Shown: piece by piece, positions 1 to 64,000 of the stretch
Position numbering within the stretch: the first letter of the stretch is position 1
How the letters are laid out: every line of letters starts with the position of its first letter
Notes under the pieces: model-generated
Seen by the model: only the letters and a program-made list of their open reading frames with translations
Told to the model about the DNA's origin: nothing
Database searches by the model: none
Translations under genes and position numbers: made by a program
IMG/VR virus record: IMGVR_UViG_3300010224_000001
Location: 224,001 to 288,000 of that record
Strand: one strand, 5' to 3'
Source: a virus
DNA length: 64,000 nt

Positions 1-120
1 GTACGCCACTGCAGCAATTCCGCCTTGAGGTTCCCAGCCGTTTCGAAGGAAGGAATTCACAATACCTTCGAGTTCGGTGAGTGTATCACCGGCAGCAGTC
101 GTGTATTCAAGAACAGCCAT
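1..120 (-). CDS. DUF1737-like small protein (partial, runs off window)
   Basis: ATG at 120; MAVLEYTTAAGDTLTELEGIVNSFLRNGWEPQGG has the VN..L..GW...G pattern. Confidence 0.45.
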   Translation of the reverse strand, partial: MAVLEYTTAAGDTLTELEGIVNSFLRNGWEPQGGIAAVAY

Positions 121-121
121 G

Positions 122-907
122 TTAATTTTCCTTATTATCTTTAGGTGGGTGTTCGGAAATATCACGAACCGCTTTCATGACATCCACTTCTTCTAATGAA
201 ATCTGAGGAAGTAGATCAAAACTGTATTTGATCGCGTGTCCAGATTCATTCAACTTTCGTTGTTTACCACGTTGGAAGGTCAGCACTTTACCAAAGTGTT
301 CATTTACAATGAAAGCAGCACTTACGTAAGTATCGAGAAGATCAGGTTTCTTTTCACCACCGATATCACTTTGCTTAAGATTCACGCCTTTGACGTCGAT
401 AGGTGCAAGCAGGGAGAAATCAGGAGCACCAATTTGCGGAACGAACGTGTCAAACGTGTAGTGATCAGGCACTTTAGGAACACTGAACGCGATGTTTGCA
501 TCACGCGCAAAACTACGCAGGTTGTCAAACAACTTGTCAAACTCGTGATTCTCTCGAGGCGTGTCGACGAAACTGAATGGTTTGAAATCGCCAGGTAGTT
601 CATCATGGACGTCAGCATGAATACTACGCGGATTCATACCGCGTTTACCAAAATCGAAGAACCGATATTCCGTACGTTCACCAGTCGCAATAAGCTTGAA
701 AATATTGGAAGACATAGTTGACATTTCTTCCATGAATTCGCGATAATCATTATCGATATCAGGGAAAGGTACAAATGTCGCCAATGTATAAACTCGCACA
801 GCAAGCATACGTACTTCCTGATCGGTCGGAGCAATACGACGTAATTGTTCTGCTTGACCAAATGCGACCTTGGCAGCATATTCGCGATGTTGTTCTTTGC
901 TTAACAC
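122..907 (-). CDS. hypothetical protein
   Basis: 261 aa ORF, AAGGAG SD. Confidence 0.7.
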   Translation of the reverse strand: MLSKEQHREYAAKVAFGQAEQLRRIAPTDQEVRMLAVRVYTLATFVPFPDIDNDYREFMEEMSTMSSNIFKLIATGERTEYRFFDFGKRGMNPRSIHADVHDELPGDFKPFSFVDTPRENHEFDKLFDNLRSFARDANIAFSVPKVPDHYTFDTFVPQIGAPDFSLLAPIDVKGVNLKQSDIGGEKKPDLLDTYVSAAFIVNEHFGKVLTFQRGKQRKLNESGHAIKYSFDLLPQISLEEVDVMKAVRDISEHPPKDNKEN

Positions 908-945
908 GGAGCACTCCTTTATTAAAGTTGGATTATTGATTCTTA

Positions 946-1278
946 TTAGAGACGCTTTAACAACGCCATAAACAACCTGCTGGGTTCTTTGACCTCTTTG
1001 GTATAATCAGGCTGTTCATCCATTCGAGTGATGTATTGCGGTCCATCAAAGAAATGTGGACGAATTGGACTAAGGCCATGCAAATCGCCCACCATCACAA
1101 CTCTTTGCACATCTTTAAGTGGAACCATACTACATCCAGCTTCAATCAAAGCGTCTTTAATCTTACCCGAGACGTTTGGATCTAACCCATTATCGTCGAT
1201 GGCTATTTCTGTCCCTGTAAACTTCTTAGCAAGAACGTCAGCAGCCATTCTAGTAATAAGTTTCTGTCTGTTATTCAT
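946..1278 (-). CDS. hypothetical protein
   Basis: 110 aa ORF coupled to upstream gene. Confidence 0.65.
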   Translation of the reverse strand: MNNRQKLITRMAADVLAKKFTGTEIAIDDNGLDPNVSGKIKDALIEAGCSMVPLKDVQRVVMVGDLHGLSPIRPHFFDGPQYITRMDEQPDYTKEVKEPSRLFMALLKRL

Positions 1279-1828
1279 CAGCTTTTGGTTCAGGAAAGAT
1301 TGCCGAAATCACGGTGGTGATCTTGGTTTTCTCGGGCGGATTCATTGGCTTGGATTTGAGCTTAACTGGAGAATCCTTTGGAGGGCCAGTTAGCCAGTCA
1401 GGACAGGAATCTACTTCAAACATCGTTTTGCAATCTTGATAGCTTTTGATATTGACAGTATCAAAAGCTGGAGCTTCCAAATCGAATGCGATGTGTGTCG
1501 CTTTTAAGTATCGCTCACGCAAGACTGGATTGCTCATGATCAGATGCCAGGTAAGCAGGCTCTTACCGCTGAACAACTGATGATGATCTTCCGGACCAAG
1601 TACCACATCGTCTTTGCCTTCGAAGAGTGCTTTCAATCCAGGACTCATCGCAGGTCGAAAATGCGCCGTTCCTTGCACGTAAAGCTCACCTCGTCTGAAA
1701 CCACCTTCCAACATCTGACTTAAATTAGGAAGGAGGCCAACAGGAAGCTTTTTACTCGCATCACTTTTCAGCTTAGCGATGAGAGCATCCTGGTAAGGAC
1801 GCAACGGAATGACATTATCGTCGCTCAT
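1271..1828 (-). CDS. protein with a degenerate DnaB/RecA-like helicase N-terminal segment
   Basis: LSQMLEGGFRRGELY, SGKS, IAFDLE resemble DnaB motifs; only 185 aa. Confidence 0.4.
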   Translation of the reverse strand: MSDDNVIPLRPYQDALIAKLKSDASKKLPVGLLPNLSQMLEGGFRRGELYVQGTAHFRPAMSPGLKALFEGKDDVVLGPEDHHQLFSGKSLLTWHLIMSNPVLRERYLKATHIAFDLEAPAFDTVNIKSYQDCKTMFEVDSCPDWLTGPPKDSPVKLKSKPMNPPEKTKITTVISAIFPEPKADE

Positions 1829-1830
1829 GA

Positions 1831-2118
1831 TTACTCCTTTCGAGTATAAGAGATTTCGGTGGTGCGAATGGTGAAGTTCTTACCTTTCAGCGGTGCGGAG
1901 AATTCATTATTCTCTTCACGAATCAATGTACGCAACGAATAGAGACAACGCAAACGTGCCAAACATTCGATGTGAATATGTAATTCCGCTGGATCATCAA
2001 TTGAATGGATGGGTGGTTGAATATTCGTGTGATGATAATCGCTCTCATGCAACACTTCACCGCTTTGAATATCAATCGCTTGAAACTTCATTGTTACGTC
2101 GAATCCGGTTGGTGCCAT
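1831..2118 (-). CDS. hypothetical protein
   Basis: 95 aa ORF in tight operon. Confidence 0.6.
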   Translation of the reverse strand: MAPTGFDVTMKFQAIDIQSGEVLHESDYHHTNIQPPIHSIDDPAELHIHIECLARLRCLYSLRTLIREENNEFSAPLKGKNFTIRTTEISYTRKE

Positions 2119-2700
2119 TTACGCTGCCTCCAATTGTTCAGGGATTGCTTTTGCTTCTTGCTTTTCTTGCGCAAGAGTCTGCATCATCTTGATCCGTTCC
2201 AGTGTTTCAAACGGATAGCTCTGCATGTTCTTTTCAATGACGCGCTCGTAATAGTTCTTGACTTCGAAGTTAACATGCTTGAGTTCGAGCAAGTTAAGCT
2301 TATCAGTCAGAAGACTCGTAACGTTCAGAGCTTCAGTAACGTCGTCAAGTTCCATCATACGGAGAATGAATTCACCCGTCAGATGTACCCGGACCATCAT
2401 CGCACCCAAACGGTCCAAACCTGCCGAGAATACTTCTTCCAATTCAGGATTGTATTCGTAGTAGTGCTGAGCAATGTAAAGACCCATGATGATGCGATAG
2501 TGCACAAACATCCAGTCTTTCATATCAGCTTCGCGCGCCCCGAGTTTTACCAGGCAGCTAATTGCATGCTGCGCTTGCCGAGCTTTCTCACGTTGCTCAG
2601 GTGTCGCTGTCTCCACTACTAACGGCTCGCGATGAACCGGTTTAGGGCTCATCACTTTTGCTTTTGTAGTTGGTTTTCGTTTCGATTTGCTTGTCGGCAT
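2119..2700 (-). CDS. hypothetical protein
   Basis: ORF from MPTSKSKRK, downstream of early promoter. Confidence 0.65.
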   Translation of the reverse strand: MPTSKSKRKPTTKAKVMSPKPVHREPLVVETATPEQREKARQAQHAISCLVKLGAREADMKDWMFVHYRIIMGLYIAQHYYEYNPELEEVFSAGLDRLGAMMVRVHLTGEFILRMMELDDVTEALNVTSLLTDKLNLLELKHVNFEVKNYYERVIEKNMQSYPFETLERIKMMQTLAQEKQEAKAIPEQLEAA

Positions 2701-2832
2701 AGTTTCTTTTGATTGAGAGTTTACTTGTTTATTATTAAACAACGAATAGACATGCTTCGCCTACCTTAAAATAAGAGTGAAGAATCTTTTTTTGCTTCTA
2801 CATCAAGATTCATCTTCCTCTTACTCAAGGTA

Positions 2833-2858
2833 GTAATATATGCCCAATTTATTTTACA
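2833..2858 (-). promoter_or_regulatory. phiKZ-type early promoter
   Basis: TGTAAAA-N11-TATATTAC; TATATTAC is the known phiKZ early motif. Confidence 0.65.
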
Positions 2859-2934
2859 AACATAGAAAAAAAAAGAAGACTACGCCACAACTCTACTACG
2901 CTTTTAAGGGCGTAGTAGAGCGTGGTGAAGTTAA

Positions 2935-3327
2935 TTAAACTTCAAGTGGTGTTGTGCTGTGAATGATGGTGGCAATGCTCCAGGTCTGCGAGTTGATATT
3001 GCGTTCCAATTCTTCGTAAGCATCTTGCGGCACTTTACCACGTACGTTCGCCAGGTACTGATGAGCGACTTCAGCGGTAGGACGTGCACCGTTCGATGTG
3101 GCAAACACGTTGGTTTCTTTCACGTGCGGGTATTGCGAGACTTCTTGATTCGTTTCAATGTCCACGACATAGGCTTCCCAGTTAACGGATGCTTTCTGCG
3201 CGACTACCGTTACTGCGGGCACGTTCACGAGTTGGCCCGAACGATCGGACCAGATACGACGGCGAACCACAGGTGCAGCAAACAGAGCGGGGTTGATAGC
3301 AGTAGCATACGAAGCATGTACGTTCAT
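2935..3327 (-). CDS. hypothetical protein
   Basis: 130 aa ORF, GAGG SD. Confidence 0.65.
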   Translation of the reverse strand: MNVHASYATAINPALFAAPVVRRRIWSDRSGQLVNVPAVTVVAQKASVNWEAYVVDIETNQEVSQYPHVKETNVFATSNGARPTAEVAHQYLANVRGKVPQDAYEELERNINSQTWSIATIIHSTTPLEV

Positions 3328-3462
3328 TTAAGTATTTCCTCTTTATTTAAAGCCACGTCTAGGTGTGGACTTTCTTACCATGAAAAGATAAAGTTAGCTG
3401 TTGTATCAGCTGGATGTTTATAGTACTGCAGTCCTGTTCCGGATCCAGGACCTCTTGGTTGA

Positions 3463-3870
3463 TTAAGCCATAGCAGCACTGGCTCGTGGGACTCTTGTGT
3501 CAAGATTAAACAACATTAAACTCAACTTGCTCTTCACATAACGACGTGTGGTCGTGCCACAATACGTTAGCTTGCCATATCGACGCACAACGTCAGGCAA
3601 TTGAAGCAGTTGTTCGAATGAATCAATCAGATCAGACAGAGTCGTGTCAGGATCTAATTGAGTAGGGTTAATCTCAGGCGAGAGTTTGAGCCCGAAACGA
3701 TAAAACTTGCTATCCCTGTAAGGAGCAGCAAGCATGAAACCGAAATTATCAACCGCTATTTTCGTAAGCTTGGTTGAAGAGTCGCCGCGCAGTTCTAACA
3801 CGCCAACTGGCGTCTCAATGCTGGCAACAGATGTACTGAAGAACATGATTCTATTCCTATAAAAAGACAT
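3463..3870 (-). CDS. hypothetical protein
   Basis: 135 aa ORF after early promoter. Confidence 0.55.
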   Translation of the reverse strand: MSFYRNRIMFFSTSVASIETPVGVLELRGDSSTKLTKIAVDNFGFMLAAPYRDSKFYRFGLKLSPEINPTQLDPDTTLSDLIDSFEQLLQLPDVVRRYGKLTYCGTTTRRYVKSKLSLMLFNLDTRVPRASAAMA

Positions 3871-3891
3871 TCCTAGTTGCTCACCAGGAGA

Positions 3892-3917
3892 GTGATATAG
3901 GTCTTAAAAACTCTACA
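3892..3917 (-). promoter_or_regulatory. phiKZ-type early promoter
   Basis: TGTAGAG-N11-TATATCAC, same 26-nt spacing as other copies. Confidence 0.6.
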
Positions 3918-3931
3918 TCACTCGGATTGTC

Positions 3932-4459
3932 TTAATACTTAGGCCCTGCTGTGAGATACTTGGCGGGATTCCAATAACCTGGGTTATCGATGTTGTCGCT
4001 ATAATCCCGAGGAATGTCGTATTGCGATTCAATCAGTAACGGCACAGCATTGCTAAACTTCTTTAAGTCAGTGGTTCTGACTAAGTAAGGCGAGAATGGA
4101 CTAGCCCAACCTCCGATGGTGTATGCCAGCTGTTCATTACCATCGTAAAGTTGGGATTCCAAAAGTTTCTTGTAGACGATGTCGATAAACCCCCTGCATA
4201 ACAAATCTACATGTTCAACTAGAGCCGGATTCTTTTCGATATCGGGAAAGTACTTATCCGCTATCTCAAAAGTCAATGCTTCTACCGCTTCTTTCTTGCA
4301 ATGCGCGTGATGCAAGAAACGTAAAGTATCGACAAAAATCCTTTCTATTTGAATGACTTGTCTACCCATGGTGTACACTGTTAAGAGTCTTGTAAACTCA
4401 GCCAGTGCTTGGGCGATGTCGAGAATAATGACTCGACTTTTGTTATTTGGGTTGTTCAT
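3932..4459 (-). CDS. hypothetical protein
   Basis: 175 aa ORF. Confidence 0.65.
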   Translation of the reverse strand: MNNPNNKSRVIILDIAQALAEFTRLLTVYTMGRQVIQIERIFVDTLRFLHHAHCKKEAVEALTFEIADKYFPDIEKNPALVEHVDLLCRGFIDIVYKKLLESQLYDGNEQLAYTIGGWASPFSPYLVRTTDLKKFSNAVPLLIESQYDIPRDYSDNIDNPGYWNPAKYLTAGPKY

Positions 4460-4940
4460 CGATCGTGTATGACCAGTTCTGATGCTTGTTAATCCTGGCT
4501 GTCCATTTCTCTAAAACGATGTCGTTGAAGTTCTCTGTCTTTACAGGAACAAGAGAATACGGTAAGTATCCTTTCAAAGTGCGCAAACCATACTCTTCAA
4601 TTTGTTCTTGAATGGTTTTTGAAAACGCTCTTGCGATCTCTCTGAAGTTACGTTTATCGTGCAGTTTACATTCTGCATCCACGTTTCCTTCACTGTCAAC
4701 TGACAGAGCATGATAAGGATAAGGTGGCAACCAGAGATTCATATCGGTTTTGATCAGCCAAGTGCGTGCTTTGCGTTCGGATTCACTGTAAATGTAAAGA
4801 GCGTCGATTAACTCGCTTACCTCTTTATTCAAACGACGACGCAGATATAGCTTCGGGCGTTCAGGGAACGATGCTTCAAGAATCTCTAGCATCGCTGGAT
4901 AGTTACCACCCGACGAGAGAACCAGTCTTTGTTTTTCCAT
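4443..4940 (-). CDS. hypothetical protein
   Basis: 165 aa ORF, AAGGAG SD. Confidence 0.65.
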   Translation of the reverse strand: MEKQRLVLSSGGNYPAMLEILEASFPERPKLYLRRRLNKEVSELIDALYIYSESERKARTWLIKTDMNLWLPPYPYHALSVDSEGNVDAECKLHDKRNFREIARAFSKTIQEQIEEYGLRTLKGYLPYSLVPVKTENFNDIVLEKWTARINKHQNWSYTIDEQPK

Positions 4941-5061
4941 AATGCAGTTTTCTCCTTCACTAGATCAGAATGCTAAATATATTTGTGACGAAAAAATTGA
5001 CGTAGAACAAATTCTCAACCATACGGCATAAAGCCAGCCATAAAGGCTGGCCACTATGCTG

Positions 5062-5484
5062 TTATTTACGAGCGATTGGAGCGATTGATAAATCAATAAT
5101 ACGATAGAAGCCATTTAACTGAATCAGGACAGCACGTCTTCCTAATGGCTTATCTTCCCAACCACCACGTACTTGGGCAGGTTTATCATTGTAGACTAAA
5201 CCTTTACAGAGATGTTCAACTAACTCTTCAGCGGATACCGCGGTTTCAATCCAAGGAAACGCCATGATGTCGTAATCACGTAATTGTGACCCATGTGTAC
5301 CAATAGCGTAACCTACTTCTTTTGCCAATGCGCGAATTAAGTGTATGTCGGGATTTTCAGGTTCATCCCAACCAACAGCCACAGTACCGTCGTCACATTG
5401 CCAGCATGGCTTTAATGGAATGCTGTACATCTGCGTACCGTTGCAGACACCACACGGCTTCACCGGATATGGTTTCTTACGCAT
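5062..5484 (-). CDS. hypothetical protein with N-terminal CxxC pairs
   Basis: CGVC and CWQC; HGS..RD.D motif could be nucleotidyltransferase-like. Confidence 0.6.
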   Translation of the reverse strand: MRKKPYPVKPCGVCNGTQMYSIPLKPCWQCDDGTVAVGWDEPENPDIHLIRALAKEVGYAIGTHGSQLRDYDIMAFPWIETAVSAEELVEHLCKGLVYNDKPAQVRGGWEDKPLGRRAVLIQLNGFYRIIDLSIAPIARK

Positions 5485-6019
5485 CGCGCTTTTCCACCTT
5501 GCGCTCTTCAATTACACGCATGATACCAAACGGTCCCCGACCTTCTACGTCGTCTGTGAATTCACCGTTCTTCAGCCAGCCATGATAACCAGGCACAACA
5601 ATCGAAGGCATTGCAGTCAGATTCAAACCTTCGCCTGTAATCTTCCAACCTTCACCATTGGTTGCTACTTGGTCAATAATCCACATGGAACCATTTGGAC
5701 ACATCACACAAATCGGTGGACGTTTATGGGAATGCTCTAACCAATAGAAGCGCGATAACATCGTACCTTTAAACGTGCCATTTTGAATACGTTCTAAAGC
5801 TTTGGTGCGCCGTTCTTCATCATCAGGATTTTGCGGATCAAAGATCCACGGCGTATACCACATCGTACCTGGTTTGATGATCCGTGGATCGTCACGCCAA
5901 AACCCTTTCTCGATCGCTTCTTCATTTAATCGAGAATGCTCTTTATCAGTTAAGAGCGTATGTATTTTCAAAGCCATGATAACTCTCCTGTCCCGTAACA
6001 TAGGATCAGGAGAGGACAT
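5477..6019 (-). CDS. hypothetical protein, DUF6527-like C-terminus
   Basis: LTAMPSIVVPGYHGWLKNG. Confidence 0.5.
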   Translation of the reverse strand: MSSPDPMLRDRRVIMALKIHTLLTDKEHSRLNEEAIEKGFWRDDPRIIKPGTMWYTPWIFDPQNPDDEERRTKALERIQNGTFKGTMLSRFYWLEHSHKRPPICVMCPNGSMWIIDQVATNGEGWKITGEGLNLTAMPSIVVPGYHGWLKNGEFTDDVEGRGPFGIMRVIEERKVEKRDA

Positions 6020-6020
6020 G

Positions 6021-6413
6021 TTACTTCTGGAGTAAGAACGGCTTAAAGTAAGTCTCTAGCCATTCTTGGGGAAAGGGTTCGTCTGGTTTATCAACAGTAA
6101 ATGATTCGATCCACAGTTCGTCATTCTTAGGCGTATTGCGATGTCTGCCGTACAATGAAAGATTTTGATCACCTTCATTGATCTCAACATCAATGTAGTG
6201 TGTATCGTTATCCCAATAGACACCCGGCATATTCTTATCCATAGGACCGAAGTTGCCTTCATCATTACCGTACATGGGAATAGGTACAGATACAGACAAG
6301 CAAATCTTGTTAATGAAGTCTACCATCATCTTGCGTCTTAAATCCGTTAAGGGATAACTGTTCAATTCCTTTAACGTCACTTCTTTCGTACATACACGCT
6401 TTCCTAATGGCAT
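6021..6413 (-). CDS. hypothetical protein
   Basis: 130 aa ORF, AGGAGG SD. Confidence 0.65.
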   Translation of the reverse strand: MPLGKRVCTKEVTLKELNSYPLTDLRRKMMVDFINKICLSVSVPIPMYGNDEGNFGPMDKNMPGVYWDNDTHYIDVEINEGDQNLSLYGRHRNTPKNDELWIESFTVDKPDEPFPQEWLETYFKPFLLQK

Positions 6414-6428
6414 GTTTTCCTCCTAGAC

Positions 6429-6459
6429 GACGTCATAAAGCCAGTCCCGAAGGACTGGC
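6429..6459 (-). terminator. intrinsic terminator with TTTATGACGT tail
   Basis: GCCAGTCC-TTCG-GGACTGGC followed by TTTATGACGTC. Confidence 0.75.
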
Positions 6460-6481
6460 CATCCACACAATCAAAAATAGA

Positions 6482-6765
6482 TTCAACACTAAGAAGGAAT
6501 ATGATTTTAGGTTCCAACGCCTTTTGATCAAAATCTTCTTAATGTTGAAACCTGGAGGAAGTTCCATGAATTTAACAGGAGTCTATCTCATGCTATTTTG
6601 TCTCGACTAATAGATACATAGCGTGTACTAAAAGGATCGAATGAGACGCGATAGGACGAGATTGCTTTAGCACTAAGCTAACTTCCAGTGAAAGGAGCTT
6701 CTATTAACCGCTGCTTGGAATCCAACTTTCAGCCAAAAGTTTAAAGGATTACGATTAATAGAAGC
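6482..6765 (-). ncRNA. candidate structured ncRNA (two long helices)
   Basis: 14-bp helix 6697-6710/6752-6765 and about 15-bp helix 6482-6496/6535-6549; no credible ORF. Confidence 0.4.
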
Positions 6766-6771
6766 GTGATC

Positions 6772-7062
6772 TTAAATTGCTAACAGGCTGAGTAATTTAG
6801 CGAGACGATCGTTCACATTGCAAATGCTAGTATCAAGTCGATTGATGCTCTCACCAAGGGGCGAATACATCGGACGATCTTTAGGCTGCTCTGTCGGCGC
6901 ATCTGTAACATAATCACCAGTCAATACTGGAACCAGACGTCTCTCTAAACGACCGATATTCTCCTGGAGAAGAGAAAGCGAATCACGGGCCAATTGCAAA
7001 CAACCATCGACTTCACTAACACGTACGGGTTCATCTAAGGGAATATCTGAAACACAAGCCAT
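6772..7062 (-). CDS. hypothetical coiled-coil protein
   Basis: 96 aa ORF. Confidence 0.6.
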   Translation of the reverse strand: MACVSDIPLDEPVRVSEVDGCLQLARDSLSLLQENIGRLERRLVPVLTGDYVTDAPTEQPKDRPMYSPLGESINRLDTSICNVNDRLAKLLSLLAI

Positions 7063-7092
7063 ATTCTTTTTCTTTCAAGATATTAAGGAAAA

Positions 7093-7168
<76 letters not shown>

Positions 7169-7175
7169 AAAAACT

Positions 7176-7484
7176 TTACCAGCTAATTACAGTGCAGAGA
7201 ATTCGCGGTAAAGTAGGGAAGAAATTATCACGAATTGTTTTCTCTACAAACGACACTTTGAAACCTAAGTCTTCAAGACGCAACTTAATAGCAATCATTG
7301 TCGTAGTTGCTTGAGGTCTTTCTTCCAACCCGCAACGAGTCGCACCAACACCTTCGGATAAGGTGAGTTCGGTCTTACCTTTTGTAGCGCTTTCTTTAAT
7401 CTTAGCTTCAAGATCCATCATGATGACGGTCAGTTGAACTTCAGATGTGTTCGTTAACTCACGAGCTTGTTTAGCGGTGATCAT
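7176..7484 (-). CDS. hypothetical protein
   Basis: 102 aa, MITAKQAREL start common in phage proteins. Confidence 0.65.
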   Translation of the reverse strand: MITAKQARELTNTSEVQLTVIMMDLEAKIKESATKGKTELTLSEGVGATRCGLEERPQATTTMIAIKLRLEDLGFKVSFVEKTIRDNFFPTLPRILCTVISW

Positions 7485-7504
7485 AATAAAGACTCAAGAA
7501 GAGT

Positions 7505-7581
7505 TGGTCTCCCGAACTGGGTTCGAACCAGTGACCCGCATCTTAGAAGGATGCTGCTCTATCCAACTGAGCTATCGGGAG
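7505..7581 (-). tRNA. tRNA-Arg(TCT)
   Basis: GCATC-CTTCTAA-GATGC anticodon arm, full cloverleaf, ACCA. Confidence 0.95.
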
Positions 7582-7589
7582 ACTGATAC

Positions 7590-7796
7590 TTAATAGTTAG
7601 AGAACTCGTTATACCACTTCTTGATAAGCGGCATTGAATCTTTGATCACGACTACAGCTACAAGGATGTTAACCAGCGGGACCAGAGCAATCACTGCTGT
7701 AACAATCAGCTGAAGTTTATTACGACGGTTGTTCCAATCGAGACCCAGCAGAATCAGAGTAACAACCAGGCAGAACCAATAGATAAAGGCAAGCAT
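7590..7796 (-). CDS. small membrane protein
   Basis: two hydrophobic segments, AAGGA SD. Confidence 0.6.
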   Translation of the reverse strand: MLAFIYWFCLVVTLILLGLDWNNRRNKLQLIVTAVIALVPLVNILVAVVVIKDSMPLIKKWYNEFSNY

Positions 7797-7812
7797 GATT
7801 TCCTTAATGTTT

Positions 7813-8007
7813 TTAATAGTATCGTTTGCTAGACTCAGAAAGCTTTTCAAACAGTCGATCAGTGGTTTCTTGAATACTCATGATCCAGTCTAGAGTGGTT
7901 TGCCGATCAGGTAACGGAATACCCGAATCAACCATCTCGTCGTACAGAGGAATTGCTCTAATCAATCGAGCGAGATTCTTTTGTGCTCTTTCTTTCATAG
8001 ACATCAT
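7813..8007 (-). CDS. hypothetical protein
   Basis: short ORF, GAGG SD. Confidence 0.5.
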   Translation of the reverse strand: MMSMKERAQKNLARLIRAIPLYDEMVDSGIPLPDRQTTLDWIMSIQETTDRLFEKLSESSKRYY

Positions 8008-8034
8008 AAGCTTCCTCTGTACGTAAAACACTTC

Positions 8035-8496
8035 TTAAGCTACGAACGAAGAAGCATGCTTGACTGCTTTAACCGCATCTTCATTTTTAAGCTTTGCCAT
8101 ACCAGCTAAGACTTCACCCAGAGCCGGAATGATTTGTGAATTCTTTTCTGCTGCGCGCACCAAGGCTGATGTGATATCGCCAAACTCTAACGTTATCAGA
8201 GCGGAAGTAGCAATATCTTCATCATTGAGTTCTTTGCCAGGTTCCAAAGAACAGGGGATATTGGTGCCACGCGAAGCAATAGTCTTGCCTGAATCGCTCA
8301 AGATATACACGTTGCCATGCATGAGGTATTCTTCAGGATCTTGCTCGGGATTGTGAATGATGCAAACGTCAAGATTATTCTGATTACGTTTAAACTCGAC
8401 TTTGCCACCATCCGGTAAGCTGATCAACTGAAAACCTTTATAAGGGCTCGAATCAGGCAGACTTTCATTCGACATCAACTTTACAAAACCAGCCAT
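8035..8496 (-). CDS. hypothetical protein
   Basis: start at MAGFVK after AGGAG SD. Confidence 0.65.
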   Translation of the reverse strand: MAGFVKLMSNESLPDSSPYKGFQLISLPDGGKVEFKRNQNNLDVCIIHNPEQDPEEYLMHGNVYILSDSGKTIASRGTNIPCSLEPGKELNDEDIATSALITLEFGDITSALVRAAEKNSQIIPALGEVLAGMAKLKNEDAVKAVKHASSFVA

Positions 8497-8577
8497 GTTA
8501 TTTCTCCTAGTACTAGTAAGTGGTATCTCTACCATGGTGATTTTAAATCTGTTCACCAACAGTGCTACAATGAAACT

Positions 8578-8662
8578 TGGTGGGCAGGGTTGGATTTGAA
8601 CCAACGAACCACGAGGGAGATGATTTACAGTCATCCGGGTTTAACCACTTCCCTACCTGCCC
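8578..8662 (-). tRNA. tRNA-Tyr(GTA)
   Basis: GATGA-CTGTAAA-TCATC, long variable arm, ACCA. Confidence 0.95.
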
Positions 8663-8669
8663 GAAACTT

Positions 8670-8867
8670 CTACTTGAATATCGCTGCGATAATCCAAGCT
8701 ACTAACGCAACAGCCAACGCAGGAATCGTCATGAACATTCTGGTTATACCACCACCCCAACGACCGTTTTCTTTAACAGGCCAATAATTCAACCATAAGA
8801 AAGCAATCACAGTTACTGCGGTAGGAATCATCCACCATGAAATCGATAACTCTAAGTGAATGTTCAT
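8670..8867 (-). CDS. small membrane protein
   Basis: 65 aa, two TM-like segments. Confidence 0.6.
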   Translation of the reverse strand: MNIHLELSISWWMIPTAVTVIAFLWLNYWPVKENGRWGGGITRMFMTIPALAVALVAWIIAAIFK

Positions 8868-8915
8868 TTGGTTATTCCCATAATCTTCAGATGTAAGATG
8901 CGTTGCTAGAATTCT

Positions 8916-8992
8916 TGGCTCCCCGACCTGGACTCGAACCAGGGACCTGCGGATTAACAGTCCGTCGCTACTACCAACTTAGCTATCAGGGA
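8916..8992 (-). tRNA. tRNA-Asn(GTT)
   Basis: CGGA-CTGTTAA-TCCG, G73, CCA. Confidence 0.95.
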
Positions 8993-9091
8993 ATACTACG
9001 GTCACATTGCTGTGAGATCTTTACTACAACTACGGGCTACTCATCACTTATGCATTTAGTATGAAGTATCCTTTATTACTGGAGTAACCTC

Positions 9092-9442
9092 ATGCCTGCT
9101 GCAAAGAAAAAAGATGTTTACATTCGCAACGCTAAAGTAATTCGCGTTGTTGACGGAGATACCGCTGAATTTAATGTCGATCTCGGTTGTGATATCCACA
9201 TTAACATGACTTGCCGTTTCAACGGTATTAATGCACCTGAAGTCAGTACTGACGAAGGCAAAGCTTCTAAGGTTTGGCTGCAGAACAAACTTCCACCAGA
9301 ACTGCCTGTTGTCATTCAAACTGTCGCAGATAAGAAAGAGAAGTACGGTCGATATTTAGCCGACGTTTACTTACCTGGCGCATCTACTAGTATCAATGAC
9401 GAGTTGGTGAATGAAGGTCTTGCCAAACCTTACAAACCTTAA
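9092..9442 (+). CDS. thermonuclease (SNase-like)
   Basis: VIRVVDGDT, RFNGINAPE, KYGRYLA, INDELVNEGLA. Confidence 0.9.
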   Translation: MPAAKKKDVYIRNAKVIRVVDGDTAEFNVDLGCDIHINMTCRFNGINAPEVSTDEGKASKVWLQNKLPPELPVVIQTVADKKEKYGRYLADVYLPGASTSINDELVNEGLAKPYKP

Positions 9443-9501
9443 AGCTACTACATCCCTTTAATCCTGACATGACGTTAGGGTTAGAGGGACTTATGACGTA
9501 T

Positions 9502-9591
9502 TGGCGGAAAGCTTGGGATTCGAACCCAAGGATAGATTGCTCCATCGCCGTCTTAGCAGGACGGTGCTTTAGACCACTCAGCCAGCTTTCC
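9502..9591 (-). tRNA. tRNA-Ser(GCT)
   Basis: CCGTC-CTGCTAA-GACGG, long variable arm, GCCA. Confidence 0.95.
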
Positions 9592-9602
9592 ACATTTACT
9601 AC

Positions 9603-9851
9603 TTAACCATGTGCTATTTTGTTCTGATAATCATTAGAGAACACATGCGGTTCACCAATCGATTTACGAGCCTGTTCAATTAGAGCATCTACGTTATCGT
9701 AATCGATGTAGTAGAAGGTTTGACCGTCTTTAACGCGATGTCGTGGCAACTTCTCTAAGTCTTTACAGAGTTTAATCAACGCGTCTTTAGCTGTAGTATC
9801 TGTAATTGGGAATTGGCCTTCCCCTGCAAAACTATCATTACTGAAACACAT
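9603..9851 (-). CDS. hypothetical protein
   Basis: start at MCFSND after GGAG SD. Confidence 0.55.
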   Translation of the reverse strand: MCFSNDSFAGEGQFPITDTTAKDALIKLCKDLEKLPRHRVKDGQTFYYIDYDNVDALIEQARKSIGEPHVFSNDYQNKIAHG

Positions 9852-9870
9852 GACTTCTCCGTAAAGTGTT

Positions 9871-10008
9871 TGGTCGGGCGTTCTTGGAATCGAACCAAGG
9901 ACCTTCGTCTTGTGGTGAGGTTCCCCTCTGGCCGATCGCCTAAGCGGTCGCATCCGCCGAAGCGAATGGAATATTGGACGATGCTCTACCGAACTGAGCT
10001 AAACCCCG
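9871..10008 (-). ncRNA. tRNA-scaffold RNA 1 (67-nt three-hairpin cargo in anticodon loop)
   Basis: acceptor CGGGGTT/AAC(G)CCCG, D arm GCTC/GAGC, stem TCGTC/GACGA around 9910-9976, T arm, ACCA. Confidence 0.85.
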
Positions 10009-10016
10009 TAAGTCTT

Positions 10017-10691
10017 TCAACCTTTTGCTACTAGTGTAAACTCAACAGGTTTGCCATCTGGTAAGAATACACTCTCAGCGTAGGTGAACATGTAAAACTT
10101 GTCAGCAGGATCCCATTTCTCATCATCCATTTTGTACATTGCAAACACTAACTCGTGAGTAATGTGTAAACAACGATTGGCTAACTTGGAGAACTCAGCA
10201 CTGACAATGATGTTACCGTAGGAGTAAGTAGTACCTTTATCCCACGAGAACGACATTGGCTTTTCTGGAGCATAACTCCATTTATCACCAGGCTTGGCTT
10301 TCTTGTATCGTTCAGTTATACCAGCGTCTTGCTGACCTGGATTAATTTTGAAACCACGATACAGCAATGGATGATTCGGAGGACGTTGAATCGATTCAAA
10401 GACTTTTTTAGCTTCTCGAAGTTTATCTAAGAGACTGTAATCAGTAACAGACACCCACTGATCAACAGCTTGAAGAAGTTCTTTGTGCTGCAACATCTTT
10501 TCAACGATCTTCATGTCTACATCTTCTTTCTGGAATGCCAGTTGAGGCGTGTATCCAAAAAGTTTTATTAAGCGCATCAGAATTTTCTTCTTCCACTCAG
10601 CTTCTTTGTAGACTTCGTTGAAGTTTGCTTCTTTCTCTAGACTGACAGAATTATCTGTAATCCAGTCTATATAAACAGGTTTAGTCGTCAT
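10017..10691 (-). CDS. putative ADP-ribosyltransferase-fold protein
   Basis: R-S-E type signature: LLYRG, MSFSW, YAESV. Confidence 0.45.
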   Translation of the reverse strand: MTTKPVYIDWITDNSVSLEKEANFNEVYKEAEWKKKILMRLIKLFGYTPQLAFQKEDVDMKIVEKMLQHKELLQAVDQWVSVTDYSLLDKLREAKKVFESIQRPPNHPLLYRGFKINPGQQDAGITERYKKAKPGDKWSYAPEKPMSFSWDKGTTYSYGNIIVSAEFSKLANRCLHITHELVFAMYKMDDEKWDPADKFYMFTYAESVFLPDGKPVEFTLVAKG

Positions 10692-10752
10692 GGTTTACCG
10701 TTACAAATGAGGGTGATAATCATAGTAATTGGTGAGACTAAACCTGTTGAAT

Positions 10753-10917
10753 TGGTGGGACGTTCCTAGATTTGAACTAGGGACCTCGATCTAGTTTAGA
10801 TGGAACCTGATTAGGGTTCTGCCTTTAACCACTCGGCCATACCTCCTAACGGAGATAGAGGGATTCGAACCCTCGGATCTTTGGTTGATCGCGCTCTAAC
10901 CGCTGAGCTAAACTCCC
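10753..10917 (-). ncRNA. tRNA-scaffold RNA 2 (permuted Ser-like tRNA nested via its variable arm)
   Basis: outer GGGAGTT/AAC(G)TCCC-ACCA; insert 10792-10886 has T arm, GTTA-closed acceptor, D arm, anticodon arm. Confidence 0.9.
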
Positions 10918-10938
10918 GGATACTTCTACTACAATGTT

Positions 10939-11110
10939 TGGTGGAGCGATGCAAGATTCGAACTTGCGACCTCTGTCTAAGCTTTGACTAGCAGGATTGT
11001 GCTCTAACCATCTGAGCTACTAACGGACGTTGACACCCGTTAGATCGGACTTGAACCGATGACCCCAATCGTGAATAAGACAGCGTTCTACCTGACTGAA
11101 CTAATCCCCC
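10939..11110 (-). ncRNA. tRNA-scaffold RNA 3 (permuted tRNA nested anticodon-to-anticodon)
   Basis: outer GGGGGAT/ATC(G)CTCC-ACCA; insert 10978-11078 has T arm, closed acceptor CTAACGG/CCGTTAG, D arm. Confidence 0.9.
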
Positions 11111-11128
11111 ATGTACTACTTTGAAACT

Positions 11129-11288
11129 TGGTGGAGCGATCTAGGAATCGAACCTAGGACCTCTGCCTGAGTCGAATGCTCTACCAGCTGAGCTACCGAT
11201 AAGTAACGAAGTGTTACCTACCGAGCGGGACTCGAACCCGCGACCCGTCGATTAGAATGGCAGCGCTCTATCACTGAGCTAATCCCCC
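11129..11288 (-). ncRNA. tRNA-scaffold RNA 4 (permuted tRNA nested anticodon-to-anticodon)
   Basis: outer GGGGGAT/ATC(G)CTCC-ACCA; insert 11168-11258 has T arm, 12-bp closed acceptor, D arm. Confidence 0.9.
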
Positions 11289-11307
11289 GCAAACTGCTTT
11301 GTGAAAC

Positions 11308-11437
11308 TGGTAGGGCGCTTCTGGATTTTAACCAGAGACCTCCGTCTAGTTAACCAATAACCACACCCCCGTTGGGAGGTACGGCTGGACTTGAACCAGC
11401 GATTTGACGGCGCTCTAACAGGCTGAGCTAAGCCCCT
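11308..11437 (-). ncRNA. tRNA-scaffold RNA 5 (minimal T-acceptor-D module nested)
   Basis: outer AGGGGCT/AGC(G)CCCT-ACCA; insert 11347-11405. Confidence 0.85.
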
Positions 11438-11446
11438 AATGAAACT

Positions 11447-11617
11447 TTACTTAAGAACACACATTAAAGTGATGCTCTGCTTTTTATCACTGTTAGCAAT
11501 CTTCGCATTCTTAGTAGCTTCGATGCATTGCTCCCAGCTTTGCATCGGAAACTCTTTCTGATCTATACTCCAACCATCGGAATGGATCCAGATAAGAAAT
11601 ACTGCTAATGCCTTCAT
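11447..11617 (-). CDS. small hypothetical protein (56 aa)
   Basis: MKALAVFLIWIH...WEQCIEA...LMCVLK read by hand; not in the supplied ORF track. Confidence 0.5.
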   Translation of the reverse strand: MKALAVFLIWIHSDGWSIDQKEFPMQSWEQCIEATKNAKIANSDKKQSITLMCVLK

Positions 11618-11638
11618 GTCAATGATCTTTCTATTCGT

Positions 11639-11894
11639 TAGTGGAGAGATTGCGGGAGTTCAACCCGCGACTTTGATGGAACCCTAAAGCTGCAGCACTT
11701 GGTTTAGTTAAAGGTGAGTTACGATAATTTACCGCACTTGACCACCCAAAGCTTATGCATAAAACCCAAACTGTAAGAAAACCATGAAAGAAAACTTACA
11801 GAGGTTTTATAGAAGGTAACCTACAAACTTTAGAAGTATAATCTGCACCGAAGCCTTCCGCCAAGAAGGAGTCTTGCTTCTCGACTATCTCTCC
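11639..11894 (-). ncRNA. 256-nt tRNA-like RNA with 183-nt variable arm
   Basis: GGAGAGA/TCTCTCC-ACTA, D arm GTC/GAC, CCTTC/GAAGG arm, T arm GCGGG-TTGAACT-CCCGC. Confidence 0.75.
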
Positions 11895-11912
11895 CAAGAG
11901 AACTTAATCTCT

Positions 11913-11940
11913 TGCACATTATGGGAAGTACGTGTAATTT
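11913..11940 (-). promoter_or_regulatory. putative promoter of the tRNA-like RNA cluster
   Basis: AAATTAC-N9-CCATAATGTGCA; TTAC-N9-CCATAATGTGCA recurs at 33166-33190. Confidence 0.55.
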
Positions 11941-11947
11941 TTTACTT

Positions 11948-12403
11948 TTAGACAACTATTTGACCGATAGCGATCCGTTGCTTGGTCTTAGCTAAACGAG
12001 GTCCAAAGTGGTTGAGCCATTTTACAGTAGCTATGCGAAGGTGACGTGTTCGGCATTCTTCGTTATACTCACCTTTAAAAGCTGCTTCTTGGTAAGTATT
12101 ACGAATAGTCCAAACGTTGTGTTTCCACACCTCCACAGTAAAGCTACCGAGCTGACTTAACTCAAGAGCAAGTTCATACGAGCACTCGAAAGCAATATAG
12201 AAACCGTAAGGATGACCTTCACAAGAGAAACGGGTTTTAGCACCGAGTTCTTCTAGTGCCAAGATGAAGAAATTCACACCTGGTTCCAGCGTTGAAACTG
12301 GATATGTAATCTCTACACTTTCAAAGCCGCGCTCAAGCTTAAGTTTACAAGCTTGATCCCAGGGATGTTCTGACATAATCGCCGGACCATTAATGAATGA
12401 CAT
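11948..12403 (-). CDS. hypothetical protein with TYW3-like T..SC.GH motif
   Basis: LEPGVNFFILALEELGAKTRFSCEGH. Confidence 0.45.
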   Translation of the reverse strand: MSFINGPAIMSEHPWDQACKLKLERGFESVEITYPVSTLEPGVNFFILALEELGAKTRFSCEGHPYGFYIAFECSYELALELSQLGSFTVEVWKHNVWTIRNTYQEAAFKGEYNEECRTRHLRIATVKWLNHFGPRLAKTKQRIAIGQIVV

Positions 12404-12816
12404 TATTTCACCTTGACTTTATCGAAACACTCATGAAGATCCTGGGAAGAACGACCACTTTCCCAATCGATGATAAGCCAGCGTTCACCATTACGATGTT
12501 CTCGGATATATTTCTCCACTACTTTACCAGGCGTATTGATCGCGGAGATAAGTTCCAGACCTTCGCAGATTTTTTCATACGGCATCTGGGACAATGGTTT
12601 GCCTGAATAGTCGGTTGTTTCAACCACGACGATATCTGCGCAATCGCCTTCGTTATGGCGTGTCCACTTACCGTTATCCCAATCTACGTGAATCTCTTTA
12701 GCTTGAGTAGTAAAGCGAACAATGCCTTCTTCTTTCTCTGCATTGGCTACTCGTAAATCGGTCGTGATTTGAGCGATAGGGATTTCCGACAATTTCTTAC
12801 CTACAAGTTGTTCCAT
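12403..12816 (-). CDS. hypothetical protein
   Basis: 137 aa ORF. Confidence 0.6.
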   Translation of the reverse strand: MEQLVGKKLSEIPIAQITTDLRVANAEKEEGIVRFTTQAKEIHVDWDNGKWTRHNEGDCADIVVVETTDYSGKPLSQMPYEKICEGLELISAINTPGKVVEKYIREHRNGERWLIIDWESGRSSQDLHECFDKVKVK

Positions 12817-13118
12817 TTTTTCTTCTCTCTTATAAAGGCAACAGTGTTTTGAGTTTTTGATATAGGAATGGATTGCTACGGCAAGCTATGTTAATCGCTC
12901 GTGCTGCATCTTGTTCATTCATTTGACTCAGCAGTTGGGACAATTGGTTGAACTGTTGTTCTTCTGTTGAGGGGATTAATTCGTTACTTGCCATGTTCTA
13001 TTCCCGGTTGGAATGATGAACGATAAAGCTCGTTCGTTTTCAGATCTACATTAACACAAAAAAACTAGATTACGAACATAAAAAAACAGAGAGACCTTTC
13101 AGTCTCTCTGTATTGTTT

Positions 13119-13445
13119 TTAATGCCAATAGTTCAGATGGGGATTCTTACGCACCATCACTTCATAGTCGCTGTCTTTCTTATAGCGAGCCAGTTCATGA
13201 CGAATCCGGGCACGGTGAATCTGATGCTGGAGTTGACGGCTTTCATGAGGATAGATGTTACAGTAACGACTATCTTGATAACGGTCGCTATGGTAATGTG
13301 CAATTGCTTTCGCTTTGGCTTTACCCTCATGACGAACTTCTTTCAAATACTTACCGCCGTATTTGCTTTCAACGTAAATCCAGTCAAACATACGCCAGAC
13401 AGTGTTTCGGTTATACCCATTCTTCCTACGAATTGTTCTACTCAC
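13119..13445 (-). CDS. basic MSRT-family hypothetical protein
   Basis: paralog of 13735-14064 and 20222-20542. Confidence 0.7.
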   Translation of the reverse strand: MSRTIRRKNGYNRNTVWRMFDWIYVESKYGGKYLKEVRHEGKAKAKAIAHYHSDRYQDSRYCNIYPHESRQLQHQIHRARIRHELARYKKDSDYEVMVRKNPHLNYWH

Positions 13446-13508
13446 TTTAATCTCCAGATAGTAATACCACCTACCTGGAGTTTGTGAAATGCGAAGTGAT
13501 GAACATGG

Positions 13509-13724
13509 TTAATAGACGCGTTTACGACGAATACGAAGCGGATGCATCTGAACCAGATGCGCTGCCAGGATAGACCAGGCGCCAACCATCAACCAACCCA
13601 CCATGGCGATGTTGAAGGCGCCGCTCGAACCCTGATCCATTAAAGCCGGGCTAGTGATGAAACCGTGAACGAGGATTGCGATAACGGAAGCTACGAGATT
13701 TACGATATATTTCATTTTTATCAC
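13509..13724 (-). CDS. small membrane protein
   Basis: two TM-like segments. Confidence 0.55.
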   Translation of the reverse strand: MIKMKYIVNLVASVIAILVHGFITSPALMDQGSSGAFNIAMVGWLMVGAWSILAAHLVQMHPLRIRRKRVY

Positions 13725-13734
13725 CTTTTAAAAG

Positions 13735-14064
13735 TTAATCCCAATAATCCCAACGTGGTTGTGCGCGAAGCATAATCACGTACTCAGAGTTATGACGATA
13801 GTTGGCCAGAGCAGTTCTTGCTTTGACACGATGCCTGCGATGATCTACGTTACGATACACCCAAGGGGTATTACCAATATGACAACGAGCAAAACGGTCG
13901 CTATGAAATTCAGCCAGTCTGCGCTTGAATTCTTTACCCTCGCATTTTACACGTACGTAGTATTTCCCACCGTATTTACTTTGACGCCATTCACTATTTT
14001 CCATCCACATATCAAACCAAGGATTAAGTTTGACTGCATTTTTCCTGCGAAAGGTTCTGCTCAT
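13735..14064 (-). CDS. basic MSRT-family hypothetical protein
   Basis: MSRTFRRKN, SKYGGKY, FHSD, C-terminal YW. Confidence 0.7.
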   Translation of the reverse strand: MSRTFRRKNAVKLNPWFDMWMENSEWRQSKYGGKYYVRVKCEGKEFKRRLAEFHSDRFARCHIGNTPWVYRNVDHRRHRVKARTALANYRHNSEYVIMLRAQPRWDYWD

Positions 14065-14126
14065 TATGTTCTCCGATTAAAGGGGCTAATCGGGAACAAG
14101 TAAAGTGATGTACGATGAACATGTGT

Positions 14127-14330
14127 TTATTTCAGAGAAAGAGTAATCGGACTAACGCTAAAAACAGAACGCAGAGTTTCTATCCATTGCTTAGCGTCAG
14201 CATCAGACAGCGGTTTAAAGCCTTTCAATTCTTCCGCGGTAAAAGTCATCTTTGGATTCTTGATGCGTGTTCCTACACGCTTACCATTAATGATGATTGG
14301 TTCATAAGTTGTTTCTTTTGATTCACTCAT
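14127..14330 (-). CDS. hypothetical protein
   Basis: 67 aa, coupled by ATGA overlap. Confidence 0.55.
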   Translation of the reverse strand: MSESKETTYEPIIINGKRVGTRIKNPKMTFTAEELKGFKPLSDADAKQWIETLRSVFSVSPITLSLK

Positions 14331-14686
14331 AAGCCAAGTCTTTCACATAATCGAGCAAACCAGCTTTTAGGAGCTACTGCTCTGGGAGATTGGTCCAGTA
14401 ATGATTCATACCGAGGTGAAGGTCGGAGAGCCATGGCAGAACTTTCACCTACAACAACCCAACCAAGATGAAAATGGTAGTTTGTTATTACACCTTTTCT
14501 CTGCCATTTAATGGTGTAATAGACCGTCCGACTAGGATCGTCTTTAACAGGTGAACGAACACTCTTAATGGACAAGAGAACGCCGAGATCGCCATCACTA
14601 TCAACCGCCTTTAAACCTACCGCTTCGTCTTCAGGTACACCGATTAAGCGGTAACCTTTGTACTTTTCTTGGTTGGGGTTTCGCAT
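14327..14686 (-). CDS. hypothetical protein
   Basis: 119 aa ORF. Confidence 0.55.
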   Translation of the reverse strand: MRNPNQEKYKGYRLIGVPEDEAVGLKAVDSDGDLGVLLSIKSVRSPVKDDPSRTVYYTIKWQRKGVITNYHFHLGWVVVGESSAMALRPSPRYESLLDQSPRAVAPKSWFARLCERLGL

Positions 14687-14789
14687 TGTTTGTTCGGCTT
14701 AGAAGGAGGTTGTTGTGATGTTGGCTTATTCGGTTTCTTCTTGATGTTACCCATTGCAACACAATGAGAACATTTGTCAGTGCAATTAC

Positions 14790-15302
14790 TCACAGCTTAA
14801 CCTTCTTAAGAATGTCACTCACAAAAGCACAAAGATCAGATAGACGCACTGAAGTATAGATCGTTTCACTTACCATTTTCTTAGGACGATCTTCCGAAAA
14901 GATAATGGTATCCATCGCTTCTTCAATATCGGTTTCTGAGATTTCATTGGAAACCAAATACTCACTACTCGGCGTATCCAAATGCTTAATAGTGAGTTCT
15001 GCGTATTTAACAGGATCAGAAATACCTCCTGCAATACGTTTGAATGCAAACAAAGCAAAACGACGACATTGATCTAATACCTTGATCTTCTGTTCATCCG
15101 TTAAGCCTTCTGGAAGAAGCTCGCCCAAACTGTTACGCTTGGTACGTTCTCGTACACGACCTCCATGCCATGCTTTCCAGGCCCAGAGCGCGGCTGGAGA
15201 ATCCCAGTTAGGCTCAGAGACACACATGCTGCGGATATCGTCTTGGAACAATTTATAATCTGGGTGATTTGCAGGAATAGACTCCGTTTGCGCTTCAATC
15301 AT
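14790..15302 (-). CDS. hypothetical protein
   Basis: 170 aa ORF. Confidence 0.6.
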   Translation of the reverse strand: MIEAQTESIPANHPDYKLFQDDIRSMCVSEPNWDSPAALWAWKAWHGGRVRERTKRNSLGELLPEGLTDEQKIKVLDQCRRFALFAFKRIAGGISDPVKYAELTIKHLDTPSSEYLVSNEISETDIEEAMDTIIFSEDRPKKMVSETIYTSVRLSDLCAFVSDILKKVKL

Positions 15303-15326
15303 TTTGGAATTCTCGCCTCGTTGTTA

Positions 15327-15695
15327 TTAATGTAGGATGGTGTTCTTTTTGATTTCTACAAAGTCAACCGGTTTACCTTTATCCATTACCAGGATAAAAG
15401 CATGGCGGTTCGTACTGATCGGATCTTTGGGATCAGAACCAGCCGGACCGTAAGCGATAGTCAAGAGATGTCCATAGTACTCTTGACCCATCTCAAACTT
15501 ATACTCGGCCAAACCAAACAACATAGACGAGTAGCCAAACTTGTCGGAACCGAACGCATCGTAGTATGCCTTACTAAGCGGCACGACTAGCTCATCATAC
15601 TTAGCAGCGATCTCTGGATTATTGATACAGAGCTTAGCAATAAACTCCGACACCTTATCGAGATCATTCCTTACTTCAATTATGTCAGTAAACAT
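15327..15695 (-). CDS. hypothetical protein
   Basis: 122 aa ORF, AAGGA SD. Confidence 0.65.
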   Translation of the reverse strand: MFTDIIEVRNDLDKVSEFIAKLCINNPEIAAKYDELVVPLSKAYYDAFGSDKFGYSSMLFGLAEYKFEMGQEYYGHLLTIAYGPAGSDPKDPISTNRHAFILVMDKGKPVDFVEIKKNTILH

Positions 15696-15722
15696 TGCGA
15701 TGATTTCCTTTATAATTGATTA

Positions 15723-16406
15723 TTAGTCTAAACTATTGGTGATAACTTCCTCACCTTGACTAAATGCTTTATTCGCCATGTCAACCAAAAACTGAGGATC
15801 GTATTTAGTAGCTGGCAATATCGAAGGTTCTGAAGTATTGAAATCAATAGTTCGTATATCGCCACCAACCCCTACTTCGACACCCTCCACCATTACCATG
15901 TTGATAATAAGCGGTGCTGTAATATTGGGAATCAGACGATTAATCCATTGCGCAGCCACCTGACCAGAACCAATCGCAATGAAGTCTTTCTTTTCGTATT
16001 CCTTTACGATGAGTTTACCTTTCTTGGGAATACGAATCGTGTAATTCTTGTTCTCGCAAACAAGCAACATTGTGCAAGTGGTTTTATTTTCTTCAAAGGT
16101 GCCAAGAATCGAACGATAGTTTTCATAAACCTCTTCGATATTCTTACCGTAACGAATTATGCTACGCATGTTAGCAATAATACTGGTTTCACCAGCTGCA
16201 GCGAAAGCCAAGATCTTGTCACCGCGAAAACTAGGCTTGTGCTTACTGCGCATCAGAACTAATTTATCAGTAGCGTCCCGCACTACACTAGCTGGTTTAG
16301 AGCAATGACCGCAAGTATAAGGTTCGCCTCCTACCTCAGGAGGTATGCTGCGAGTACTACGACTGTCGCCAGCTAACACGTTGTCTTTGAATACGATGAG
16401 CGTCAT
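15723..16406 (-). CDS. Ntn-hydrolase (HslV/proteasome-beta-like) protease
   Basis: N-terminal Thr (MTLIV), AGDSR, AIGSG, GVGG. Confidence 0.7.
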   Translation of the reverse strand: MTLIVFKDNVLAGDSRSTRSIPPEVGGEPYTCGHCSKPASVVRDATDKLVLMRSKHKPSFRGDKILAFAAAGETSIIANMRSIIRYGKNIEEVYENYRSILGTFEENKTTCTMLLVCENKNYTIRIPKKGKLIVKEYEKKDFIAIGSGQVAAQWINRLIPNITAPLIINMVMVEGVEVGVGGDIRTIDFNTSEPSILPATKYDPQFLVDMANKAFSQGEEVITNSLD

Positions 16407-16452
16407 GGTTGGAAACCTTTTTTAATTGATTATTTGGTCTAACTTCAGCAGA

Positions 16453-16478
16453 ATGATATATATCTGAGATTTTCTACA
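16453..16478 (-). promoter_or_regulatory. phiKZ-type early promoter
   Basis: TGTAGAA-N11-TATATCAT. Confidence 0.55.
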
Positions 16479-16522
16479 TCCATAAAAGACAGAGGGACAT
16501 TCCCTCGCTTTATGACGTCTAC

Positions 16523-16843
16523 TTACATTACGGTCATACTGTTGATTTTGTATATTGTCCAGTTATCTGCATCTTCACGACGGAGCATAATAACAGCCGC
16601 ATCAGGACGAAACCAATTAATACTGCGAAACTTTTCAATGAGATCTGAGCCATCTGCAGCTTGATTGACAGAAACAGTAAATACACCATTGACCGTGGTG
16701 CTTTCAAGTTCGGGTTTAGTTCCAGGCCATTCTTCTAACAGCCAATCTCTAAACTTTGCTACACCGGTTTGAGTCTCACCGACGGCTACATATTCAGTGT
16801 CGTCAAAACTCACCATGAGTACAACGTCAGTATAACAAGACAT
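16523..16843 (-). CDS. hypothetical protein
   Basis: shares FRSI.W..P with 21178-21501. Confidence 0.65.
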   Translation of the reverse strand: MSCYTDVVLMVSFDDTEYVAVGETQTGVAKFRDWLLEEWPGTKPELESTTVNGVFTVSVNQAADGSDLIEKFRSINWFRPDAAVIMLRREDADNWTIYKINSMTVM

Positions 16844-16855
16844 GTCTGCTCCTTT

Positions 16856-17317
16856 CTATTTCTTGATCCTCACACCATTCTTTTCGTAGAACAATTCGCT
16901 ACCCGGAATACCTTTGCGATAAGTCAATGTAGGATGATCTTTCTTCATGTCTTCGATCAGCATTGTACCAATGCCACGACGACGATAATTTTCTCGCACA
17001 AATACACTTACCCATGGTGGGAAGTAACCGAAGTCAGCCAACACTACGCCAACATACAGACCATCAGAATTCTCAGCTAACGTAACCGTGTAAGGACCGC
17101 CACACGCTGCGTCTTCTAATTGATGACGGAGTGTCCAGCCGCGAATGAACAGGTTATGCAGCAGAGCTTCACGAGCTGCTTCTTTGTTATAAACCCCCTT
17201 GACAATCCGGAAGGTCTCTTCTTTATTACTGGACTCTGGTGGATGCTGAGGACACGGCCAACGTAAAGAACCATCACCACTTGGGCAGGTACAAGTTTCT
17301 ACTTCTGCAATAGCCAT
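16856..17317 (-). CDS. GNAT acetyltransferase
   Basis: VFVRENYRRRGIGTMLI acetyl-CoA motif, FYEKNG. Confidence 0.8.
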   Translation of the reverse strand: MAIAEVETCTCPSGDGSLRWPCPQHPPESSNKEETFRIVKGVYNKEAAREALLHNLFIRGWTLRHQLEDAACGGPYTVTLAENSDGLYVGVVLADFGYFPPWVSVFVRENYRRRGIGTMLIEDMKKDHPTLTYRKGIPGSELFYEKNGVRIKK

Positions 17318-17322
17318 AATTG

Positions 17323-17682
17323 TTAGTTGAGTATAATGCTGTATTGATCGGTGAATTTAACTTCCACATTTTTGATCAGATTAACTTCATGATAAGATAA
17401 CTTCTTACCGTTCTGATCAACCAACGTGAACATCGTAAGTGCTCGCCGCATTTCATCTCGCGGAGCGTAGTCTTCAGTACGATCTACCGCCCAGTCATTA
17501 AATACATTAGAGCGTTTCATTCTGTTGTCCGCATAGCGCTTTGCAACACTATACATGTCTACACCAGTGACTCGCAGAATCTCCCTCTTCGGAACAACGA
17601 TCTTCATCAGCGATTCAGCTTTAACGATAGCGGGAGCGCTACCGGCAGCTAACATCGCTGCAAGAAATCCACGACGATTCAT
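17323..17682 (-). CDS. twin-arginine (Tat) signal protein
   Basis: MNRRGFL...AIVKA. Confidence 0.7.
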   Translation of the reverse strand: MNRRGFLAAMLAAGSAPAIVKAESLMKIVVPKREILRVTGVDMYSVAKRYADNRMKRSNVFNDWAVDRTEDYAPRDEMRRALTMFTLVDQNGKKLSYHEVNLIKNVEVKFTDQYSIILN

Positions 17683-17693
17683 TTATTCTTCCT

Positions 17694-18359
17694 TTACCAT
17701 AAACATGATTTCTCAGCAATCTCCATACGTTTCCAGTTCTTCTTTAGTCCGTAGATGCGTCGAGTCAAACCAGACAGATCATTAACTGGAAATACCATTT
17801 TCTTAAAAGGATCACCACGTACAAAACGCGGCCAGGGATCAACGATATACATATCGTCCACTATAGCAAAGTCATGACCACCTGGGTGGAGATTGCGTTT
17901 TACGATTTCACAATCAGGATTGTCTTCATTGTGAAAACCATAAATCTTTACACGACCAGGTAACTTGTCGTAGATGAACTTAGCATAATGCGTGCAGCAA
18001 ACAGCAGAGCCGCCATTACCAAGATGAGACGAACACGACGGCATATCTTTACCTAAGCGAATACACAGCGCTTCGTAGTCTTTAATGCTGATACGACCAG
18101 ATAGTACTTCTGGATGCGCTAACTCTGCTTCGAAATAGATACCAAATGCTTCTTCAGTGCCGAACAGTTCTTCCATCTCTTTGGCGAATTCTTCTTCAAG
18201 CATTGGCATCCGCATGTGGTGTTCTTTGCAGAATTCCTCCAATGCTTTACGAGCAGCTCCAGCTGACATCACTGCTGGATTGTGAGTTCGTTTAAGGAAA
18301 TATTCCCTGGCATTAAATGGACGAAGTGGTTGTTGTTGGTTATTATCAGGTGTTTCCAT
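17694..18359 (-). CDS. hypothetical protein, possible transglutaminase-like C-H-D triad
   Basis: CCTHYA, GHDFA, IVDPW. Confidence 0.5.
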   Translation of the reverse strand: METPDNNQQQPLRPFNAREYFLKRTHNPAVMSAGAARKALEEFCKEHHMRMPMLEEEFAKEMEELFGTEEAFGIYFEAELAHPEVLSGRISIKDYEALCIRLGKDMPSCSSHLGNGGSAVCCTHYAKFIYDKLPGRVKIYGFHNEDNPDCEIVKRNLHPGGHDFAIVDDMYIVDPWPRFVRGDPFKKMVFPVNDLSGLTRRIYGLKKNWKRMEIAEKSCLW

Positions 18360-18370
18360 GTTGCTCTCCT

Positions 18371-18763
18371 TTATGCTGCTAGTCGAGTACTACGTGTTCT
18401 ATCAAACGCATCAAAACGAGGCATCGTAGGTTTAATACCGCCGATATCATACAAGTCTTTCAAACTTAGGCCACTGTAATCCGACATACGCACCAACCAC
18501 TCCAATGGTAGGTTTTCTTTTCCATTGCGTACTCGGGATACACTACCTGCATGAATTTCCAATTCTTTCAGGAGTGTTTCAGATTTAACATGACCAGTGA
18601 CGATCATCAGGTGATTAATCAAACGGTCAATTGCCGAAGGTAAGGGTTTCCATTCACCAGGCTTCATACTGGCATCACGATACATCATGACGCCATACAC
18701 CATTGCTTCAGTGTAACCAAACGGACGATAGAAATACAACTTGTCTTTCGATTTTAGAGCCAT
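18371..18763 (-). CDS. putative HTH (XRE-like) protein
   Basis: VSRVRNG; paralog of 35938-36303. Confidence 0.55.
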   Translation of the reverse strand: MALKSKDKLYFYRPFGYTEAMVYGVMMYRDASMKPGEWKPLPSAIDRLINHLMIVTGHVKSETLLKELEIHAGSVSRVRNGKENLPLEWLVRMSDYSGLSLKDLYDIGGIKPTMPRFDAFDRTRSTRLAA

Positions 18764-18870
18764 TACAAAACCTCTTGGGGTGTTGGTTTTACTGTTGACT
18801 ATTCTATTTGGCAGCAGGATAAATACTTAACATCATATAGCGATCACCTCACTATCTAGAGAATGTAACT

Positions 18871-19398
18871 ATGTCCAATACACCTACTCTTCTGTATCAT
18901 GGTTCAAGATTTGAGCAAACTGAACTAATGCCTGGCTTTCTCCGTAGCGGTGTTCTTGTCGAATGGGATAAGACAGAAAGCAATCGTTTCCTCTATGCGA
19001 CGAGTGTTCTGAATACTGCTTGGGAGCTAGGTTTCGCTAGTTCGATTGAGAAGGCATTTGACATTGAACGCTTTCATGTCCATCAAGGTAAGATCCTTAT
19101 TCAAACTCAAGAACCGATTACCGTTGAAGACTTAGAGAAAGTTCCTGTCTATCTGTACACCATCCATTATCAAGACAAAGATGGCTGGGTTAAGAACTTT
19201 AACGAGCATAACGGCCTTGATACTGAATACAAGACCAAGCAAACCATCCGCGCCATCGAGAGCTGTGTTAAACTGGATGTACGTAAATGGATTTGCAATT
19301 ACGATGTCACGATTGAAGAAGTGCTTCCAGACATTAAAGTGGGTAAGAGTAAACAAGTGACGTTAGAATCACACCGTCCTGTCTATCTTAAATGGTGA
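18871..19398 (+). CDS. putative ADP-ribosyltransferase-fold protein (H-Y type)
   Basis: LLYHGS, L.PG, FLYAT. Confidence 0.45.
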   Translation: MSNTPTLLYHGSRFEQTELMPGFLRSGVLVEWDKTESNRFLYATSVLNTAWELGFASSIEKAFDIERFHVHQGKILIQTQEPITVEDLEKVPVYLYTIHYQDKDGWVKNFNEHNGLDTEYKTKQTIRAIESCVKLDVRKWICNYDVTIEEVLPDIKVGKSKQVTLESHRPVYLKW

Positions 19399-19451
19399 GA
19401 ATAATCCAGAGGGCTACGGTCCTTTGGATTATCTACCCTTATGCCGTCTTA

Positions 19452-19486
19452 ACGTCATAAAGAAGGAGAGAGCCGAAGCCCTCTCC
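19452..19486 (-). terminator. intrinsic terminator with TTTATGACGT tail
   Basis: GGAGAG..TTCG..CTCTCC hairpin plus tail. Confidence 0.7.
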
Positions 19487-19494
19487 CTCAGGTG

Positions 19495-20079
19495 TTACTT
19501 GTGGTTACGAGCAATACCAAAATCAGCTGCTTTGAGTTTCACCATACGACCATCAGGATGATACCAGACGACACCTTCGATGTTCGTCTTGCTGAAGTAT
19601 TCCTTCAGTTCGTCAAACGTACGTGGGCAGTCTTCCATAATGTCTTGACCGTGCGGGATAAGAATGTGCTTTTGCAAATTCTCAGGATTCGGGCCATGGC
19701 GAGTACCAACTTTGGGTCCGCACACTTCATACGTACCGTCAGGTGGCATTGAACCCTTAACCCAATTACCCTCAGTAAGAGCGACAGCTTCCCATACATG
19801 TTTAAGTGTAGGAGAAGCGGGTACCCAACCAGGCCAGTGTCCAGTTTGCGGATCTGGTTCAGGTTGAGCAGGGATAAAGTCTGTCGGCGGTATACGGCCT
19901 GTCTTAGCATCGTAACGCACATACACCTTGAGTGACTGAATAAGCACAGCTAAGCCATCCCATTTACGAGTAGCGTAGCCAACACCATTCAACACCCATT
20001 CCGAACCTGGAACGGCCTCGTTACGGACTTGACGATCACCATCATAGTTACGTTGAAACAAAGACTGAATCTTTTTCAT
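19495..20079 (-). CDS. ATP-dependent RNA ligase, DUF5565/RLIG1-like
   Basis: motif I ATRKWDG, motif III TYEVCG, motif IV EGVVW, motif V VKLK. Confidence 0.7.
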   Translation of the reverse strand: MKKIQSLFQRNYDGDRQVRNEAVPGSEWVLNGVGYATRKWDGLAVLIQSLKVYVRYDAKTGRIPPTDFIPAQPEPDPQTGHWPGWVPASPTLKHVWEAVALTEGNWVKGSMPPDGTYEVCGPKVGTRHGPNPENLQKHILIPHGQDIMEDCPRTFDELKEYFSKTNIEGVVWYHPDGRMVKLKAADFGIARNHK

Positions 20080-20221
20080 GCTTTTCTTCCTATTGGATGT
20101 TGGTAAGTTTCGAATCCCGCCCCCATCCATAACCTTTCCTATCTGAGTATTTTTTTGATTATTTGCAACAAATAAAAATACGTCATAAAAGAGAGAGCTT
20201 TCGCTCTCTCCCAGATACTAC

Positions 20222-20542
20222 TTAGGTCCAATAATCCAGCTTATCTTTAGCGTTGAGAATGACGACCGTCTCAGGGTCTCTCAGGTAAAGATCGAGTTGA
20301 CGTTTCGCTTCGCGGCGCTGGGGGCGTTCAGTAAACAGGTTACGGAACCATGCCGGGCCAGGCTCTTTGAAACGAATGTACTTGTCAGAATGGAAGACGG
20401 CTAAACGTTTCTTACCTTCTTTCGATTTAGGGTCAATCGAAGGCGGATGGATAGCGTCAGATTCATCGTCTCTCAGTACCCATTTGCGGGTATAGCAGAA
20501 AGTATCGGAGTGGTTGCCAGTACGGCGTTTAGTGCGAGACAT
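20222..20542 (-). CDS. basic MSRT-family hypothetical protein
   Basis: MSRTKRR, FHSD, DYWT. Confidence 0.7.
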   Translation of the reverse strand: MSRTKRRTGNHSDTFCYTRKWVLRDDESDAIHPPSIDPKSKEGKKRLAVFHSDKYIRFKEPGPAWFRNLFTERPQRREAKRQLDLYLRDPETVVILNAKDKLDYWT

Positions 20543-20618
20543 TAAAGCTCCATGGTTGTTGAACTTACAACATGGCAGCCTCCTTAAAAATGGGTTAATC
20601 GTAAAAGAAATAAATTCG

Positions 20619-20708
20619 TGGCGTAGGAGGAAGGAGTCGAACCTTGCTAGCTTTCGCCAGACCTCCGTCACTCAAGAGTGCCTCACAACCGTTTGGCTAA
20701 CCTCCCAC
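20619..20708 (-). ncRNA. 8/4-fold tRNA-like RNA (allo-tRNA-like) with aberrant anticodon arm
   Basis: 8-bp acceptor GTGGGAGG/CCTCCTAC, 4-bp T stem AAGG/CCTT, long V arm, GCCA. Confidence 0.75.
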
Positions 20709-20751
20709 ATTCTCTACAAACTATTAGACTACTTGGTATTTTTCAACTACT

Positions 20752-20979
20752 TTAGTCGCCCGTAGAGAGCAATCGTGGCTCACCTAATTCGGTGCGGAGT
20801 TCCAGAAGGGTCTTCTGCGCGGCAGCTATCTTGAGTTTAAACTCATCGTTGAATTCATCAGCACCCCAGCAAGGATTGATAACAATTTCATTAAATGCAT
20901 TATTCACAGACTTCAATGCTTTAGCGACATCGCTACGCATTTGATCGACAACGCGATCTGCTTCAGTAGTAACGCTCAT
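20752..20979 (-). CDS. hypothetical protein
   Basis: 75 aa ORF. Confidence 0.6.
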   Translation of the reverse strand: MSVTTEADRVVDQMRSDVAKALKSVNNAFNEIVINPCWGADEFNDEFKLKIAAAQKTLLELRTELGEPRLLSTGD

Positions 20980-21177
20980 TTTTCTTCCTTTTTAAGAACC
21001 TGAACAAACTCATCTCTAGAAAAGACACATCGCGCTGCTCGTGCAGGATTACGACCCCAATTCTCGTCAAGTTTAATCCAATTACTGCAATTATAACGAA
21101 AAATACCATCTATAGGTATAGCGCCAAATGTGGTGTTTTCGATTTCATACATAGTTGTACCTTGTTGTTATTCCTTT

Positions 21178-21501
21178 TTATCTAAGTAAAAAGCTTTCTT
21201 GAGTTATAACTGAATTCGCACCCATCTCGCGAATCATGAGAAGAGTAACTTCTGGCTCATTCCATTTAATGGAACGGAATTGTTCTACCAATCTGTCCTT
21301 ACTGACATTGGTAGTCTTGATGTAGAACACACCCGGCATTGGTGCGTTTTCAAATTTCACATGTGGCTTACCAGACTCTTGTTCTATCCACATGGTAAAA
21401 GTACCGACGTTAGACTTAGTGTTATCGTTAGGTCTAATGTTATCTGATTTTGTTGCTAAAAGTAAGACTTCCATTTCAAATCCTTTCTTGGTTGTTCTCA
21501 T
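21178..21501 (-). CDS. hypothetical protein
   Basis: paralog of 16523-16843; start may be MEVLL. Confidence 0.6.
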   Translation of the reverse strand: MRTTKKGFEMEVLLLATKSDNIRPNDNTKSNVGTFTMWIEQESGKPHVKFENAPMPGVFYIKTTNVSKDRLVEQFRSIKWNEPEVTLLMIREMGANSVITQESFLLR

Positions 21502-21531
21502 TATGGGATATCTAGGTGAAAAATGATACAG

Positions 21532-21567
21532 ACGTCATAAAGTCAGAGAACCCGAAGGCTCTCTGAC
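21532..21567 (-). terminator. intrinsic terminator with TTTATGACGT tail
   Basis: GTCAGAGA/TCTCTGAC stem. Confidence 0.75.
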
Positions 21568-21573
21568 TCACGA

Positions 21574-22104
21574 CTATACTGGAATAATTTTACGACCAAA
21601 CATGTCGTCCTGCACTTCACTTGAAGTGCGTTGTTTGCCGGTCCAAGGATTATACAACCAGGCGCCGCCCCAGTTATAATCGCGATATTCTTGCGCCAAA
21701 ATTGGTTCGCTTTCGGAGTCTTCTTCAAAACGCTCCTTGATGTCTTTACCATCAGCTGGATCGTATTTAAGAGGGATTAACTGTTCAACGCTAGAAGGTC
21801 CGTTCAACTCACGATAATGATCGTCGTGTTCTGTTTTTACAAATACTTGCACGTCTTCAGGAAACTTCCACGGTAACGAATAGACGCGTTTACGAAACTC
21901 TTCCTCATCAAGGTAGATGAATGAGCCGATATACGTGTTGGAATCTATCAAAAGATTTTCATCAGGATGTATATTTTCAATACGAACGAAATCATTGTTG
22001 CTGCAACGGCTGTACTGTTTTGGATTTTCTAATAATGCCGCAATAATGGAATCATCAACCTGATTATTGTTAGTACTAAGAATTACAGTAGTAATTGTAC
22101 CCAC
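21574..22104 (-). CDS. hypothetical protein with C-terminal YNPWTG module
   Basis: YDPADG...WLYNPWTGKQR. Confidence 0.65.
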   Translation of the reverse strand: MGTITTVILSTNNNQVDDSIIAALLENPKQYSRCSNNDFVRIENIHPDENLLIDSNTYIGSFIYLDEEEFRKRVYSLPWKFPEDVQVFVKTEHDDHYRELNGPSSVEQLIPLKYDPADGKDIKERFEEDSESEPILAQEYRDYNWGGAWLYNPWTGKQRTSSEVQDDMFGRKIIPV

Positions 22105-22132
22105 GATGTTTTTCCTTTTTATGTTAACTTGA

Positions 22133-22813
22133 CTATTTAATATCTACGTATGTCTTATTATTCCAAATGTTCACAATACCAGAATGCGCAATACCAAATC
22201 GTTCGCTAGCTTCACGCGCGGTAATTGAACCTTTTAATGCTCTCAACTCACGAACATTGTCTTCGTTTAATTTGGCAAGAGTTCCGTCACATCCACGCTT
22301 AGGTTCGGCTAAACCATTTTCGAAAGCGTGCTCAGTATTTTCTTGATGTGTTGCCCATTCTAAGTTTGTACGGTGATTATGCATTTTAACACCGTCTTTA
22401 TGATTCACCGTAGGTTTGTTTTCTGGATTAGGTACAAATGCCCCGGCCACAACTCGATGGACTCGTATCATTACATTCGTGCCGTCTCTACCGCCTATTT
22501 TAGTAGCAATGACTTCATAACCTGATTTACTTTCTTGTGACTTCAAGACCTTGTTTGTAGACTTGGAGATAACACGAGCATCTTCAGTAACAAGAAAACG
22601 ATTATCATATCCTTCTACAGGTTTAACTTCGGGATGGTCAATTCCTGCGCGTTTTTGCACAGGCATATTCTTTGGCCATAGCTCGCTACGTTTTGTTTCA
22701 TCGTCTCGAGTTTCGGTAAGGATTACCATTTCCGAACCATTGCGCTCAGTTATCGTAGGTCCTTCTGTAATTCGATCAGATAATTCTTTTGGCATTGTAA
22801 GCATTACTATCAT
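22133..22813 (-). CDS. HNH homing endonuclease (NUMOD4-like, HNH, HTH)
   Basis: VHRVVAGAFVPNPENKPTVNHKDG...NLEWAT. Confidence 0.9.
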   Translation of the reverse strand: MIVMLTMPKELSDRITEGPTITERNGSEMVILTETRDDETKRSELWPKNMPVQKRAGIDHPEVKPVEGYDNRFLVTEDARVISKSTNKVLKSQESKSGYEVIATKIGGRDGTNVMIRVHRVVAGAFVPNPENKPTVNHKDGVKMHNHRTNLEWATHQENTEHAFENGLAEPKRGCDGTLAKLNEDNVRELRALKGSITAREASERFGIAHSGIVNIWNNKTYVDIK

Positions 22814-22825
22814 TCCTTCATCACG

Positions 22826-22862
22826 ACGTCATAATACCCAGACCATTGCGGGTCTGGGTATT
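22826..22862 (-). terminator. intrinsic terminator
   Basis: ATACCCAGACC/GGTCTGGGTAT stem plus TATGACGTC. Confidence 0.75.
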
Positions 22863-22906
22863 TTTATTACGCCACACTGAATTAAAGAACGAGATAACAA
22901 GGGTTA

Positions 22907-22991
22907 TAGTGCCGGGAACGGGACTCGAACCCGTAAGCCTTGCGGCGGCGGATTTTAAATCCGCTCCCTTTACCAATTTGAGCACCCCGGC
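22907..22991 (-). tRNA. tRNA-Leu(TAA), 3' end ACTA
   Basis: GCGGA-TTTAAAA-TCCGC, long V arm; CCA not encoded. Confidence 0.85.
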
Positions 22992-23091
22992 ACTATAACC
23001 CCTATTGTCATGCTCCCACTAAACTTTACTGCATCATCCTTCTTCTCAAACTATTAGCGTAAGTTGTAAAAAATTACTTAATAGCAACTGT

Positions 23092-23460
23092 TTACTTCGC
23101 TGGCTTAAAAAGTTCTAGAGAAGAGAGTGCTGGACGAAACTCAAATGACGAATCGCTCTTACGACGTTTGTATTCTTCGGCACTGATGTCTGTCCAATCA
23201 GTCCAAGACTGATCACCGCTACACCAACGACGAGCCTGCCAGTTTATCGAATTATTCGTTTCAGTTATTGTCAGAAACGTCACTCGTTCCCACGAACCGT
23301 TCTGCAACCAGTGAGTAGGTTCATCTGAATTGATTGCTACTGTTGGAATATCATCAACTAAGAAGATACCACGAAGAGTACCTATTTCTTCTGCTAGCCT
23401 AACTTGGTAAGGAGTTAAAGCAGAGACATCGGTACGTTTGATTGAGCTAACTGTTTTCAT
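23092..23460 (-). CDS. hypothetical protein
   Basis: 122 aa ORF. Confidence 0.6.
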   Translation of the reverse strand: MKTVSSIKRTDVSALTPYQVRLAEEIGTLRGIFLVDDIPTVAINSDEPTHWLQNGSWERVTFLTITETNNSINWQARRWCSGDQSWTDWTDISAEEYKRRKSDSSFEFRPALSSLELFKPAK

Positions 23461-23668
23461 TCATCACTCCTACAGCGTCAACATTACGCATAGCTAGACT
23501 GAACAGCTTCTTACCGTAACTAACTTGGAGTAAGCCGTTCTTGCATTGCTTTACGAGAATGCAGGTTTTACCGATAATCTCACGCCTACATTCACACATC
23601 CATAAATCACGATCGCTATTGATCGTGACTTCTTTACCAATGTTGTCGTTTACTTCCCGAGGACGCAT
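23447..23668 (-). CDS. hypothetical protein
   Basis: 73 aa, AAGGAG SD. Confidence 0.6.
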   Translation of the reverse strand: MRPREVNDNIGKEVTINSDRDLWMCECRREIIGKTCILVKQCKNGLLQVSYGKKLFSLAMRNVDAVGVMNENS

Positions 23669-23688
23669 GACGGGCTCCTTAGGTTAAA

Positions 23689-24012
23689 TTACTCAATTGG
23701 TTTAACAAGCTTTACTTGGACGTTTTCATTCGAGTTATTGATAACCTCGACTTCTTTACCAATAATCGTAATGCTGTTCTCGTCACCTTCAATCGACACA
23801 CTGCCTTTGGCTTTGATGGTAACGCCGTTGACGCTAATGCCGTCACCACTTATCGTAAGACCATTACCTTTACCACCTTTGATCTTTACACCAGTAATAC
23901 GGATACGTTCGCTTGATGGGATTTCCACAGATTCTTGTTCAGCAGTTGGTTTATCGAAGCAGGACAGGATTTCTGATCTGCTAGTAAAAAGACGTTTAAA
24001 GAAATCCCACAT
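23689..24012 (-). CDS. hypothetical beta-rich protein
   Basis: start MWDFF after GAGG SD; G/I/V-rich. Confidence 0.6.
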   Translation of the reverse strand: MWDFFKRLFTSRSEILSCFDKPTAEQESVEIPSSERIRITGVKIKGGKGNGLTISGDGISVNGVTIKAKGSVSIEGDENSITIIGKEVEVINNSNENVQVKLVKPIE

Positions 24013-24013
24013 A

Positions 24014-24283
24014 TTAACCTCGATGGATAGCGACTTTAACTGCAATCACGATTGGTTTAAGTCTGGGAATTGCCCAGTCAGGCATAGTGTCAAGGTGTGG
24101 ACCAGTGCTTACCCAGGTAGGAACACCTTCTGAATTACTGGCATGCCAAACTTGACCCTTTTCGTCTATGCGGATATGCGCCGTATTACTTATACGACCA
24201 AGGGCTTTAGTGTCAGCTAGTAAACCTTGGAGCGACGTACTCTTACCGACACTACGACCTTTGATTATAATCTTTTCTGTCAT
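24014..24283 (-). CDS. hypothetical protein
   Basis: 89 aa, contains GRSVGKST. Confidence 0.55.
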   Translation of the reverse strand: MTEKIIIKGRSVGKSTSLQGLLADTKALGRISNTAHIRIDEKGQVWHASNSEGVPTWVSTGPHLDTMPDWAIPRLKPIVIAVKVAIHRG

Positions 24284-24555
24284 GATGCGTAGACTTCCCC
24301 GTAGAAGAGAGCTTTAGGATTCTTTTCTTTAGTACGTTCCATCCAGCTTGTGTAATCTTCCACATCTTCAAAGTCAAGACCTTTACCGATTTTAACACGA
24401 TAGAAGACACTACCGTCTTCAAGTGTTTTATGCGGTTGGATTTCGTCTTGCTTAGCAATAGTCTTCACACGACGAGTAACGGCAGCAGCTTCAGCGGCTA
24501 AAAAACCACCGAGTACAAACAGCATGACTTTCTTCAACAGACTACGACGTGCCAT
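24280..24555 (-). CDS. Tat-signal protein
   Basis: MARRSLLKK; IGKG.DFE...DY..W shared with next gene. Confidence 0.65.
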   Translation of the reverse strand: MARRSLLKKVMLFVLGGFLAAEAAAVTRRVKTIAKQDEIQPHKTLEDGSVFYRVKIGKGLDFEDVEDYTSWMERTKEKNPKALFYGEVYAS

Positions 24556-24569
24556 TCTTATTTCCTCTT

Positions 24570-24920
24570 TCAGGTAGATGTACCTTTAATACCGAACATG
24601 GATTGGGCTAATTCTGGACTGATGGTTTGGCTCTCGCAAATATCGCCAATATACTGGATATTCGAGTCTGCTAGATTCGAAGGAAGCCAGTTGAAATAAT
24701 CCTGAAGCGTCTCGAAGTCTTTACCTTTACCAATCGTCATGTGAACGATCTTACGTTCTTTCTCGATCGGCGCGATAGCAGGAATATCCATCTCTTCAGG
24801 AATCAGATGATTCTTCGGAGTCAGGTCATCTTTACTACCGATCGATAAAGCTGCTTTAGTGGTGACAACACCTAAAACAACACCTACACCTGCTTTAAGA
24901 AAGCTACGACGAGAAGCCAT
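24570..24920 (-). CDS. Tat-signal protein
   Basis: MASRRSFLK; IGKGKDFETLQDYFNW. Confidence 0.7.
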   Translation of the reverse strand: MASRRSFLKAGVGVVLGVVTTKAALSIGSKDDLTPKNHLIPEEMDIPAIAPIEKERKIVHMTIGKGKDFETLQDYFNWLPSNLADSNIQYIGDICESQTISPELAQSMFGIKGTST

Positions 24921-25187
24921 TGTTATTCCTTTTTTCTTTGAATGTATATTTTTTTGTTTATCGACTTTTGAGATGACAAACAAAAAAAAGAAAAAGCTAC
25001 CCAAGCATAGATGCAAGATCTAAACCTGGGTAGCGAAGCACTGCGTTTCCAATCAACTTAAAGGAAGATCATCACTCTTCCAAAATATTGGAGCTGATTA
25101 TAAAAAATTACTTCTTTACAACATTACCAAATACGCCAGGGGTCTTTGTCGTTCATTCTTTTTTCCAGTTCTTTGATAAAGCACACG

Positions 25188-25433
25188 TTACTTCAACACT
25201 TTCATAGTAACGTTCTTAATCATGAGTTCTTTAATCTCTGCCGCACGAAAATCGGTAAAAGCTTCACCACAGTCGTTACAGGTGACAACCGGTATCGAAG
25301 CACTAAGCTTCAACTCGTCTTCACCGGCGCCGTATTCGAAATTGTCAACCACAATTTCTTCCTTGAGATTAACTGACTCACAACGCGGACATTGATACTT
25401 AATATCGTCAGGTTGCGTCTCTTGATTGCTCAT
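25188..25433 (-). CDS. YgiT/MqsA-type zinc-ribbon protein
   Basis: CPRC...VVTCNDCGEAF. Confidence 0.7.
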   Translation of the reverse strand: MSNQETQPDDIKYQCPRCESVNLKEEIVVDNFEYGAGEDELKLSASIPVVTCNDCGEAFTDFRAAEIKELMIKNVTMKVLK

Positions 25434-25728
25434 GAAGTTCTTTCACAATAGCCAAAAACTCTTTTTCGTTTTGAGGGAAGGTATCTGCCGCAGCACCACG
25501 GCTATTTGCCCAACGATCAAAATGTGGAAGCGGGCAAGAACATTCAAAGATACCATGGCAGTTAACCCGCCAGTGACGGCTCTTACCCTTGAGGTAAAGC
25601 GCATAACGTAAACCACGGCTTCTCCAACCACCATTCGGTTTCAGTCCTGCCTTCTTCGCCCAATGAATCCATTGTTTAGGAAGAACGATTCGACCGTTTT
25701 CATCTTTCTTAGCGACGAGTGTACTCAT
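25408..25728 (-). CDS. hypothetical protein
   Basis: 106 aa ORF. Confidence 0.55.
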   Translation of the reverse strand: MSTLVAKKDENGRIVLPKQWIHWAKKAGLKPNGGWRSRGLRYALYLKGKSRHWRVNCHGIFECSCPLPHFDRWANSRGAAADTFPQNEKEFLAIVKELHEQSRDAT

Positions 25729-25856
25729 AGAGGCTATTGAACATGTTGTTAATGATACTTAGGAAACCCATGACTAAGCAAGTGTCATACTTCTCATACT
25801 GCAAACCGTATGCGAAAAAGAATGCAGTGATAAAGAATAGGAACAAGTAAGAGAAT

Positions 25857-26750
25857 TTAAATCGTTTCTTTGTTGGTTTCATTATTTTCCTTTTCTTCTA
25901 GGTATTCCATCCACGCGCCTAAGATATCTGGCACGTTATCGAAACCATAGAAACCAGAAGAGTTAATACAGTTTATTTCCATTACCGACATGGATGACCA
26001 GCTACCGTTGTGAGGAATAGCGAAGTCTACCGTAAAGCATTCCGGGAAGTCTTCTTTCAATCCTTCTTTAAGAATAGAAATCAATGGGAAGCCGCGATAG
26101 AAGAATTCAACTATCTCTTTAAACGAGAAAGTAAATGGCTTGGCCATCGGCTTACCGTCTTCCATGTATTGACTTACAGCACCAATCTTTCCATTGATGA
26201 CCCAGCAACGGTATTCAGCTTTAGGCGCTTCTTGTCTTTCACTGATCCAGCACATCAGATCGTCAGGTAAGCTACGATCCTTAACTAACTGATGCCATTT
26301 CTCAGCATTGTAAACACCGCCATTGAACACTTTGTGTGCTTCATCTGGACGAATGAAAAACTCTTTTGGTTCGAACATGTTTTCGGACCATTTCGTAATC
26401 CACTCGCTGATAAGCTTTGCAGGATATGCTGCACCGTGATGGTTAAACATAATCCGGCCGCACTTATCGACCAAGTTAGACATCGCGATCGCTTTACGAT
26501 CGTTAAAGACGTACTTAGCCAGTTGCTCAGATTTAGCACAAGCGTTAACGAACTCAGCAGTACCGTAGATAAGGACTGGACCGTACTTGCTCCAATCGAT
26601 ACCGCAGTCGTTGATATCGAAGCTAGGTCCAGCATAACAGCGATCATGCACGACCAGGTTGTTATCCCAACCGTAACGGGAAACCTTACTGAAGAGATTG
26701 CCGAATGCATTGTTCTGCACCAAGATGCAGGGTAGCTTCTGTGTTGTCAT
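25857..26750 (-). CDS. ATP-grasp domain protein (DUF4343-like)
   Basis: FIRP...KVFNG, EYRCWV, VDFA, MEINCINSSGFY. Confidence 0.75.
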   Translation of the reverse strand: MTTQKLPCILVQNNAFGNLFSKVSRYGWDNNLVVHDRCYAGPSFDINDCGIDWSKYGPVLIYGTAEFVNACAKSEQLAKYVFNDRKAIAMSNLVDKCGRIMFNHHGAAYPAKLISEWITKWSENMFEPKEFFIRPDEAHKVFNGGVYNAEKWHQLVKDRSLPDDLMCWISERQEAPKAEYRCWVINGKIGAVSQYMEDGKPMAKPFTFSFKEIVEFFYRGFPLISILKEGLKEDFPECFTVDFAIPHNGSWSSMSVMEINCINSSGFYGFDNVPDILGAWMEYLEEKENNETNKETI

Positions 26751-27547
26751 TTGTTTTTCTCTCTTTCAATGAGTGCATTCATCCAGCCAGTGACAACTTT
26801 CTTACCCAGCTCGTGATCGTACCACATCGTGCTATGGATAGGTAAGAAGCTATTAATGCGGTAAGACCAGCCACGCTGTTCTGTTATCACAATAGAGTAA
26901 GCGAATTCTGGGAATTTACCAATCACAGTACGCTTAACGTATTCGATAACATGCGTACAGTCAGCGAAGGTATTAACAGCAAGTTTATCACCATCTTTTA
27001 TCATTGACGCCGAAATGACTTTATCGCCAGCTACCCAAACCTGGTACGAATCACCAACACCCGAAGGTGCTTTAGACACCCACAAGTTACGACTCTGTCG
27101 AAGATTTTTAGCAGACGCGAGAACCTCAAACTCTCGACGTGTATACAGACCCGCGTGAAAACCTGGTTCTTTATACCCGGTAGGTTCAATGTAGATTGGT
27201 TCATGCGTACCATACCACTCTATGCTGATATCGAACACTCGTCGCACTTCACCTTCATGACGCATAAAGTCACGACCAAACATAGCGGTCCATGCTTCTG
27301 GTCTGAAGTTCTCTTCGTCAAAGAAGATATAGTCACGCGCCCGGAAATCTTGTTTGAGCCCAGCCACAAAGGTAATAGGTCCAAATATCAAGAACGGATA
27401 ATTATCATCCCAATTTTCCCTTCCTTCACGCGGGAAAGAATAATGAGTGCCGTCGAGTACTCTAACGTCGTTTTCTTTAGCGTAATCGTTAAAGACATTA
27501 TTGACAGTCCGGAGTCCGTCATCAGCGTAGTAGATACAGGGTTTCAT
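26747..27547 (-). CDS. degenerate ATP-grasp paralog
   Basis: collinear with neighbour but lacks EYR, D and ExN residues. Confidence 0.55.
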   Translation of the reverse strand: MKPCIYYADDGLRTVNNVFNDYAKENDVRVLDGTHYSFPREGRENWDDNYPFLIFGPITFVAGLKQDFRARDYIFFDEENFRPEAWTAMFGRDFMRHEGEVRRVFDISIEWYGTHEPIYIEPTGYKEPGFHAGLYTRREFEVLASAKNLRQSRNLWVSKAPSGVGDSYQVWVAGDKVISASMIKDGDKLAVNTFADCTHVIEYVKRTVIGKFPEFAYSIVITEQRGWSYRINSFLPIHSTMWYDHELGKKVVTGWMNALIEREKNK

Positions 27548-27559
27548 TTACTGCCTTTC

Positions 27560-28282
27560 TTATTGGTTATTATCAGTCGACAAAATATCTTTAACAAGAG
27601 TAAACGTAGTCAAACCAGCGTACTTCATGTCATTGCGTTCTTCTTCCGCCACGCCGAGCACTTTACCGCCGCGAGTGACCACGACCTCAGTAATCGGAAT
27701 AGCATTGATACGATCGATCTTCTTCTGGATATCGGCCATCTCTTCTGCAGTTACTTCAATCTCAGACATCTGGTCGACTTCTTTATGAGGACGCGGTCCA
27801 GCGTAAAGACGATTACCGAGATCACCATAAGTGGCCATGGCAAATTTCTCCGCGGTCTCGGCAATCTGTCGAATATACTCACCCAGATTAACGTCACGGC
27901 TAGGGTCTGCCCAATACGCTGCAAACGTATTTGCCATGTCATCAGGAAGAGTAATCCGAGCAGCTTCATTTGCAACCGCTTGAACAAACATGGGTTCGTC
28001 AATACAACGAAGTAACGTACCAGCAGAAGCCAGTTCGCTTACCTTGCTATCCTGCATGAGAGTTTCCTCACCAGTTTCATACGGCGGTTTACTGATTTCA
28101 CCGGCGCCGCAGCACGCAGGACAGGTGTCGTCATCAGCCATTGCTTCGGCGAGGTCTTTAGTTTCCTGAGACGGTTCTTTGTCACCAAAGCTAAAGACTA
28201 TACGTGTGCTTTTTACAGTTTTGCTACCTTTGCACAGCGGGCAGGTTTCTTTCTTCGGAGCATAGACAAAGTTGGTATTCAT
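27560..28282 (-). CDS. protein with DnaJ-type CxxCxGxG zinc finger
   Basis: CPLCKGS, CPACCGAG. Confidence 0.6.
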   Translation of the reverse strand: MNTNFVYAPKKETCPLCKGSKTVKSTRIVFSFGDKEPSQETKDLAEAMADDDTCPACCGAGEISKPPYETGEETLMQDSKVSELASAGTLLRCIDEPMFVQAVANEAARITLPDDMANTFAAYWADPSRDVNLGEYIRQIAETAEKFAMATYGDLGNRLYAGPRPHKEVDQMSEIEVTAEEMADIQKKIDRINAIPITEVVVTRGGKVLGVAEEERNDMKYAGLTTFTLVKDILSTDNNQ

Positions 28283-28337
28283 GATGTTATTCCTTATTAG
28301 AGGGTAAAACGAAAGTGAGAGATGCAAATATCTGCCA

Positions 28338-28751
28338 TCATTTTGGCTGTTCTTTAGAAGCGACAATACGGTCTAGTACATACTGAGGAACGTCAGTTGT
28401 TTTCGGATGACGGAAGTCAGGACGATAATTTGGATTCGCCTTAACTATCTTCGTGAAGTAAAATTCTGGATCAATTCTGGCTCGCTTAAAGATCGCTTCC
28501 TTTTGTTCTTCGGTGAGATTAGGATCCCAAGGATCGATTCCGTCTGTTAGAACGAATTCTGGAGTTAAGAAGTCATTCATGAATTCATTCATCAGCGGAA
28601 CAAATCGTTCTTTCCCTTCCATTTCAACTTGGAATTCAGCCATATGCTTCAACCAACCAGGAGATGGGGTAACGTCAATCGAATAAGGTTTAGGATTGAT
28701 AGTGACTTCTAGTTTCTTACCAAACAGATTGTTCCATAGTTTCTTTAACAT
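28338..28751 (-). CDS. small protein with jumbo-phage terminase N-terminal-like segment
   Basis: GIDPWDPNLTEEQKEAIFKRARIDPEFYFTKIVK. Confidence 0.45.
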   Translation of the reverse strand: MLKKLWNNLFGKKLEVTINPKPYSIDVTPSPGWLKHMAEFQVEMEGKERFVPLMNEFMNDFLTPEFVLTDGIDPWDPNLTEEQKEAIFKRARIDPEFYFTKIVKANPNYRPDFRHPKTTDVPQYVLDRIVASKEQPK

Positions 28752-28767
28752 GGGTAAATTCCTAAAT

Positions 28768-28802
28768 GACGTCATAAAAGGAGTGGTCTTACTGACCACT
28801 CC
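28768..28802 (-). terminator. intrinsic terminator with TTTTATGACGT tail
   Basis: GGAGTGGTC/GACCACTCC stem. Confidence 0.75.
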
Positions 28803-28815
28803 GTTATTAGAATTA

Positions 28816-28903
28816 TGGTAGACCGAGCGGGCTTTGAACCCGCAGTGGAGTTTCCTCGCTGAATTATGAGTTCAGTGCCTGCGACCAGTACGGCTTCCGG
28901 TCC
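28816..28903 (-). tRNA. tRNA with CAT anticodon (Met/Ile2) on a long-variable-arm body
   Basis: CTGAA-CTCATAA-TTCAG, V arm GAG-GAAA-CTC, ACCA. Confidence 0.85.
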
Positions 28904-28910
28904 AACAATC

Positions 28911-29369
28911 TTAACACCTGCGACTAGCTAAAAACTTACGCTTGGCGACATGATAACTAGCTGCGCAACTATGACTGCAAAATGCCATCTCAACACCCTG
29001 ATTAAGTCGCATCTTTATCTGTCTTTCAGTTAGTGTGAAATAAGTGCCGCAGTTATTAGCACAAGAATAACCATATACTACTTGATTTTCAAAATCTTTA
29101 GTAGCTTGTTTAATAAGATTTTGAGCTTTTGTCAAGACCTGAAGATTATCAATGCGATCATTAGTCTTGTCGTCGTCTTTATGATCTACTTCGTATTCGT
29201 CACTTAAAATGTAACCTAAATGAACACACATCAAATAACGTGCATAGGAAATAGTAGTACGATCTGCTTCGCTATTATAAAGCACTACGTTCTTTCTGTT
29301 CTCAGGATTAACGACCAAGTAGCCGTTTCTCCACCTTGAACTAAAAGGTTCTTGAAGGCTAATTATCAT
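28911..29369 (-). CDS. HNH endonuclease
   Basis: YARYLM, EVDHKDDDKTNDRIDNLQVL, FCSHSC. Confidence 0.85.
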   Translation of the reverse strand: MIISLQEPFSSRWRNGYLVVNPENRKNVVLYNSEADRTTISYARYLMCVHLGYILSDEYEVDHKDDDKTNDRIDNLQVLTKAQNLIKQATKDFENQVVYGYSCANNCGTYFTLTERQIKMRLNQGVEMAFCSHSCAASYHVAKRKFLASRRC

Positions 29370-29412
29370 TACTATCCTTTACCAGTCATGAGCTAGAGGT
29401 CCAGAGATGATA

Positions 29413-29613
29413 CTAAAAATTATTAACCGGAGCGTAATTGTTTAACTCTGGGGACCAGTTACACTTCTCACAACGATGCATCCCATTTGGACATTTACAC
29501 AAACGGGATCTACCGCAATGAGGACAACCATTCTCACCATTGTCATATTCAAGAAGAGCCCACTGTTCTTCTAGTTTCTTCTCTTCGTCATCGTCTTCGT
29601 GTAATCGCAACAT
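29413..29613 (-). CDS. small zinc-finger protein
   Basis: CPHCGR, CEKC; AGGAG SD. Confidence 0.6.
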   Translation of the reverse strand: MLRLHEDDDEEKKLEEQWALLEYDNGENGCPHCGRSRLCKCPNGMHRCEKCNWSPELNNYAPVNNF

Positions 29614-29632
29614 TTGCTACTCCTAGAAATCA

Positions 29633-29763
29633 CTTACGGCTGCTGCGTATGTGCGGGACTTTCACCCCACCTCCGAGAGAATCCGCCGATCAGAGCAGAA
29701 GCCTCCAAAAGATTTACGACCCTCGACGTACTGATCATAGTCCGAGTCTGACGCAGCCGTAAG
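29633..29763 (-). ncRNA. candidate structured ncRNA unit A
   Basis: 11-bp terminal helix CTTACGGCTGC/GCAGCCGTAAG, TGAAA-loop hairpin near 3' end. Confidence 0.55.
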
Positions 29764-29774
29764 CAATCTCAATA

Positions 29775-29898
29775 GAAAGTGCTTTATGAGAGCGACGGCA
29801 TTTCACCGTCGAGTTACACTGGATGATCGGTCCAATATGTAACCCCCGCCTTAGACCCCCCGATAGAAATCTTAGCTTGGCAATCATAAAACACTCTC
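29775..29898 (-). ncRNA. candidate structured ncRNA unit B
   Basis: 15-bp terminal helix, GACGG-TGAAATG-CCGTC hairpin near 3' end. Confidence 0.55.
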
Positions 29899-29899
29899 A

Positions 29900-30330
29900 A
29901 AAGAACTAGGAAGAAACCGCCTGGCCTGGTTGCCCTTAACCTCAGCGATTCCTTCCTGTCCCCCGAATCAAACAGCACCCAACCGCAATAAGCGGAAGTA
30001 ATGCGATTCAACTCTAATAACACTGTCTATTCCTCTTTGTCTGGCCTGACTCCAAGCAATATCAGCGGCTGCTCATCTCTTAAGGCTACTTTCCATCGCA
30101 AGCAGGACGTTACCTTACTCGAATTTACTAATAGGCAGAAGAGACTACAACTTGCTGTAGATCCCTCTTATTCTGTTGACAGCAGAATAATGGTTCGTTA
30201 ACAGCCATACAGTTTAAGCATCGGTGTCAACGATGCTACCTAGGGACGAAACCCTAAAAGTCTCCACTAAGGTAAGACCAGTCTTACCGCTAGATTCAAC
30301 TCAGCCACCACTGTTAGGAAGCTGTACTGG
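29900..30330 (-). ncRNA. candidate large structured ncRNA
   Basis: dense hairpins with complementary loops; no credible ORF. Confidence 0.55.
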
Positions 30331-30334
30331 TAAC

Positions 30335-30769
30335 TTATTTACCTTTACGTTCAGATTTATCTTTACGCTCGGAACTACGTTCTCGTGCTTTGATAATCCA
30401 CTCAGGAACAGTTCTCCAAACTTTGTCACCTTGTTTAAAGAACTTAACGCAATCACCTGAATCAGTTGTTTCTACTGTTGCAACACCATTAATTATTACG
30501 GAATCTGCGTAGACTGCATAATCTTCTTCACCATCAGTCAACCACTCACCACGTTTGATGGTAGAGATATCAGCGATAGGACGAAGCTGGGTAAACGGAT
30601 GTTCACGTTTCATAAAGTGCCACCAGCGTTTCTTGACACCGTATGGTAATATCAAATGCGGGTTCGCTTTTTGCATCTTCTCACAATGAGCGAAAAACAA
30701 TCTTTCACGCTCTTCATAAGTAGCGCCAGCACGAACCGTCTCCATTGTAACGTTTATGAAACAACTCAT
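30335..30769 (-). CDS. hypothetical protein
   Basis: 144 aa, AAGGA SD. Confidence 0.65.
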   Translation of the reverse strand: MSCFINVTMETVRAGATYEERERLFFAHCEKMQKANPHLILPYGVKKRWWHFMKREHPFTQLRPIADISTIKRGEWLTDGEEDYAVYADSVIINGVATVETTDSGDCVKFFKQGDKVWRTVPEWIIKARERSSERKDKSERKGK

Positions 30770-30825
30770 GTGAACATCCTTTATTTGTTTATCTCTATAA
30801 ATTCTGTATTCTGAGTAATAAATTA

Positions 30826-31494
30826 CTAGTCAGAATTGTAACGTTTACCGTTCCATACGTCCGCTATAACTGAACGACTAACGTTGAATAGAGGCGCTGC
30901 CTTCCTGGTCGACGTAGTTCCTTTCAGCTTCTTAATTTCTTCCACTTGTTGAGGAGTTAATTTAGAAGACGGGCTATCGTGTCCTTTGGGATTATGAGCT
31001 AAGCCATTATCGAACGCATGTTTAATGTTTTCTTGATTAGTGGACCATTCCAGATTATTCTTACAATTATTTGTTTTTACACCATCATCGTGATTAACGA
31101 ATGGTTTATTATCAGGATTAGGAACAAAGGCTTCAGCTACAAGACGATGTGTTCTGAGAAGAACAGATTTACCATTTCGACCACCTATTTTGGTAGCATG
31201 ATTGAGATAACCTTCGTTGCTTTCGCATTGACTCAAAATCTTATTGCTGACTGTTGAAACTAGTTGACCATCTTCAGTAACCATGAAACGATTATCGTAA
31301 CCTTCTACTTTTCTTATTTCTGGCGTCGGCGTAGAGGCACGTTTAATCGGAGAGGGATCGTTTGAACATACAAAGTTCTTATGTTCCCCTTCCGCCCCCA
31401 CTTGGGTTACAATAACCAAACTATTACCTTCTCGATCTTTTATCTCCCTGCCTTTGATTAGACGATTAGCCATGTCATCTGGCATAATTAACAT
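30826..31494 (-). CDS. HNH homing endonuclease (paralog of 22133-22813)
   Basis: HRLVAEAFVPNPDNKPFVNHDDG...NLEWST. Confidence 0.9.
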   Translation of the reverse strand: MLIMPDDMANRLIKGREIKDREGNSLVIVTQVGAEGEHKNFVCSNDPSPIKRASTPTPEIRKVEGYDNRFMVTEDGQLVSTVSNKILSQCESNEGYLNHATKIGGRNGKSVLLRTHRLVAEAFVPNPDNKPFVNHDDGVKTNNCKNNLEWSTNQENIKHAFDNGLAHNPKGHDSPSSKLTPQQVEEIKKLKGTTSTRKAAPLFNVSRSVIADVWNGKRYNSD

Positions 31495-31512
31495 TATTGA
31501 CCTTTCGTTAAT

Positions 31513-31543
31513 ACGTCATAAAGCCAGAAGGTTTCCCTTCTGG
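31513..31543 (-). terminator. intrinsic terminator with TTTATGACGT tail
   Basis: CCAGAAGG-GAAA-CCTTCTGG. Confidence 0.75.
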
Positions 31544-31559
31544 ACTTTACTTTTCTAAC

Positions 31560-31651
31560 TGGAACGGAAGCGGTGGGATTCGAACCCACGGATGGTTTAA
31601 CCCACCGGCAGTTTTCAAGACTGCTGCCTTAAACCCCTCGGCCACGCTTCC
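31560..31651 (-). tRNA. tRNA-Ser(TGA), 3' end G-TT-CCA
   Basis: GCAGT-CTTGAAA-ACTGC, long V arm. Confidence 0.9.
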
Positions 31652-31659
31652 ATTGATCT

Positions 31660-32250
31660 TTACTGAAGTAACGAACCTGAAGGTCGGGTACTTTCCAACA
31701 CTTGCGGTGTAATACCGTGATCAAGATAAGTGTAGATGTACGATGCCGCTAATTTAGCGATAGCTTCATCTAATTCTTCAGAGATAATCACTGATTCACA
31801 TTCTTGATCATCGGGACCAAACAGGAAACTTATTTCTACTGCGTTGTTCTGAAGATTAACGGCAATCATAACCCAGCGTTTACCTTCGGTAATCTTGACG
31901 TCGTCCTTGTCTTTCGCATCTTCTTTGGTGCCGTAAAGAAGATGTATATCCAGTTCGGATTCAGGACTTTTACCCAACAAGAAGTCGGCAATCTTACCTC
32001 TTAGTGCACAGACTTCATTGCAGATTTCTGTAGCGATGCTATTAAGACGAGCGCCTGCTTGTTGCTCTAACTCGCGCGATCGTTCTACAATTGCTACTGC
32101 GCGTTCTTTGGCATCATCAGGATCATTCTTGAATTCGTCGAGAAACGCTTGACGAGAAACCTCATCTTCCAGATACGTAGCTGCATCATGTTCAGGAAGA
32201 GCCTTGATTGCCGCTACATCGAATTCCACATCCCCAACTTCTTCTGTCAT
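31660..32250 (-). CDS. acidic hypothetical protein
   Basis: 196 aa ORF. Confidence 0.65.
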   Translation of the reverse strand: MTEEVGDVEFDVAAIKALPEHDAATYLEDEVSRQAFLDEFKNDPDDAKERAVAIVERSRELEQQAGARLNSIATEICNEVCALRGKIADFLLGKSPESELDIHLLYGTKEDAKDKDDVKITEGKRWVMIAVNLQNNAVEISFLFGPDDQECESVIISEELDEAIAKLAASYIYTYLDHGITPQVLESTRPSGSLLQ

Positions 32251-32262
32251 TATTCTTCCTTC

Positions 32263-32628
32263 TTACAGTGTATTTTCTTGCAAAGCCCAATCTGGAACAA
32301 AATTCGGAAACGTGTATTGAAGAATGCAACGCACAATGGCTTCACCACGGGTAGCAGCAGTGTAAGTAGAAACCTTGAGAAGATCAGTCAATACACCAGC
32401 AGTCCATTTATCGTTCTGCTGCAAGCATTTCACACCAGCGATGCGCGCTAACTTGTTATGCTGGTATTCATCCGTGATGGGTTCAAAACGACAACCATCA
32501 ACCACTGTACCTTCCTTACACCAGTCATCAATCATGACATAAGGACGATTCTTGTATCGGATGTGGTAACCGAGGCTACGGGCTAATGCGACTTCTGCTT
32601 GTAGCGGTGTAAGTTGGTCTACTTTCAT
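32263..32628 (-). CDS. hypothetical protein (NinX/DUF2591-like)
   Basis: MKV..L...ALARSLG, FEP..D, EAIVRC. Confidence 0.5.
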   Translation of the reverse strand: MKVDQLTPLQAEVALARSLGYHIRYKNRPYVMIDDWCKEGTVVDGCRFEPITDEYQHNKLARIAGVKCLQQNDKWTAGVLTDLLKVSTYTAATRGEAIVRCILQYTFPNFVPDWALQENTL

Positions 32629-32639
32629 TTTTCTTTTCT

Positions 32640-33165
32640 TCTAAAGTGTTACATTGCACATGCAAAATCACCCTCTCATAAAAGGTGATTAAGGCTGTAC
32701 AATGATTGAGTTTCTGAGAACTGGATGACACTACTCATCCCGTCCTACAGATGTCAATCCAAATCAATAGACTGCACCACAATCCATTAATCTGTTTACT
32801 CTATTGCTAGAGGTACAACTTCCTACGTATACAGTTGTACAACGTAAGCGAACCTAGCGATCCAAAAAGCTTAGGGCTAATGAACCGCTAGGGTAATCCT
32901 AGTGTCGTAGGCTAATTGATTCGTTAAGAGAGCGCCACCCCTCAAGCTACCGGTTTCCCTTCAAGGATCTCTTCCCTGGGGAGCCAAGTCTTCCGTAAGC
33001 CGACTCTCAGACCTCGGGATGAAGTTTGCGTTATCGCCTATTTCACTAGATATCTAGATCCAGTGAAAATAATCGGACTGATAACCATCCCATGCTGGGG
33101 CAATATGCCTTAGCGCTTCATGACAACCTCCGTTTGTGGTTTCAATAAGCTATTGTTCGTCAGTG
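32640..33165 (-). ncRNA. candidate large structured ncRNA (about 530 nt)
   Basis: ORF-free, many helices, possible pseudoknot, own promoter-like motif. Confidence 0.6.
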
Positions 33166-33190
33166 TGCACATTATGGATAGCTGTGGTAA
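33166..33190 (-). promoter_or_regulatory. putative ncRNA promoter
   Basis: TTAC-N9-CCATAATGTGCA, same as at 11913. Confidence 0.55.
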
Positions 33191-33209
33191 GAAATTACCA
33201 AACCAGCAA

Positions 33210-33602
33210 CTAGCGCATACCAAACATGTTGAGGAACTTACGTTTTGATTCTGTCTTAACTACAGTCGGCTTTACTTCACGAACTGTTGGAATGATAAGA
33301 CCTTTATCAGCATCGTACTTCATGTTGCTATAAGGTTCGAACACCGCAGATGGAAACGCCGCACGTTCAAAACGCGGACCGCCAGGACCCATAAACCAGT
33401 CATGTCCGCTAAGCTGACCTGGTTCGTAATTCCAGACACTTTCAGACCACTCCACATCACCATCAAAATCACCAGCCAGATCCGCAAGAGTAAGAATCTT
33501 CTTCTCTTTTGGAACTGCGATCTTCATCAACGATTCTGCACGCACAAAAGCTGGAGCTGAAGCAACTGCCAGCATTGCACCTAAAAAGCCACGACGATTC
33601 AT
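33210..33602 (-). CDS. Tat-signal protein
   Basis: MNRRGFLGAMLAVASAPAFVRAESLMKI. Confidence 0.7.
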   Translation of the reverse strand: MNRRGFLGAMLAVASAPAFVRAESLMKIAVPKEKKILTLADLAGDFDGDVEWSESVWNYEPGQLSGHDWFMGPGGPRFERAAFPSAVFEPYSNMKYDADKGLIIPTVREVKPTVVKTESKRKFLNMFGMR

Positions 33603-33913
33603 AGATTACTCGGTAAGTGTTGAGTGGATTTCAACGCCGCCACAGCAGAGTCTCTGAAACCTGTATACACTTCAAGACGAAGCTCTGCCTCAGATATACC
33701 ACGCTCTTTTGCCATTGCTGAACATTGAACGTAATCGAAATAAGAAGTGTCAGGATACCATCCGTCATAAAGAGCAGCGGAAGCATCCATATACTCATTA
33801 TAGACTCGACTGGCTTGCTGTTCAATGGTCTCAGTGTTTTGCGACTTAGCTAACGCAAAGACTGGTGTGATGGCGCCAGCAACAGCAAAATTAAGAAATT
33901 GTCGCCGGTTCAT
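33599..33913 (-). CDS. Tat-signal protein
   Basis: MNRRQFL...ALA. Confidence 0.7.
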   Translation of the reverse strand: MNRRQFLNFAVAGAITPVFALAKSQNTETIEQQASRVYNEYMDASAALYDGWYPDTSYFDYVQCSAMAKERGISEAELRLEVYTGFRDSAVAALKSTQHLPSNL

Positions 33914-34286
33914 ATCGGAATCTTTCAGTCACCCACTCATTATCCAGCCAGTTAGACATGGGGTCGTGAGGGAATAGTTTTGAATGTTCTACTATCTCAG
34001 CAGCGTTCATTACTCTAGGATGAGATAAACCAACTGTTATTAAAGCTGGTAAATCTGCCACATGGTTGAAAGCTGGCTGCACTCGCAGTTCACTAGTTGG
34101 GTTCCGGCTAACAGGCACAACCATAACGAGTTCTGGTTTCCAGACCATCGTTCCAAACGCTAGAGGATGTGGTAGAAGGATTATCTCCTTCTTTGGCACC
34201 ACTATCTTCATTATGTTTTCGGCTTTAACAATAGCAGGCGCCGCTATAGCGCCTACCATTAAGCCGAGGAAGCCCCGGCGTTTCAT
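33891..34286 (-). CDS. Tat-signal protein
   Basis: MKRRGFLGL...APAIVKAENIMKI. Confidence 0.7.
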   Translation of the reverse strand: MKRRGFLGLMVGAIAAPAIVKAENIMKIVVPKKEIILLPHPLAFGTMVWKPELVMVVPVSRNPTSELRVQPAFNHVADLPALITVGLSHPRVMNAAEIVEHSKLFPHDPMSNWLDNEWVTERFRYEPATIS

Positions 34287-34289
34287 ACC

Positions 34290-34859
34290 TTAACCGCGCT
34301 TGTAGTCGTTCGTTTGTTTAGTGTCGCCATATGCAGCTACTTCAGCAACACTGACATGCAGACGGCTATTGGAACCGGTCGAGCTGGTCTTGCCAACTTT
34401 GGTGGTATCGACCGGTTGAGCTGTTGTTTCAACGGCTTGTGCTTCTTCAGCATTCACAGTTACCACTTCTTTGGTTTTATCCAGATCCGGAGTGAGTGTA
34501 TCCGCAGGTGGTTCGATAGCGGCAGAGGCCGAAGCAGGGCTATCCGGAAGAGGTTCAACCATACGCGAATCCAGGACCTGCAGATCGCGATCAATCGATT
34601 CATCCACCCAGGTCGGGAGAGGCACGATCGACAGCAGGGCGTCACGACCCATGAAGCCAACTGCAGGCCAGCCACTCATCACAGCGGCTTTCATAAACCA
34701 TTGTTTCATGCGCAGTTCATCTTCATCCGAAGTCGACATGGTCTGCGCGCCATGATTTTGTTGGTAGTACAGATCCAGATAATCGTCGATGCTAACGAGA
34801 ACCGACGGGTGATTCAGTGAGCGATCTTTGTAATCAGGAAGGGTAACTTGTTGTGCCAT
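34290..34859 (-). CDS. hypothetical protein
   Basis: start MAQQV after GGAG SD. Confidence 0.6.
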   Translation of the reverse strand: MAQQVTLPDYKDRSLNHPSVLVSIDDYLDLYYQQNHGAQTMSTSDEDELRMKQWFMKAAVMSGWPAVGFMGRDALLSIVPLPTWVDESIDRDLQVLDSRMVEPLPDSPASASAAIEPPADTLTPDLDKTKEVVTVNAEEAQAVETTAQPVDTTKVGKTSSTGSNSRLHVSVAEVAAYGDTKQTNDYKRG

Positions 34860-34894
34860 GACATTCTCCAAGTAAAGTGTAAAGTAGTAAAAGG

Positions 34895-35359
34895 TTATTC
34901 GCTGAAGGTGAGCGTGTCGATACCCATACCGCAGACGGGGCTGTGTTTAGTCGCAATCTCCACCGCGCGTCGAGCATCCGCTCCCATTTCTAAGGCACCT
35001 GCTGCCAAGTCAGAGCCTGCGCCAATTGCCGTGAATGGTTGTTCATTTTGCCACGGCACATGGCTGTTTTCGTAAATGTAGGTACGATGACCTTTTTCAT
35101 CATCTCGAGCAATGCAAAGGATGATGTTTCGTTTCTCGGGATCCTTTTGGTTCTCAGGCATTCTATCCTGAGCAAACCCAGTTTGAGCCCATTCAAATAC
35201 TGCTTGCGCAGTTACGGTGTGACCAGACACACCTACCAACATCTCATGACCTTCCACGACAATCTTACGAATCTTCGTGATCCGTGCATTCGGGCCATGA
35301 AAATTGAAATTCATCTTGTCAGCTGCAAGCGTCTTACCATCCCAGACAATAACAGTGAT
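34895..35359 (-). CDS. Ntn-hydrolase (HslV-like) protease with probable ATC start
   Basis: frame extends to (I)TVIVWDGKTLAADK with GGAGG 5 nt upstream; AIGAG, VCGMG. Confidence 0.7.
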   Translation of the reverse strand: MTVIVWDGKTLAADKMNFNFHGPNARITKIRKIVVEGHEMLVGVSGHTVTAQAVFEWAQTGFAQDRMPENQKDPEKRNIILCIARDDEKGHRTYIYENSHVPWQNEQPFTAIGAGSDLAAGALEMGADARRAVEIATKHSPVCGMGIDTLTFSE

Positions 35360-35374
35360 AATAGCCTCCGTTTT

Positions 35375-35926
35375 TTAAGATTGATTAAAGCTATTCTTCT
35401 TTTGAAGATTAGGTAAAGCTGGAATAATGCGAAGATTGTTTTCAACATGCAAACCTGATACATTCTTTCCTTTTAATGGAACTTCATGATCAACGTGCAT
35501 TTGAATGCCAGTCTCCCTAGTCTCTTCTTGGGCCTGCTTATAGATAGATTTAATCTTTTCTTTATCAGCCCAAGGAGGTGTTGCTTGTTTCTTTTCTAAC
35601 CGTTGCTGCGCTGATCTTTTAGCATCAGCTTCTTTGTTGTTTTGTTGCCAATCACGACTTTGCTCCCGACGTTGTTCGCGATGAGACTCGTTGTATCGAT
35701 CCATAACCGCTTTAGCTGCTTCTGGGTTATTAGCTTTCCATCGAGCCTGTTTTTCTGCACCCTTCTCGGGATTATTCTTTTGATACGCTGCTTGAATAGG
35801 TTTGCGACATTCATTGCAATCCGGTCGATATCCTGTCCTGCTAGCGCTCATCCGATTAAAACAACTCACATCTTTAGTTACACCACATTTAGAGCAAGTA
35901 AGTGTGGTATAAACAATCACCGTCAA
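35375..35926 (-). CDS. HNH endonuclease with N-terminal zinc finger
   Basis: CSKC, CNEC, TPPWAD, HVDHEVPLKGKNVSGLHVENNL. Confidence 0.85.
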   Translation of the reverse strand: MTVIVYTTLTCSKCGVTKDVSCFNRMSASRTGYRPDCNECRKPIQAAYQKNNPEKGAEKQARWKANNPEAAKAVMDRYNESHREQRREQSRDWQQNNKEADAKRSAQQRLEKKQATPPWADKEKIKSIYKQAQEETRETGIQMHVDHEVPLKGKNVSGLHVENNLRIIPALPNLQKKNSFNQS

Positions 35927-35937
35927 AACTTTTCTCC

Positions 35938-36303
35938 TTAAATGTAGCTAGTGTATACACGTACGACTGGTTCAAGACCACCAACAGCACGCAGTTCAGG
36001 AATAGTCATTGTCGAATACTCAGACAACTTTACCAGCCATTCTTGCGGAAAGTCTTTGGTATGACCATTGCGAAACTTCGAGACACAGGTCGAATTGATT
36101 TTGACACGTTTCAAAAGCGCACCACGAGTAAGTGTTTTGGTGGACAACTGAACGTGGTCTAGAAGTCGGTCAATGGTGTTAGGTAAAGGGAGCCATTTAC
36201 CAGAAGGAAATTGGTTATTGCGATACAGCTTAACGCCATGTAATACTTTTTCTTCATGAGACGGATGATAACAGAACATCTCTAGTTCATTCTTAATTGG
36301 CAT
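35938..36303 (-). CDS. putative HTH protein (paralog of 18371-18763)
   Basis: W.PLP..IDRL..H, VSKFRNG, EWLV. Confidence 0.55.
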   Translation of the reverse strand: MPIKNELEMFCYHPSHEEKVLHGVKLYRNNQFPSGKWLPLPNTIDRLLDHVQLSTKTLTRGALLKRVKINSTCVSKFRNGHTKDFPQEWLVKLSEYSTMTIPELRAVGGLEPVVRVYTSYI

Positions 36304-36327
36304 TACGCACCTACTTATAATTGTAGT

Positions 36328-37068
36328 TTAAGGAACGATTAACAGACCCAACACGTCAGTGCCGATATCGCCAGGATGACGTTGCTTACCTGTCCACGGA
36401 TTGTACAGCCAGGCTACATGACCATGATAAGCACGATACTCGTCAGCGTAGTAAGGCTTTGGATGATCTGCGCCGGTAGCAGGATCATACCACATCATTT
36501 TAGCTTGCTCAGACTTGATATCTACTTTGGGATCGATGTTCGCCATACGTGCACGAACTTCATTGCATTCTCGTGCCTTGGCTTCTGCACGTTCCCAACC
36601 TTGCTTAGCGTACAGTTTAGAAGCACCCAACTCACGATGCAAGCGAAGGATCTCTTGTTTATCACGCATGTGTTCACGAGAGACTTCTGAATAAACACCA
36701 TAACTGTCTTCGGCTTCAGCGCCGCCCTTATTAATGGCCCAAGCAACATTCATCAACAGAGTCATGCGCTTACGCATCGTGTCTACAACTTCTTGCAGCG
36801 TCTTACCAGCCGAATAGCGAAGCCATGATTGGATTGACTGCAATTCGTTATCAGGACCAGGCTCGCCAGTACCGCTCCACAGTTTCAAGTAGTCCGCAAG
36901 ATACTGAGGCACTTCCATCGTTACTCGCTTTAATTGCGTCTTAACCTCTACAGCAATACCGAGTCGTTTGTTTTCAGCCGCAATATGTTCTTCACTGCAC
37001 TGACAGACATCGTCTTGATCGCCGCCACCTACAGTTAGGCAAGAGCGTTGATGTTGGAATTCATTCAT
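36328..37068 (-). CDS. hypothetical protein with C-terminal YNPWTG module
   Basis: YDPATG...WLYNPWTGKQR. Confidence 0.65.
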   Translation of the reverse strand: MNEFQHQRSCLTVGGGDQDDVCQCSEEHIAAENKRLGIAVEVKTQLKRVTMEVPQYLADYLKLWSGTGEPGPDNELQSIQSWLRYSAGKTLQEVVDTMRKRMTLLMNVAWAINKGGAEAEDSYGVYSEVSREHMRDKQEILRLHRELGASKLYAKQGWERAEAKARECNEVRARMANIDPKVDIKSEQAKMMWYDPATGADHPKPYYADEYRAYHGHVAWLYNPWTGKQRHPGDIGTDVLGLLIVP

Positions 37069-37186
37069 GCGTTTGGTTTCCCTTTCTTTTTGGTTTCGTT
37101 ACCTGTTTTTGGTTTTTGTGGTTTACGCTTTCGCTGAAGCATAACCTTACGGCTATACTTCAACTTAGCTTCTAAAGTGTCATCAG

Positions 37187-37465
37187 TCATGAAAGGCTAA
37201 ATGGATAAGCTTCCGCTGCCTCGCCACGAGCAATCTCTGCGCGTGACTTCCACACCCACCAGAGACAGTCGATGTCGGCATCAGCATAACGTGTTTCGTT
37301 CTCACAATCTCTGCGAAGCAAATAAAGTTTTAAATCTGGATCCCCAAGAAGAATCTTGTCAATCATGAAATCTTCAAAATCTTCTCGTTCCTTTTCTTCC
37401 TTTGCTTTGGTATTCTTGAGATTAGCTTCCGCTATATTGAGAACTGCTTGTATTGAGGCATCCAT
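37187..37465 (-). CDS. hypothetical protein
   Basis: 92 aa ORF. Confidence 0.55.
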   Translation of the reverse strand: MDASIQAVLNIAEANLKNTKAKEEKEREDFEDFMIDKILLGDPDLKLYLLRRDCENETRYADADIDCLWWVWKSRAEIARGEAAEAYPFSLS

Positions 37466-37477
37466 GATGAGCTATCC

Positions 37478-37936
37478 CTACACGACCTTATAACACGTCA
37501 CGCCATTTTTCTTAAAGAAGGTATCCCAACCAGGAATACCAGGCGCACCAATAATTTCTTGAACACGGGCTTTGACCGCTTTGATAATCATCGTTCCGAC
37601 ACCTTTACGACGATTCTCACGTGAGACATACACGTAAAGAATACGACGCACTACCACGCCAACACCAACGGGCGTACCAAATTTATCAATAGCCAGATAA
37701 ACATGGTGGGAACCGTTATGCTTGGTAGTAATGAGGGAACGATGCAAATTGCGATCTTTAATGAAGAGCTGATAGTCTAATGCAAGAGTAGCAGCTTCAT
37801 CAGTAGATAGTCCTTTTGCAAGACTATAATTTTGAACAGGCATTTCGTCAACCAAAGTTAGTAAACTCATATGGTTTATCACTTCGGTATCGTTTTGGAC
37901 GGTCTCCAACGAAATGCTTGCAAGTTGTGCGTTCAT
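37478..37936 (-). CDS. GNAT acetyltransferase
   Basis: VYVSRENRRKGVGTMII, FFKKNG. Confidence 0.8.
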   Translation of the reverse strand: MNAQLASISLETVQNDTEVINHMSLLTLVDEMPVQNYSLAKGLSTDEAATLALDYQLFIKDRNLHRSLITTKHNGSHHVYLAIDKFGTPVGVGVVVRRILYVYVSRENRRKGVGTMIIKAVKARVQEIIGAPGIPGWDTFFKKNGVTCYKVV

Positions 37937-37972
37937 TATGGTTGTGTGTAGTTGGTTATTATAGACGTGTTA

Positions 37973-38365
37973 CTAAGCGGCTGCTACGTTACTGGCAAGT
38001 GCGGGATGTTGGCCTGTGCTGAAGAACGTGTTGATATGTTTAGAAATCGTAACAGCAGCAACTTGAGTTTTCGGGTAATGAAAACCTACCATCTTAAACG
38101 CTTCGTCTTTAGCCAGATCATGACCAAAGCCGACTGTCCATTTATCTTGATCATGCTTACATTGCGTGATCTCAACAAACCTTACACCAGTGTGCTGACT
38201 GAATGGAGTGGAGTTAACACCAAACCGAGTTACGAACAGACGCATATACACGTCTTGGATGGAGACACAATGCAAGTAATACTTCTTCTTGCTTTTGAGT
38301 TTCTTCTCTACCAAAGGACGAATAGTCGCTGTTAGTAATGTTAGAGCGGACGAATAAGACGCCAT
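37973..38365 (-). CDS. hypothetical protein
   Basis: 130 aa ORF. Confidence 0.55.
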   Translation of the reverse strand: MASYSSALTLLTATIRPLVEKKLKSKKKYYLHCVSIQDVYMRLFVTRFGVNSTPFSQHTGVRFVEITQCKHDQDKWTVGFGHDLAKDEAFKMVGFHYPKTQVAAVTISKHINTFFSTGQHPALASNVAAA

Positions 38366-38367
38366 TG

Positions 38368-39489
38368 TTATTCCTTGTTGTCACCGTATTCAATATTAAG
38401 ACCGAAAGGATCGTCTTGAATCTGTTGTTCAGTACGTTCTTTACCAGTCCATGGGTTATATCGCCACACTACATCTAAGAAGACGCATTGTTGACGAAGT
38501 GTGCTACCGTCCCAATCACGACCGCTGATGTTTTCACCAGTCACTGGGTCGTAACTGATTCTGACGTTGTCAATATGTAAAGCATCGCCCGGTTCACGCT
38601 TCTTAACGATAGCGCGCTCATGAGACAGATCAATCGGCATTATAACACTGCCGACTTCAGGACCACCAACTTCAACCACCTGGAGCTTAACAGTCCCTGT
38701 TTTCTTTAACAGAACATTCTTACGTTTGGGGAAGTTAAACAACCAGCTAATTACTTTAACGGCATAGTGCGAACGACCGTAGTAGACATGCGCACGATTC
38801 TTATGGCTAACCGGGTAATAGGAGTTGTGACTTTGACCACTCGATGCTTCATTGATATCGCCGGTCCATTTAGAAATAACACGACTAGCTACATGTGGAT
38901 CTTCATAATGCACGACACTAGCTGAATTACGTTTTCGCGTCCAAGTCCCTAATGAATGTCCTTTCTCTTGCATTTCGTTTTGATGCGCGTAATAGTAACG
39001 AACATCGTCAATGACCTTAACGATCATGTAAAGTGGTGGCGGATTAGGATGAGTGATCTTGTACATAAGTGCTTGAGCGTCCCAAATAGCGCAATGCTGC
39101 ACCGCTCCTCTGAGTCGAGTTGGATAAGCATCAATGCGGCGCACGTCAAACTTAATACCGGGGATATTGATCATCGTACCTGGACCAGTCAGAAGTAGCT
39201 TACTAAAGTATGCGACGTCATCAGGCCAGTCAGTAATGATTTCGATATGGTTATCACCTGCGAAGAACTTCTCCAAGTCTTCCTGAACTTCTTTATTAGT
39301 CCTCCAGCGAATCGGAATAGGACCAGAATTAAGAAACGGTAGTACATTCTTTGCCACCCAAGGATCAAGAGAATTTCGAGCAGTATCTTTAAAACCCACA
39401 TACATAGAAACCAAATCTTCGCGGACTAACGCCATGGAGATTAATTCACCCATGTAACCATCAAACTCAAAATCGAGTGTGTATTGCAT
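38368..39489 (-). CDS. DEDD 3'-5' exo(ribo)nuclease (Rv2179c-like) fused to YNPWTG module
   Basis: LDFEF, DWPDD, HCAIWDA. Confidence 0.7.
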   Translation of the reverse strand: MQYTLDFEFDGYMGELISMALVREDLVSMYVGFKDTARNSLDPWVAKNVLPFLNSGPIPIRWRTNKEVQEDLEKFFAGDNHIEIITDWPDDVAYFSKLLLTGPGTMINIPGIKFDVRRIDAYPTRLRGAVQHCAIWDAQALMYKITHPNPPPLYMIVKVIDDVRYYYAHQNEMQEKGHSLGTWTRKRNSASVVHYEDPHVASRVISKWTGDINEASSGQSHNSYYPVSHKNRAHVYYGRSHYAVKVISWLFNFPKRKNVLLKKTGTVKLQVVEVGGPEVGSVIMPIDLSHERAIVKKREPGDALHIDNVRISYDPVTGENISGRDWDGSTLRQQCVFLDVVWRYNPWTGKERTEQQIQDDPFGLNIEYGDNKE

Positions 39490-39596
39490 ATTCTTTATTT
39501 CCCTATGTTAATAGATTTTCTATCCATTTGATTACCATAGGAAATAAAAAAAGAAAAGAGGGAGAGATTTATCTCTCGCCTCCTTTCAAACAACAA

Positions 39597-40673
39597 TTAT
39601 TCAACAAAGCCGAGTTTCGTACCGAAACGATTGATGGCTTGGCGCGCGCCGTACTCATCGGACAGCACTTCAGCAAGTGACCAGCTGTGACGACCAGTGT
39701 AGTCCAGAGGAGGTTTACCCATATCAGAACGAACCACACCTGCTTCTTCGTTTGACAAATGACGGAATTCGAGAATGTCGAAGCAACGACCGGCACGTAG
39801 CAGAGCCTGATCGATACGATTGACTGAGGGCAGATTGGTAACGAATACGATCTTCTTACCCTTGCGTTGGACCACACCGTCCGCAGCATTCAAGAGCGAC
39901 GACATCAGGAAGTTATCGTCTTCACGTTTACCCAGATGACGATCGATGTCTTCGTAGCCCAGAATGCGTGCTTTGGGATGCTGGAAGAAAGTCCTGAGCA
40001 GCGCAGGCGATTCAACCACCTCTTTGTTGTAAGCCAGGAACGCCTGATAGTTGCCATGCGCAATAAGGCTGCGCAAGAACGTCGACTTGCCAGTACCGGC
40101 ATCACCAAACATTACTAGGATCGATTCTTCTGCATCCATGAACGATTGGTAGTATTCTTCGAGAGGCACCGAAAGCCACGGATAGAAGCTTTGCTTTGCC
40201 ATCTTGAATTCACCCTCAGGGATGAAGGTCTTATCGGTTTCGACACGACCGTGTGAGTCGAGTTCAGTAGCGGTATGAATCACCGAACCCAACGTATTGA
40301 AAGTGTCTTTGAACCATTGGGCGATCGACTCGCATTCAAGCTGATCACCTACAGCCGTCATATCTGCGGTATGATCGCCGCCAGAGAAGATGGTGAAATC
40401 CACCATGTTTTCGATATGATTCTGATGTTCTTTGGCTTTCAAACCAAAGATACCAAGACGGTTTTCGACTGTGAGATAACCGCGCTGTTTCAATTCAGCC
40501 AAAATCTTCTCTCGCGTGATTCCTGTATCGAGAGAGAAACGCGTCAACTTTTGATTGACGGACGACAGTCCTGCTTCTAGGCGTGACAGCACAACCAGCT
40601 GAGGCCATTGAATGGACTTCTGTGATGTGTAAGTAATTTGATCAATGAGAGATTGGAGCGGAATGTTTTTCAT
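39597..40673 (-). CDS. AAA+ ATPase
   Basis: GDAGTGKS, YEDID, IDQALLRAGRCFD. Confidence 0.9.
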   Translation of the reverse strand: MKNIPLQSLIDQITYTSQKSIQWPQLVVLSRLEAGLSSVNQKLTRFSLDTGITREKILAELKQRGYLTVENRLGIFGLKAKEHQNHIENMVDFTIFSGGDHTADMTAVGDQLECESIAQWFKDTFNTLGSVIHTATELDSHGRVETDKTFIPEGEFKMAKQSFYPWLSVPLEEYYQSFMDAEESILVMFGDAGTGKSTFLRSLIAHGNYQAFLAYNKEVVESPALLRTFFQHPKARILGYEDIDRHLGKREDDNFLMSSLLNAADGVVQRKGKKIVFVTNLPSVNRIDQALLRAGRCFDILEFRHLSNEEAGVVRSDMGKPPLDYTGRHSWSLAEVLSDEYGARQAINRFGTKLGFVE

Positions 40674-40736
40674 GTTGGATGTATAATTGATTGTTATTAA
40701 AAAGGGAGAGCAAAAGCTCTCCCACTTATGACGCGA

Positions 40737-42437
40737 TTACATAAAGCCGCTATCTACACGTTTGGTGACCTTCAGGATATTCACCAAGGTGTATTTGAAA
40801 CGAACGCCACACAACTCAACTGCACGGTTTAACGCCGTTACGAATTCAGGACGAAGAGAGATGCGCTCGCTGATTTCGTAAAGAGAAAGCTTACCCGGCA
40901 CTGTCATATGTTTCATAGCCAGCGCAGTATAGATCTCCATACGCTTTTCAACGATGCTGTTGATATCAACACCCATGTGGTTAGTAGCTTTATAGCCAGA
41001 GGGAGCTGTAAACATGCCGTTAATACCTTCGTCATTATGGACCTTACCCGTCGGAGAATGGCTATTGATGTACTCGTCCATTTCCTTGGAATCCATACTC
41101 GAACTAGCATTCAAGAAATGGAAGTTCCGCAAGTCCTGCACGCCGACGTTAGTAATAACATCGCCAATGGTAACTACTTCATTGGTGTGATAAATTACAC
41201 TCTCAGGCGCTAAGGAATTGTCATTGAAGTACCGGTCAAAACCGCCGTTCGTGAAATTGTTGATGATGGTTCGCATTTCACGATGTGCTCCTTCGCTACC
41301 ATTTTTTAGTGCCGCCAACATCCCCAGCAGATCTTCCGACGAACTTGCCAATGATGGGTAGTCGAAGGAAACGATTGCATTCTCATGACATGCCTTACGC
41401 ATGAATTCAAGCACATTGTTTTCATCAACTTGCTCGAACTCCTTGCTGATCCGTTTGTTACCCCCCAAAAGTTTATTAACGCAGAGAATGCCATCCGAGT
41501 CTTTAAGGTTAGTGAAACCGTTAACCCAAATATACTCGTTATTGATCTTCTGCACCGAAGCCAAAATGGTAAGAAGGACTTCGTTATCAGAACCTTCAGT
41601 GCTTACCGCGGTTACGATAAAGCGAGGAATATACTTCTTAACTTCATCCTTCCCATCCCAGACCAAATCGAAATAACCATACGCAGTACCGAGTGGCGAG
41701 TTGGAGTTGTACACCGGATGATTGATTTGAGCACTTACTTCGTAAAGACTGATTTTAACATCAGCCCGGACCGGCGAACCGTAGTAGTTGTGGATCTTTT
41801 CTTGACAGTTAAAATCGATCTCCACATCAAAACGGCTATTTCTCGAAACCTCGGCCAGATTGAAAGGAACGAATTCCTTGTCATTGCGACTCATGCCGGT
41901 GGAGATCTCAGAGAGTGCTTTATTGCAAAGCGCCATTACGGTTTCAGAATTGCAGAAATCAACTTCCCAGGGAATGTAAGTTTCACCGCAGTGGATAGCA
42001 GGAGCACTTTCCTTTTCAAGTAACTCATTACGAATATACTGATTGATATCAACCATGAATTCACGATGAATAAGGTCGACAGCTTGCCGCGAAACCAGCG
42101 GCTTCTGGGTTCTGTTGAACAAGGTCGCGCCGTTTGGCGCCTGAGCCGGAAGATGAATGATGTGGTAGAAAAGCTGCCCGCTATCCTGCGGACGAACTGT
42201 CATCAGAATTGCGGTGAAGACGCCATCGTTTTTGTAATCGAAAGGGAAGGCACCGACGGACACATTCGACATCATGCTCTCTGCTTCGCTAGCGAACGCA
42301 TCCAGTTTGGTTTTGAATTCCGTCAGGAGACTGTTGCTAGACTTCGGACCGAAAGCGTGGCGTTTGAATAAATCTTTGAAATGATTACGCGGTTCTTGTT
42401 GGTTTTGATAGCCTTGCTGTTGTTTGCTGTTTTCCAT
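40737..42437 (-). CDS. chimallin (phage nucleus shell)-like protein, probably a divergent paralog
   Basis: GSPVRAD, GYFDLVW, YIPRFIVT, DLRNFHFLN, RISLRPEFVTAL match ChmA motifs as recalled. Confidence 0.6.
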   Translation of the reverse strand: MENSKQQQGYQNQQEPRNHFKDLFKRHAFGPKSSNSLLTEFKTKLDAFASEAESMMSNVSVGAFPFDYKNDGVFTAILMTVRPQDSGQLFYHIIHLPAQAPNGATLFNRTQKPLVSRQAVDLIHREFMVDINQYIRNELLEKESAPAIHCGETYIPWEVDFCNSETVMALCNKALSEISTGMSRNDKEFVPFNLAEVSRNSRFDVEIDFNCQEKIHNYYGSPVRADVKISLYEVSAQINHPVYNSNSPLGTAYGYFDLVWDGKDEVKKYIPRFIVTAVSTEGSDNEVLLTILASVQKINNEYIWVNGFTNLKDSDGILCVNKLLGGNKRISKEFEQVDENNVLEFMRKACHENAIVSFDYPSLASSSEDLLGMLAALKNGSEGAHREMRTIINNFTNGGFDRYFNDNSLAPESVIYHTNEVVTIGDVITNVGVQDLRNFHFLNASSSMDSKEMDEYINSHSPTGKVHNDEGINGMFTAPSGYKATNHMGVDINSIVEKRMEIYTALAMKHMTVPGKLSLYEISERISLRPEFVTALNRAVELCGVRFKYTLVNILKVTKRVDSGFM

Positions 42438-42479
42438 GATGATTTTCCTTTATTGATGAATTGAGTTGATATCGAGAGT

Positions 42480-42510
42480 ACGTCATAAAGGAGTAGTTTT
42501 CACTACTCCT
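42480..42510 (-). terminator. intrinsic terminator with TTTATGACGT tail
   Basis: AGGAGTAGT/ACTACTCCT stem. Confidence 0.75.
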
Positions 42511-42522
42511 CGTTGTTATTAT

Positions 42523-43017
42523 TTAGTCGTCCAGGTAAGTCTTTTTGGGTTGCGCAGCCGGACGACCACGGTAACCGTCAGGACCCTTCTCGACGAGATC
42601 ACGAAGGGTGTAGGTATAATCAGCATTTACGATCCGCATCGACGACTCTGGTAATTTGACGATGTACCAGTAATCGCGAGCGAATGCCAAGGTAATGCCA
42701 GCTTCGAAGAGCTTGTCCGAAAGCACTGCGTAGTATTCACGCAGTGCAAGATTAGCCATCGCATCTTGGAACATCATGCCCAATTCAATGCCGAGAATCT
42801 CGACCATCGCATCTTGATCGACAGGCACGACGTAACCCATGTAATCATCAGGCATCGGACGCACTGCAGGTTTACCAGGTTCTTGCCAGCCACGTTTACC
42901 AATCACCTGACGAGTGTCGTTACGATAGCAGATCGCTGCAATGACGCGCACTGCTTTAGTGGGCGTTAGCGGAACTTGTGCTTCGTGTTTGGAAGTCGAA
43001 CGGAAAGTGTGAGACAT
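42523..43017 (-). CDS. hypothetical protein
   Basis: 164 aa, AAGGAG SD. Confidence 0.65.
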   Translation of the reverse strand: MSHTFRSTSKHEAQVPLTPTKAVRVIAAICYRNDTRQVIGKRGWQEPGKPAVRPMPDDYMGYVVPVDQDAMVEILGIELGMMFQDAMANLALREYYAVLSDKLFEAGITLAFARDYWYIVKLPESSMRIVNADYTYTLRDLVEKGPDGYRGRPAAQPKKTYLDD

Positions 43018-43120
43018 TTATAACTCCTTTAAAAGGCACTCCATTTACAACAAAAAAGTAAGTCTACACATCGTCGTTATAGACGTGCTCCATGTAGACT
43101 TACTGCTACCATTCAGACTA

Positions 43121-43146
43121 GTGATATAGGTCTGAATTATTCTAGA
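43121..43146 (-). promoter_or_regulatory. phiKZ-type early promoter
   Basis: TCTAGAA-N11-TATATCAC. Confidence 0.6.
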
Positions 43147-44016
43147 TTAGCGAGGACGGCGGTTGTAATTAACACGGTAGGCTTGAATATCATAACCAAG
43201 TAATTCGACTTTGTTATTTTGCCAGTGTTCGTTACGCACTTGGACAATTTCGCCATTTACTTCAATCGTGCCGAACTGAAGATTAACAGTACCGGTAATT
43301 TTAACATATGCCTTTGCATCACCAAAATCTTGAATGCCGTCAAAATTAAGAACTTGGTCACGGTAATTACTCGCAACAGACGGTGTGAATACATTCAAAG
43401 CTTGATCGAGTAAACTGACTTTCACGACAGCGCCATTCACATTCGCGTAGATGTTAGCCAGGCTTACTGCCGGATCAATGCAGTCGGTGCAATCTTGAAT
43501 GCCGGTATTAATGAGCGCATCAACAAAGCTAATACCTAGCAGATCGAGTTTCTTACCAAATTGAAGAGCGGAAGTCAGAATCTCTTGACCTGCGAGTTCA
43601 ACAACGTTAGGAGTCAGTGTGTTGATGTTGACGAAGAAATCAGCAGACTCTTTCCTGTAGACCGGAACAATTGGAAGACCAGGAAGAGTTGCTTCTGCTG
43701 GAGCTTCTTCTGTTAAAATATAGCCACTGGTATCTTCGGCACCATACAGTTCCCAATCCTCAGCGAAGATGTCTTCCATATTAGGAATCCAGTTCTTAAC
43801 TAAGCAATTATCTTCGCCAAGTCTGGTTTCTACAGCCATTGAAAAAGTATGGTCTTGTTTACCTTCGCTGTAATAGGTAAACTTAAACACGTACCTTTTC
43901 ATAGGTGGAGTTTCCCAAGCTAGACGAGTAACATGAAAGCCTCGTTTCATGCGTTCTAGAGCATCGCCAAAGGAGAGACCAGTTCTCTTTTCTGCTTCTT
44001 GTGTAATTTCGGACAT
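43147..44016 (-). CDS. DUF2829/Tad2-like domain fused to a major-capsid-protein internal domain
   Basis: FGDALERMKRG..VTRLAW...W.P...DIFAEDW; then ADFFV, LDLLGIS, D.IDPA..L.N, N.NRR.R. Confidence 0.7.
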   Translation of the reverse strand: MSEITQEAEKRTGLSFGDALERMKRGFHVTRLAWETPPMKRYVFKFTYYSEGKQDHTFSMAVETRLGEDNCLVKNWIPNMEDIFAEDWELYGAEDTSGYILTEEAPAEATLPGLPIVPVYRKESADFFVNINTLTPNVVELAGQEILTSALQFGKKLDLLGISFVDALINTGIQDCTDCIDPAVSLANIYANVNGAVVKVSLLDQALNVFTPSVASNYRDQVLNFDGIQDFGDAKAYVKITGTVNLQFGTIEVNGEIVQVRNEHWQNNKVELLGYDIQAYRVNYNRRPR

Positions 44017-44277
44017 GTTTTGTTTTAAGGTAATAAGAGTTGAATCCTACGCCTCCTAATATTGGAAGCGTAGGTATTTTGTTATGCCGTCTTAACGAAT
44101 CGAAGCGCTATTACCTTCGAGCACACGCACTTCGTCATCAAAACGAGTATCCGGCACTTTGAAGGTAGAGCTAGGTTCTTGCTTAGCAGATTCGGTTTTC
44201 TGGTTTGCTTTGACCATTCGAGCGATGTCGTCAGTCAGAGGGACTTTACGTTTGGTGATTGGATCGTCCATTTGTAT

Positions 44278-45873
44278 TTATTCAGCCTTAGGAGTATCGG
44301 TTTCAAGAGCAATGGATTCTGGTTTATACGAAAGATCATCGATGTGGAAAATCGCACCATTCATACCGCGAGGTTGCTTTACTTCATCTTGCGGATTAGC
44401 TTTCAGATAAGCTTCGACTTCTTCTGGGGTCGGAACTTGACCAGGATCGCCAGTGATCATCTCATTAAAAGATGCGTTCGACATTTCTTGACCATCCAGA
44501 AGCGGAGTCAGATTGACATCAGGATCCACATGACCACCGTCATCTACTGGAGCTTTCGTACCGTCTTCACCTTTAAGAACTGCAAACTTTTGACGCCAGC
44601 TAACTTCAAGAGCTTTTTCTTCCTCAGGAGTCAAGAAGATAGTACGACCTTTATCATCAGTAATACTAACAGTACGGGTCTTATCGGTAGTATCCGCAGT
44701 GCCGTCAAGATTACGTTTTACGTTCATGCTAATGAGCGGGACGAATGGCTTGAGCACCGGAGGATCGACCGACATGTCCATCGTCGTGCTATCTACATTA
44801 CCAAGGAAGACTTGGAACAGCGCTTCCGCAGTTACGTCACTTGCACAGTTAAGGAAGTTAGCGCGTTCTTCCGGATCAGTGATCTCTTCAACGCCTAGAG
44901 CAAGCTTAAGTGGTTCAGTAGAAGTAGTGATCGCTTCAGCAACCTTTGCTTCTTCTTCCAAGAAATTACTGTTAGCTTGCACTTGATCCTTAAGACTCTC
45001 AGCCAACTTACCAGCCACATCCAGCGCATCACTCAGCTTCGTTTTACGATCAGCCACGTCCGCTTCCAGCATAGCGCGCGTCCAAGGTTCGAGCGTATAT
45101 TCAGAATCCAGCAGTTGGCGCGCAGTCATCGGCTCCATGACTTCCAGTTCATCTTCACCTGCGGTCAGTTTGTAACCCAATGGCAGAATCATGTTCATGA
45201 TCACGCCCAGGTGCAGAATCTCTGGATCGGTATTTTGGGTGATGAACTGATTAGCGAACTCGAACCTGACTTCAGTCTCGCTAACCTGTACTCCGCTCTT
45301 GTTATAAATACGGGTTTCTTCAGTCAGGATTTCACGAACTGAATTACCAATGACAGTATTGAACAAATCAATATCGCCATTCGGAAGGTAAATAACGTCC
45401 GGAGCATCAATGTGACCGCCGTAACCAATCGAGACTTTGTTAGCCAGTTTCGATTCGCCTACCTTATTGGTACGGAAGTACGGGAAGTACAGCTTCTCAC
45501 CGTTTTCCAGAATCGAGCAGATTGCACAATACGGAAGGATCTGACGGAAGTTACGATTACCGGTATACGTCTGACCATTTTCATCGTAATTTATTTGATT
45601 GTCCAACATCTCACGACGACCAATGAACAGATAACTCTTTACTTCTTTCAGCCACTGCACCGCCGGATAAGCATTAATGCCATCTTTAAAGTTTTCTACA
45701 TTCCTGACCACAACACCGTTACTGGAGAATGAAATGGGGCTGAAATAATCAGCATCGACAGCTAGGATGAATTGCGGATGTTTGGGATCTTCTACATGTT
45801 GCTGTTGATCTTCGTTCCACTTATATTTAAACTGAAGTGCGACAGCGAGTTCTTGCGGATTTTCTACTTGCAT
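44278..45873 (-). CDS. NUDIX-like hydrolase with acidic C-terminal extension
   Basis: RQILPY, SIGYGGHID, REILTEET, HLG, LEPWT. Confidence 0.65.
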   Translation of the reverse strand: MQVENPQELAVALQFKYKWNEDQQQHVEDPKHPQFILAVDADYFSPISFSSNGVVVRNVENFKDGINAYPAVQWLKEVKSYLFIGRREMLDNQINYDENGQTYTGNRNFRQILPYCAICSILENGEKLYFPYFRTNKVGESKLANKVSIGYGGHIDAPDVIYLPNGDIDLFNTVIGNSVREILTEETRIYNKSGVQVSETEVRFEFANQFITQNTDPEILHLGVIMNMILPLGYKLTAGEDELEVMEPMTARQLLDSEYTLEPWTRAMLEADVADRKTKLSDALDVAGKLAESLKDQVQANSNFLEEEAKVAEAITTSTEPLKLALGVEEITDPEERANFLNCASDVTAEALFQVFLGNVDSTTMDMSVDPPVLKPFVPLISMNVKRNLDGTADTTDKTRTVSITDDKGRTIFLTPEEEKALEVSWRQKFAVLKGEDGTKAPVDDGGHVDPDVNLTPLLDGQEMSNASFNEMITGDPGQVPTPEEVEAYLKANPQDEVKQPRGMNGAIFHIDDLSYKPESIALETDTPKAE

Positions 45874-45934
45874 GACATTCCTTCTTAGTTGATTATTGGC
45901 AATTCTACATTTGATTACGTAGGTGCAACTTTTT

Positions 45935-46264
45935 TTATTTCTTCTTACGTTTCTTAGCAGCTTGAAGAAACTTCTCAACCTGATTTATCTTTGCTCTCTT
46001 ACCGACGATAGAATTAGCGAGAGGTCGTTTACCTTCTTTTGCTTGCTTGTCAAAACTATTTTCAGCAGCAATTAACTCCAAGTCAGTCTTCTGTCGGCCT
46101 TCAGGACGATTCCATCCGAAGAATGCAGTATTCGGCCAAGGTATTGGAAAGTTAGTACTAGTAACAATCGTTTCACTTGTTCCAAAAGGAGCACGATAGA
46201 AGTATTCACGACTAGACAAACTTGGAGTAGGATACGTAATTTCGGATTTGGTAAAATGTTTCAT
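45935..46264 (-). CDS. hypothetical basic protein
   Basis: 109 aa ORF. Confidence 0.55.
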   Translation of the reverse strand: MKHFTKSEITYPTPSLSSREYFYRAPFGTSETIVTSTNFPIPWPNTAFFGWNRPEGRQKTDLELIAAENSFDKQAKEGKRPLANSIVGKRAKINQVEKFLQAAKKRKKK

Positions 46265-46893
46265 GCTGTTACCTCTTCACTACTTGTCAAGAATCTTGAA
46301 TCGTTCGTTACATCCGGAACGTTTAGATAGAAGTGACCACGAATAGTACCGTTGCCATGAGAACGCAGATGTACGACATCATAACCGTTCTTAGTAAACT
46401 TAGGTGGGTAGTCATTATCCCAAACGATACGGTCAAACAAGACTTTAAAGCTACCAGCATTGAAGAAGCGTAGACGCAAGAAAGTAGGATCGCCTTCGCC
46501 AAGTCGAACGTATGGCCAATCCTTGGTATAAATAACAAGGTCCTTATCTACCGTGATGTCGTAGCCTCGCATGCTATCGCGAAGACTAAAACACAAAGTA
46601 CTTACTTCAATGTCTTTAACGGGGAAAGCTGTCTGTTCGTCGAAAGGCGACTTCTCAGGTAAGGGATGGGTGAATGGTAAACATTTAGCCTGATGAAAGA
46701 CGCCGCGTGTGGTTTGTTCAAACAAACGGACGATCTCATCGAAATGACCAGTTATTGTAGAACTATTATCTTCGGGTAAATTTAAATCAGTAACCAAGAG
46801 TTCCCATTTGCCATTTCCTACAGGTTTCATAACAACTCTTGTACCGTTAAACTCAAATATACCTAATTTATCTTGGTGTCGAACATCACCCAT
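46261..46893 (-). CDS. hypothetical protein (two modules shared with the two upstream genes)
   Basis: LGIF..FEQTTR plus IYTK.WP..L.F...G..K..FD. Confidence 0.6.
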   Translation of the reverse strand: MGDVRHQDKLGIFEFNGTRVVMKPVGNGKWELLVTDLNLPEDNSSTITGHFDEIVRLFEQTTRGVFHQAKCLPFTHPLPEKSPFDEQTAFPVKDIEVSTLCFSLRDSMRGYDITVDKDLVIYTKDWPYVRLGEGDPTFLRLRFFNAGSFKVLFDRIVWDNDYPPKFTKNGYDVVHLRSHGNGTIRGHFYLNVPDVTNDSRFLTSSEEVTA

Positions 46894-46914
46894 ACCGTCA
46901 CCTTGCAAGAAGCA

Positions 46915-47595
46915 TTACTCAAAACCACACATGAGAGGTTCAAGATACACGTTTCTCAAACCACGCGATTTCATGATCAACATGTCCTTAGATGCTTCGC
47001 TAAAGACAGGTAGAATACCATTGTAGAAATTGAAAGCATTAAGTTTATCGTCAAACTTAATTTTGTAATTTCCCACATCTTCAAACACCAACCAGAGTTG
47101 ATTGTAGCCGTCTTCATCATCACACATCACTGGCCAGCCTTTGGTGTAGATCGTGATCTCTCGAGACGGACCAACTGGACGGAAATACTGAGCCGTACCA
47201 TTTCTGTAATCCACCGTTACATGTGTATCCGTGGGATGGACAAGAATGTTGTAAACGTTGTTGGGTGGATGTTCTGGTAATACTTCAGCTTGCGGACTAT
47301 CCATCACAGCACGCATGCGTTCGTAGCTATTGCTAACTGTGATCTTGACATCGGTATGACCCATGCCGTAAGAATCTTCACAGCGCACATCTTCAATCTT
47401 GAGATTGTAACCCGACATCTGAGCATCAGCCACCAAACGAGCAGCGGCGCTAGCGATCTCTTTAGCCGATCTTACCACTCCACCTTGCAGATCTCGGCTC
47501 CAGATCGACGCGTCGATGAAAGGTTTCCTGTTAATGAATTTAATCTTGGTCAGTAAATTGACAAAGATACGTCGTGGTTTAATAGTGAATTTCAT
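46915..47595 (-). CDS. hypothetical protein
   Basis: C-terminal IYTKGWP module. Confidence 0.6.
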   Translation of the reverse strand: MKFTIKPRRIFVNLLTKIKFINRKPFIDASIWSRDLQGGVVRSAKEIASAAARLVADAQMSGYNLKIEDVRCEDSYGMGHTDVKITVSNSYERMRAVMDSPQAEVLPEHPPNNVYNILVHPTDTHVTVDYRNGTAQYFRPVGPSREITIYTKGWPVMCDDEDGYNQLWLVFEDVGNYKIKFDDKLNAFNFYNGILPVFSEASKDMLIMKSRGLRNVYLEPLMCGFE

Positions 47596-47822
47596 CGGAT
47601 TTTCTTGTTGACTTCGTCAGTAATGCTGGCAGAAATCGCACGACGTGTACCTTGTTCAAAAGCACGGCGAGCAATAGTAACACTCGTATAGGGTGTCTTT
47701 ACTGGGTTAGGATCACGGTTATCAATATTCGTCAGTGTTACCAGATAACCATTACTGGTCTGTTCGAATAACACTGACTTCTCACCGTACTGGAATAAAC
47801 CTAATTGGTTACTTGAAGACAT
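47592..47822 (-). CDS. hypothetical protein
   Basis: LGLF...FEQGTR module. Confidence 0.6.
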   Translation of the reverse strand: MSSSNQLGLFQYGEKSVLFEQTSNGYLVTLTNIDNRDPNPVKTPYTSVTIARRAFEQGTRRAISASITDEVNKKIR

Positions 47823-48333
47823 TCGAGTCGCTCGGTAGTACGAAGCTTTCTGCTACTTGTTCAGGAGTCATCACAACACGCACAGTGTTAGTCTCAACAA
47901 TGTACTGTCCTGGTGTAATGTATTTGTGATCCCGGCTGCCGTCTGCGAGAATCATCTCGATGAAAGCATTGCCAAACGAGAATTCCACTTCAGGATGATC
48001 ACCTGGTTTAAACCACTGGGTAATCTTTACAGGTTCCATCCGCGGCACTACAGTGAGTGTGTTACCTTCGCCGAAAGCTTTCTTGGAGCAGTCTGGACAC
48101 AGATCAATATCGCTATTGCGTGTCATCGGACCAGTCCAGCCTAAAGCGCGAGCATCGCGACGAATTGTTTCATCTTCGTAGGCTTTATAGCCTGCGACAA
48201 TCGGACCAGGTTTAGTTGAACCGTTACCACCATTGTAATTGGCTTTGCAGCACTGGCACTGAATACTGATCCAGCTAAAACCTTGACGTTCGATTCCATC
48301 AACGATAGCGGTCTGCATGATTCTATCTTCCAA
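47809..48333 (-). CDS. hypothetical zinc-binding protein
   Basis: CQCC, CPDC, QWFKPGDHP. Confidence 0.6.
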   Translation of the reverse strand: MEDRIMQTAIVDGIERQGFSWISIQCQCCKANYNGGNGSTKPGPIVAGYKAYEDETIRRDARALGWTGPMTRNSDIDLCPDCSKKAFGEGNTLTVVPRMEPVKITQWFKPGDHPEVEFSFGNAFIEMILADGSRDHKYITPGQYIVETNTVRVVMTPEQVAESFVLPSDSNVFK

Positions 48334-48352
48334 GAGTGATAATTGAATGGAG

Positions 48353-49396
48353 TTACTTTCGGATTAAACGTGGCTGTGCTGATTCGTTCTCTGCCAGATG
48401 AGTAATGATCTCATCAATAGTAGCTGCATCACCACGGTGGTGGTTTTCACTACAGAGCAGAGCACCTTTCTTCAGCGATTCAGTCCACGCACGAAGCTTT
48501 GGGATATCTCGACGATTGGTATCGCGATAAATTGCACGGCTCATGCCTAACTCAGGATTCGCCGTTTTGAATTCACGCATGTCACGCGCGATGGCGTATG
48601 CGGTACTAGGTTTAGCACTCATCGGATCACACAGCGCGCGCATATCCGCCCAGTCTTCAATCAATGCAGGTGCTTGTGGATCACGACCTTTGAGAATAAA
48701 AACTGGTTCGCCTTCTGCTAGGTCAATCTTAATCTCGGTCGATTTAGCAGCGTTATATTCAGGGATGGGTGAACCATCGAAGTGTGCTTTGATCGCTTCT
48801 TGTAGCCAGTTCTGATGATCCTCATCGCCTTGTTTGATGCTTTCAAACAGAGTTTCAACTTTCTTATTCAGCTTACTAATCTGCTCATGCACAAAGGCAT
48901 CTAAGGAGCTATACAAGTTTCGTTGTTCTGCATCCGACAAGTTATCCCAGCAAAAACCAGGCTGGTCAATTGCGTCTTGCAATTCATCGATCGTGAACAG
49001 TTCTGATTTAGCTGCAGTCGTATTGCTTTCGAGGGTGGCGATCTGTTCCATGAGGCTAGCTCCTATTAGGTCTTCCAGTGAAGAATGACGATTATTTAAC
49101 AGCCAATGATGAAGACTTCCTTTTAAGAAGTACTCACACGAATTAGCAGTAATATCGTTCTCTTCGATTTTATTCGGTGTGCTAGCAATGATAGAGAAGG
49201 CCTCTTGCACGGTCATCCCGCGATGAACTAAACCTTCTAAAGTGCAGCCAAACTCTTTCAGGATGGCGTTTTTATAATCGGTAAACATGAGGATAGGCAA
49301 CTCGTGAAGACGTTGACTGTTACTCAGTTTAACGCTATGGTATTCTAGCAATACAGCTGTCTCCATCTCCTCCGAAGAACTAACGCTTACTCGCAT
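48353..49396 (-). CDS. multidomain hypothetical protein
   Basis: 347 aa; EPVFILKGRDPQAP phage module. Confidence 0.65.
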   Translation of the reverse strand: MRVSVSSSEEMETAVLLEYHSVKLSNSQRLHELPILMFTDYKNAILKEFGCTLEGLVHRGMTVQEAFSIIASTPNKIEENDITANSCEYFLKGSLHHWLLNNRHSSLEDLIGASLMEQIATLESNTTAAKSELFTIDELQDAIDQPGFCWDNLSDAEQRNLYSSLDAFVHEQISKLNKKVETLFESIKQGDEDHQNWLQEAIKAHFDGSPIPEYNAAKSTEIKIDLAEGEPVFILKGRDPQAPALIEDWADMRALCDPMSAKPSTAYAIARDMREFKTANPELGMSRAIYRDTNRRDIPKLRAWTESLKKGALLCSENHHRGDAATIDEIITHLAENESAQPRLIRK

Positions 49397-49525
49397 AACG
49401 ATCCCTTGTTTTGGTTAATTATTTTCTTGCATTGCGGACACTTTCCTTATTATTAATTGCCGCTAATAAAAAAATAATGCGTCATAGATACTCTACCTCG
49501 AACCCGAAGATCCGAGGTAGAGATT

Positions 49526-49963
49526 TCACTGAACAACGAGACATGCATCTGGAGTTGGCTCGAGGTTATCTGTTAAAAACGCCAGATAACTCCCGATAGT
49601 TTTCGCATCTTTAATGTAATTCGCATCTGGACGAATCGCCCAAGTTTGATTACTGTTGCGGTAGTAGCAATGAAAGATTTCTAACAACTGTATAGCACGT
49701 TCGGATTCAACATCCGGCTGAACGCCGATCGGATCCAATACACGAATGAGTGGATACCGTTCATCGTGGGGAAGATAGTTCTGTTTGTCTTCGACCAAGA
49801 GTTCATATGCTTCTTGGACGTAGCTCTGATACTCATATTCCCAACGCTCTGGGCCTGATATTAAATTTCTCATCAGATCCATAGTGAAGTTTTGTTCAGC
49901 GGCATATACAATCGCCAGATCAAGTGGGAGTTTCACCTCCGACGTATCCACATACACGTTCAT
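49526..49963 (-). CDS. hypothetical protein
   Basis: 145 aa, AGGAGG SD. Confidence 0.6.
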   Translation of the reverse strand: MNVYVDTSEVKLPLDLAIVYAAEQNFTMDLMRNLISGPERWEYEYQSYVQEAYELLVEDKQNYLPHDERYPLIRVLDPIGVQPDVESERAIQLLEIFHCYYRNSNQTWAIRPDANYIKDAKTIGSYLAFLTDNLEPTPDACLVVQ

Positions 49964-50555
49964 TTACAAGTCCTCCTAGCACTGGACGACGGCTGTAATA
50001 ACAGAAGCGGTAAGAAAGCGTATGGCCATCACGTACTGACTTGTGCGTGCTATATTGATAATCCCAAACAGTACTATCTACCGTCGGGAAGAATCGATCA
50101 CACTCGTACGTGTTCTCAAGCAAGGTAAGAATCAAGTCATCAGCAATCGGTAATGCTTGCTGATAAATCGATTCGCCACCAATGATGAAAATTTGACGAT
50201 CACCCGCCATGTCAATCGCTTCTTCCAAAGAAGAGGCAATCTCCACCATCGGGTGAGTAACCGCGCCACTTGCGCTTACCACAATGTTACGACGACCTTT
50301 GAGATATTTCGGATGAGGCAACGACTCTTGAGTCTTACGACCCATGATAATCACGTGGCCTTCGGTGAGTCGTTTAAATTGCTTCAGGTCTTCCGACAAC
50401 TTCCACGGAATATCACCATCTTTGCCGATACCCATGCTCTGATCCACGGCAGCGATCAGTGTGATGTTGCGGGAAGAACCACCACCAGTTTTGTGAATTA
50501 CTTGCCCATGTGTGTTAAACGTAAAGCGGGCAGGTTTAGTTGTTGTGGATGTCAT
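49920..50555 (-). CDS. folA: dihydrofolate reductase
   Basis: IAAV..GIG..IPWKLSEDLKQFK, IMGRKT, IIGG, CDRFFP. Confidence 0.95.
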   Translation of the reverse strand: MTSTTTKPARFTFNTHGQVIHKTGGGSSRNITLIAAVDQSMGIGKDGDIPWKLSEDLKQFKRLTEGHVIIMGRKTQESLPHPKYLKGRRNIVVSASGAVTHPMVEIASSLEEAIDMAGDRQIFIIGGESIYQQALPIADDLILTLLENTYECDRFFPTVDSTVWDYQYSTHKSVRDGHTLSYRFCYYSRRPVLGGLVNERVCGYVGGETPT

Positions 50556-50564
50556 GATGTTTGA

Positions 50565-51152
50565 TTAAAGGCGATTCTGAAGAACTAATTCCTGACGATA
50601 ATCAGAGAACGTGTGAAAGTTACCACTGTTTGTAACAAACCCGCGCACTCCTTTACCAACTGGAAAATTGTTGATCCAACGCAAACCACGCCCACGTTGA
50701 TCTTCACGAATGACTTCTTCGATATCTGCAAACGTGTCTTCTTGAGAAGTTGCAACTACGAGAATATCACCATACAAAATGGCATTCGGATTATCAACAT
50801 GCCTGACTCGTTGGTCGCGAATGCTGCCTTTCTCCCGTTCACCAAACCGGTCACGTTGACTAATCTCCACCGACTTATAATAGCGTAAGTTCAATGGGTT
50901 ACTAGCGTTCGGCCAAGGACCTTGTACAGTCACAAGATGAATATCGTACATCTTGTAATAAAAACGCAGCCAGTACGAAAGGTATCCTAAAGAAGCGATT
51001 ACAATTAGAACTGCTAATGTTCGAACGGTGAAGTCAGACGGGATGGTAAAGAGCATCCAAGTTACAACTAATAGCACTGGAATGAACAGGCAGGTAATCG
51101 TGATCAGCTTAAAGGTTTTGTTTATTGCAAAACCTAAACGTTGATAAGACAT
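50565..51152 (-). CDS. membrane protein
   Basis: two TMs; GFVTN tail related to next gene. Confidence 0.6.
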   Translation of the reverse strand: MSYQRLGFAINKTFKLITITCLFIPVLLVVTWMLFTIPSDFTVRTLAVLIVIASLGYLSYWLRFYYKMYDIHLVTVQGPWPNASNPLNLRYYKSVEISQRDRFGEREKGSIRDQRVRHVDNPNAILYGDILVVATSQEDTFADIEEVIREDQRGRGLRWINNFPVGKGVRGFVTNSGNFHTFSDYRQELVLQNRL

Positions 51153-51206
51153 GGCAGGAATCCCCTATGAAAAACGACAAATGATAAATCACTGTTTATC
51201 ACGTTA

Positions 51207-51232
51207 GTGATATAGCTTTTCTTTCTTTTAGA
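51207..51232 (-). promoter_or_regulatory. phiKZ-type early promoter
   Basis: TCTAAAA-N11-TATATCAC. Confidence 0.55.
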
Positions 51233-51251
51233 ACCACATCTACTAAATTAC

Positions 51252-51920
51252 TTATTTGTTACGAGGATGGTATTCGCTAGGCTCAGTCATGTCTTCCGGC
51301 GTGGTCCAGAGGTTTTCAGAGAAGATCTCATCGGGGTGATGAATGTAAAGCGCTTGACCATTTGCTACTGCTAATGCTCGCGCTTCTCTACGACCGATAT
51401 ACCGATTCGTATTGGTCATGAAACCTTGTTTACACGTGTTGCCCGAAATGTGCATTTCAGACGCATCCTTTTCCCACATCAAGGTAATGCAGTGGTGATG
51501 TCGTCCTGGTTTCATTACTGAATATACATCACCGTTAATTGCTTTAATCGCTGACGCTACGATGATTTCTTTCTCTTTAGGGAAACCTTCAAAGTAACGC
51601 TTTTGCTCAGCTAACTGCTTTGGACTCCAGATGTAAGCTTTATACTTAGGCCAAGATTTAATTGTTACATAGCCACGGTATTCCCAGCATTTACTTAGAT
51701 AGGAGGGAATCGTGGCAACTATACAAACACCCCAGAACAAAGCGGTGATAAGACCCATGCAAATCAACAAACCCCAATGGTCGGCTAGCGTGATAGCAGC
51801 ATTAGCATCTCTGGTAAAGAGGTTCGTTAGAGTACCACTTAACAGTGATACAAAATAGATCTTGCTGAGAGTATTCCACGGATAGTAACTGACAAGAAAT
51901 GGAATGAACTTTACCTTCAT
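51252..51920 (-). CDS. membrane-anchored conserved phage protein
   Basis: TMs plus PGRHH, QGFMTN...R.EA, FSENLW. Confidence 0.65.
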   Translation of the reverse strand: MKVKFIPFLVSYYPWNTLSKIYFVSLLSGTLTNLFTRDANAAITLADHWGLLICMGLITALFWGVCIVATIPSYLSKCWEYRGYVTIKSWPKYKAYIWSPKQLAEQKRYFEGFPKEKEIIVASAIKAINGDVYSVMKPGRHHHCITLMWEKDASEMHISGNTCKQGFMTNTNRYIGRREARALAVANGQALYIHHPDEIFSENLWTTPEDMTEPSEYHPRNK

Positions 51921-52414
51921 GCTACCGCTCCTTGACGACGCTGTTTAATCGCACAACCGAAGTGCTTACGAAGAGTAATCGAAATGGCAGCCAATGAATA
52001 CGGATATTTGGCGGCAATCTCACGCAACTTAATATTCGGTTTATCGGTTGCCATTTTAATCATTCCTTCGCGTACGTCATCCGGAATCCGTAATTGAACT
52101 TTGTAAGGCAGGTGATTCTTCTTAAGACCAAGCTTACAATTACCAGGTGTATATTTACCCTTCTTACGTCGTAGTACCAAGCAGTACTTGGCTGGATTTG
52201 CATTCTTAGGTAAGGCTTTGTATTGCTGCCACAACCATACTACAAAACGACGAGAACCAACACCATTTGGCTCAGACCATTCTTTGCCAATACAACCATC
52301 TCCGTAGCGACTACGTAATGCCGTTAAACGATTACGTAATAGGCGTTGTTCGTACGCGCCAATATCGCGTCCTAAAATGATTGCGACTTCTTTGTCTTTT
52401 TCTTCAAGGGTCAT
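51917..52414 (-). CDS. degenerate HNH-like/HTH DNA-binding protein
   Basis: basic; L.R....G.Y.PGNC and C-terminal LREIA HTH. Confidence 0.45.
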   Translation of the reverse strand: MTLEEKDKEVAIILGRDIGAYEQRLLRNRLTALRSRYGDGCIGKEWSEPNGVGSRRFVVWLWQQYKALPKNANPAKYCLVLRRKKGKYTPGNCKLGLKKNHLPYKVQLRIPDDVREGMIKMATDKPNIKLREIAAKYPYSLAAISITLRKHFGCAIKQRRQGAVA

Positions 52415-52429
52415 TGTTGTTGGCTCTTA

Positions 52430-53335
52430 TTAAAATTCGATTTCTTCTTCCAGGATACGACGGACTTCCATCCAGACTTTACCCATGCGGTTTTCACCTT
52501 GCCATTTATCAGGATCGTGAATACGTTCATCATCCTTAGCAATGCCAACACCCCATTTGGTATCACTCTTACTGGCTTCAACTAAAAGCTTACCTTTAGT
52601 CGCCATTAAGTATTCGTAAACGTCTTTGTGTTCCCTAGCTTTTTGTAAACAAGCTTTGACGAGTAAAGCATCGGCTCTCTCATTCCATAAAGCGTCATTG
52701 TAAGGAGTTACTAGACGACCTAACTCTTTACATTTTGCTGGATCTTTCTCTTGCAGAATTAATGCGGCATTGACGTCATCTTTCATCAGCTTGGCTTTAC
52801 AGTACATCATGAAGCATTCGACTGTATGAAAGTAAACATCTTTTAACGTAAAACCACGACCGTTCCAATTCGAGAGTAAATCTTCTTTACCATGGAAAGC
52901 TACGACTTCTTTCTTACGACGTGGAACAGTGTGTTTGGGAAATGGGACTTTCCCATTAGGACGAGTTAACTCACCCACTATAACAACAGTATGTCCTTCT
53001 GATTCTAGATAATCCTTGGCTTTATAAATGAACATATGCCGGTGGCAGTATTCTCCCTTACGGCAGTAGCAAGCAAACGCTACCCGAGTATGTTCTTTCA
53101 GCATCTGCCAAATATGACCAGCTTCTGCACGCGAACGTTGCATCCGTTCGTTATAGATTGCTGTATATTGAGTCTGCGTTAATTCGCCATCTTTATAACG
53201 CATGACGTCAGACATCTTCGGAGAGAAAGCTTTCACTCCAGATGCGGCAGTAATATCTAGAAGCTCTACATTGGATTCTCTGGCAATCCGCCATTGTGCT
53301 AATTGAATCGTGTAGAGGTAATAAACTTGTCCCAT
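52430..53335 (-). CDS. DUF488-like domain fused to NADAR (YbiA) domain
   Basis: CYC...CHR; LSNW, KELGR, LVEAS..D.KWGVG, GENRMGK. Confidence 0.85.
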   Translation of the reverse strand: MGQVYYLYTIQLAQWRIARESNVELLDITAASGVKAFSPKMSDVMRYKDGELTQTQYTAIYNERMQRSRAEAGHIWQMLKEHTRVAFACYCRKGEYCHRHMFIYKAKDYLESEGHTVVIVGELTRPNGKVPFPKHTVPRRKKEVVAFHGKEDLLSNWNGRGFTLKDVYFHTVECFMMYCKAKLMKDDVNAALILQEKDPAKCKELGRLVTPYNDALWNERADALLVKACLQKAREHKDVYEYLMATKGKLLVEASKSDTKWGVGIAKDDERIHDPDKWQGENRMGKVWMEVRRILEEEIEF

Positions 53336-53439
53336 ATTTCATTCCCTTGTTATGCTAACGGTATAAATCCCACTCCCTGACGTTGCAGTCGGAGAGTGGG
53401 GATAAAACGTTACTACTACCTCAGCATACCATTTGTGAA

Positions 53440-54156
53440 TCAAGCATCGGATTGCGAATTACCTTCAGCTGCAGCTAAGATCTGTTTGTTGTTCTCAACC
53501 ACACGCTGAGCAAAGCCGAGCACAGAACCCATGCCAGAGTAAGGATTTGCACCTTGCATGCTCATGCCGGAGAGAACTTCTTTAGCTTTATCGAGAACAG
53601 GGTTATTACCACTGATATCGTAATTAGCCATCATTGGTTTAACACTGCCGTTGAAACTAAAGCCGCAGTAAACAACATCATCAGGAAAAGGCACTGTCTT
53701 ATCCAGGAAGGAACGAGGACCTTCAAAACTGGCTACCGCGCTCACCTTAAAGATCCACGCATCCACGACTTGTGTGCGAGTTAGATCAGGTTCAATTGCA
53801 ATGAATGTAAACAAATCGTCATTGAATTGAAACTTATTTTTCAAAGTTACCAAACGATGAATGGTAGACGTGATAGCTTTACCAAAAATTTCTTTGGCGC
53901 GGAAATGGGGTCGGCATTCGTGGAATGGCTTGCTTGGTTGATATGAATTGAAATGTAGATTATTATCAAATCCTTCAACGTTCTCTACATAAATCTCAAT
54001 CAATGCCGTTATGGCAGCTGCAAGCTGAGTACTGTACTTAGAGATGTTCTCATCTAGAACCTTAATGACCAGGTTCCTGCCAACATACTTCTGTTTACCG
54101 ATAAACTCAGCAGTAAGCTCAGGCAATACCAGATCGCCATTTTCATTTGCATGCAT
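53440..54156 (-). CDS. hypothetical protein
   Basis: 238 aa ORF. Confidence 0.65.
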   Translation of the reverse strand: MHANENGDLVLPELTAEFIGKQKYVGRNLVIKVLDENISKYSTQLAAAITALIEIYVENVEGFDNNLHFNSYQPSKPFHECRPHFRAKEIFGKAITSTIHRLVTLKNKFQFNDDLFTFIAIEPDLTRTQVVDAWIFKVSAVASFEGPRSFLDKTVPFPDDVVYCGFSFNGSVKPMMANYDISGNNPVLDKAKEVLSGMSMQGANPYSGMGSVLGFAQRVVENNKQILAAAEGNSQSDA

Positions 54157-54159
54157 GGT

Positions 54160-54741
54160 TTAAGCTTCCTTATCCGGAGCGCTAGCAACAGGCTCATGCA
54201 GCAGGACATGGATGACGTTAACGTATTCTTCGTCATCAGCCAGAACGAATACCCACGAATCGCTAATCGCGCGTTTAGTGGCATAGCACTTGACAGCTTT
54301 CGTGCTAATCACACGCAACAGCGGCAGCAGTGAAGACAGAGCGGATTTATGATCACCGTTCGGAACCAATTCGTTGTGACGAGTAAAAGCCGTCTGGAGC
54401 GACTCAATGACGACTGCCGATTCAACTTGTTCGTAAGCATCCTGGATGCCGTCATGCTGCAGTTCTTTATCGATGGCGATGTCGATAACGTCTTCACCTT
54501 CAACAACGATCGTGGCAGATTCGCACAGACGCTGCACCTTGCCTTCCTTCACCTCAACAACCAGATCATAGTTCACACTATGCTTGGCGCCAAACGAACG
54601 CTCTTTCATGTAGCTACGCAGTTGGCGATTCGTCGTCAGAGCTTCTTTACTGTACAGCGGATCGACGTGATACTCGATGAAAGCTGTAGCGGTTTTGTGG
54701 AAATCGAAAGCTGCGTGTTGAATTACGAAGTTTGCGTACAT
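54160..54741 (-). CDS. hypothetical protein
   Basis: 193 aa ORF. Confidence 0.65.
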   Translation of the reverse strand: MYANFVIQHAAFDFHKTATAFIEYHVDPLYSKEALTTNRQLRSYMKERSFGAKHSVNYDLVVEVKEGKVQRLCESATIVVEGEDVIDIAIDKELQHDGIQDAYEQVESAVVIESLQTAFTRHNELVPNGDHKSALSSLLPLLRVISTKAVKCYATKRAISDSWVFVLADDEEYVNVIHVLLHEPVASAPDKEA

Positions 54742-54995
54742 CTATTCTTCCTTTGTGTGGTGTTACTGTTGAGTTTGATCAACGCTTTCAATAATCGCAA
54801 CGACTGTTGCAACATCATCAGCGACCTGAGATTCTTGGTTATTGTGGAGACTACAACGCCAACGTGGATTGACGCCTTGACCTTTACCGCCAGTGCGATA
54901 AATGGCGATGCCTTGTCTTGGACCCTGCTGGCAGATTTCACAGCAGTGTTGGCTTACAGCAGGGATTAACAAGTCTGGATTCATTATTGAATTAC

Positions 54996-55361
54996 TCATC
55001 GCCATGTCTCACGGTCTCTAGGAGCCTCTGCTTCAGGGCGAGGTTCCGGATTGTTATAACGAATTTCATCATCCGCTAAACGCTTTTGCACCACTTTAGG
55101 ATTACAGTGAGCGCAATGCTTGCGTCTCTTTAAACCCACGAAAGGGTGGTGGCATGTAGCGCAGGTAATCTTACCAACGTTCTTCTTACCAGTATCACAG
55201 AGCCAATCGCGGTTAACTGGCTTCTTGTCTGGCTCGTGTGTTTCTTTCTTTTTCTTTGCACCAGCGTTTACTGTACCTTGGGCAGCTAACGCAAGTAATG
55301 TCGCAGATAATAAAGCGCGTTGGTAACTTTTCATTTTATCACCCCTAGTTGAGAAGGACAT
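54996..55361 (-). CDS. hypothetical zinc-finger protein
   Basis: CATC, CAHC. Confidence 0.55.
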   Translation of the reverse strand: MSFSTRGDKMKSYQRALLSATLLALAAQGTVNAGAKKKKETHEPDKKPVNRDWLCDTGKKNVGKITCATCHHPFVGLKRRKHCAHCNPKVVQKRLADDEIRYNNPEPRPEAEAPRDRETWR

Positions 55362-55748
55362 CCATACTGATGTCGAACTTAATTAAGAGGCACAAAGAGG
55401 TAGGGTGTGGTCTGTTGGTTCATTCCCCGTAATGCGCGTAGACTCAAGCCATTTCTTAAAGAACTCTGTAATAGCCAGACCGGTTTGGGGCGGATAAGTT
55501 TCTATGTAAGTAACAGTAAACGATCCGTAATGACGGTAACGACGCTTTCCATTTGGCCAATAGTAGTTGAGCCGTTTCTTTCGCATGTTCATGTGTTTAA
55601 CGCTTATTAAATTCAATCTCAGCTAATACCTTCTCGGCAAATGAATCTACACCAAGACCGTATTGAACAATAGTAACCCTCGCTGGGACAGGTGGCTTAA
55701 CTCTAAGGACTGGTAACCAATAATGCTTATAGCGTCGTTTGCGCATGT

Positions 55749-56135
55749 TCATAGGTACTTGATCGACAGGTAGTTAATTGCAAGGTGAAGGAAGTTATCA
55801 AAGATAATCATTAACCATACCGACATCCAAGGTGGCATATCGTTCGAGTAACCTGTCTTGTTGCAGTCTTCCCACTTGATGTTACGATCATCAATCCAGT
55901 TCTTTGCGAAGATCAGATACTTCGCTAATCTGAAGCGATCAATTACTACATGGGTCGAAAACATGACAAACCATGCAAGTACTGAAATAGGGAGGAATAA
56001 GATGAATGGTCCGGAGTAAATGAAACCATGTAGAATAGCTGCATCCCATCTACTCGTTTTATCTTTTGCTATTCTATCAGTCTGGGTAACATAGTCACCA
56101 AAAATATGCAGAAGTAACTGCTCGTAACCGCCCAT
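55749..56135 (-). CDS. DUF3307 membrane protein
   Basis: H..GDY..Q, H...Y, H..ID, DN..H. Confidence 0.8.
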   Translation of the reverse strand: MGGYEQLLLHIFGDYVTQTDRIAKDKTSRWDAAILHGFIYSGPFILFLPISVLAWFVMFSTHVVIDRFRLAKYLIFAKNWIDDRNIKWEDCNKTGYSNDMPPWMSVWLMIIFDNFLHLAINYLSIKYL

Positions 56136-56137
56136 GT

Positions 56138-56383
56138 TTAATCCTTAGGAAATGGTACTTCTTCTTTCTTTGTTTTGATTAAGTCATCAAGCAAAGTGAC
56201 ATAACCCTTTATTCTGCGCATATTACCGTTCACTATTAGTCTTCGTTGTGGCGGTGCAGTAAGTACAAACGGCTCGTAATTGGTAACCTGGTCTTGAGCT
56301 AATTGTCGAATATGTTCGAGTTTGCTAAGACTTAACGTCTCTAACTTCTTGTAAAATTTATGATTAATTCTAATTTCAGCCAT
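56138..56383 (-). CDS. hypothetical protein
   Basis: 81 aa ORF. Confidence 0.55.
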   Translation of the reverse strand: MAEIRINHKFYKKLETLSLSKLEHIRQLAQDQVTNYEPFVLTAPPQRRLIVNGNMRRIKGYVTLLDDLIKTKKEEVPFPKD

Positions 56384-56438
56384 AATACATCCTAAACACC
56401 ACTAGCCAATGAAGGCTAGTGGCTTTATGACGCTTGAA

Positions 56439-57341
56439 TTACTTAGCGTTCAGGAAAGGAATTGGAGCACTGCCGTACATCGTTTGCGGAAGTTTACCAT
56501 CCCACTTCTCAGCACGCATGGCTTCCACTTCGATGCGACGCAGTTCCAGCAGATCTTTGTTCTGCGCGAGCGCTTGAGCTTTAACACGGATTGCTTGAGC
56601 TTCCGCTTCCGCAGCTTTCGTCACCGCATAGGCTTGGCCATCAGCCGTCTTCTGTGCAGCCGTAGCTTCCGCTTCTGCGATCGCCACTTTCTGTTTCTGT
56701 TCAGATTCGACAGTTTTCAGTTTGTTGTCAGCAGCTTGGCGTTTCTGCTCTTGAGTGACTTTCTCAATGATAGCGTCCATGTAGCTTTTCTGATAAGAAA
56801 AGCCAGTCATATCAATGCTGATGACGTGAGCGCCGTAGACGCTCAGTTTACTGTCGAGAAGAGCACGTACTGCTTTAGACACATCAGTACGTTTAGCAAT
56901 CAAATCAGTAGCAGTGTAATTGGCTGTTACAGAACGGAACACTTCTTGCGTAGCGCTGTCCACGTTCGAGCTGAGGTCGCCGTTGTGCGTATACTTTTCA
57001 AACACTTCAGCCATACGAGCTGGAGTAATCGCATAGCGGACCGTCAGACTAACAAAAACTGGCTGAGTATCGCTTGTACCGCCTTCGGCATTTTGGATCT
57101 TTGCTTCTTGGGCACGAAGATTGAAGAGGTTCATCTCTTCCCACGGCCACACCCATGCAGGACCTTCAGAGGTAGAGCGCACAATGGCACCCAGTCGCGT
57201 TACAACGCCACCAAAACCAGTAGGAACAGTACGGATAGGACGGAAGCTCCACAGGAACATCAGAGCGATAAGAACGACAGCGATCTTGATATACAGTTTC
57301 ATACCAAGTTTCACATTGCGCAGTTGTTGAGGATTAATCAT
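56439..57341 (-). CDS. SPFH/band-7 (prohibitin-like) protein
   Basis: N-terminal TM, VPTG..GVV, AEAEA coiled coil, EKWDGKLP. Confidence 0.9.
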   Translation of the reverse strand: MINPQQLRNVKLGMKLYIKIAVVLIALMFLWSFRPIRTVPTGFGGVVTRLGAIVRSTSEGPAWVWPWEEMNLFNLRAQEAKIQNAEGGTSDTQPVFVSLTVRYAITPARMAEVFEKYTHNGDLSSNVDSATQEVFRSVTANYTATDLIAKRTDVSKAVRALLDSKLSVYGAHVISIDMTGFSYQKSYMDAIIEKVTQEQKRQAADNKLKTVESEQKQKVAIAEAEATAAQKTADGQAYAVTKAAEAEAQAIRVKAQALAQNKDLLELRRIEVEAMRAEKWDGKLPQTMYGSAPIPFLNAK

Positions 57342-57431
57342 GTTTCTTCTTTTATCCTAGAGATGGAAAAGGTTTGTTACGCCATAAATACCCTACCCCT
57401 TACAACTGGGGTAGGGCTGCACTACTACCGC

Positions 57432-58901
57432 TTAGTCAATACCTTCAAGAGCACGAACGCAAACGTCCTCTTCGAATTTCTGACGCCATTCACGACGACC
57501 TTCGTTCAACCACAGGCGGTGTCCCGGACCTGGAGTAAAGAACGAATACAAGCTGTTCTCGTTAATAGCATCATACACTTCGAGGTTACCGTTTTCATCT
57601 TCACGGCAACGCACCAGACCCGACAAGGATTTCTTACCAAGATCGGATTTCGGCTCTTTCAGAACACGTTTCCAGCCGCCGTCACGGAACTCAGCAATAA
57701 CCTTCATGCTGAAGCTAAACCAGTCGCGGCTACCATCGTTAGCGATACCGCCACCGCAACCCAACAGGAAATTGTCAACGCACCAGCCTTTATCGACAGC
57801 ACCTTTAATGACAGACTCGAACGACTCTACGTTGATACCGTCACCATACAGCGCGCCAACGGCCCACGGCAGATTACGATAACCAGCGTCATTCGGAGTC
57901 GAACCAAAAGTCTCTTCCAGCCAGCCTAACACTTGCGCCAGCTTAGTAGTTGGGTCACCTGAGTCAGGACGAGTCACAAGGCGAGCACCGCAGTTAAGGA
58001 TTTCGTCCTTGAACTTCGGAATGAACTCCCTTACGAAACGTTCATCATCGTAGGTATCAGGAACAGCAGAAGCCACAGGAATACCAATACCGGCTTTGGC
58101 ACGAGCCGCCACACGGTGCAGAAGTTCCATAACCATCTGCATAGCACCGAAGTCATCTTTTGCTTCAGCATTAGAATTCAAGCACATGGTGGTGTGCTCG
58201 GTAGCTACAACAGAACTAGTGCGAGGTTTACCGGTGTTGTAGAGACGCTTAATGTACCCATTAGCGCGTCCACAATCGCTACCTTTGAAGATTGCCGCGT
58301 GCGCCATGCCTTTGAGAACAGGTGTTTCGTCCGGAGAATCTGCACCACGATCACCAAAGAAGTGTACGAAGTAATCAAGCATGGCCATGTTACCGCCAGT
58401 CATCTTGAAATACTTAGCAGCCACTTTACGCATATAGCGGCAAATCGAAGCAGTCGTCGACATCGACCAGACCGTCGATTGAATCACTGGCTCAAAATAC
58501 GGAACCAGCCATTTGACTTGTTCGTCTTCATGAGTAACAAGAAGAATCGGTGTTTGTGGTTTAACGATACGACCTTCTTCCACACCAAAGAAAGTAAGGG
58601 GAATGCGACCACCGTAAACACGGAGGATGTATTCCCAACCTTCACGGTTGAAAGTATAACCTTGCTCAGTGACTTCAACTTCTGCTTCGTCAATCATCCA
58701 CTGCTCGAGTCGCGCCGTAGCAAACACATGCGAAATAAAGGTTTGACCCATTGCGACGATTTCATCAGTAAACCACGTTTTCTTACGCGGCACTACTGCT
58801 GATACCAGTCGCTTAGATTTCTTAGGCATCTGATAGACGTGGTCGAACTTGTAGGTGTCACACCAGAGGATGATATTGAAAGGTTTAATAAGTTCTAACA
58901 T
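57432..58901 (-). CDS. nadV: nicotinamide phosphoribosyltransferase
   Basis: DTYK..H, FGDRG, ATEH, RPDSGDP, GDGI, K.SLSG. Confidence 0.9.
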   Translation of the reverse strand: MLELIKPFNIILWCDTYKFDHVYQMPKKSKRLVSAVVPRKKTWFTDEIVAMGQTFISHVFATARLEQWMIDEAEVEVTEQGYTFNREGWEYILRVYGGRIPLTFFGVEEGRIVKPQTPILLVTHEDEQVKWLVPYFEPVIQSTVWSMSTTASICRYMRKVAAKYFKMTGGNMAMLDYFVHFFGDRGADSPDETPVLKGMAHAAIFKGSDCGRANGYIKRLYNTGKPRTSSVVATEHTTMCLNSNAEAKDDFGAMQMVMELLHRVAARAKAGIGIPVASAVPDTYDDERFVREFIPKFKDEILNCGARLVTRPDSGDPTTKLAQVLGWLEETFGSTPNDAGYRNLPWAVGALYGDGINVESFESVIKGAVDKGWCVDNFLLGCGGGIANDGSRDWFSFSMKVIAEFRDGGWKRVLKEPKSDLGKKSLSGLVRCREDENGNLEVYDAINENSLYSFFTPGPGHRLWLNEGRREWRQKFEEDVCVRALEGID

Positions 58902-58967
58902 GATAATTGAATCCCAATTATTTACGTCACCAGTGAGGGACTGGTAAGCCCGTTCTTGTTTGTGGTA

Positions 58968-60062
58968 TTAGACGAAGTACTCAACCATATCTGGATGGTC
59001 GTCGTACATAATCTCTTTAGCGCTCAGGATGTGGCCAGTCGGAATCCAATCCACGCCGTTATTTGGCAGCCAAGTTGCTTTCGCATCATCGCCACCTTTA
59101 GCACGAGGCGGATTACCATGATCATCACGCGGTTCCAACTTGAAGTAGAAACCATGAGTGACACGAGGGATACCGTTATTGCGCGCTGGGTGATCAAACA
59201 CATGTTGCTTACGCAGAGCAAGCCGCAGCGTTTTCTCAGATACACGCAAATTGGTTTCTTCGTAGATTTCCTTAATCACTGAATCAAACAGCGACAAGTT
59301 TCTCTCTTTGAAACCACCTGGTAATGCACGGCAACCATAACCAGGACCATGTTCATTTGCACGAGTCACAGTCAGGATATGTCCAGCACACTCAATAATC
59401 GCATCCACACAAATGAAGCTGAGCGTATCCTGGTAGGGATAGTCTTTGAACTTCTCTGTCTCGCTAAGGTAATAGCGATAATCACGCTGTGCGTTCGTAT
59501 CGAACTCACGGTGTTCCAGGAAGATCTTCATCTGCGGTGGCAGGTGTTGATCTAAGAGTATACTGTTGCCAAGCTTTTGCTCGTTAGCGAACCACTCATC
59601 GCGCAGACGAGTAGCGTCGATATCAACCTGAACACCCAAATCACGACGTTTCCATTGCGGGAACTTCTTGAGATAGTAAGTAGTCTGATCTTTATCTTGA
59701 CCGTACAGCGTTACGTTAGAATCATGAATACCGTTAGGTACTGCAAATTCATACACGTGTCGCTGTACCTCTGACTCCCAACGTGCTTCCTTGTAAAGAT
59801 TATCAAACAGAGGCACAATCGAATAGTTACTCGTGAAAGTCGCGAGCACATGTTCGAGCACACGTTTACGTTCGATAAAATCAAAAGGATTCTTGTTGGA
59901 CTTACGACGGTTCGCAGATCCAATCAGAATAAGCAAGTGGGTATTCTCTTTTGCCATTTCTTTGAGCATGCGAACATGTTCATTGTGCAGCATAGAGAAA
60001 CGAGCAATTACCACAGCTAAAGTTTTACCACTAAAGTTTTGACTGCTAGTTACAATTTGCAT
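58968..60062 (-). CDS. bifunctional NMN adenylyltransferase / Nudix hydrolase (NadM-Nudix, NatV-like)
   Basis: ARF..LHNEH, IGSAN, NPF, ALPGGF, E..EET, GGDDA, DDH. Confidence 0.9.
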   Translation of the reverse strand: MQIVTSSQNFSGKTLAVVIARFSMLHNEHVRMLKEMAKENTHLLILIGSANRRKSNKNPFDFIERKRVLEHVLATFTSNYSIVPLFDNLYKEARWESEVQRHVYEFAVPNGIHDSNVTLYGQDKDQTTYYLKKFPQWKRRDLGVQVDIDATRLRDEWFANEQKLGNSILLDQHLPPQMKIFLEHREFDTNAQRDYRYYLSETEKFKDYPYQDTLSFICVDAIIECAGHILTVTRANEHGPGYGCRALPGGFKERNLSLFDSVIKEIYEETNLRVSEKTLRLALRKQHVFDHPARNNGIPRVTHGFYFKLEPRDDHGNPPRAKGGDDAKATWLPNNGVDWIPTGHILSAKEIMYDDHPDMVEYFV

Positions 60063-60155
60063 TTTCGTATCCCGAAAAATAAGTGCACCTATTCGAAGGC
60101 GTGCACGATTCCTCTACTTCTCAAACGATGTTGCTATTAGGTAAAAATTTCCTAT

Positions 60156-60626
60156 TTACAACGATTCTTCTGCGCGCTTCTTAATTGCTGCTAAGTCAAG
60201 AGCAATCTCTTGCTCAGAGTCCTCCGACCATCGCATCCAAGACCCGCCATTAATTCCATTTCCAACGGACCTTACTAATGTTTCACAGGTCTGCAAATTA
60301 ATCAGAAGTTCAACACGCTCGTCACAAATAGAAGCAAACAGAGTACGCTCTTTAACAAGATGACTATCCCAAGCTGCTATCTCAAAATTCGTATTGAAGA
60401 ATATCGGGTTAGGGAAACTAGGAAAGTCAGTAAGAGCATTAGCGTGATAATCACCACTACCGTAAAGGGAGTCAGTATAGTAGTAAGGCTTACTATTGTA
60501 TTTCACTTCTCCCGTGGCAGATGGCATGTAACTCTTATTAAGACGTTCACGTAAGACTTGAAGTACTTCCTGCAGCTTAACTTTAGGAAGTACGATTTGC
60601 GGTAAATCAAACGGCGAAGTCGACAT
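60156..60626 (-). CDS. hypothetical protein
   Basis: 156 aa ORF. Confidence 0.6.
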   Translation of the reverse strand: MSTSPFDLPQIVLPKVKLQEVLQVLRERLNKSYMPSATGEVKYNSKPYYYTDSLYGSGDYHANALTDFPSFPNPIFFNTNFEIAAWDSHLVKERTLFASICDERVELLINLQTCETLVRSVGNGINGGSWMRWSEDSEQEIALDLAAIKKRAEESL

Positions 60627-60627
60627 A

Positions 60628-61305
60628 TTACTTTCCGCGGTAGGTAACCTTCATTGCACTACTAGAGGACGAAGACGAAGAACCATAGCTCAACTTAGGA
60701 GCAGCATACGACGTCGTTTGTTTCGGAGCGTAAGATACTTGCGCAGGCTTACTCAGATCTACTCGAGCGGGAGCAGGCAATGCTTTCGGAGCAGCAGCGT
60801 AAGTAAGAGCCGGTACTGCCGGTTTGGCTAGTGCAACTTGAGTTACAGGAGCAGGCATGGATTTAACAACTGGAACTGGATTGGAAGTACCAGGAATAGC
60901 GAAACTCGTAACTTTGGGCGCAGCTGGTTGAACAACAGCCGGAGCAACTGCAGCTACAGCGGACGCGGCCGGTTGCACAGGTGCTGCCACTACGTTGTTA
61001 TTCACTACAACGGTCTTGTTAACAATCTTGGTGACTTGTTGCGGTTGTGATTGAATGGCAGGAGCTTGATAGTAACGATCACGACCATTGTCACTCAGAG
61101 CGGTAGCGGCAACTGCGCCAATAGCCGCACCTGCCAGAAGGGCGCCAGCATCACTGTGATTATCAGCTTGCTGCACAACGACAGTCGGCGCAGGCTGCTG
61201 AACCACGACAGGAGCCGGTTGTTGATATTGAACTTGTTGTTGCGGTTGACCATCGCAGCCAGCCAGGAGAGCTACAACAGCAAACAGAGTTGCGAATTTC
61301 TTCAT
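60628..61305 (-). CDS. lipoprotein, P/A/V/Q-rich
   Basis: lipobox LLAGC. Confidence 0.75.
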   Translation of the reverse strand: MKKFATLFAVVALLAGCDGQPQQQVQYQQPAPVVVQQPAPTVVVQQADNHSDAGALLAGAAIGAVAATALSDNGRDRYYQAPAIQSQPQQVTKIVNKTVVVNNNVVAAPVQPAASAVAAVAPAVVQPAAPKVTSFAIPGTSNPVPVVKSMPAPVTQVALAKPAVPALTYAAAPKALPAPARVDLSKPAQVSYAPKQTTSYAAPKLSYGSSSSSSSSAMKVTYRGK

Positions 61306-61369
61306 GGTAATTCCTTTCAGGATGAAATAGGGTAATCCTCGACCTCACAAAGAAGTCGAGGTGTTCTTC

Positions 61370-61633
61370 TTAGAGCTTAACGCAGGAAATGGCTACCGTT
61401 GGATTCTCCGTCCCGCCATAACCAATACTAGAAGCTGTCGTGCACTTAATGCCGTCATCGGTCCAAGTATTAACTTGGATATTGCGAGTACCCAAACCTT
61501 TAAAAGTAAAAACTTTCATGTCGGTAGTTACAGCAGGAATAACAGCAGCTTTTGGTTTGTCAACATTAATAGCTAGCCAAACCACAATACCAATCAGACT
61601 AACTTTGAGAATATCTTTAGCGATTGATTTCAT
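61370..61633 (-). CDS. membrane-anchored small protein
   Basis: N-terminal TM, two Cys. Confidence 0.6.
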   Translation of the reverse strand: MKSIAKDILKVSLIGIVVWLAINVDKPKAAVIPAVTTDMKVFTFKGLGTRNIQVNTWTDDGIKCTTASSIGYGGTENPTVAISCVKL

Positions 61634-61908
61634 GTCTTGTCTTTCTCGACAGGCTGCCACTCTGGTAGATCTAACTTGTCAATACCTTCGCCTGACAAGT
61701 AACCAATCACCCACCATTCGCGACCTTCTTTATATTCAGCCATCAGCGTATCGCCACGTGAGATTGAATACTTGAAGAAACCTTCTCGGCTTTTACGTTC
61801 AACCATCCACGGATGATTCATTAATTCATCGAGTGAATTAAACGTAATCCTAACACGGTCTTCTTCATCCTGATCAACGAAACCAGGTACGTGTTGTGCA
61901 AATTCCAT
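61630..61908 (-). CDS. hypothetical protein
   Basis: 92 aa, GGAG SD. Confidence 0.6.
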   Translation of the reverse strand: MEFAQHVPGFVDQDEEDRVRITFNSLDELMNHPWMVERKSREGFFKYSISRGDTLMAEYKEGREWWVIGYLSGEGIDKLDLPEWQPVEKDKT

Positions 61909-61911
61909 TTG

Positions 61912-62994
61912 TTACTCCCAGTTGAGAGTACCGCCAGTTTTAGCTTCCACGGCTTTAGCTGCAACTGCAGTACCACCTTCGTTACGCAGACCAAATGCTT
62001 CAGCAAACCACGGGAAGGGATTCTTAGCACCTGGGAACAGAACACCAATACCGACAGCAGCAGCGCGTTGATTCGCTACCGATTGCAGATAGGTCAGGAA
62101 CATATCAGCGTTCATACCGAGTATGTCGGCAGGCAGTGTTTCTTTAGCTACCGCAAACTCCAATTCTACAGCTTTACGAATCAACGCAGTCACATCTGCA
62201 AAGATAGGTTGCCACAAATGCGGGTTCTCGATACGGATCGTACTAACGATGTTAGCTGCTGCTTTGAAGTGCGTCAGTTCATCACGCAGCATCAGTTGGT
62301 ATTGTTCCGAAGTCTTTACCATCTTGCCGTTACGACCCAGCGTCAGCATCTGAGTAAAGCTAACTGTCGAGAACAGACCCTTCAGGATACAAGCATATAC
62401 GACAAGCGACTTAAGGAATTGCGCGTCGCTCTCAGGAGTGCCGGTTTTGAACTGAGGGTCTTGGAACAGATTCAGATACGGTTTAATGAATTCGTTCTTA
62501 GCACGAACTGAAGCGAAACTATTGTAAGTGTCGTAAACGGCTTGCTCGTCAATCTTGAGTGCATCACTCACGTGGTAATAGACGTGGTGACGAATTGCTT
62601 CTTCCATACCTTGACGCAGCAAGTACTGACGCACTTCTGGAGCAGTCACGTGACGATAGATACCAATAGCCAAACCACCTGCACGGTCATTAAGCGTAAG
62701 CAGACCAAGATTACGAATCACCAGTTGCTTCTCTTGTTCAGACAGTGACCCAGAATTCCACTGAGCGACATCTTGTTCCATGATGTACTCTTGCGGCATC
62801 CATTGATTCTCACAAGCCTTCAGGTACTGATCCCAAGCCCATTTATACTTAAACGGCACGAGTTGGTTCACGTCAGTAGTTGCGTTAATCATGCGTTTGT
62901 CTGACGCGTTAACCCGTTTAGAAGTATCAACGTCACTATCGACTTGTTCTGCATTTACTGCCGACGTTCCTTCATCATCCCAATCCAACGACAT
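61912..62994 (-). CDS. nrdB: ribonucleotide reductase beta subunit homolog, degenerate
   Basis: QLVPFKYKWAW, WMPQE, RQ..EEAI, RDE..H, NPFPW; two metal ligands and the tail Tyr are missing. Confidence 0.85.
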   Translation of the reverse strand: MSLDWDDEGTSAVNAEQVDSDVDTSKRVNASDKRMINATTDVNQLVPFKYKWAWDQYLKACENQWMPQEYIMEQDVAQWNSGSLSEQEKQLVIRNLGLLTLNDRAGGLAIGIYRHVTAPEVRQYLLRQGMEEAIRHHVYYHVSDALKIDEQAVYDTYNSFASVRAKNEFIKPYLNLFQDPQFKTGTPESDAQFLKSLVVYACILKGLFSTVSFTQMLTLGRNGKMVKTSEQYQLMLRDELTHFKAAANIVSTIRIENPHLWQPIFADVTALIRKAVELEFAVAKETLPADILGMNADMFLTYLQSVANQRAAAVGIGVLFPGAKNPFPWFAEAFGLRNEGGTAVAAKAVEAKTGGTLNWE

Positions 62995-63054
62995 GCTAAT
63001 TCCTTTAATTGATAATACAAAAGAGTAGGTAGGAGTTAATCCTACCTACTTGAT

Positions 63055-63408
63055 TTATTTCCGAGCTTCTTGCAGTAGTTCGGTTTGACGTTGCTGAATG
63101 ATTTCTTCAGTAAGCCAGATTCCAGTATCGCACTTGTAATACGGTTCAGGATCTCTACCAGCAAAACCAGCACGTTCGCAATGATGAAGATGTTGATAAT
63201 CCGAGAACAAAAGAGTACGCATTTGGAAAAGCTCTCGCTGCTTGGCATTATTACTGTCAATAAACTTACCGACCGCCACGCAGAAACCAACTACCACCGC
63301 CACAACTATCATCATAAAGAACGTTGTAAAAATACCTTCATCGTGGTCAACAACGAAACCGATAAATCTTCCCAAGATTTCCTTGCCCCGTTCAAGTATC
63401 TTACTCAT
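63055..63408 (-). CDS. membrane-anchored protein (tandem paralog)
   Basis: TM plus C.R.GFAGR..EP.Y.CD.G.WL. Confidence 0.65.
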   Translation of the reverse strand: MSKILERGKEILGRFIGFVVDHDEGIFTTFFMMIVVAVVVGFCVAVGKFIDSNNAKQRELFQMRTLLFSDYQHLHHCERAGFAGRDPEPYYKCDTGIWLTEEIIQQRQTELLQEARK

Positions 63409-63700
63409 CGGAAGAATCTTTCTTACTCTTCTTCTTAATCTCACCACGCAACCAAACACCATTATCGCACTGGTAAGTAGGTTCTGCGTTACGACCAGCA
63501 AAACCACTCCTCACACACTTGTGATCTTGCAGGTACTTGTGATCTGCTGGCGTAAGTTCATTTGACTTCTTATCCCAATAAATCATAGCACCAATAACAA
63601 TCCCTATCAGCACTAAGCTGATGAGTGCTTCAGCCAGGGTGACCTCTTCACAGCTGCAGTGACATTTCGACATGTACGTATCCTTAGTTAAGCATCCCAA
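63401..63700 (-). CDS. membrane-anchored protein (tandem paralog)
   Basis: same motif as neighbour. Confidence 0.65.
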   Translation of the reverse strand: MGCLTKDTYMSKCHCSCEEVTLAEALISLVLIGIVIGAMIYWDKKSNELTPADHKYLQDHKCVRSGFAGRNAEPTYQCDNGVWLRGEIKKKSKKDSSDE

Positions 63701-63873
63701 ATAACTGCATCAGCTTTACCCGTGAAAACCATCCAAGCAAGCTTAAAACGAAAACGCAAAGCAAACCACTGCGGACGAATACCGCGCATTGGCGCCCAGT
63801 GATCGTTCGGTAGAAGAGCACTCGTGAGAGTGTATCTGATATCAGTAGCGTTAACTAGTTGCGGTAGATCCAT
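63688..63873 (-). CDS. small conserved phage protein
   Basis: R.K.AW.VFTGKADA..W; AAGGA SD. Confidence 0.6.
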   Translation of the reverse strand: MDLPQLVNATDIRYTLTSALLPNDHWAPMRGIRPQWFALRFRFKLAWMVFTGKADAVIWDA

Positions 63874-64000
63874 GTTTCTTCCTTTTCTTTATAAAAGAAT
63901 CTAAACACCACACAAGAACAAATACCCAAAGAAAGAGTAACCAGAATAGATTAGAGGCAATGCTCTTGCAATTATTGTACATCTGTTTCCAGAATGTCAT

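Follow-up and report, generated by a model that had tools for sequence, protein, structure and literature searches.

At the head of a tRNA gene cluster, the minus strand of the window analysed here (a stretch of 64,000 nt from a jumbo phage whose 322-kb genome has terminal repeats and also a chimallin-like gene) carries a 256-nt sequence whose ends can pair like those of a tRNA, and the question that this locus raises is what kind of RNA, if any, such a gene would produce. The sequence lies within an ORF-free gap and, as the earlier note had claimed, heads the cluster, being the 5'-most unit of an array with 10 tRNA/scaffold genes downstream, all co-oriented. Folding of the minus strand gave a minimum free energy (MFE) of −80.4 kcal/mol (z −3.72; one of 200 shuffles was equally good), better by 14.7 kcal/mol than that of the plus strand (−65.7, z −2.91), and when read on the minus strand every helix listed in that note was present where it had been placed. 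In what follows, RNA position p corresponds to window position 11895−p on the minus-strand reading (Table 1). A 56-aa ORF (11447–11617) starts 21 nt past the 3' end of the RNA. Pfam and PHROGs searches with the neighbouring 151-, 137-, 224- and 56-aa products yielded nothing informative except the function-unknown phrog_29772 and phrog_26819, and the sole named match among the neighbouring ORFs was an SNase on the opposite strand. The same phage genome encodes RtcB (432 bits) and a 414-aa protein scoring 463.1 bits against NF008137, 'multifunctional CCA addition/repair protein' (cut-off 451).

Table 1. Predicted features of the 256-nt RNA gene and its upstream region; positions are those of the window.
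Feature	Position	Strand	Remarks
AT-rich motif AAAGTAAAAAATTAC, candidate phage promoter	11934–11948	minus	39 nt upstream of G1
5' leader hairpin CAAGAGA-UUAAGU-UCUCUUG	11895–11914	minus	20 nt, abuts G1; seen when folded with leader; gap-0 match of the motif scan
Whole tRNA-shaped RNA gene	11639–11894	minus	256 nt; predicted ends, G1 = 11894, last A = 11639
Acceptor 5' strand GGAGAGAU	11887–11894	minus	RNA 1–8; paired with 245–252, probability 0.90–1.00
D-like arm GUC-GAGAAGCAA-GAC	11871–11885	minus	RNA 10–24; 3-bp stem; loop GC at positions 18–19; drawn by ARAGORN on a shortened variant
Competing 9-bp hairpin GUCGAGAAG/CUUCUUGGC	11860–11885	minus	RNA 10–18/27–35; probability 0.99–1.00; in MFE structure
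Anticodon-like arm CCUUC-UUGGCG-GAAGG	11854–11869	minus	RNA 26–41; 6-nt loop; ARAGORN 2-letter 'anticodon' (gg)
Inserted domain	11671–11853	minus	RNA 42–224, 183 nt; folded alone −42.8 kcal/mol, z −2.01, 7/200 shuffles equally good
Closing helix 5' strand GGCUUCGGUG	11846–11855	minus	RNA 40–49; MFE pairs 40–44/222–226 and 46–49/217–220
Long hairpin AUAAAACC...GGUUUUAU	11759–11810	minus	RNA 85–136 (85–92/129–136); probabilities 0.81–1.00
Irregular hairpin GGGUGGU...ACUCACCU	11712–11747	minus	RNA ~148–183; MFE and centroid structures
Closing helix 3' strand CAUCAAAGUC	11669–11678	minus	RNA 217–226; both near-relative changes here (11674, 11675)
T arm GCGGG-UUGAACU-CCCGC	11652–11668	minus	RNA 227–243; stem probability 1.00; G at position 56
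Acceptor 3' strand AUCUCUCC	11643–11650	minus	RNA 245–252; locus matched in genome motif scan
A253 (discriminator position) and CUA replacing CCA	11639–11642	minus	sequence

The tRNA resemblance was strongest at the two ends of the RNA. GGAGAGA (1–7) pairs with UCUCUCC (246–252), and an additional U8–A245 pair lengthens this helix to 8 bp, all of them Watson–Crick; the predicted probability was 0.98–1.00 for 1–7/246–252 and for 227–231/239–243, corresponding to a 7-bp acceptor and to a 5-bp T stem closed by a 7-nt loop. A244 (11651), which is unpaired, and A245 intervene between T stem and 7-bp acceptor, which are thus not directly stacked, and in a shortened variant ARAGORN was forced to shift the acceptor register and to accept G.A and A.A mismatches. 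The acceptor GGAGAGA may be of E. coli-type tRNA-Ser origin. When the RNA was aligned with the phage's own tRNA-Thr, 24 of the 3' 30 columns were identical, the aligned portion comprising the anticodon-stem 3' strand, the variable loop and the T arm, and the T arm shares 17 of 20 bases with the inner T arm of the neighbouring scaffold elC. That the RNA ends in ACTA rather than ACCA, as had been noticed earlier, is borne out by the sequence, and CCA is not encoded. Encoded CCA is also absent from two ordinary tRNAs of the phage, and one of these, tRNA-Leu(UAA) at 22909–22991, is likewise followed by A-CUA.

This tRNA-likeness of acceptor, T arm and cloverleaf is well above chance. A scan of the whole genome for a T-arm-like hairpin accompanied, within 400 nt, by a perfect 7-bp closing helix returned seven loci, all on the minus strand, which were six tRNAs called by ARAGORN and the 256-nt locus; the same scan gave any match in only five of 20 simulated genomes (mean 0.35). 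ARAGORN was also run on 812 in silico shortenings of the insert, and at the 95% threshold the cloverleaf drawn in the earlier note was called in 132 of them, while at the default threshold no shortened variant was called (0/812); among 150 random genome segments, each taken through the same 812 variants, there was no call. The native 256-nt sequence gave neither an ARAGORN tRNA call nor an Rfam match at gathering score. With introns allowed, ARAGORN called nothing at the default or 90% thresholds, and a 'tRNA-Cys with 183-nt intron' that appeared at 85% was rejected as spurious since it starts in the leader and parses poorly.

The central part of the molecule proved less clear-cut. Sequences able to pair as a D arm and as an arm with a 6-nt loop had been pointed out before and were indeed drawn by ARAGORN; such arms may form, although the energy model gave both stems a pair probability of 0.00 as against a single 9-bp hairpin spanning the same segment. 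Energy models often misfold true tRNAs. Instead of a 7-nt anticodon loop with U33, the anticodon-like arm has the 6-nt loop UUGGCG, and judged by this loop the RNA cannot present a normal anticodon and cannot read codons. GC takes the D-loop place of the G18G19 of tRNAs, and position 56 of the T loop is G; the letters of the swapped C19–G56 pair proposed earlier were thus in place, but selection for such a swap cannot be argued from one sequence, in which complementarity arises by chance in roughly one of four cases.

The 183-nt insert described in the earlier note, with its closing and nested helices, was recovered in full. It is closed by CUUCGGUG/CAUCAAAG, which form seven pairs and one C.A mismatch, and contains the nested helix CUAAAG/CUUUAG (RNA 62–67/206–211); closing helix and nested helix each had a predicted probability of ~0.45. 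The long hairpin of the insert encloses CUGUAAG/CUUACAG (RNA 94–100/118–124), with probabilities of 0.81–1.00. The insert matched no family in Rfam at E-values up to 10, and the best of the antisense targets within the phage genome was a 14-mer (E 0.25).

Upstream of the gene, the AT-rich motif occurs at six genome sites when up to two mismatches are allowed, which is few for a general promoter, and near-identical motifs precede the tRNA clusters of RP12 and of the related jumbo phage G002. Virion-RNAP promoters of phiKZ-related phages are reported to be extended, highly conserved and AT-rich (PMC5312081). When the cluster-head regions of RP12, G001 and G002 were compared by blastn, this upstream motif alone was common to them, and in RP12 and G002 the interval from the motif to the first tRNA held a closed structured RNA of 330–390 nt (z −3.2 and −3.8) without a T arm. 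Scans for sigma-70 promoters and intrinsic terminators gave four and two sites, respectively, against 2.1 and 1.3 expected, none of them convincing for the 256-nt RNA. Within the leader hairpin, AGAGAUU offers an alternative perfect partner for AAUCUCU (244–250).

Comparative data came from a single near-relative lineage, represented by short contigs in runs X1 and X2 of one study. The RNA differed there at two of 233 covered bases, compared with 18–19 changes in 509 flanking bases (Fisher p 0.03, or 0.10 if one unlocated change lies in the RNA). These two changes, which on the plus strand read T>C (11674) and G>A (11675), turn CAUCAAAG into CAUUGAAG, whereby C45.A221, the only mismatch of the helix, would be mended to C–G and G46–C220 would become G.U, as read against a closing-helix 5' strand that the near-relative contigs leave uncovered (11846–11853). 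The near relative also had 2 nt inserted in the spacer that follows the RNA directly on its 3' side, and a single change in the 56-aa ORF that is synonymous by codon reading.

More distant homologues were sought in several collections. Runs X3 and X4 contained matches only to host-like tRNA pieces of neighbouring elements and none to the 256-nt RNA; a 601-nt query had no blastn match in INPHARED, and single-protein searches of IMG/VR with the neighbouring 151-aa, 224-aa and chimallin-like products returned no relatives. Relatives of a neighbouring protein were recognized at 91% identity (P0001, encoded on a 14.9-kb contig) and at 58–74% identity (P0002–P0013). A 17-mer of the T arm had 16 matches in IMG/VR, 13 of which were chance occurrences in unrelated sequence, and a degenerate pattern of T arm, AA and ACTA found the L004 family only. 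The seven matches of a 20-mer in JGI metagenomes comprised two L004-family contigs, four copies of one bacterial tRNA-Gly locus and one coding region, and none of the nine matches of a 19-mer in GTDB genomes had, on inspection by eye, tRNA-like surroundings. In BLAST searches with the RNA, the related jumbo phages G001–G003 gave a best E-value of 0.2, and no second member of this RNA type was found in the phage's own genome. The 'second scaffold class' put forward in the earlier note was not upheld, as the genome, the three related phages and the collections scanned yielded no further member; at present the scope is, by sequence, a single locus and one close relative.

In our judgement there is an even chance that the gene encodes a stable, non-decoding, tRNA-framed RNA that is matured like a tRNA. 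By sequence and computed pairing, its two ends are joined by the 8-bp acceptor and the canonical 5-bp/7-nt T arm, a 10-bp helix closes the 183-nt domain with its several hairpins, which emerges just 5' of the T arm, and the segment between acceptor and closing helix can form a 3-bp D arm and a 5-bp arm with a 6-nt loop. Transcription of the RNA would start from the AT-rich phage motif ~40 nt upstream, with the RNA heading the tRNA operon as its first unit; RNase P would release it at G1, and it would be trimmed to A253 and then probably supplied with CCA by the phage's own CCA-adding/repair enzyme. The tRNA frame would serve as a handle for maturation and stability and might also offer a surface to tRNA-binding proteins, with the insert as the working part of the RNA. 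Against this stand the failure of ARAGORN and Rfam to call the native sequence, and of ARAGORN at its default threshold to call any shortened variant, the vanishing probability of the D-like and anticodon-like arms, a closing helix formed in less than half of the predicted ensemble, an insert that alone reaches a z of only −2.0, the A244/A245 break in a T-stem/acceptor stack that is continuous in tRNAs, and the lack of homologues in G001–G003, INPHARED, IMG/VR, JGI metagenomes and GTDB genomes. The earlier proposal of a scaffold with its cargo in the V arm is retained in one respect, that a foreign domain sits between the anticodon-like arm and the T arm, at the class II extra-arm position recognized in the ARAGORN variants; the D and anticodon-like arms stay putative, and the notion of a class is not retained. 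The fuller version, a natural carrier RNA of a nucleus-forming jumbo phage in which RNase P matures a class II-type tRNA body, the phage Cca supplies its CCA and the extra arm has expanded to a functional domain of 183 nt, appears quite improbable to us. In view of the tRNA-Thr alignment of the 3' part, which takes in the anticodon-stem 3' strand as well as the variable loop and the T arm, the insert may descend from an anticodon-loop insertion like those of the neighbours rather than from a grown variable arm.

A different fold for the same gene and the same ends is a four-way junction in which the 9-bp hairpin stands for the D arm, and the closing helix with a 165-nt top for the anticodon arm; no separate 'V-arm class' would then be needed, and the cargo would sit where the neighbouring scaffolds carry theirs. 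The 9-bp hairpin is predicted almost with certainty and is part of the MFE structure, CAUC and AAGUC just 5' of the T stem align with the anticodon-stem 3' strand and the variable loop of tRNA-Thr, and the inserts of the neighbouring scaffolds el0–elD are likewise located in the anticodon loop. We nevertheless hold the four-way junction to be unlikely: ARAGORN recognized the five-arm cloverleaf in shortened variants and nothing in the controls, the five-arm register, read by the position rules of tRNAs, places U8, A14, G18 and A21 as well as C19 opposite G56 where tRNAs have them, and the energy models that favour the hairpin often fail on true tRNAs. Another reading is a decaying tRNA gene with acquired junk, giving no stable RNA or a useless one. 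The 6-nt loop, the 3-bp D stem, the AA spacer and the missing CCA fit such decay, as do the lack of a family or distant homologue in the collections searched and the modest z of the insert; in the near relative, on the other hand, the RNA has fewer changes than the flanking genes and both of these keep or repair pairing, all long helices are intact, and RP12 and G002 hold a closed structured RNA at the same place, which makes decay improbable in our assessment.

The position of the RNA between a candidate promoter motif and the first downstream genes would also suit a structured 5' leader acting in cis on either the tRNA operon or the 56-aa ORF, for example a 5'-end protector or processing guide, whose tRNA-likeness would be incidental or a cleavage signal. 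The ORF begins shortly after the RNA and its one change in the near relative is synonymous, and the structures at the corresponding place in RP12 and G002 are closed but lack a T arm. An acceptor, T arm and cloverleaf well above chance speak against a leader, which we consider very improbable, since these elements would trigger excision by tRNA-processing enzymes and make the RNA a separate molecule. Only a slim chance is given to a divergent phage tmRNA, which would be charged at its 3' end, enter stalled ribosomes and switch them to an internal tag frame. The ends do show tmRNA topology (acceptor, long helix and T arm), and huge phages are reported to encode tmRNAs (PMC7162821). A 16-codon frame GCA...CUG UAA (RNA 49–99), legible by eye right after the closing helix, ends in a hairpin stem, and tmRNA was the sole family with an overlapping Rfam match. 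That match (RF00023) was rejected, as it reached 12.9 bits where the gathering score is 47 and was limited to 11651–11687, the T arm and acceptor, and the Rfam check suggested earlier thus left the RNA unclaimed by any known family. ARAGORN in tmRNA mode gave no call down to the 80% threshold. Position 3–70 is A–U (A3–U250), not the G3.U70 pair needed for alanine charging of tmRNA; no pseudoknot precedes the frame, and its end, KPL, is unlike any tmRNA tag known to us. SmpB (PF01668) is absent from the 322-kb phage genome by a search that was positive in 10 of 14 reference genomes used as control, although the host might supply SmpB. A group I intron (RF00028) gave no match at E-values up to 10 within 6500–12500, and removal of the insert would still leave a 6-nt loop; YrlA (RF02553) had no match overlapping 11639–11894 and only weak ones in the neighbours at 10970–11245, and Ro/TROVE protein (PF05731) is absent from the phage. 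By these comparisons the RNA is not a tmRNA, a group I intron or YrlA.

A clearly tRNA-framed RNA, much larger than the stable RNAs RNAC and RNAD of T4, here heads an array of tRNA-scaffolded RNAs in a jumbo phage with its own CCA-repair enzyme and RtcB and, if expressed and processed as proposed, would make tRNA frames natural carriers for other RNA domains. In the fuller version above, held to be quite improbable, the tRNA shape might allow charging by a synthetase that disregards the anticodon, passage out of the phage nucleus via tRNA routes, or a role as decoy for host immune nucleases that cut tRNAs. The last idea relates to tRNA-targeting defences (cf. PMC11555353, PMC12851939 and PMC12445682). 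In that version the carrier, together with the neighbouring scaffolds, would represent a new phage route to making and deploying non-coding RNAs.

Among known systems, tmRNA shares with the 256-nt RNA the acceptor-paired ends beside a T arm and the long helix enclosing a large internal domain, and 256 nt falls in the lower size range of tmRNAs; the RNA differs in its extra D-like and anticodon-like hairpins and in lacking G3.U70. YrlA, to our knowledge, has no free acceptor ends. It is similar in being a non-coding RNA that includes a tRNA-like module (cf. PMC4201824). The class II tRNAs (Ser, Leu and Tyr) and the long-arm allo-tRNAs (cf. PMC5389517) have five arms, with 3 bp in the D stem and an extra helix placed between anticodon arm and T arm, a layout which in the 256-nt RNA was drawn by ARAGORN on shortened variants only and against which the energy favours the competing 9-bp hairpin. 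Their extra arm comprises roughly 10–25 nt, so that 183 nt is far beyond the known range, and the 256-nt RNA is further set apart by its 6-nt anticodon loop, the AA spacer before the acceptor, G56 and the absence of encoded CCA. A non-exhaustive survey of the literature, with supplementary ncRNA lists (e.g. of PMC7162821 and PMC8545117) outside its scope, found no phage tRNA-like RNA with an extra arm of >100 nt.

Comparable in setting are phage RNAs made within tRNA gene clusters, such as RNAC and RNAD of T4, which are placed beside the 256-nt RNA here by description. RNAC and RNAD are about half its size. Phage tRNA clusters have for a long time been seen to contain additional stable RNAs, of which RNAC and RNAD, from the T4 tRNA region, are the example, small RNAs with roles reported as unknown (PMC3014915). 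The neighbouring scaffolds el0–elD (9871–11437), counterparts of which are present in RP12, G001 and G002, also place a tRNA frame around foreign RNA, on the same strand and in the same operon. Their D arms follow the consensus, the variable loop reads AGGUC and the T loops UUCRA, and ACCA is encoded, none of which holds for the 256-nt RNA; they carry inserts of 59–101 nt in the anticodon loop, whereas the larger insert of the 256-nt RNA lies just 5' of the T arm. Engineered tRNA scaffolds for recombinant RNA are man-made and take their insert in the anticodon stem, the frame giving processing and stability, and embody the same idea of a tRNA frame around an inserted RNA.

The 256-nt RNA is encoded on the minus strand, from 11894 down to 11639, and is the 5'-most element of the array, as held by an earlier note in which it heads the cluster. 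The source record is a 322,570 bp virus with direct terminal repeats (the window being its bases 224001-288000). Its genes include one for a 'nuclear shell protein' of chimallin-like type (phrog_4795, E 3.7e-22), as well as genes for NAD-salvage enzymes and an RNase H. INPHARED held no close relative of the phage, and the top protein matches of a neighbouring gene were to Ralstonia phages RP12 and RP31 (44%). All nine tRNAs detected genome-wide by ARAGORN lie within the window on the minus strand. A 116-aa ORF on the opposite strand within the tRNA array matched staphylococcal nuclease (PF00565, E 1.1e-08).

The acceptor, T-arm-like hairpin, closing helix and nested helices described in the earlier note were all recovered from the minus-strand sequence (numbered from G1 = 11894), and its 3' end was confirmed as A-CUA rather than ACCA. 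The minus-strand MFE is -80.4 kcal/mol (z -3.72, equalled by 1 of 200 shuffles); the plus strand folds at -65.7 (z -2.91), and for the 183-nt insert folded by itself z is -2.01, 7 of 200 shuffles doing as well. Partition function analysis assigned pair probabilities of 0.81-1.00 to the acceptor helix, to the T stem and to both inner hairpin helices, and of about 0.45 each to helix 62-67/206-211 and to the closing helix, which is lengthened in the MFE by G40-C226 and G41.U225. The competitor of these last two, as seen in the centroid structure, is the pairing of GAAGG (37-41) with a second CCUUC at 79-83. Several features depart from a tRNA: the anticodon-like loop has 6 nt and the D stem 3 bp, A244 and A245 stand between the T stem and the 7-bp acceptor, and the acceptor register used by ARAGORN is a shifted one containing G.A and A.A. 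The native 256-nt sequence was called neither by ARAGORN nor by Rfam at gathering scores.

Positions of the features of the RNA, its surroundings and the other DNA examined (window coordinates unless marked RNA, genome C1 or L)
Feature	Position	Strand	Remark
Acceptor	RNA 1-8 with 245-252	-	GGAGAGA(U) with (A)UCUCUCC
T-arm-like hairpin	RNA 227-243		GCGGG-UUGAACU-CCCGC
Closing helix	RNA 42-49 with 217-224		CUUCGGUG with CAUCAAAG; one C.A mismatch
Nested helices	RNA 62-67/206-211, 85-92/129-136, 94-100/118-124		present in sequence
Downstream order			56-aa ORF; elD to elA (four long tRNA-like scaffold genes); 224-aa ORF; el0; tRNAs Ser, Asn, Tyr, Arg, Thr
Scaffold genes el0-elD	9871-11437	-	138, 165, 172, 160 and 130 nt
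elD outer frame	11308-11437	-	
116-aa ORF	9092-9442	+	
tRNA-Leu(UAA)	22909-22993	-	followed by A-CUA
tRNA-Ser(UGA)	31564-31652	-	without CCA
CCA-adding/repair enzyme	C1:200997-201341 (L026:607-1851, -)		full-length
RtcB	C1:191211-192338	-	
AT-rich motif before the RNA	11934-11948	-	AAAGTAAAAAATTAC
Other motif sites	C1 63492, 127631, 312268 (-); RP12 (L018) about 5078; G002 (L033) about 3315		
RNAs between motif and first tRNA	RP12 L018:5095-5425; G002 L033:3335-3728		
Stretch without annotated gene	RP12 L018:7050-7960		about 900 nt
tRNA frames with inserts	RP12 (L018) 5426-5533, about 5640-5745; G001 (L032) about 3170-2915 (-); G002 (L033) 4280-4340, 4780-4870		
145-aa ORF	G002 L033:3772-4209	+	
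Bacterial tRNA-Gly(GCC)	L020 about 6133-6206	+	also on L021-L023
Small RNA candidate	L004:8040-8163, L006:2824-2960, L017:3009-3161(-)		

One genome-wide scan looked for T-arm-like hairpins with, 0-2 nt further on, a strand whose perfect 7-bp partner lies at most 400 nt upstream. Seven loci matched, all on the minus strand, namely six ARAGORN tRNAs and the locus of the 256-nt RNA. Second-order Markov genomes averaged 0.35 matches, 5 of 20 having at least one, and a chance match inside a few-kb tRNA array on the correct strand is therefore unlikely, of the order of 0.3% by our estimate. In a second control, ARAGORN was run on 812 deletion variants whose insert had been shortened by script; none was called at the default threshold, and 132 were called as tRNA at 95% of it. 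These calls start at G1; besides the D and T arms of the earlier note they contain an arm of 5 bp whose 6-nt loop yields the 'anticodon' gg. The same procedure applied to 150 random segments of the phage genome gave zero calls. Thus, the cloverleaf is near the ARAGORN threshold but not random.

The 3' part of the RNA (CAUC-AAAGUC-GCGGGUUGAACUCCCGC-AA) is identical to that of the phage tRNA-Thr (CAUC-AGGUC-GCGGGUUCGAGCCCUGC-AA) in 24 of 30 columns, and its T arm matches the inner T arm of the scaffold gene elC at 17 of 20 positions, so the RNA looks to be derived from the phage's own tRNA genes. In tRNA-Thr, CAUC is the 3' half of the anticodon stem, and so the insert may go back to an insertion into the anticodon loop, as in the neighbouring scaffolds. 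Of the earlier proposal of a second scaffold class with cargo in the variable arm, the large closed domain within a tRNA-like frame is supported, and the idea of a separate class is weakened by this alignment.

Searches of INPHARED, IMG/VR, JGI metagenomes, GTDB genomes and three related jumbo phages yielded no distant homologue. A near relative, represented by short contigs that were assembled from two runs of a single study and extend over 233 of the RNA's 256 bases, carries two changes in the RNA, at 11674 and 11675 (CAUCAAAG to CAUUGAAG), converting the C45.A221 mismatch to C-G and G46-C220 to G.U; they are supportive of the closing helix but not proof of it, as the contigs cover its 3' strand only. 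The flanks differ at 18-19 of 509 bases (Fisher p 0.03, or 0.10 under the less favourable placement of one unplaced upstream-contig change that could fall at the RNA edge). In the relative, a 2-nt insertion lies in the 21 nt that separate the RNA from the 56-aa ORF, and the single change within this ORF is synonymous (codon read by eye).

CCA is encoded in 11 of the 13 tRNA and scaffold genes inspected, comprising all ten of the array and a tRNA-Met elsewhere in the window, the exceptions being tRNA-Leu(UAA) and tRNA-Ser(UGA). The phage also encodes an RtcB RNA ligase and a 414-aa protein with PolyA_pol and HD domains that scored as 'multifunctional CCA addition/repair protein' (NF008137, 463.1 vs an equivalog cut-off of 451 bits). 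Since phage tRNAs without encoded CCA coexist with this enzyme, a gene lacking CCA should be no obstacle here.

Upstream of the RNA, an AT-rich motif ends 39 nt before G1 and overlaps the stop codon of a 151-aa ORF. At up to two mismatches it has six sites in the genome, four of which, all on the minus strand, show the fuller form YTAAAGTAAAAAAWTAY; nearly the same motif stands ahead of the tRNA clusters in RP12 and G002. Virion-RNAP promoters of phiKZ-related phages are described as extended, highly conserved AT-rich sequences, with transcription starting 6 nt downstream in two phages studied (parts of PMC5312081), and we infer that the motif is a candidate promoter of this kind. A transcript starting there would have some 34 nt of leader, with a hairpin at 11914-11895, presumably cut off by RNase P. 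Written as AAAGTAAAAAAWTAC, the AT-rich motif is conserved ahead of tRNA clusters in three phages, with a few further copies in this genome. Between motif and first tRNA, RP12 and G002 have 330-390 nt with closed structures (z -3.2 and -3.8), which lack a T arm, similarity to the 256-nt RNA and any family found. At 7090-11440 (-), by eye, many tRNA and scaffold genes have TTAAGT, AGTAGAAGT or a similar word 5-15 nt ahead of their 5' ends, TTAAGT also occurring within the leader of the 256-nt RNA; they may be a processing or start signal. In RP12, the stretch without annotated gene lies upstream of a homologue of the 224-aa ORF, ends in a terminator-like hairpin and matched no Rfam family.

The five scaffold genes el0-elD carry consensus D arms, AGGUC, T arms and encoded ACCA, the anticodon loop being replaced by 59-101 nt; several inserts resemble a permuted second tRNA, and Rfam gave tRNA and weak YrlA matches here. 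Similar frames with inserted RNA lie beside ordinary tRNAs in RP12 (one, 108 nt long, matched Rfam tRNA at 35.8 bits), G001 and G002, so the scaffold design is not unique to this phage. In G002, the apparent halves of a tRNA gene flank an ORF of 145 aa that matched HNH (PF01844, E 1.7e-05). In the outer frame of elD the D loop contains GU and the T loop UUA, a possible second swap of the 19-56 pair in the array. A bacterial tRNA-Gly(GCC) has a T arm identical to that of the 256-nt RNA (G at 56) and a D loop without GG, and the adjoining tRNA-Asp on L020 has A at 56; unusual 19-56 pairs thus exist in ordinary tRNAs. The only other match to an extended pattern in IMG/VR was a small RNA candidate of 125-155 nt on three phage contigs of 62-112 kb, sharing with the 256-nt RNA 22 identical bases over the T arm, AA spacer and ACUA end. 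A gene resembling a sigma factor and a terminator-like hairpin precede it, and by eye it has a sigma-70-like promoter; the two ends form 6 bp, with variation between G-C and G.U, Rfam gave no match, and downstream ORF fragments resemble a putative TnpB remnant (by eye).

We give about an even chance to a stable, non-decoding, tRNA-framed RNA that tRNA-processing enzymes would cut out and finish, with the frame as a handle and the 183-nt domain as its cargo. The same RNA built on a four-way junction is considerably less probable; it draws on the energy model, which gives the whole weight to one 9-bp hairpin (10-18/27-35) and none to the two small arms. This four-arm fold and the five-arm one would alike retain acceptor, T arm and the large closed domain. 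A decaying tRNA gene is unlikely, and a cis-acting structured leader slightly more so. A tmRNA-like rescuer is very improbable: the sole Rfam match overlapping the RNA, to tmRNA, covers T arm and acceptor only, at 12.9 bits vs a gathering score of 47, leaving no confident match to this or another family; an ARAGORN tmRNA search at 80% threshold gave nothing, pair 3-70 is A-U and SmpB is absent from the phage genome, and tmRNA membership was rejected on these grounds. The small remainder falls to chance.

Two other families were also rejected. No group I intron model matched, and removal of the insert would give no decodable tRNA; YrlA had no match at the 256-nt RNA, and the phage has no Ro protein. 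The RNA belongs with the tRNA-like non-coding RNAs already known from phage tRNA clusters; its insert is unusual in size and position, and the surrounding array makes an experiment on it worthwhile. Against this, there is one locus only, and comparative support for it is thin. Nearest in kind are the class II tRNAs by their layout, T4 RNAC and RNAD as stable RNAs of unexplained role encoded in the tRNA region of a phage (as described in part of PMC3014915), and the neighbouring scaffolds el0-elD.

What the first reader, a model, noticed from the sequence alone, without database searches (positions are those of the whole stretch)
43147..44016. Tad2-like sponge domain fused to an isolated major-capsid domain
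Seen: residues about 12-90 have the DUF2829 pattern. The rest (ADFFV, LDLLGIS..LI..G, D.IDPA..L.N.Y, GTVNL..G, GY.I...R.N.NRR.R) follows an internal segment of phiKZ major capsid gp120 as I recall it. Known: DUF2829 includes Tad2, which sequesters Thoeris and CBASS signals, and capsid proteins trigger several defence sensors. Inference: a bait-plus-sponge anti-defence protein or a capsid-associated sponge.
Basis: partly seen in the sequence, partly recalled or inferred. Interest (0 to 1): 0.75.

Follow-up and report, generated by a model that had tools for sequence, protein, structure and literature searches.

The report
Tad2 sponge fused to capsid I-domain
A giant nucleus-forming phage encodes a protein that joins a Tad2-type "sponge" domain for bacterial alarm molecules to a free copy of the surface knob of its capsid protein, a pairing that recurs with another sponge family and hints at a link between capsid sensing and signal sponging.

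Summary
The 289-aa ORF (window 43147-44016, minus strand) has a Tad2-like/DUF2829 domain at residues ~13-92 (Pfam 45 bits; fold Z 10.5 to solved Tad2s). After a disordered linker comes a complete, precisely excised copy of the insertion (I) domain of the phiKZ-type major capsid protein (model 111-288 on gp120 248-469, Z 19.9).

New here: free I domains form a large family, 79 of 151 proteins examined, and mostly a lineage separate from the capsid proteins. Besides the 2 Tad2-like fusions, 9 are fused to Tad1-like domains, an unrelated Thoeris sponge family. In cultured Burkholderia phage FLC9 a free I-domain gene sits directly beside a Tad1-like gene.

The pocket keeps the two Trp and the Asp, but the phosphate-contacting Asn is Glu, so the ligand is uncertain.

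My reading: an anti-signalling protein whose I domain couples the sponge to the capsid-sensing arm of immunity, as a sensor decoy (favoured) or a capsid tether. No function was tested.

The scan had already noted similar Tad2-capsid-domain fusions on other DNA. I found no published description.

The parts
43147..44016 (-). Whole gene: 289-aa two-domain protein (stop codon 43147-43149)
   Evidence: ORF list. Same two-domain architecture in P0003, 301 aa, 43% identical.
43741..43980 (-). Tad2-like (DUF2829) domain, residues ~13-92
   Evidence: Pfam PF11195, 45.4 bits, E 1.2e-11. phmmer to solved Tad2s: 8wje 2.8e-6, 8sme 4.9e-6, 9eib 8.5e-6. AF2 model mean pLDDT 76.4. Foldseek hits listed through rank 24 are all Tad2 entries, prob 1.00. 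VIA Z 10.5, rmsd 2.1-2.5 A over 73-76 residues; next unrelated hit Z 5.4.
43687..43740 (-). Linker, residues ~93-110, acidic and predicted disordered
   Evidence: pLDDT below 50 for residues 86-102 in the full-length model. Not conserved between ours and P0003.
43150..43686 (-). Free MCP insertion (I) domain, residues ~111-289, ending in the conserved N-NRRPR motif at the C-terminus
   Evidence: Pfam PF25620, 71.5 bits. 31% identity to own MCP 231-452. AF2 pLDDT 88-98 per block (83 in the last, 9-residue block). VIA: model 111-288 on phiKZ gp120 248-469, Z 19.9, rmsd 2.3 A, 176 residues. The paper defines the I domain as gp120 248-472 (PMC11297242, Fig. 2 legend).
43052..43104 (-). Terminator-like hairpin (12-bp stem, about 24-nt loop) followed by a T run, just downstream of the gene
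   Evidence: Read by eye from the sequence. The consensus scan did not call it, because its loop limit is 8.

Best explanation
This is a two-module anti-signalling (counter-defence) protein of an uncultured nucleus-forming jumbo phage. SHOWN: module 1 (residues ~13-92) is a genuine Tad2-family domain by sequence and by predicted fold. Module 2 (residues ~111-289) is a complete, free-standing copy of the capsid protein's surface I domain. It belongs to a large family of free I domains that are recurrently fused or adjacent to Thoeris sponge domains of two unrelated families, Tad1-like and Tad2-like. INFERRED: module 1 assembles like Tad2 into a tetramer and sequesters an NAD-derived immune signal (gcADPR-like). 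Its exact ligand may differ, because the phosphate-contacting Asn is Glu here. INFERRED, and my favoured sub-mechanism (about 0.35 on its own): module 2 acts as a non-activating mimic of the part of the capsid protein that capsid-sensing immune receptors grasp (TIR/ThsB-like or CD-NTase-associated sensors). It would hold the sensor without supplying the rest of the activating surface, while the fused sponge mops up any signal that is still made. The confidence given below is for the general statement (sponge plus an I-domain module functionally coupled to signalling immunity), not for the decoy step.
For: Tad2 membership: Pfam 45.4 bits against cut-off 25; full-length alignments to solved Tad2s; fold Z 10.5 with all top 10 entries Tad2. 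W34 and W76 (SPO1 W25 and W73, the main ligand contacts) are W in 51 of 51 relatives, and D82 corresponds to SPO1 D79.
I domain: Z 19.9 on gp120 248-469.
Coupling of I domains to sponges: of 151 proteins (150 best hits plus ours), 79 are non-MCP I-domain proteins and 31 of those have extensions of 60 aa or more. Of those 31, 9 carry a Tad1-like domain, in both domain orders, and 2 carry a Tad2-like domain. P0010's extension hits Tad1 structures at E 1e-11 and phiKZ gp184 at 3e-12. In FLC9, the free I-domain gene gp132 is followed after 18 nt by gp131, a cyclophilin plus Tad1-like protein.
The architecture is conserved at 43% identity in P0003.
The I domain has a function of its own: 48 module-only proteins, and P0002 (80% identical) lacks the Tad2 domain yet keeps the I domain.
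Decoy logic: in Sau-Thoeris, ThsB1 binding needs the MCP E-loop while ThsB2 recruitment needs the distant P-loop (section 9 of PMC12578639), and the phiKZ I domain is an extension of the E-loop. Tad3-6 are reported to co-purify with ThsB (passage).
Free I domains have lost about a dozen MCP-conserved positions and two loops and show no family-specific conserved residues, so they are a trimmed subset of the MCP's features. 201phi2-1 gp106 carries no virion-MS flag although the record flags such proteins.
Against: No function was measured.
The pocket is not canonical. SPO1 N26 is E35 here, a residue seen in 0 of 51 relatives, and it is V in P0003, so it is not even conserved between the two fusions. 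T78 is E81, S76 is N79 and H71 is K74. A Glu next to a diphosphate may abolish or change binding.
Tetramer formation was not tested.
The decoy step rests on an analogy with a staphylococcal siphophage system. No capsid-sensing receptor is known for this phage's unknown host.
Our I domain is only 31% identical to the phage's own MCP. Most free I domains (75 of 82 non-MCP rows) fall on the MCP-free side of a strongly supported split, so they do not track their own capsid, which a close mimic might be expected to do.
Twenty of the 31 extension-bearing I-domain proteins have partners with no recognisable sponge domain.
The gene lacks the promoter-like motif found upstream of 16 other genes, so its timing is unknown.
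Confidence: 0.6

Rival explanations
1. Capsid-tethered sponge. The I domain binds the phage's own capsid protein or (pro)capsid, for example through the I-domain-to-I-domain contact seen in capsids. That would place the sponge on capsids, either to shield the capsid surface from sensors or to carry the sponge with the particle, as phiKZ does with Tad1/gp184.
For: phiKZ gp184/Tad1 is a minor capsid protein whose C-terminal part is reported to be released and injected (passages). I domains form dimers between capsomers and sit on neighbouring subunits in the phiKZ capsid. Earlier scan notes (unchecked) report Tad2 fused to a capsid-decoration-like domain in P1-like phages.
Against: In the lattice every I-domain site is filled by the MCP's own I domain, and the I domain lies on the outside, from where a protein is not injected (inference). 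Free I domains have lost about a dozen MCP-conserved positions and two loops. 201phi2-1 gp106 is not flagged as a virion protein although the record flags those found by mass spectrometry. No conserved protease-type site lies in the linker of ours and P0003 (the motif is recalled, not from a call).
Confidence: 0.22
2. Plain sponge with a passive partner. The I domain only serves as a stable, soluble or oligomerising scaffold. It is a handy compact domain whose N- and C-termini meet, and it has no link to capsid sensing.
For: Insertion domains have adjacent termini and are easy to fuse at either end, and fusions occur in both orders. Many partners are unrelated to known sponges.
Against: 48 of 79 non-MCP proteins are the I domain alone, so it must do something by itself. 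A passive scaffold does not explain the repeated pairing with two unrelated Thoeris sponge families or the adjacency in FLC9.
Confidence: 0.1
3. Not counter-defence. The free I-domain family acts in head assembly or in capsid trafficking and docking in nucleus-forming phages, and the DUF2829 domain here binds some other ligand.
For: The gene lies two genes from a chimallin paralog, and 201phi2-1 gp106 lies directly after chimallin gp105. The pocket deviates from canonical Tad2.
Against: phiKZ and Goslar have no free I domain, so it is accessory rather than core. The partners identified so far are anti-defence sponges.
Confidence: 0.06
4. Chance chimera or decaying remnant of a recombination between a Tad2 gene and an MCP fragment.
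For: The locus also holds other fragments or paralogs of structural genes.
Against: The domain boundaries are exact. The fold is predicted with pLDDT about 95. The architecture is kept at 43% identity. The reading frame is intact, with a terminator-like hairpin after it.
Confidence: 0.02

Closest known systems
Tad2 (Thoeris anti-defence 2; SPO1 gp34.65, ModTad2, HgmTad2/AcrIIA7, SptTad2; Pfam PF11195/DUF2829)
   Same: The N-terminal domain matches the family profile over its whole length and matches the solved structures (Z about 10.5). It keeps the two ligand-stacking Trp and the Asp: W34, W76 and D82 correspond to SPO1 W25, W73 and D79.
   Different: Known Tad2s in the papers I read are small stand-alone proteins; SPO1 Tad2 is 89 aa. 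Here the domain carries a 180-aa capsid-derived domain. The conserved W-N-G-K motif reads W-E-T-P, and S-x-T-D reads N-M-E-D. The W-to-W spacing is 42 residues, against 48 in SPO1 and 66 in HgmTad2, so the long insertion that forms the cyclic-dinucleotide pocket in HgmTad2 is absent.
phiKZ gp184 / Tad1, a capsid-anchored sponge of a nucleus-forming jumbo phage
   Same: A Thoeris/CBASS sponge domain joined to a capsid-related part in a chimallivirus (passages). Its Tad1-like domain is the one fused to free I domains in 9 proteins found here.
   Different: gp184 uses an extended N-terminal arm wedged inside the capsid, and its sponge is Tad1-type. Ours uses a folded copy of the outer I domain and a Tad2-type sponge. 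No Tad1-like ORF exists in our genome.
I (insertion) domain of phiKZ-type major capsid proteins (gp120 residues 248-472; also phiKp24 MCP)
   Same: Same fold and same boundaries (Z 19.9 and 19.3). Shared motifs: DLLGIS, TD-IDP, GNYR, NL--G, GY-L-A-R-N-NRR.
   Different: It is not embedded in an HK97-fold protein: there are no N-arm, P or A domains and no linkers. It lacks two loops conserved in MCPs. It falls on the MCP-free side of a strongly supported tree split.
Sensor-binding anti-Thoeris proteins Tad3-Tad6 (seen only as a passage in the editorial PMC13728456)
   Same: Precedent for blocking Thoeris at the sensor (co-purification with ThsB) rather than at the signal, which is what the decoy reading proposes for the I domain.
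   Different: No sequence or fold relation was tested. The similarity is in the proposed mode of action only.

Membership tests
Tad2 / DUF2829 (PF11195) | Match to the family profile above the curated cut-off, over the whole domain | tested here: met
   45.4 bits against cut-off 25, profile 2-72 of 73. It is the only such domain in the genome.
Tad2 / DUF2829 (PF11195) | Tad2 fold (N-terminal helix plus antiparallel sheet) | tested here: met
   AF2 model with 28-row alignment, mean pLDDT 76.4. VIA Z 10.1-10.5, rmsd 2.1-2.9 A, 73-76 residues to nine of the ten top entries (tenth: Z 9.4, 72 residues), all Tad2; next hit Z 5.4.
Tad2 / DUF2829 (PF11195) | gcADPR pocket residues (SPO1 W25, N26, W73, D79, plus T78, S76, H71) | tested here: inconclusive
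   W34, W76 and D82 are kept. N26 is E35 (E in 0 of 51 relatives; V in P0003). T78 is E81 (E in 8 of 51). S76 is N79 (N in 3 of 51). H71 is K74. D82 lies in the pattern used to fetch the relatives, so its 51 of 51 is by construction.
Tad2 / DUF2829 (PF11195) | Homotetramer that forms the pockets between protomers | not tested
Tad2 / DUF2829 (PF11195) | Binds an immune signal and inhibits Thoeris | not testable with these tools
   Needs biochemistry and plaque assays.
HgmTad2-type dual sponges (extra cyclic-dinucleotide pocket) | Long insertion (35-41 residues) between beta2 and beta5 | tested here: not met
   W34 to W76 spans 42 residues, against 66 in HgmTad2 (W21 to W87) and 48 in SPO1 (W25 to W73). 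Residue numbers come, the alignment.
phiKZ-type major capsid protein (PF25620) | Complete HK97-type body: N-arm, P domain, A domain, C-arm | tested here: not met
   Only profile positions 146-265 match, and only gp120 248-469 superposes. The real MCP is elsewhere in the genome, G000:C1:159246-161138, E 1.5e-188.
phiKZ-type MCP I domain | Fold and boundaries of the I domain (gp120 248-472) | tested here: met
   Z 19.9, rmsd 2.3 A, 176 residues, model 111-288 on chain 248-469. Boundaries from PMC11297242.
Capsid-anchored injected sponge (phiKZ gp184/Tad1 type) | Tad1-type sponge domain | tested here: not met
   No ORF of 45 aa or more in the genome matches a profile of the 9 Tad1-like domains at E of 1 or less.
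Capsid-anchored injected sponge (phiKZ gp184/Tad1 type) | Physical presence in the capsid and release by the head protease | not testable with these tools
   Needs virion proteomics. The phage is uncultured.

The most novel reading that the evidence does not exclude
Free capsid I domains are a widespread, undescribed class of 'trigger mimics'. They occupy capsid-sensing immune receptors (TIR/ThsB-like or CD-NTase partners) without activating them. Jumbo phages repeatedly weld them to signal sponges (Tad1, Tad2 and perhaps further unrecognised nucleotide binders such as the small P-loop-like partner), giving a two-layer block that acts on both the sensor and the signal.
Probability: 0.3. Interest if true: 0.85.

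Novelty: new variant of a known kind. Interest (0 to 1): 0.7.

Why it matters
A 2026 review passage states that Tad1 is so far the only anti-defence protein described in jumbo phages (PMC13282480). This gene would add a Tad2-type candidate. More importantly, it exposes a large family of free capsid I domains whose repeated pairing with two unrelated Thoeris sponge families makes an open question directly testable: how do phages deal with immune systems that sense their capsid proteins? Nucleus-forming phages hide their DNA, so their cytoplasm-exposed proteins, the capsid protein above all, are the obvious targets left to the host. Cultured phages carrying the module (FLC9, RTH11, 201phi2-1) make experiments feasible.

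Tried and rejected
Close relatives: the search for related loci with the single protein found none in IMG/VR. The word-based search for short relatives of residues 1-110 found none.

Pattern scans with alignments of free I domains failed because no stretch was conserved enough. I switched to whole-record searches of five named phages.

Complex prediction of our I domain against the phage's own MCP (residues 150-729) gave 'no answer' (scores 0.21 and 0.14, mark 0.32, controls not run). This is neither support for nor evidence against binding.

The I-domain dimer residues named for phiKZ (R296, D366, K415, D424) are not conserved even among MCPs, so they could not be used to ask whether free I domains still dimerise.

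Promoter analysis: a hairpin plus TTTATGACG motif precedes 16 genes (1.7 expected), including the chimallin paralog, but not our gene. TATTAC-type words are only mildly enriched (16 against 6.3). Expression timing therefore remains unknown. The sigma-70 and terminator scan was uninformative.

A head-protease site in the linker: ours has G-A-E at 92-94 and P0003 has none. The S/A/G-x-E motif is recalled from memory, not from a call, so I draw no conclusion from it.

My first guess that the recurrent C-terminal extension was Acb2-like (from memory) was wrong. The PDB search shows Tad1 and gp184, and Pfam has no model that catches it.

Other fusion partners gave nothing in Pfam, PHROGs or the PDB. 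These are the P-loop-like N-terminus of P0005, P0006 and P0008 and the N-terminus of P0032, P0054 and P0089 (of this trio P0032 was scanned in Pfam only and P0089 not against the PDB). The Atlas gave only sub-threshold leads (0.87).

The 'gp106' passage in PMC10643120 is a table row with a different phage's accession and is irrelevant to 201phi2-1 gp106.

The neighbouring 566-aa gene (44278-45978) has no PDB match.

Not in print, as far as I could search: (listings), plus passages of the papers named in the report, found no description of a sponge fused to an MCP I domain or of free I-domain proteins. Supplementary tables of the Tad2 papers (lists of homologs) were not opened and could contain such fused forms.
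Full report
THE OBJECT. Window 43147-44016 (minus strand) is an intact 289-aa ORF with an ATG start. The window is part of a complete 322,570-bp virus record with direct terminal repeats. That record encodes a phiKZ-type major capsid protein (MCP, 729 aa, PF25620, E 1.5e-188) and two chimallin-family genes. It is therefore an uncultured nucleus-forming ('chimalli-type') jumbo phage. Its host is unknown.

OBSERVATION CHECK. Tad2-like (PF11195) covers residues 15-90 (45.4 bits against cut-off 25, profile 2-72 of 73). PhiKZ_MCP (PF25620) covers residues 115-226 and matches only profile positions 146-265 of 635 (71.5 bits). PHROGs concurs. BLASTP against the phage's own MCP aligns residues 116-289 with MCP 231-452 (31% identity, E 1e-24), with two deletions in our protein. 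The quoted motifs are all present in the translation.

WHAT THE C-TERMINAL HALF IS. An AlphaFold2 model built on a 68-row alignment gives pLDDT of about 88-98 per 10-residue block from residue 111 on (83 in the final, 9-residue block). Foldseek's three significant hits are jumbo-phage MCPs: phiKZ 8y6v at E 7.5e-13 and phiKp24 8bfl at 2.3e-12. The second aligner places model residues 111-288 on phiKZ gp120 residues 248-469 (Z 19.9, rmsd 2.3 A, 176 residues) and on the phiKp24 MCP (Z 19.3). The phiKZ capsid paper (PMC11297242, passages) defines the insertion (I) domain as residues 248-472. It describes the domain as an extension of the HK97 E-loop that sits on the outside of the capsid on the neighbouring subunit and forms I-domain dimers between capsomers. 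The C-terminal half is therefore one whole I domain, cut out at its natural boundaries, without linkers, N-arm, P domain or A domain.

A FAMILY OF FREE I DOMAINS. The exhaustive profile search returned 383 proteins at E of 1e-3 or less, and the best 150 were listed. Together with our protein these 151 sort as follows: 65 full-size MCPs, 7 MCP fragments and 79 non-MCP I-domain proteins. Of the 79, 48 are the I domain alone (under 60 aa outside it) and 31 have extensions of 60 aa or more. The stand-alone forms typically begin within a few residues of a '(I/V)P(I/V)YR-ES--FF' motif and end at or next to 'N-NRRPR'. One protein, P0004, has two I domains in tandem.

Whole-record searches of five named phages give this picture. 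phiKZ and Goslar have only the MCP copy. 201phi2-1 has gp106 (188 aa, directly after chimallin gp105) and a weak third match. RTH11 has one extra copy, and Burkholderia phage FLC9 has two. The module is therefore accessory, not core.

I built a quick IQ-TREE tree of 160 I-domain rows. The only row left out was P0004, because of its tandem domains. A split with SH-aLRT 99 puts 75 of the 82 non-MCP rows on one side with no MCP, and all 78 MCP rows on the other side with 7 non-MCP rows, several of them on long branches, including 201phi2-1 gp106 and FLC9 gp87. Our protein is not sister to its own MCP. The root is at the midpoint only, so 'clade' is not proven, but most free I domains are clearly not recent copies of their own phage's capsid gene. 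Compared with MCPs, the free group has lost about a dozen MCP-conserved positions and two conserved loops, and it has no strongly conserved position of its own.

THE N-TERMINAL HALF. phmmer aligns residues 9-90 over the full length of solved Tad2 proteins: SPO1 gp34.65 8wje at 2.8e-6 and 8sme at 4.9e-6, and ModTad2 9eib at 8.5e-6. With 26 Tad2-like relatives fetched from IMG/VR, plus our own sequence and P0003's N-terminal 100 residues, 28 rows in all, the domain folds at mean pLDDT 76.4. All hits listed by Foldseek through rank 24 are Tad2 structures (prob 1.00). VIA gives Z 10.1-10.5 (rmsd 2.1-2.9 A, 73-76 residues) for nine of the ten top entries and Z 9.4 (72 residues) for the tenth, with the next unrelated hit at Z 5.4.

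The SPO1 Tad2-gcADPR structure paper (preprint, passages) names W25, W73, N26 and D79 as the main contacts, with T78, S76 and H71 contributing. By the alignment these correspond to W34, W76, E35, D82, E81, N79 and K74 in our protein. Across 51 relatives, W34 and W76 are invariant. The Asn is N in 38, F in 7, and never E. P0003 has V there. D82, F84, D87 and W88 lie in the pattern used to fetch the relatives, so their invariance is by construction.

The W-to-W spacing of 42 residues is shorter than in SPO1 (48) and far shorter than in HgmTad2 (66). HgmTad2's long insertion forms the cyclic-dinucleotide pocket (preprint, passages), so a CBASS-type second pocket is unlikely here. A 2025 preprint (passages) reports that Tad2 homologs collectively inhibit CBASS, Pycsar and three Thoeris types. 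A variant pocket may therefore mean a variant ligand rather than loss of function. This is the only Tad2-like domain in the genome, and no Tad1-like ORF exists there.

THE KEY COMPARATIVE RESULT. Only ours and P0003 carry the Tad2-like domain. However, nine other I-domain proteins share an extension that matches Tad1 structures (7uav and the 8kb series, E 1e-11) and phiKZ gp184 (E 3e-12). In seven of them the I domain comes first, and in two it comes last. On the tree the Tad1 fusions need 5 label changes, though the starred branches alone force only 1, so several origins are suggested but not shown.

In cultured phage FLC9, the free I-domain gene gp132 is followed after 18 nt on the same strand by gp131. 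That protein combines a cyclophilin with a Tad1-like domain (gp184 E 6e-20; Tad1 E 1e-13 to 7e-9). Thus 11 of the 31 extension-bearing I-domain proteins carry a domain of one of two unrelated Thoeris sponge families, and gene adjacency repeats the link.

The tree groups (P0003,(ours,P0002)) with support 96 and 98. P0002 is 80% identical to ours, starts with the same MSET and runs straight into the I domain. It has therefore most likely lost the Tad2 domain by an in-frame deletion. That loss, together with the 48 module-only proteins, shows that the I domain has a role of its own.

WHAT IS KNOWN THAT BEARS ON MECHANISM.
(i) phiKZ gp184 is Tad1. It is described as a minor capsid protein whose N-terminus is wedged into the capsid and whose C-terminal part is liberated by the head protease and injected (bioRxiv 2025.11.23.690004, passages; capsid paper). 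A 2026 review calls it the only anti-defence protein described in jumbo phages (passage).
(ii) Staphylococcal Thoeris is triggered by the capsid protein. ThsB1 binds the monomer in a way that needs the E-loop, and recruitment and activation of ThsB2 needs the P-loop about 60 A away (PMC12578639: abstract, sections 9 and 13 read in full).
(iii) An editorial (passages) notes capsid or other structural proteins as triggers or escape loci for type IV Thoeris and CBASS, and says that Tad3-6 co-purify with ThsB.

MECHANISM, WITH ODDS.
Shown: the domain identities, the existence and distribution of the free I-domain family, and its recurrent coupling to Tad1- and Tad2-like domains.
Inferred: the protein is a counter-defence factor against nucleotide-signalling immunity (about 0.6).
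For the I domain I favour a sensor decoy (about 0.35). It is an isolated E-loop-derived domain that offers the receptor's docking surface but not the rest of the activating surface, with the sponge catching any leak.
The main rival is a capsid tether or shield (about 0.22). phiKZ Tad1 provides a precedent, but three points weaken it: the outside position and full occupancy of I-domain sites in the lattice, the loss of MCP-conserved positions in free I domains, and the absence of a virion-MS flag on 201phi2-1 gp106 in a record that carries such flags.
A passive scaffold, a morphogenetic role and a dead chimera rank lower.

CONTEXT. On the minus strand the gene order is: a 566-aa gene (phrog_8902, unknown function), a possible 59-aa ORF, our gene, a terminator-like hairpin, a 164-aa ORF with no match, and then a divergent chimallin paralog (E 3.9e-21). 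The canonical chimallin lies about 227 kb away (E 1.9e-85). Expression timing could not be inferred.

EARLIER SCAN NOTES. This stretch had been read once before as 'Tad2 fused to a 190-aa unknown domain'. On other genomes the scan had noted Tad2 fused to capsid-derived domains in jumbo phages, one of them with a free copy of the domain as the next gene. It had also noted Tad2 fused to a capsid-decoration-like OB domain in P1-like phages. I did not see those sequences. They are leads that fit the pattern found here, not independent evidence.

NOVELTY AND VERDICT. Tad2, Tad1 and the I domain are each known. The free I-domain family and its fusion to sponges were not found in the literature I could search (supplements not opened). 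I class this as a new variant of a known kind, of real interest to the phage-defence field because it is directly testable in cultured phages.

Noticed in passing
window 33210-34286 (minus strand): Three tandem small ORFs (131, 104 and 130 aa) each begin with a twin-arginine-like signal (M-K/N-R-R-G/Q-F-L...). The first also carries a copy of the MCP's C-terminal segment (PF25620 profile 566-623, E 1.2e-9). The Pfam TAT_signal match is weak (E 0.079). A second capsid-protein fragment reused in a small accessory gene, possibly exported.
   Followed up: partly
window 40737-42437 (minus strand); canonical copy at G000:C1:37259-39142: The 'chimallin' two genes downstream of our gene is a divergent paralog (phrog_4795 E 3.9e-21; Pfam 26.8 bits, just under the cut-off of 27; PDB chimallin E 2e-4). 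The genome's canonical chimallin lies elsewhere (E 1.9e-85). The locus thus holds paralogs of both major cytoplasm-exposed phage proteins.
   Followed up: partly
G000 genome-wide; for example upstream of window 40737-42437: A promoter-like element, a GC-rich hairpin immediately followed by (T)TTATGACG, lies upstream of 16 genes (1.7 expected), including the chimallin paralog but not our gene.
   Followed up: partly
L071 (Burkholderia phage FLC9, LC667451): gp132 at locus 4189-4941, gp131 at 3154-4170: gp131 is a cyclophilin-type prolyl isomerase fused to a Tad1-like domain, directly downstream of the free I-domain gene gp132. Both are annotated as hypothetical.
   Followed up: yes
proteins P0005, P0006, P0008 (N-terminal ~105-120 aa); P0004: Some free I domains are fused to a small P-loop-like domain (G-x-x-x-S-G-K-T-H) that resembles 70-92-aa viral mini-proteins in the Atlas (score 0.87, a lead only). 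It could be another nucleotide binder. P0004 has two I domains in tandem.
   Followed up: partly
window 44092-44271 (minus strand): A 59-aa ORF fills most of the gap between the upstream 566-aa gene and our gene. A 7-bp hairpin lies between it and our start codon, and no clear ribosome-binding site precedes our ATG.
   Followed up: no
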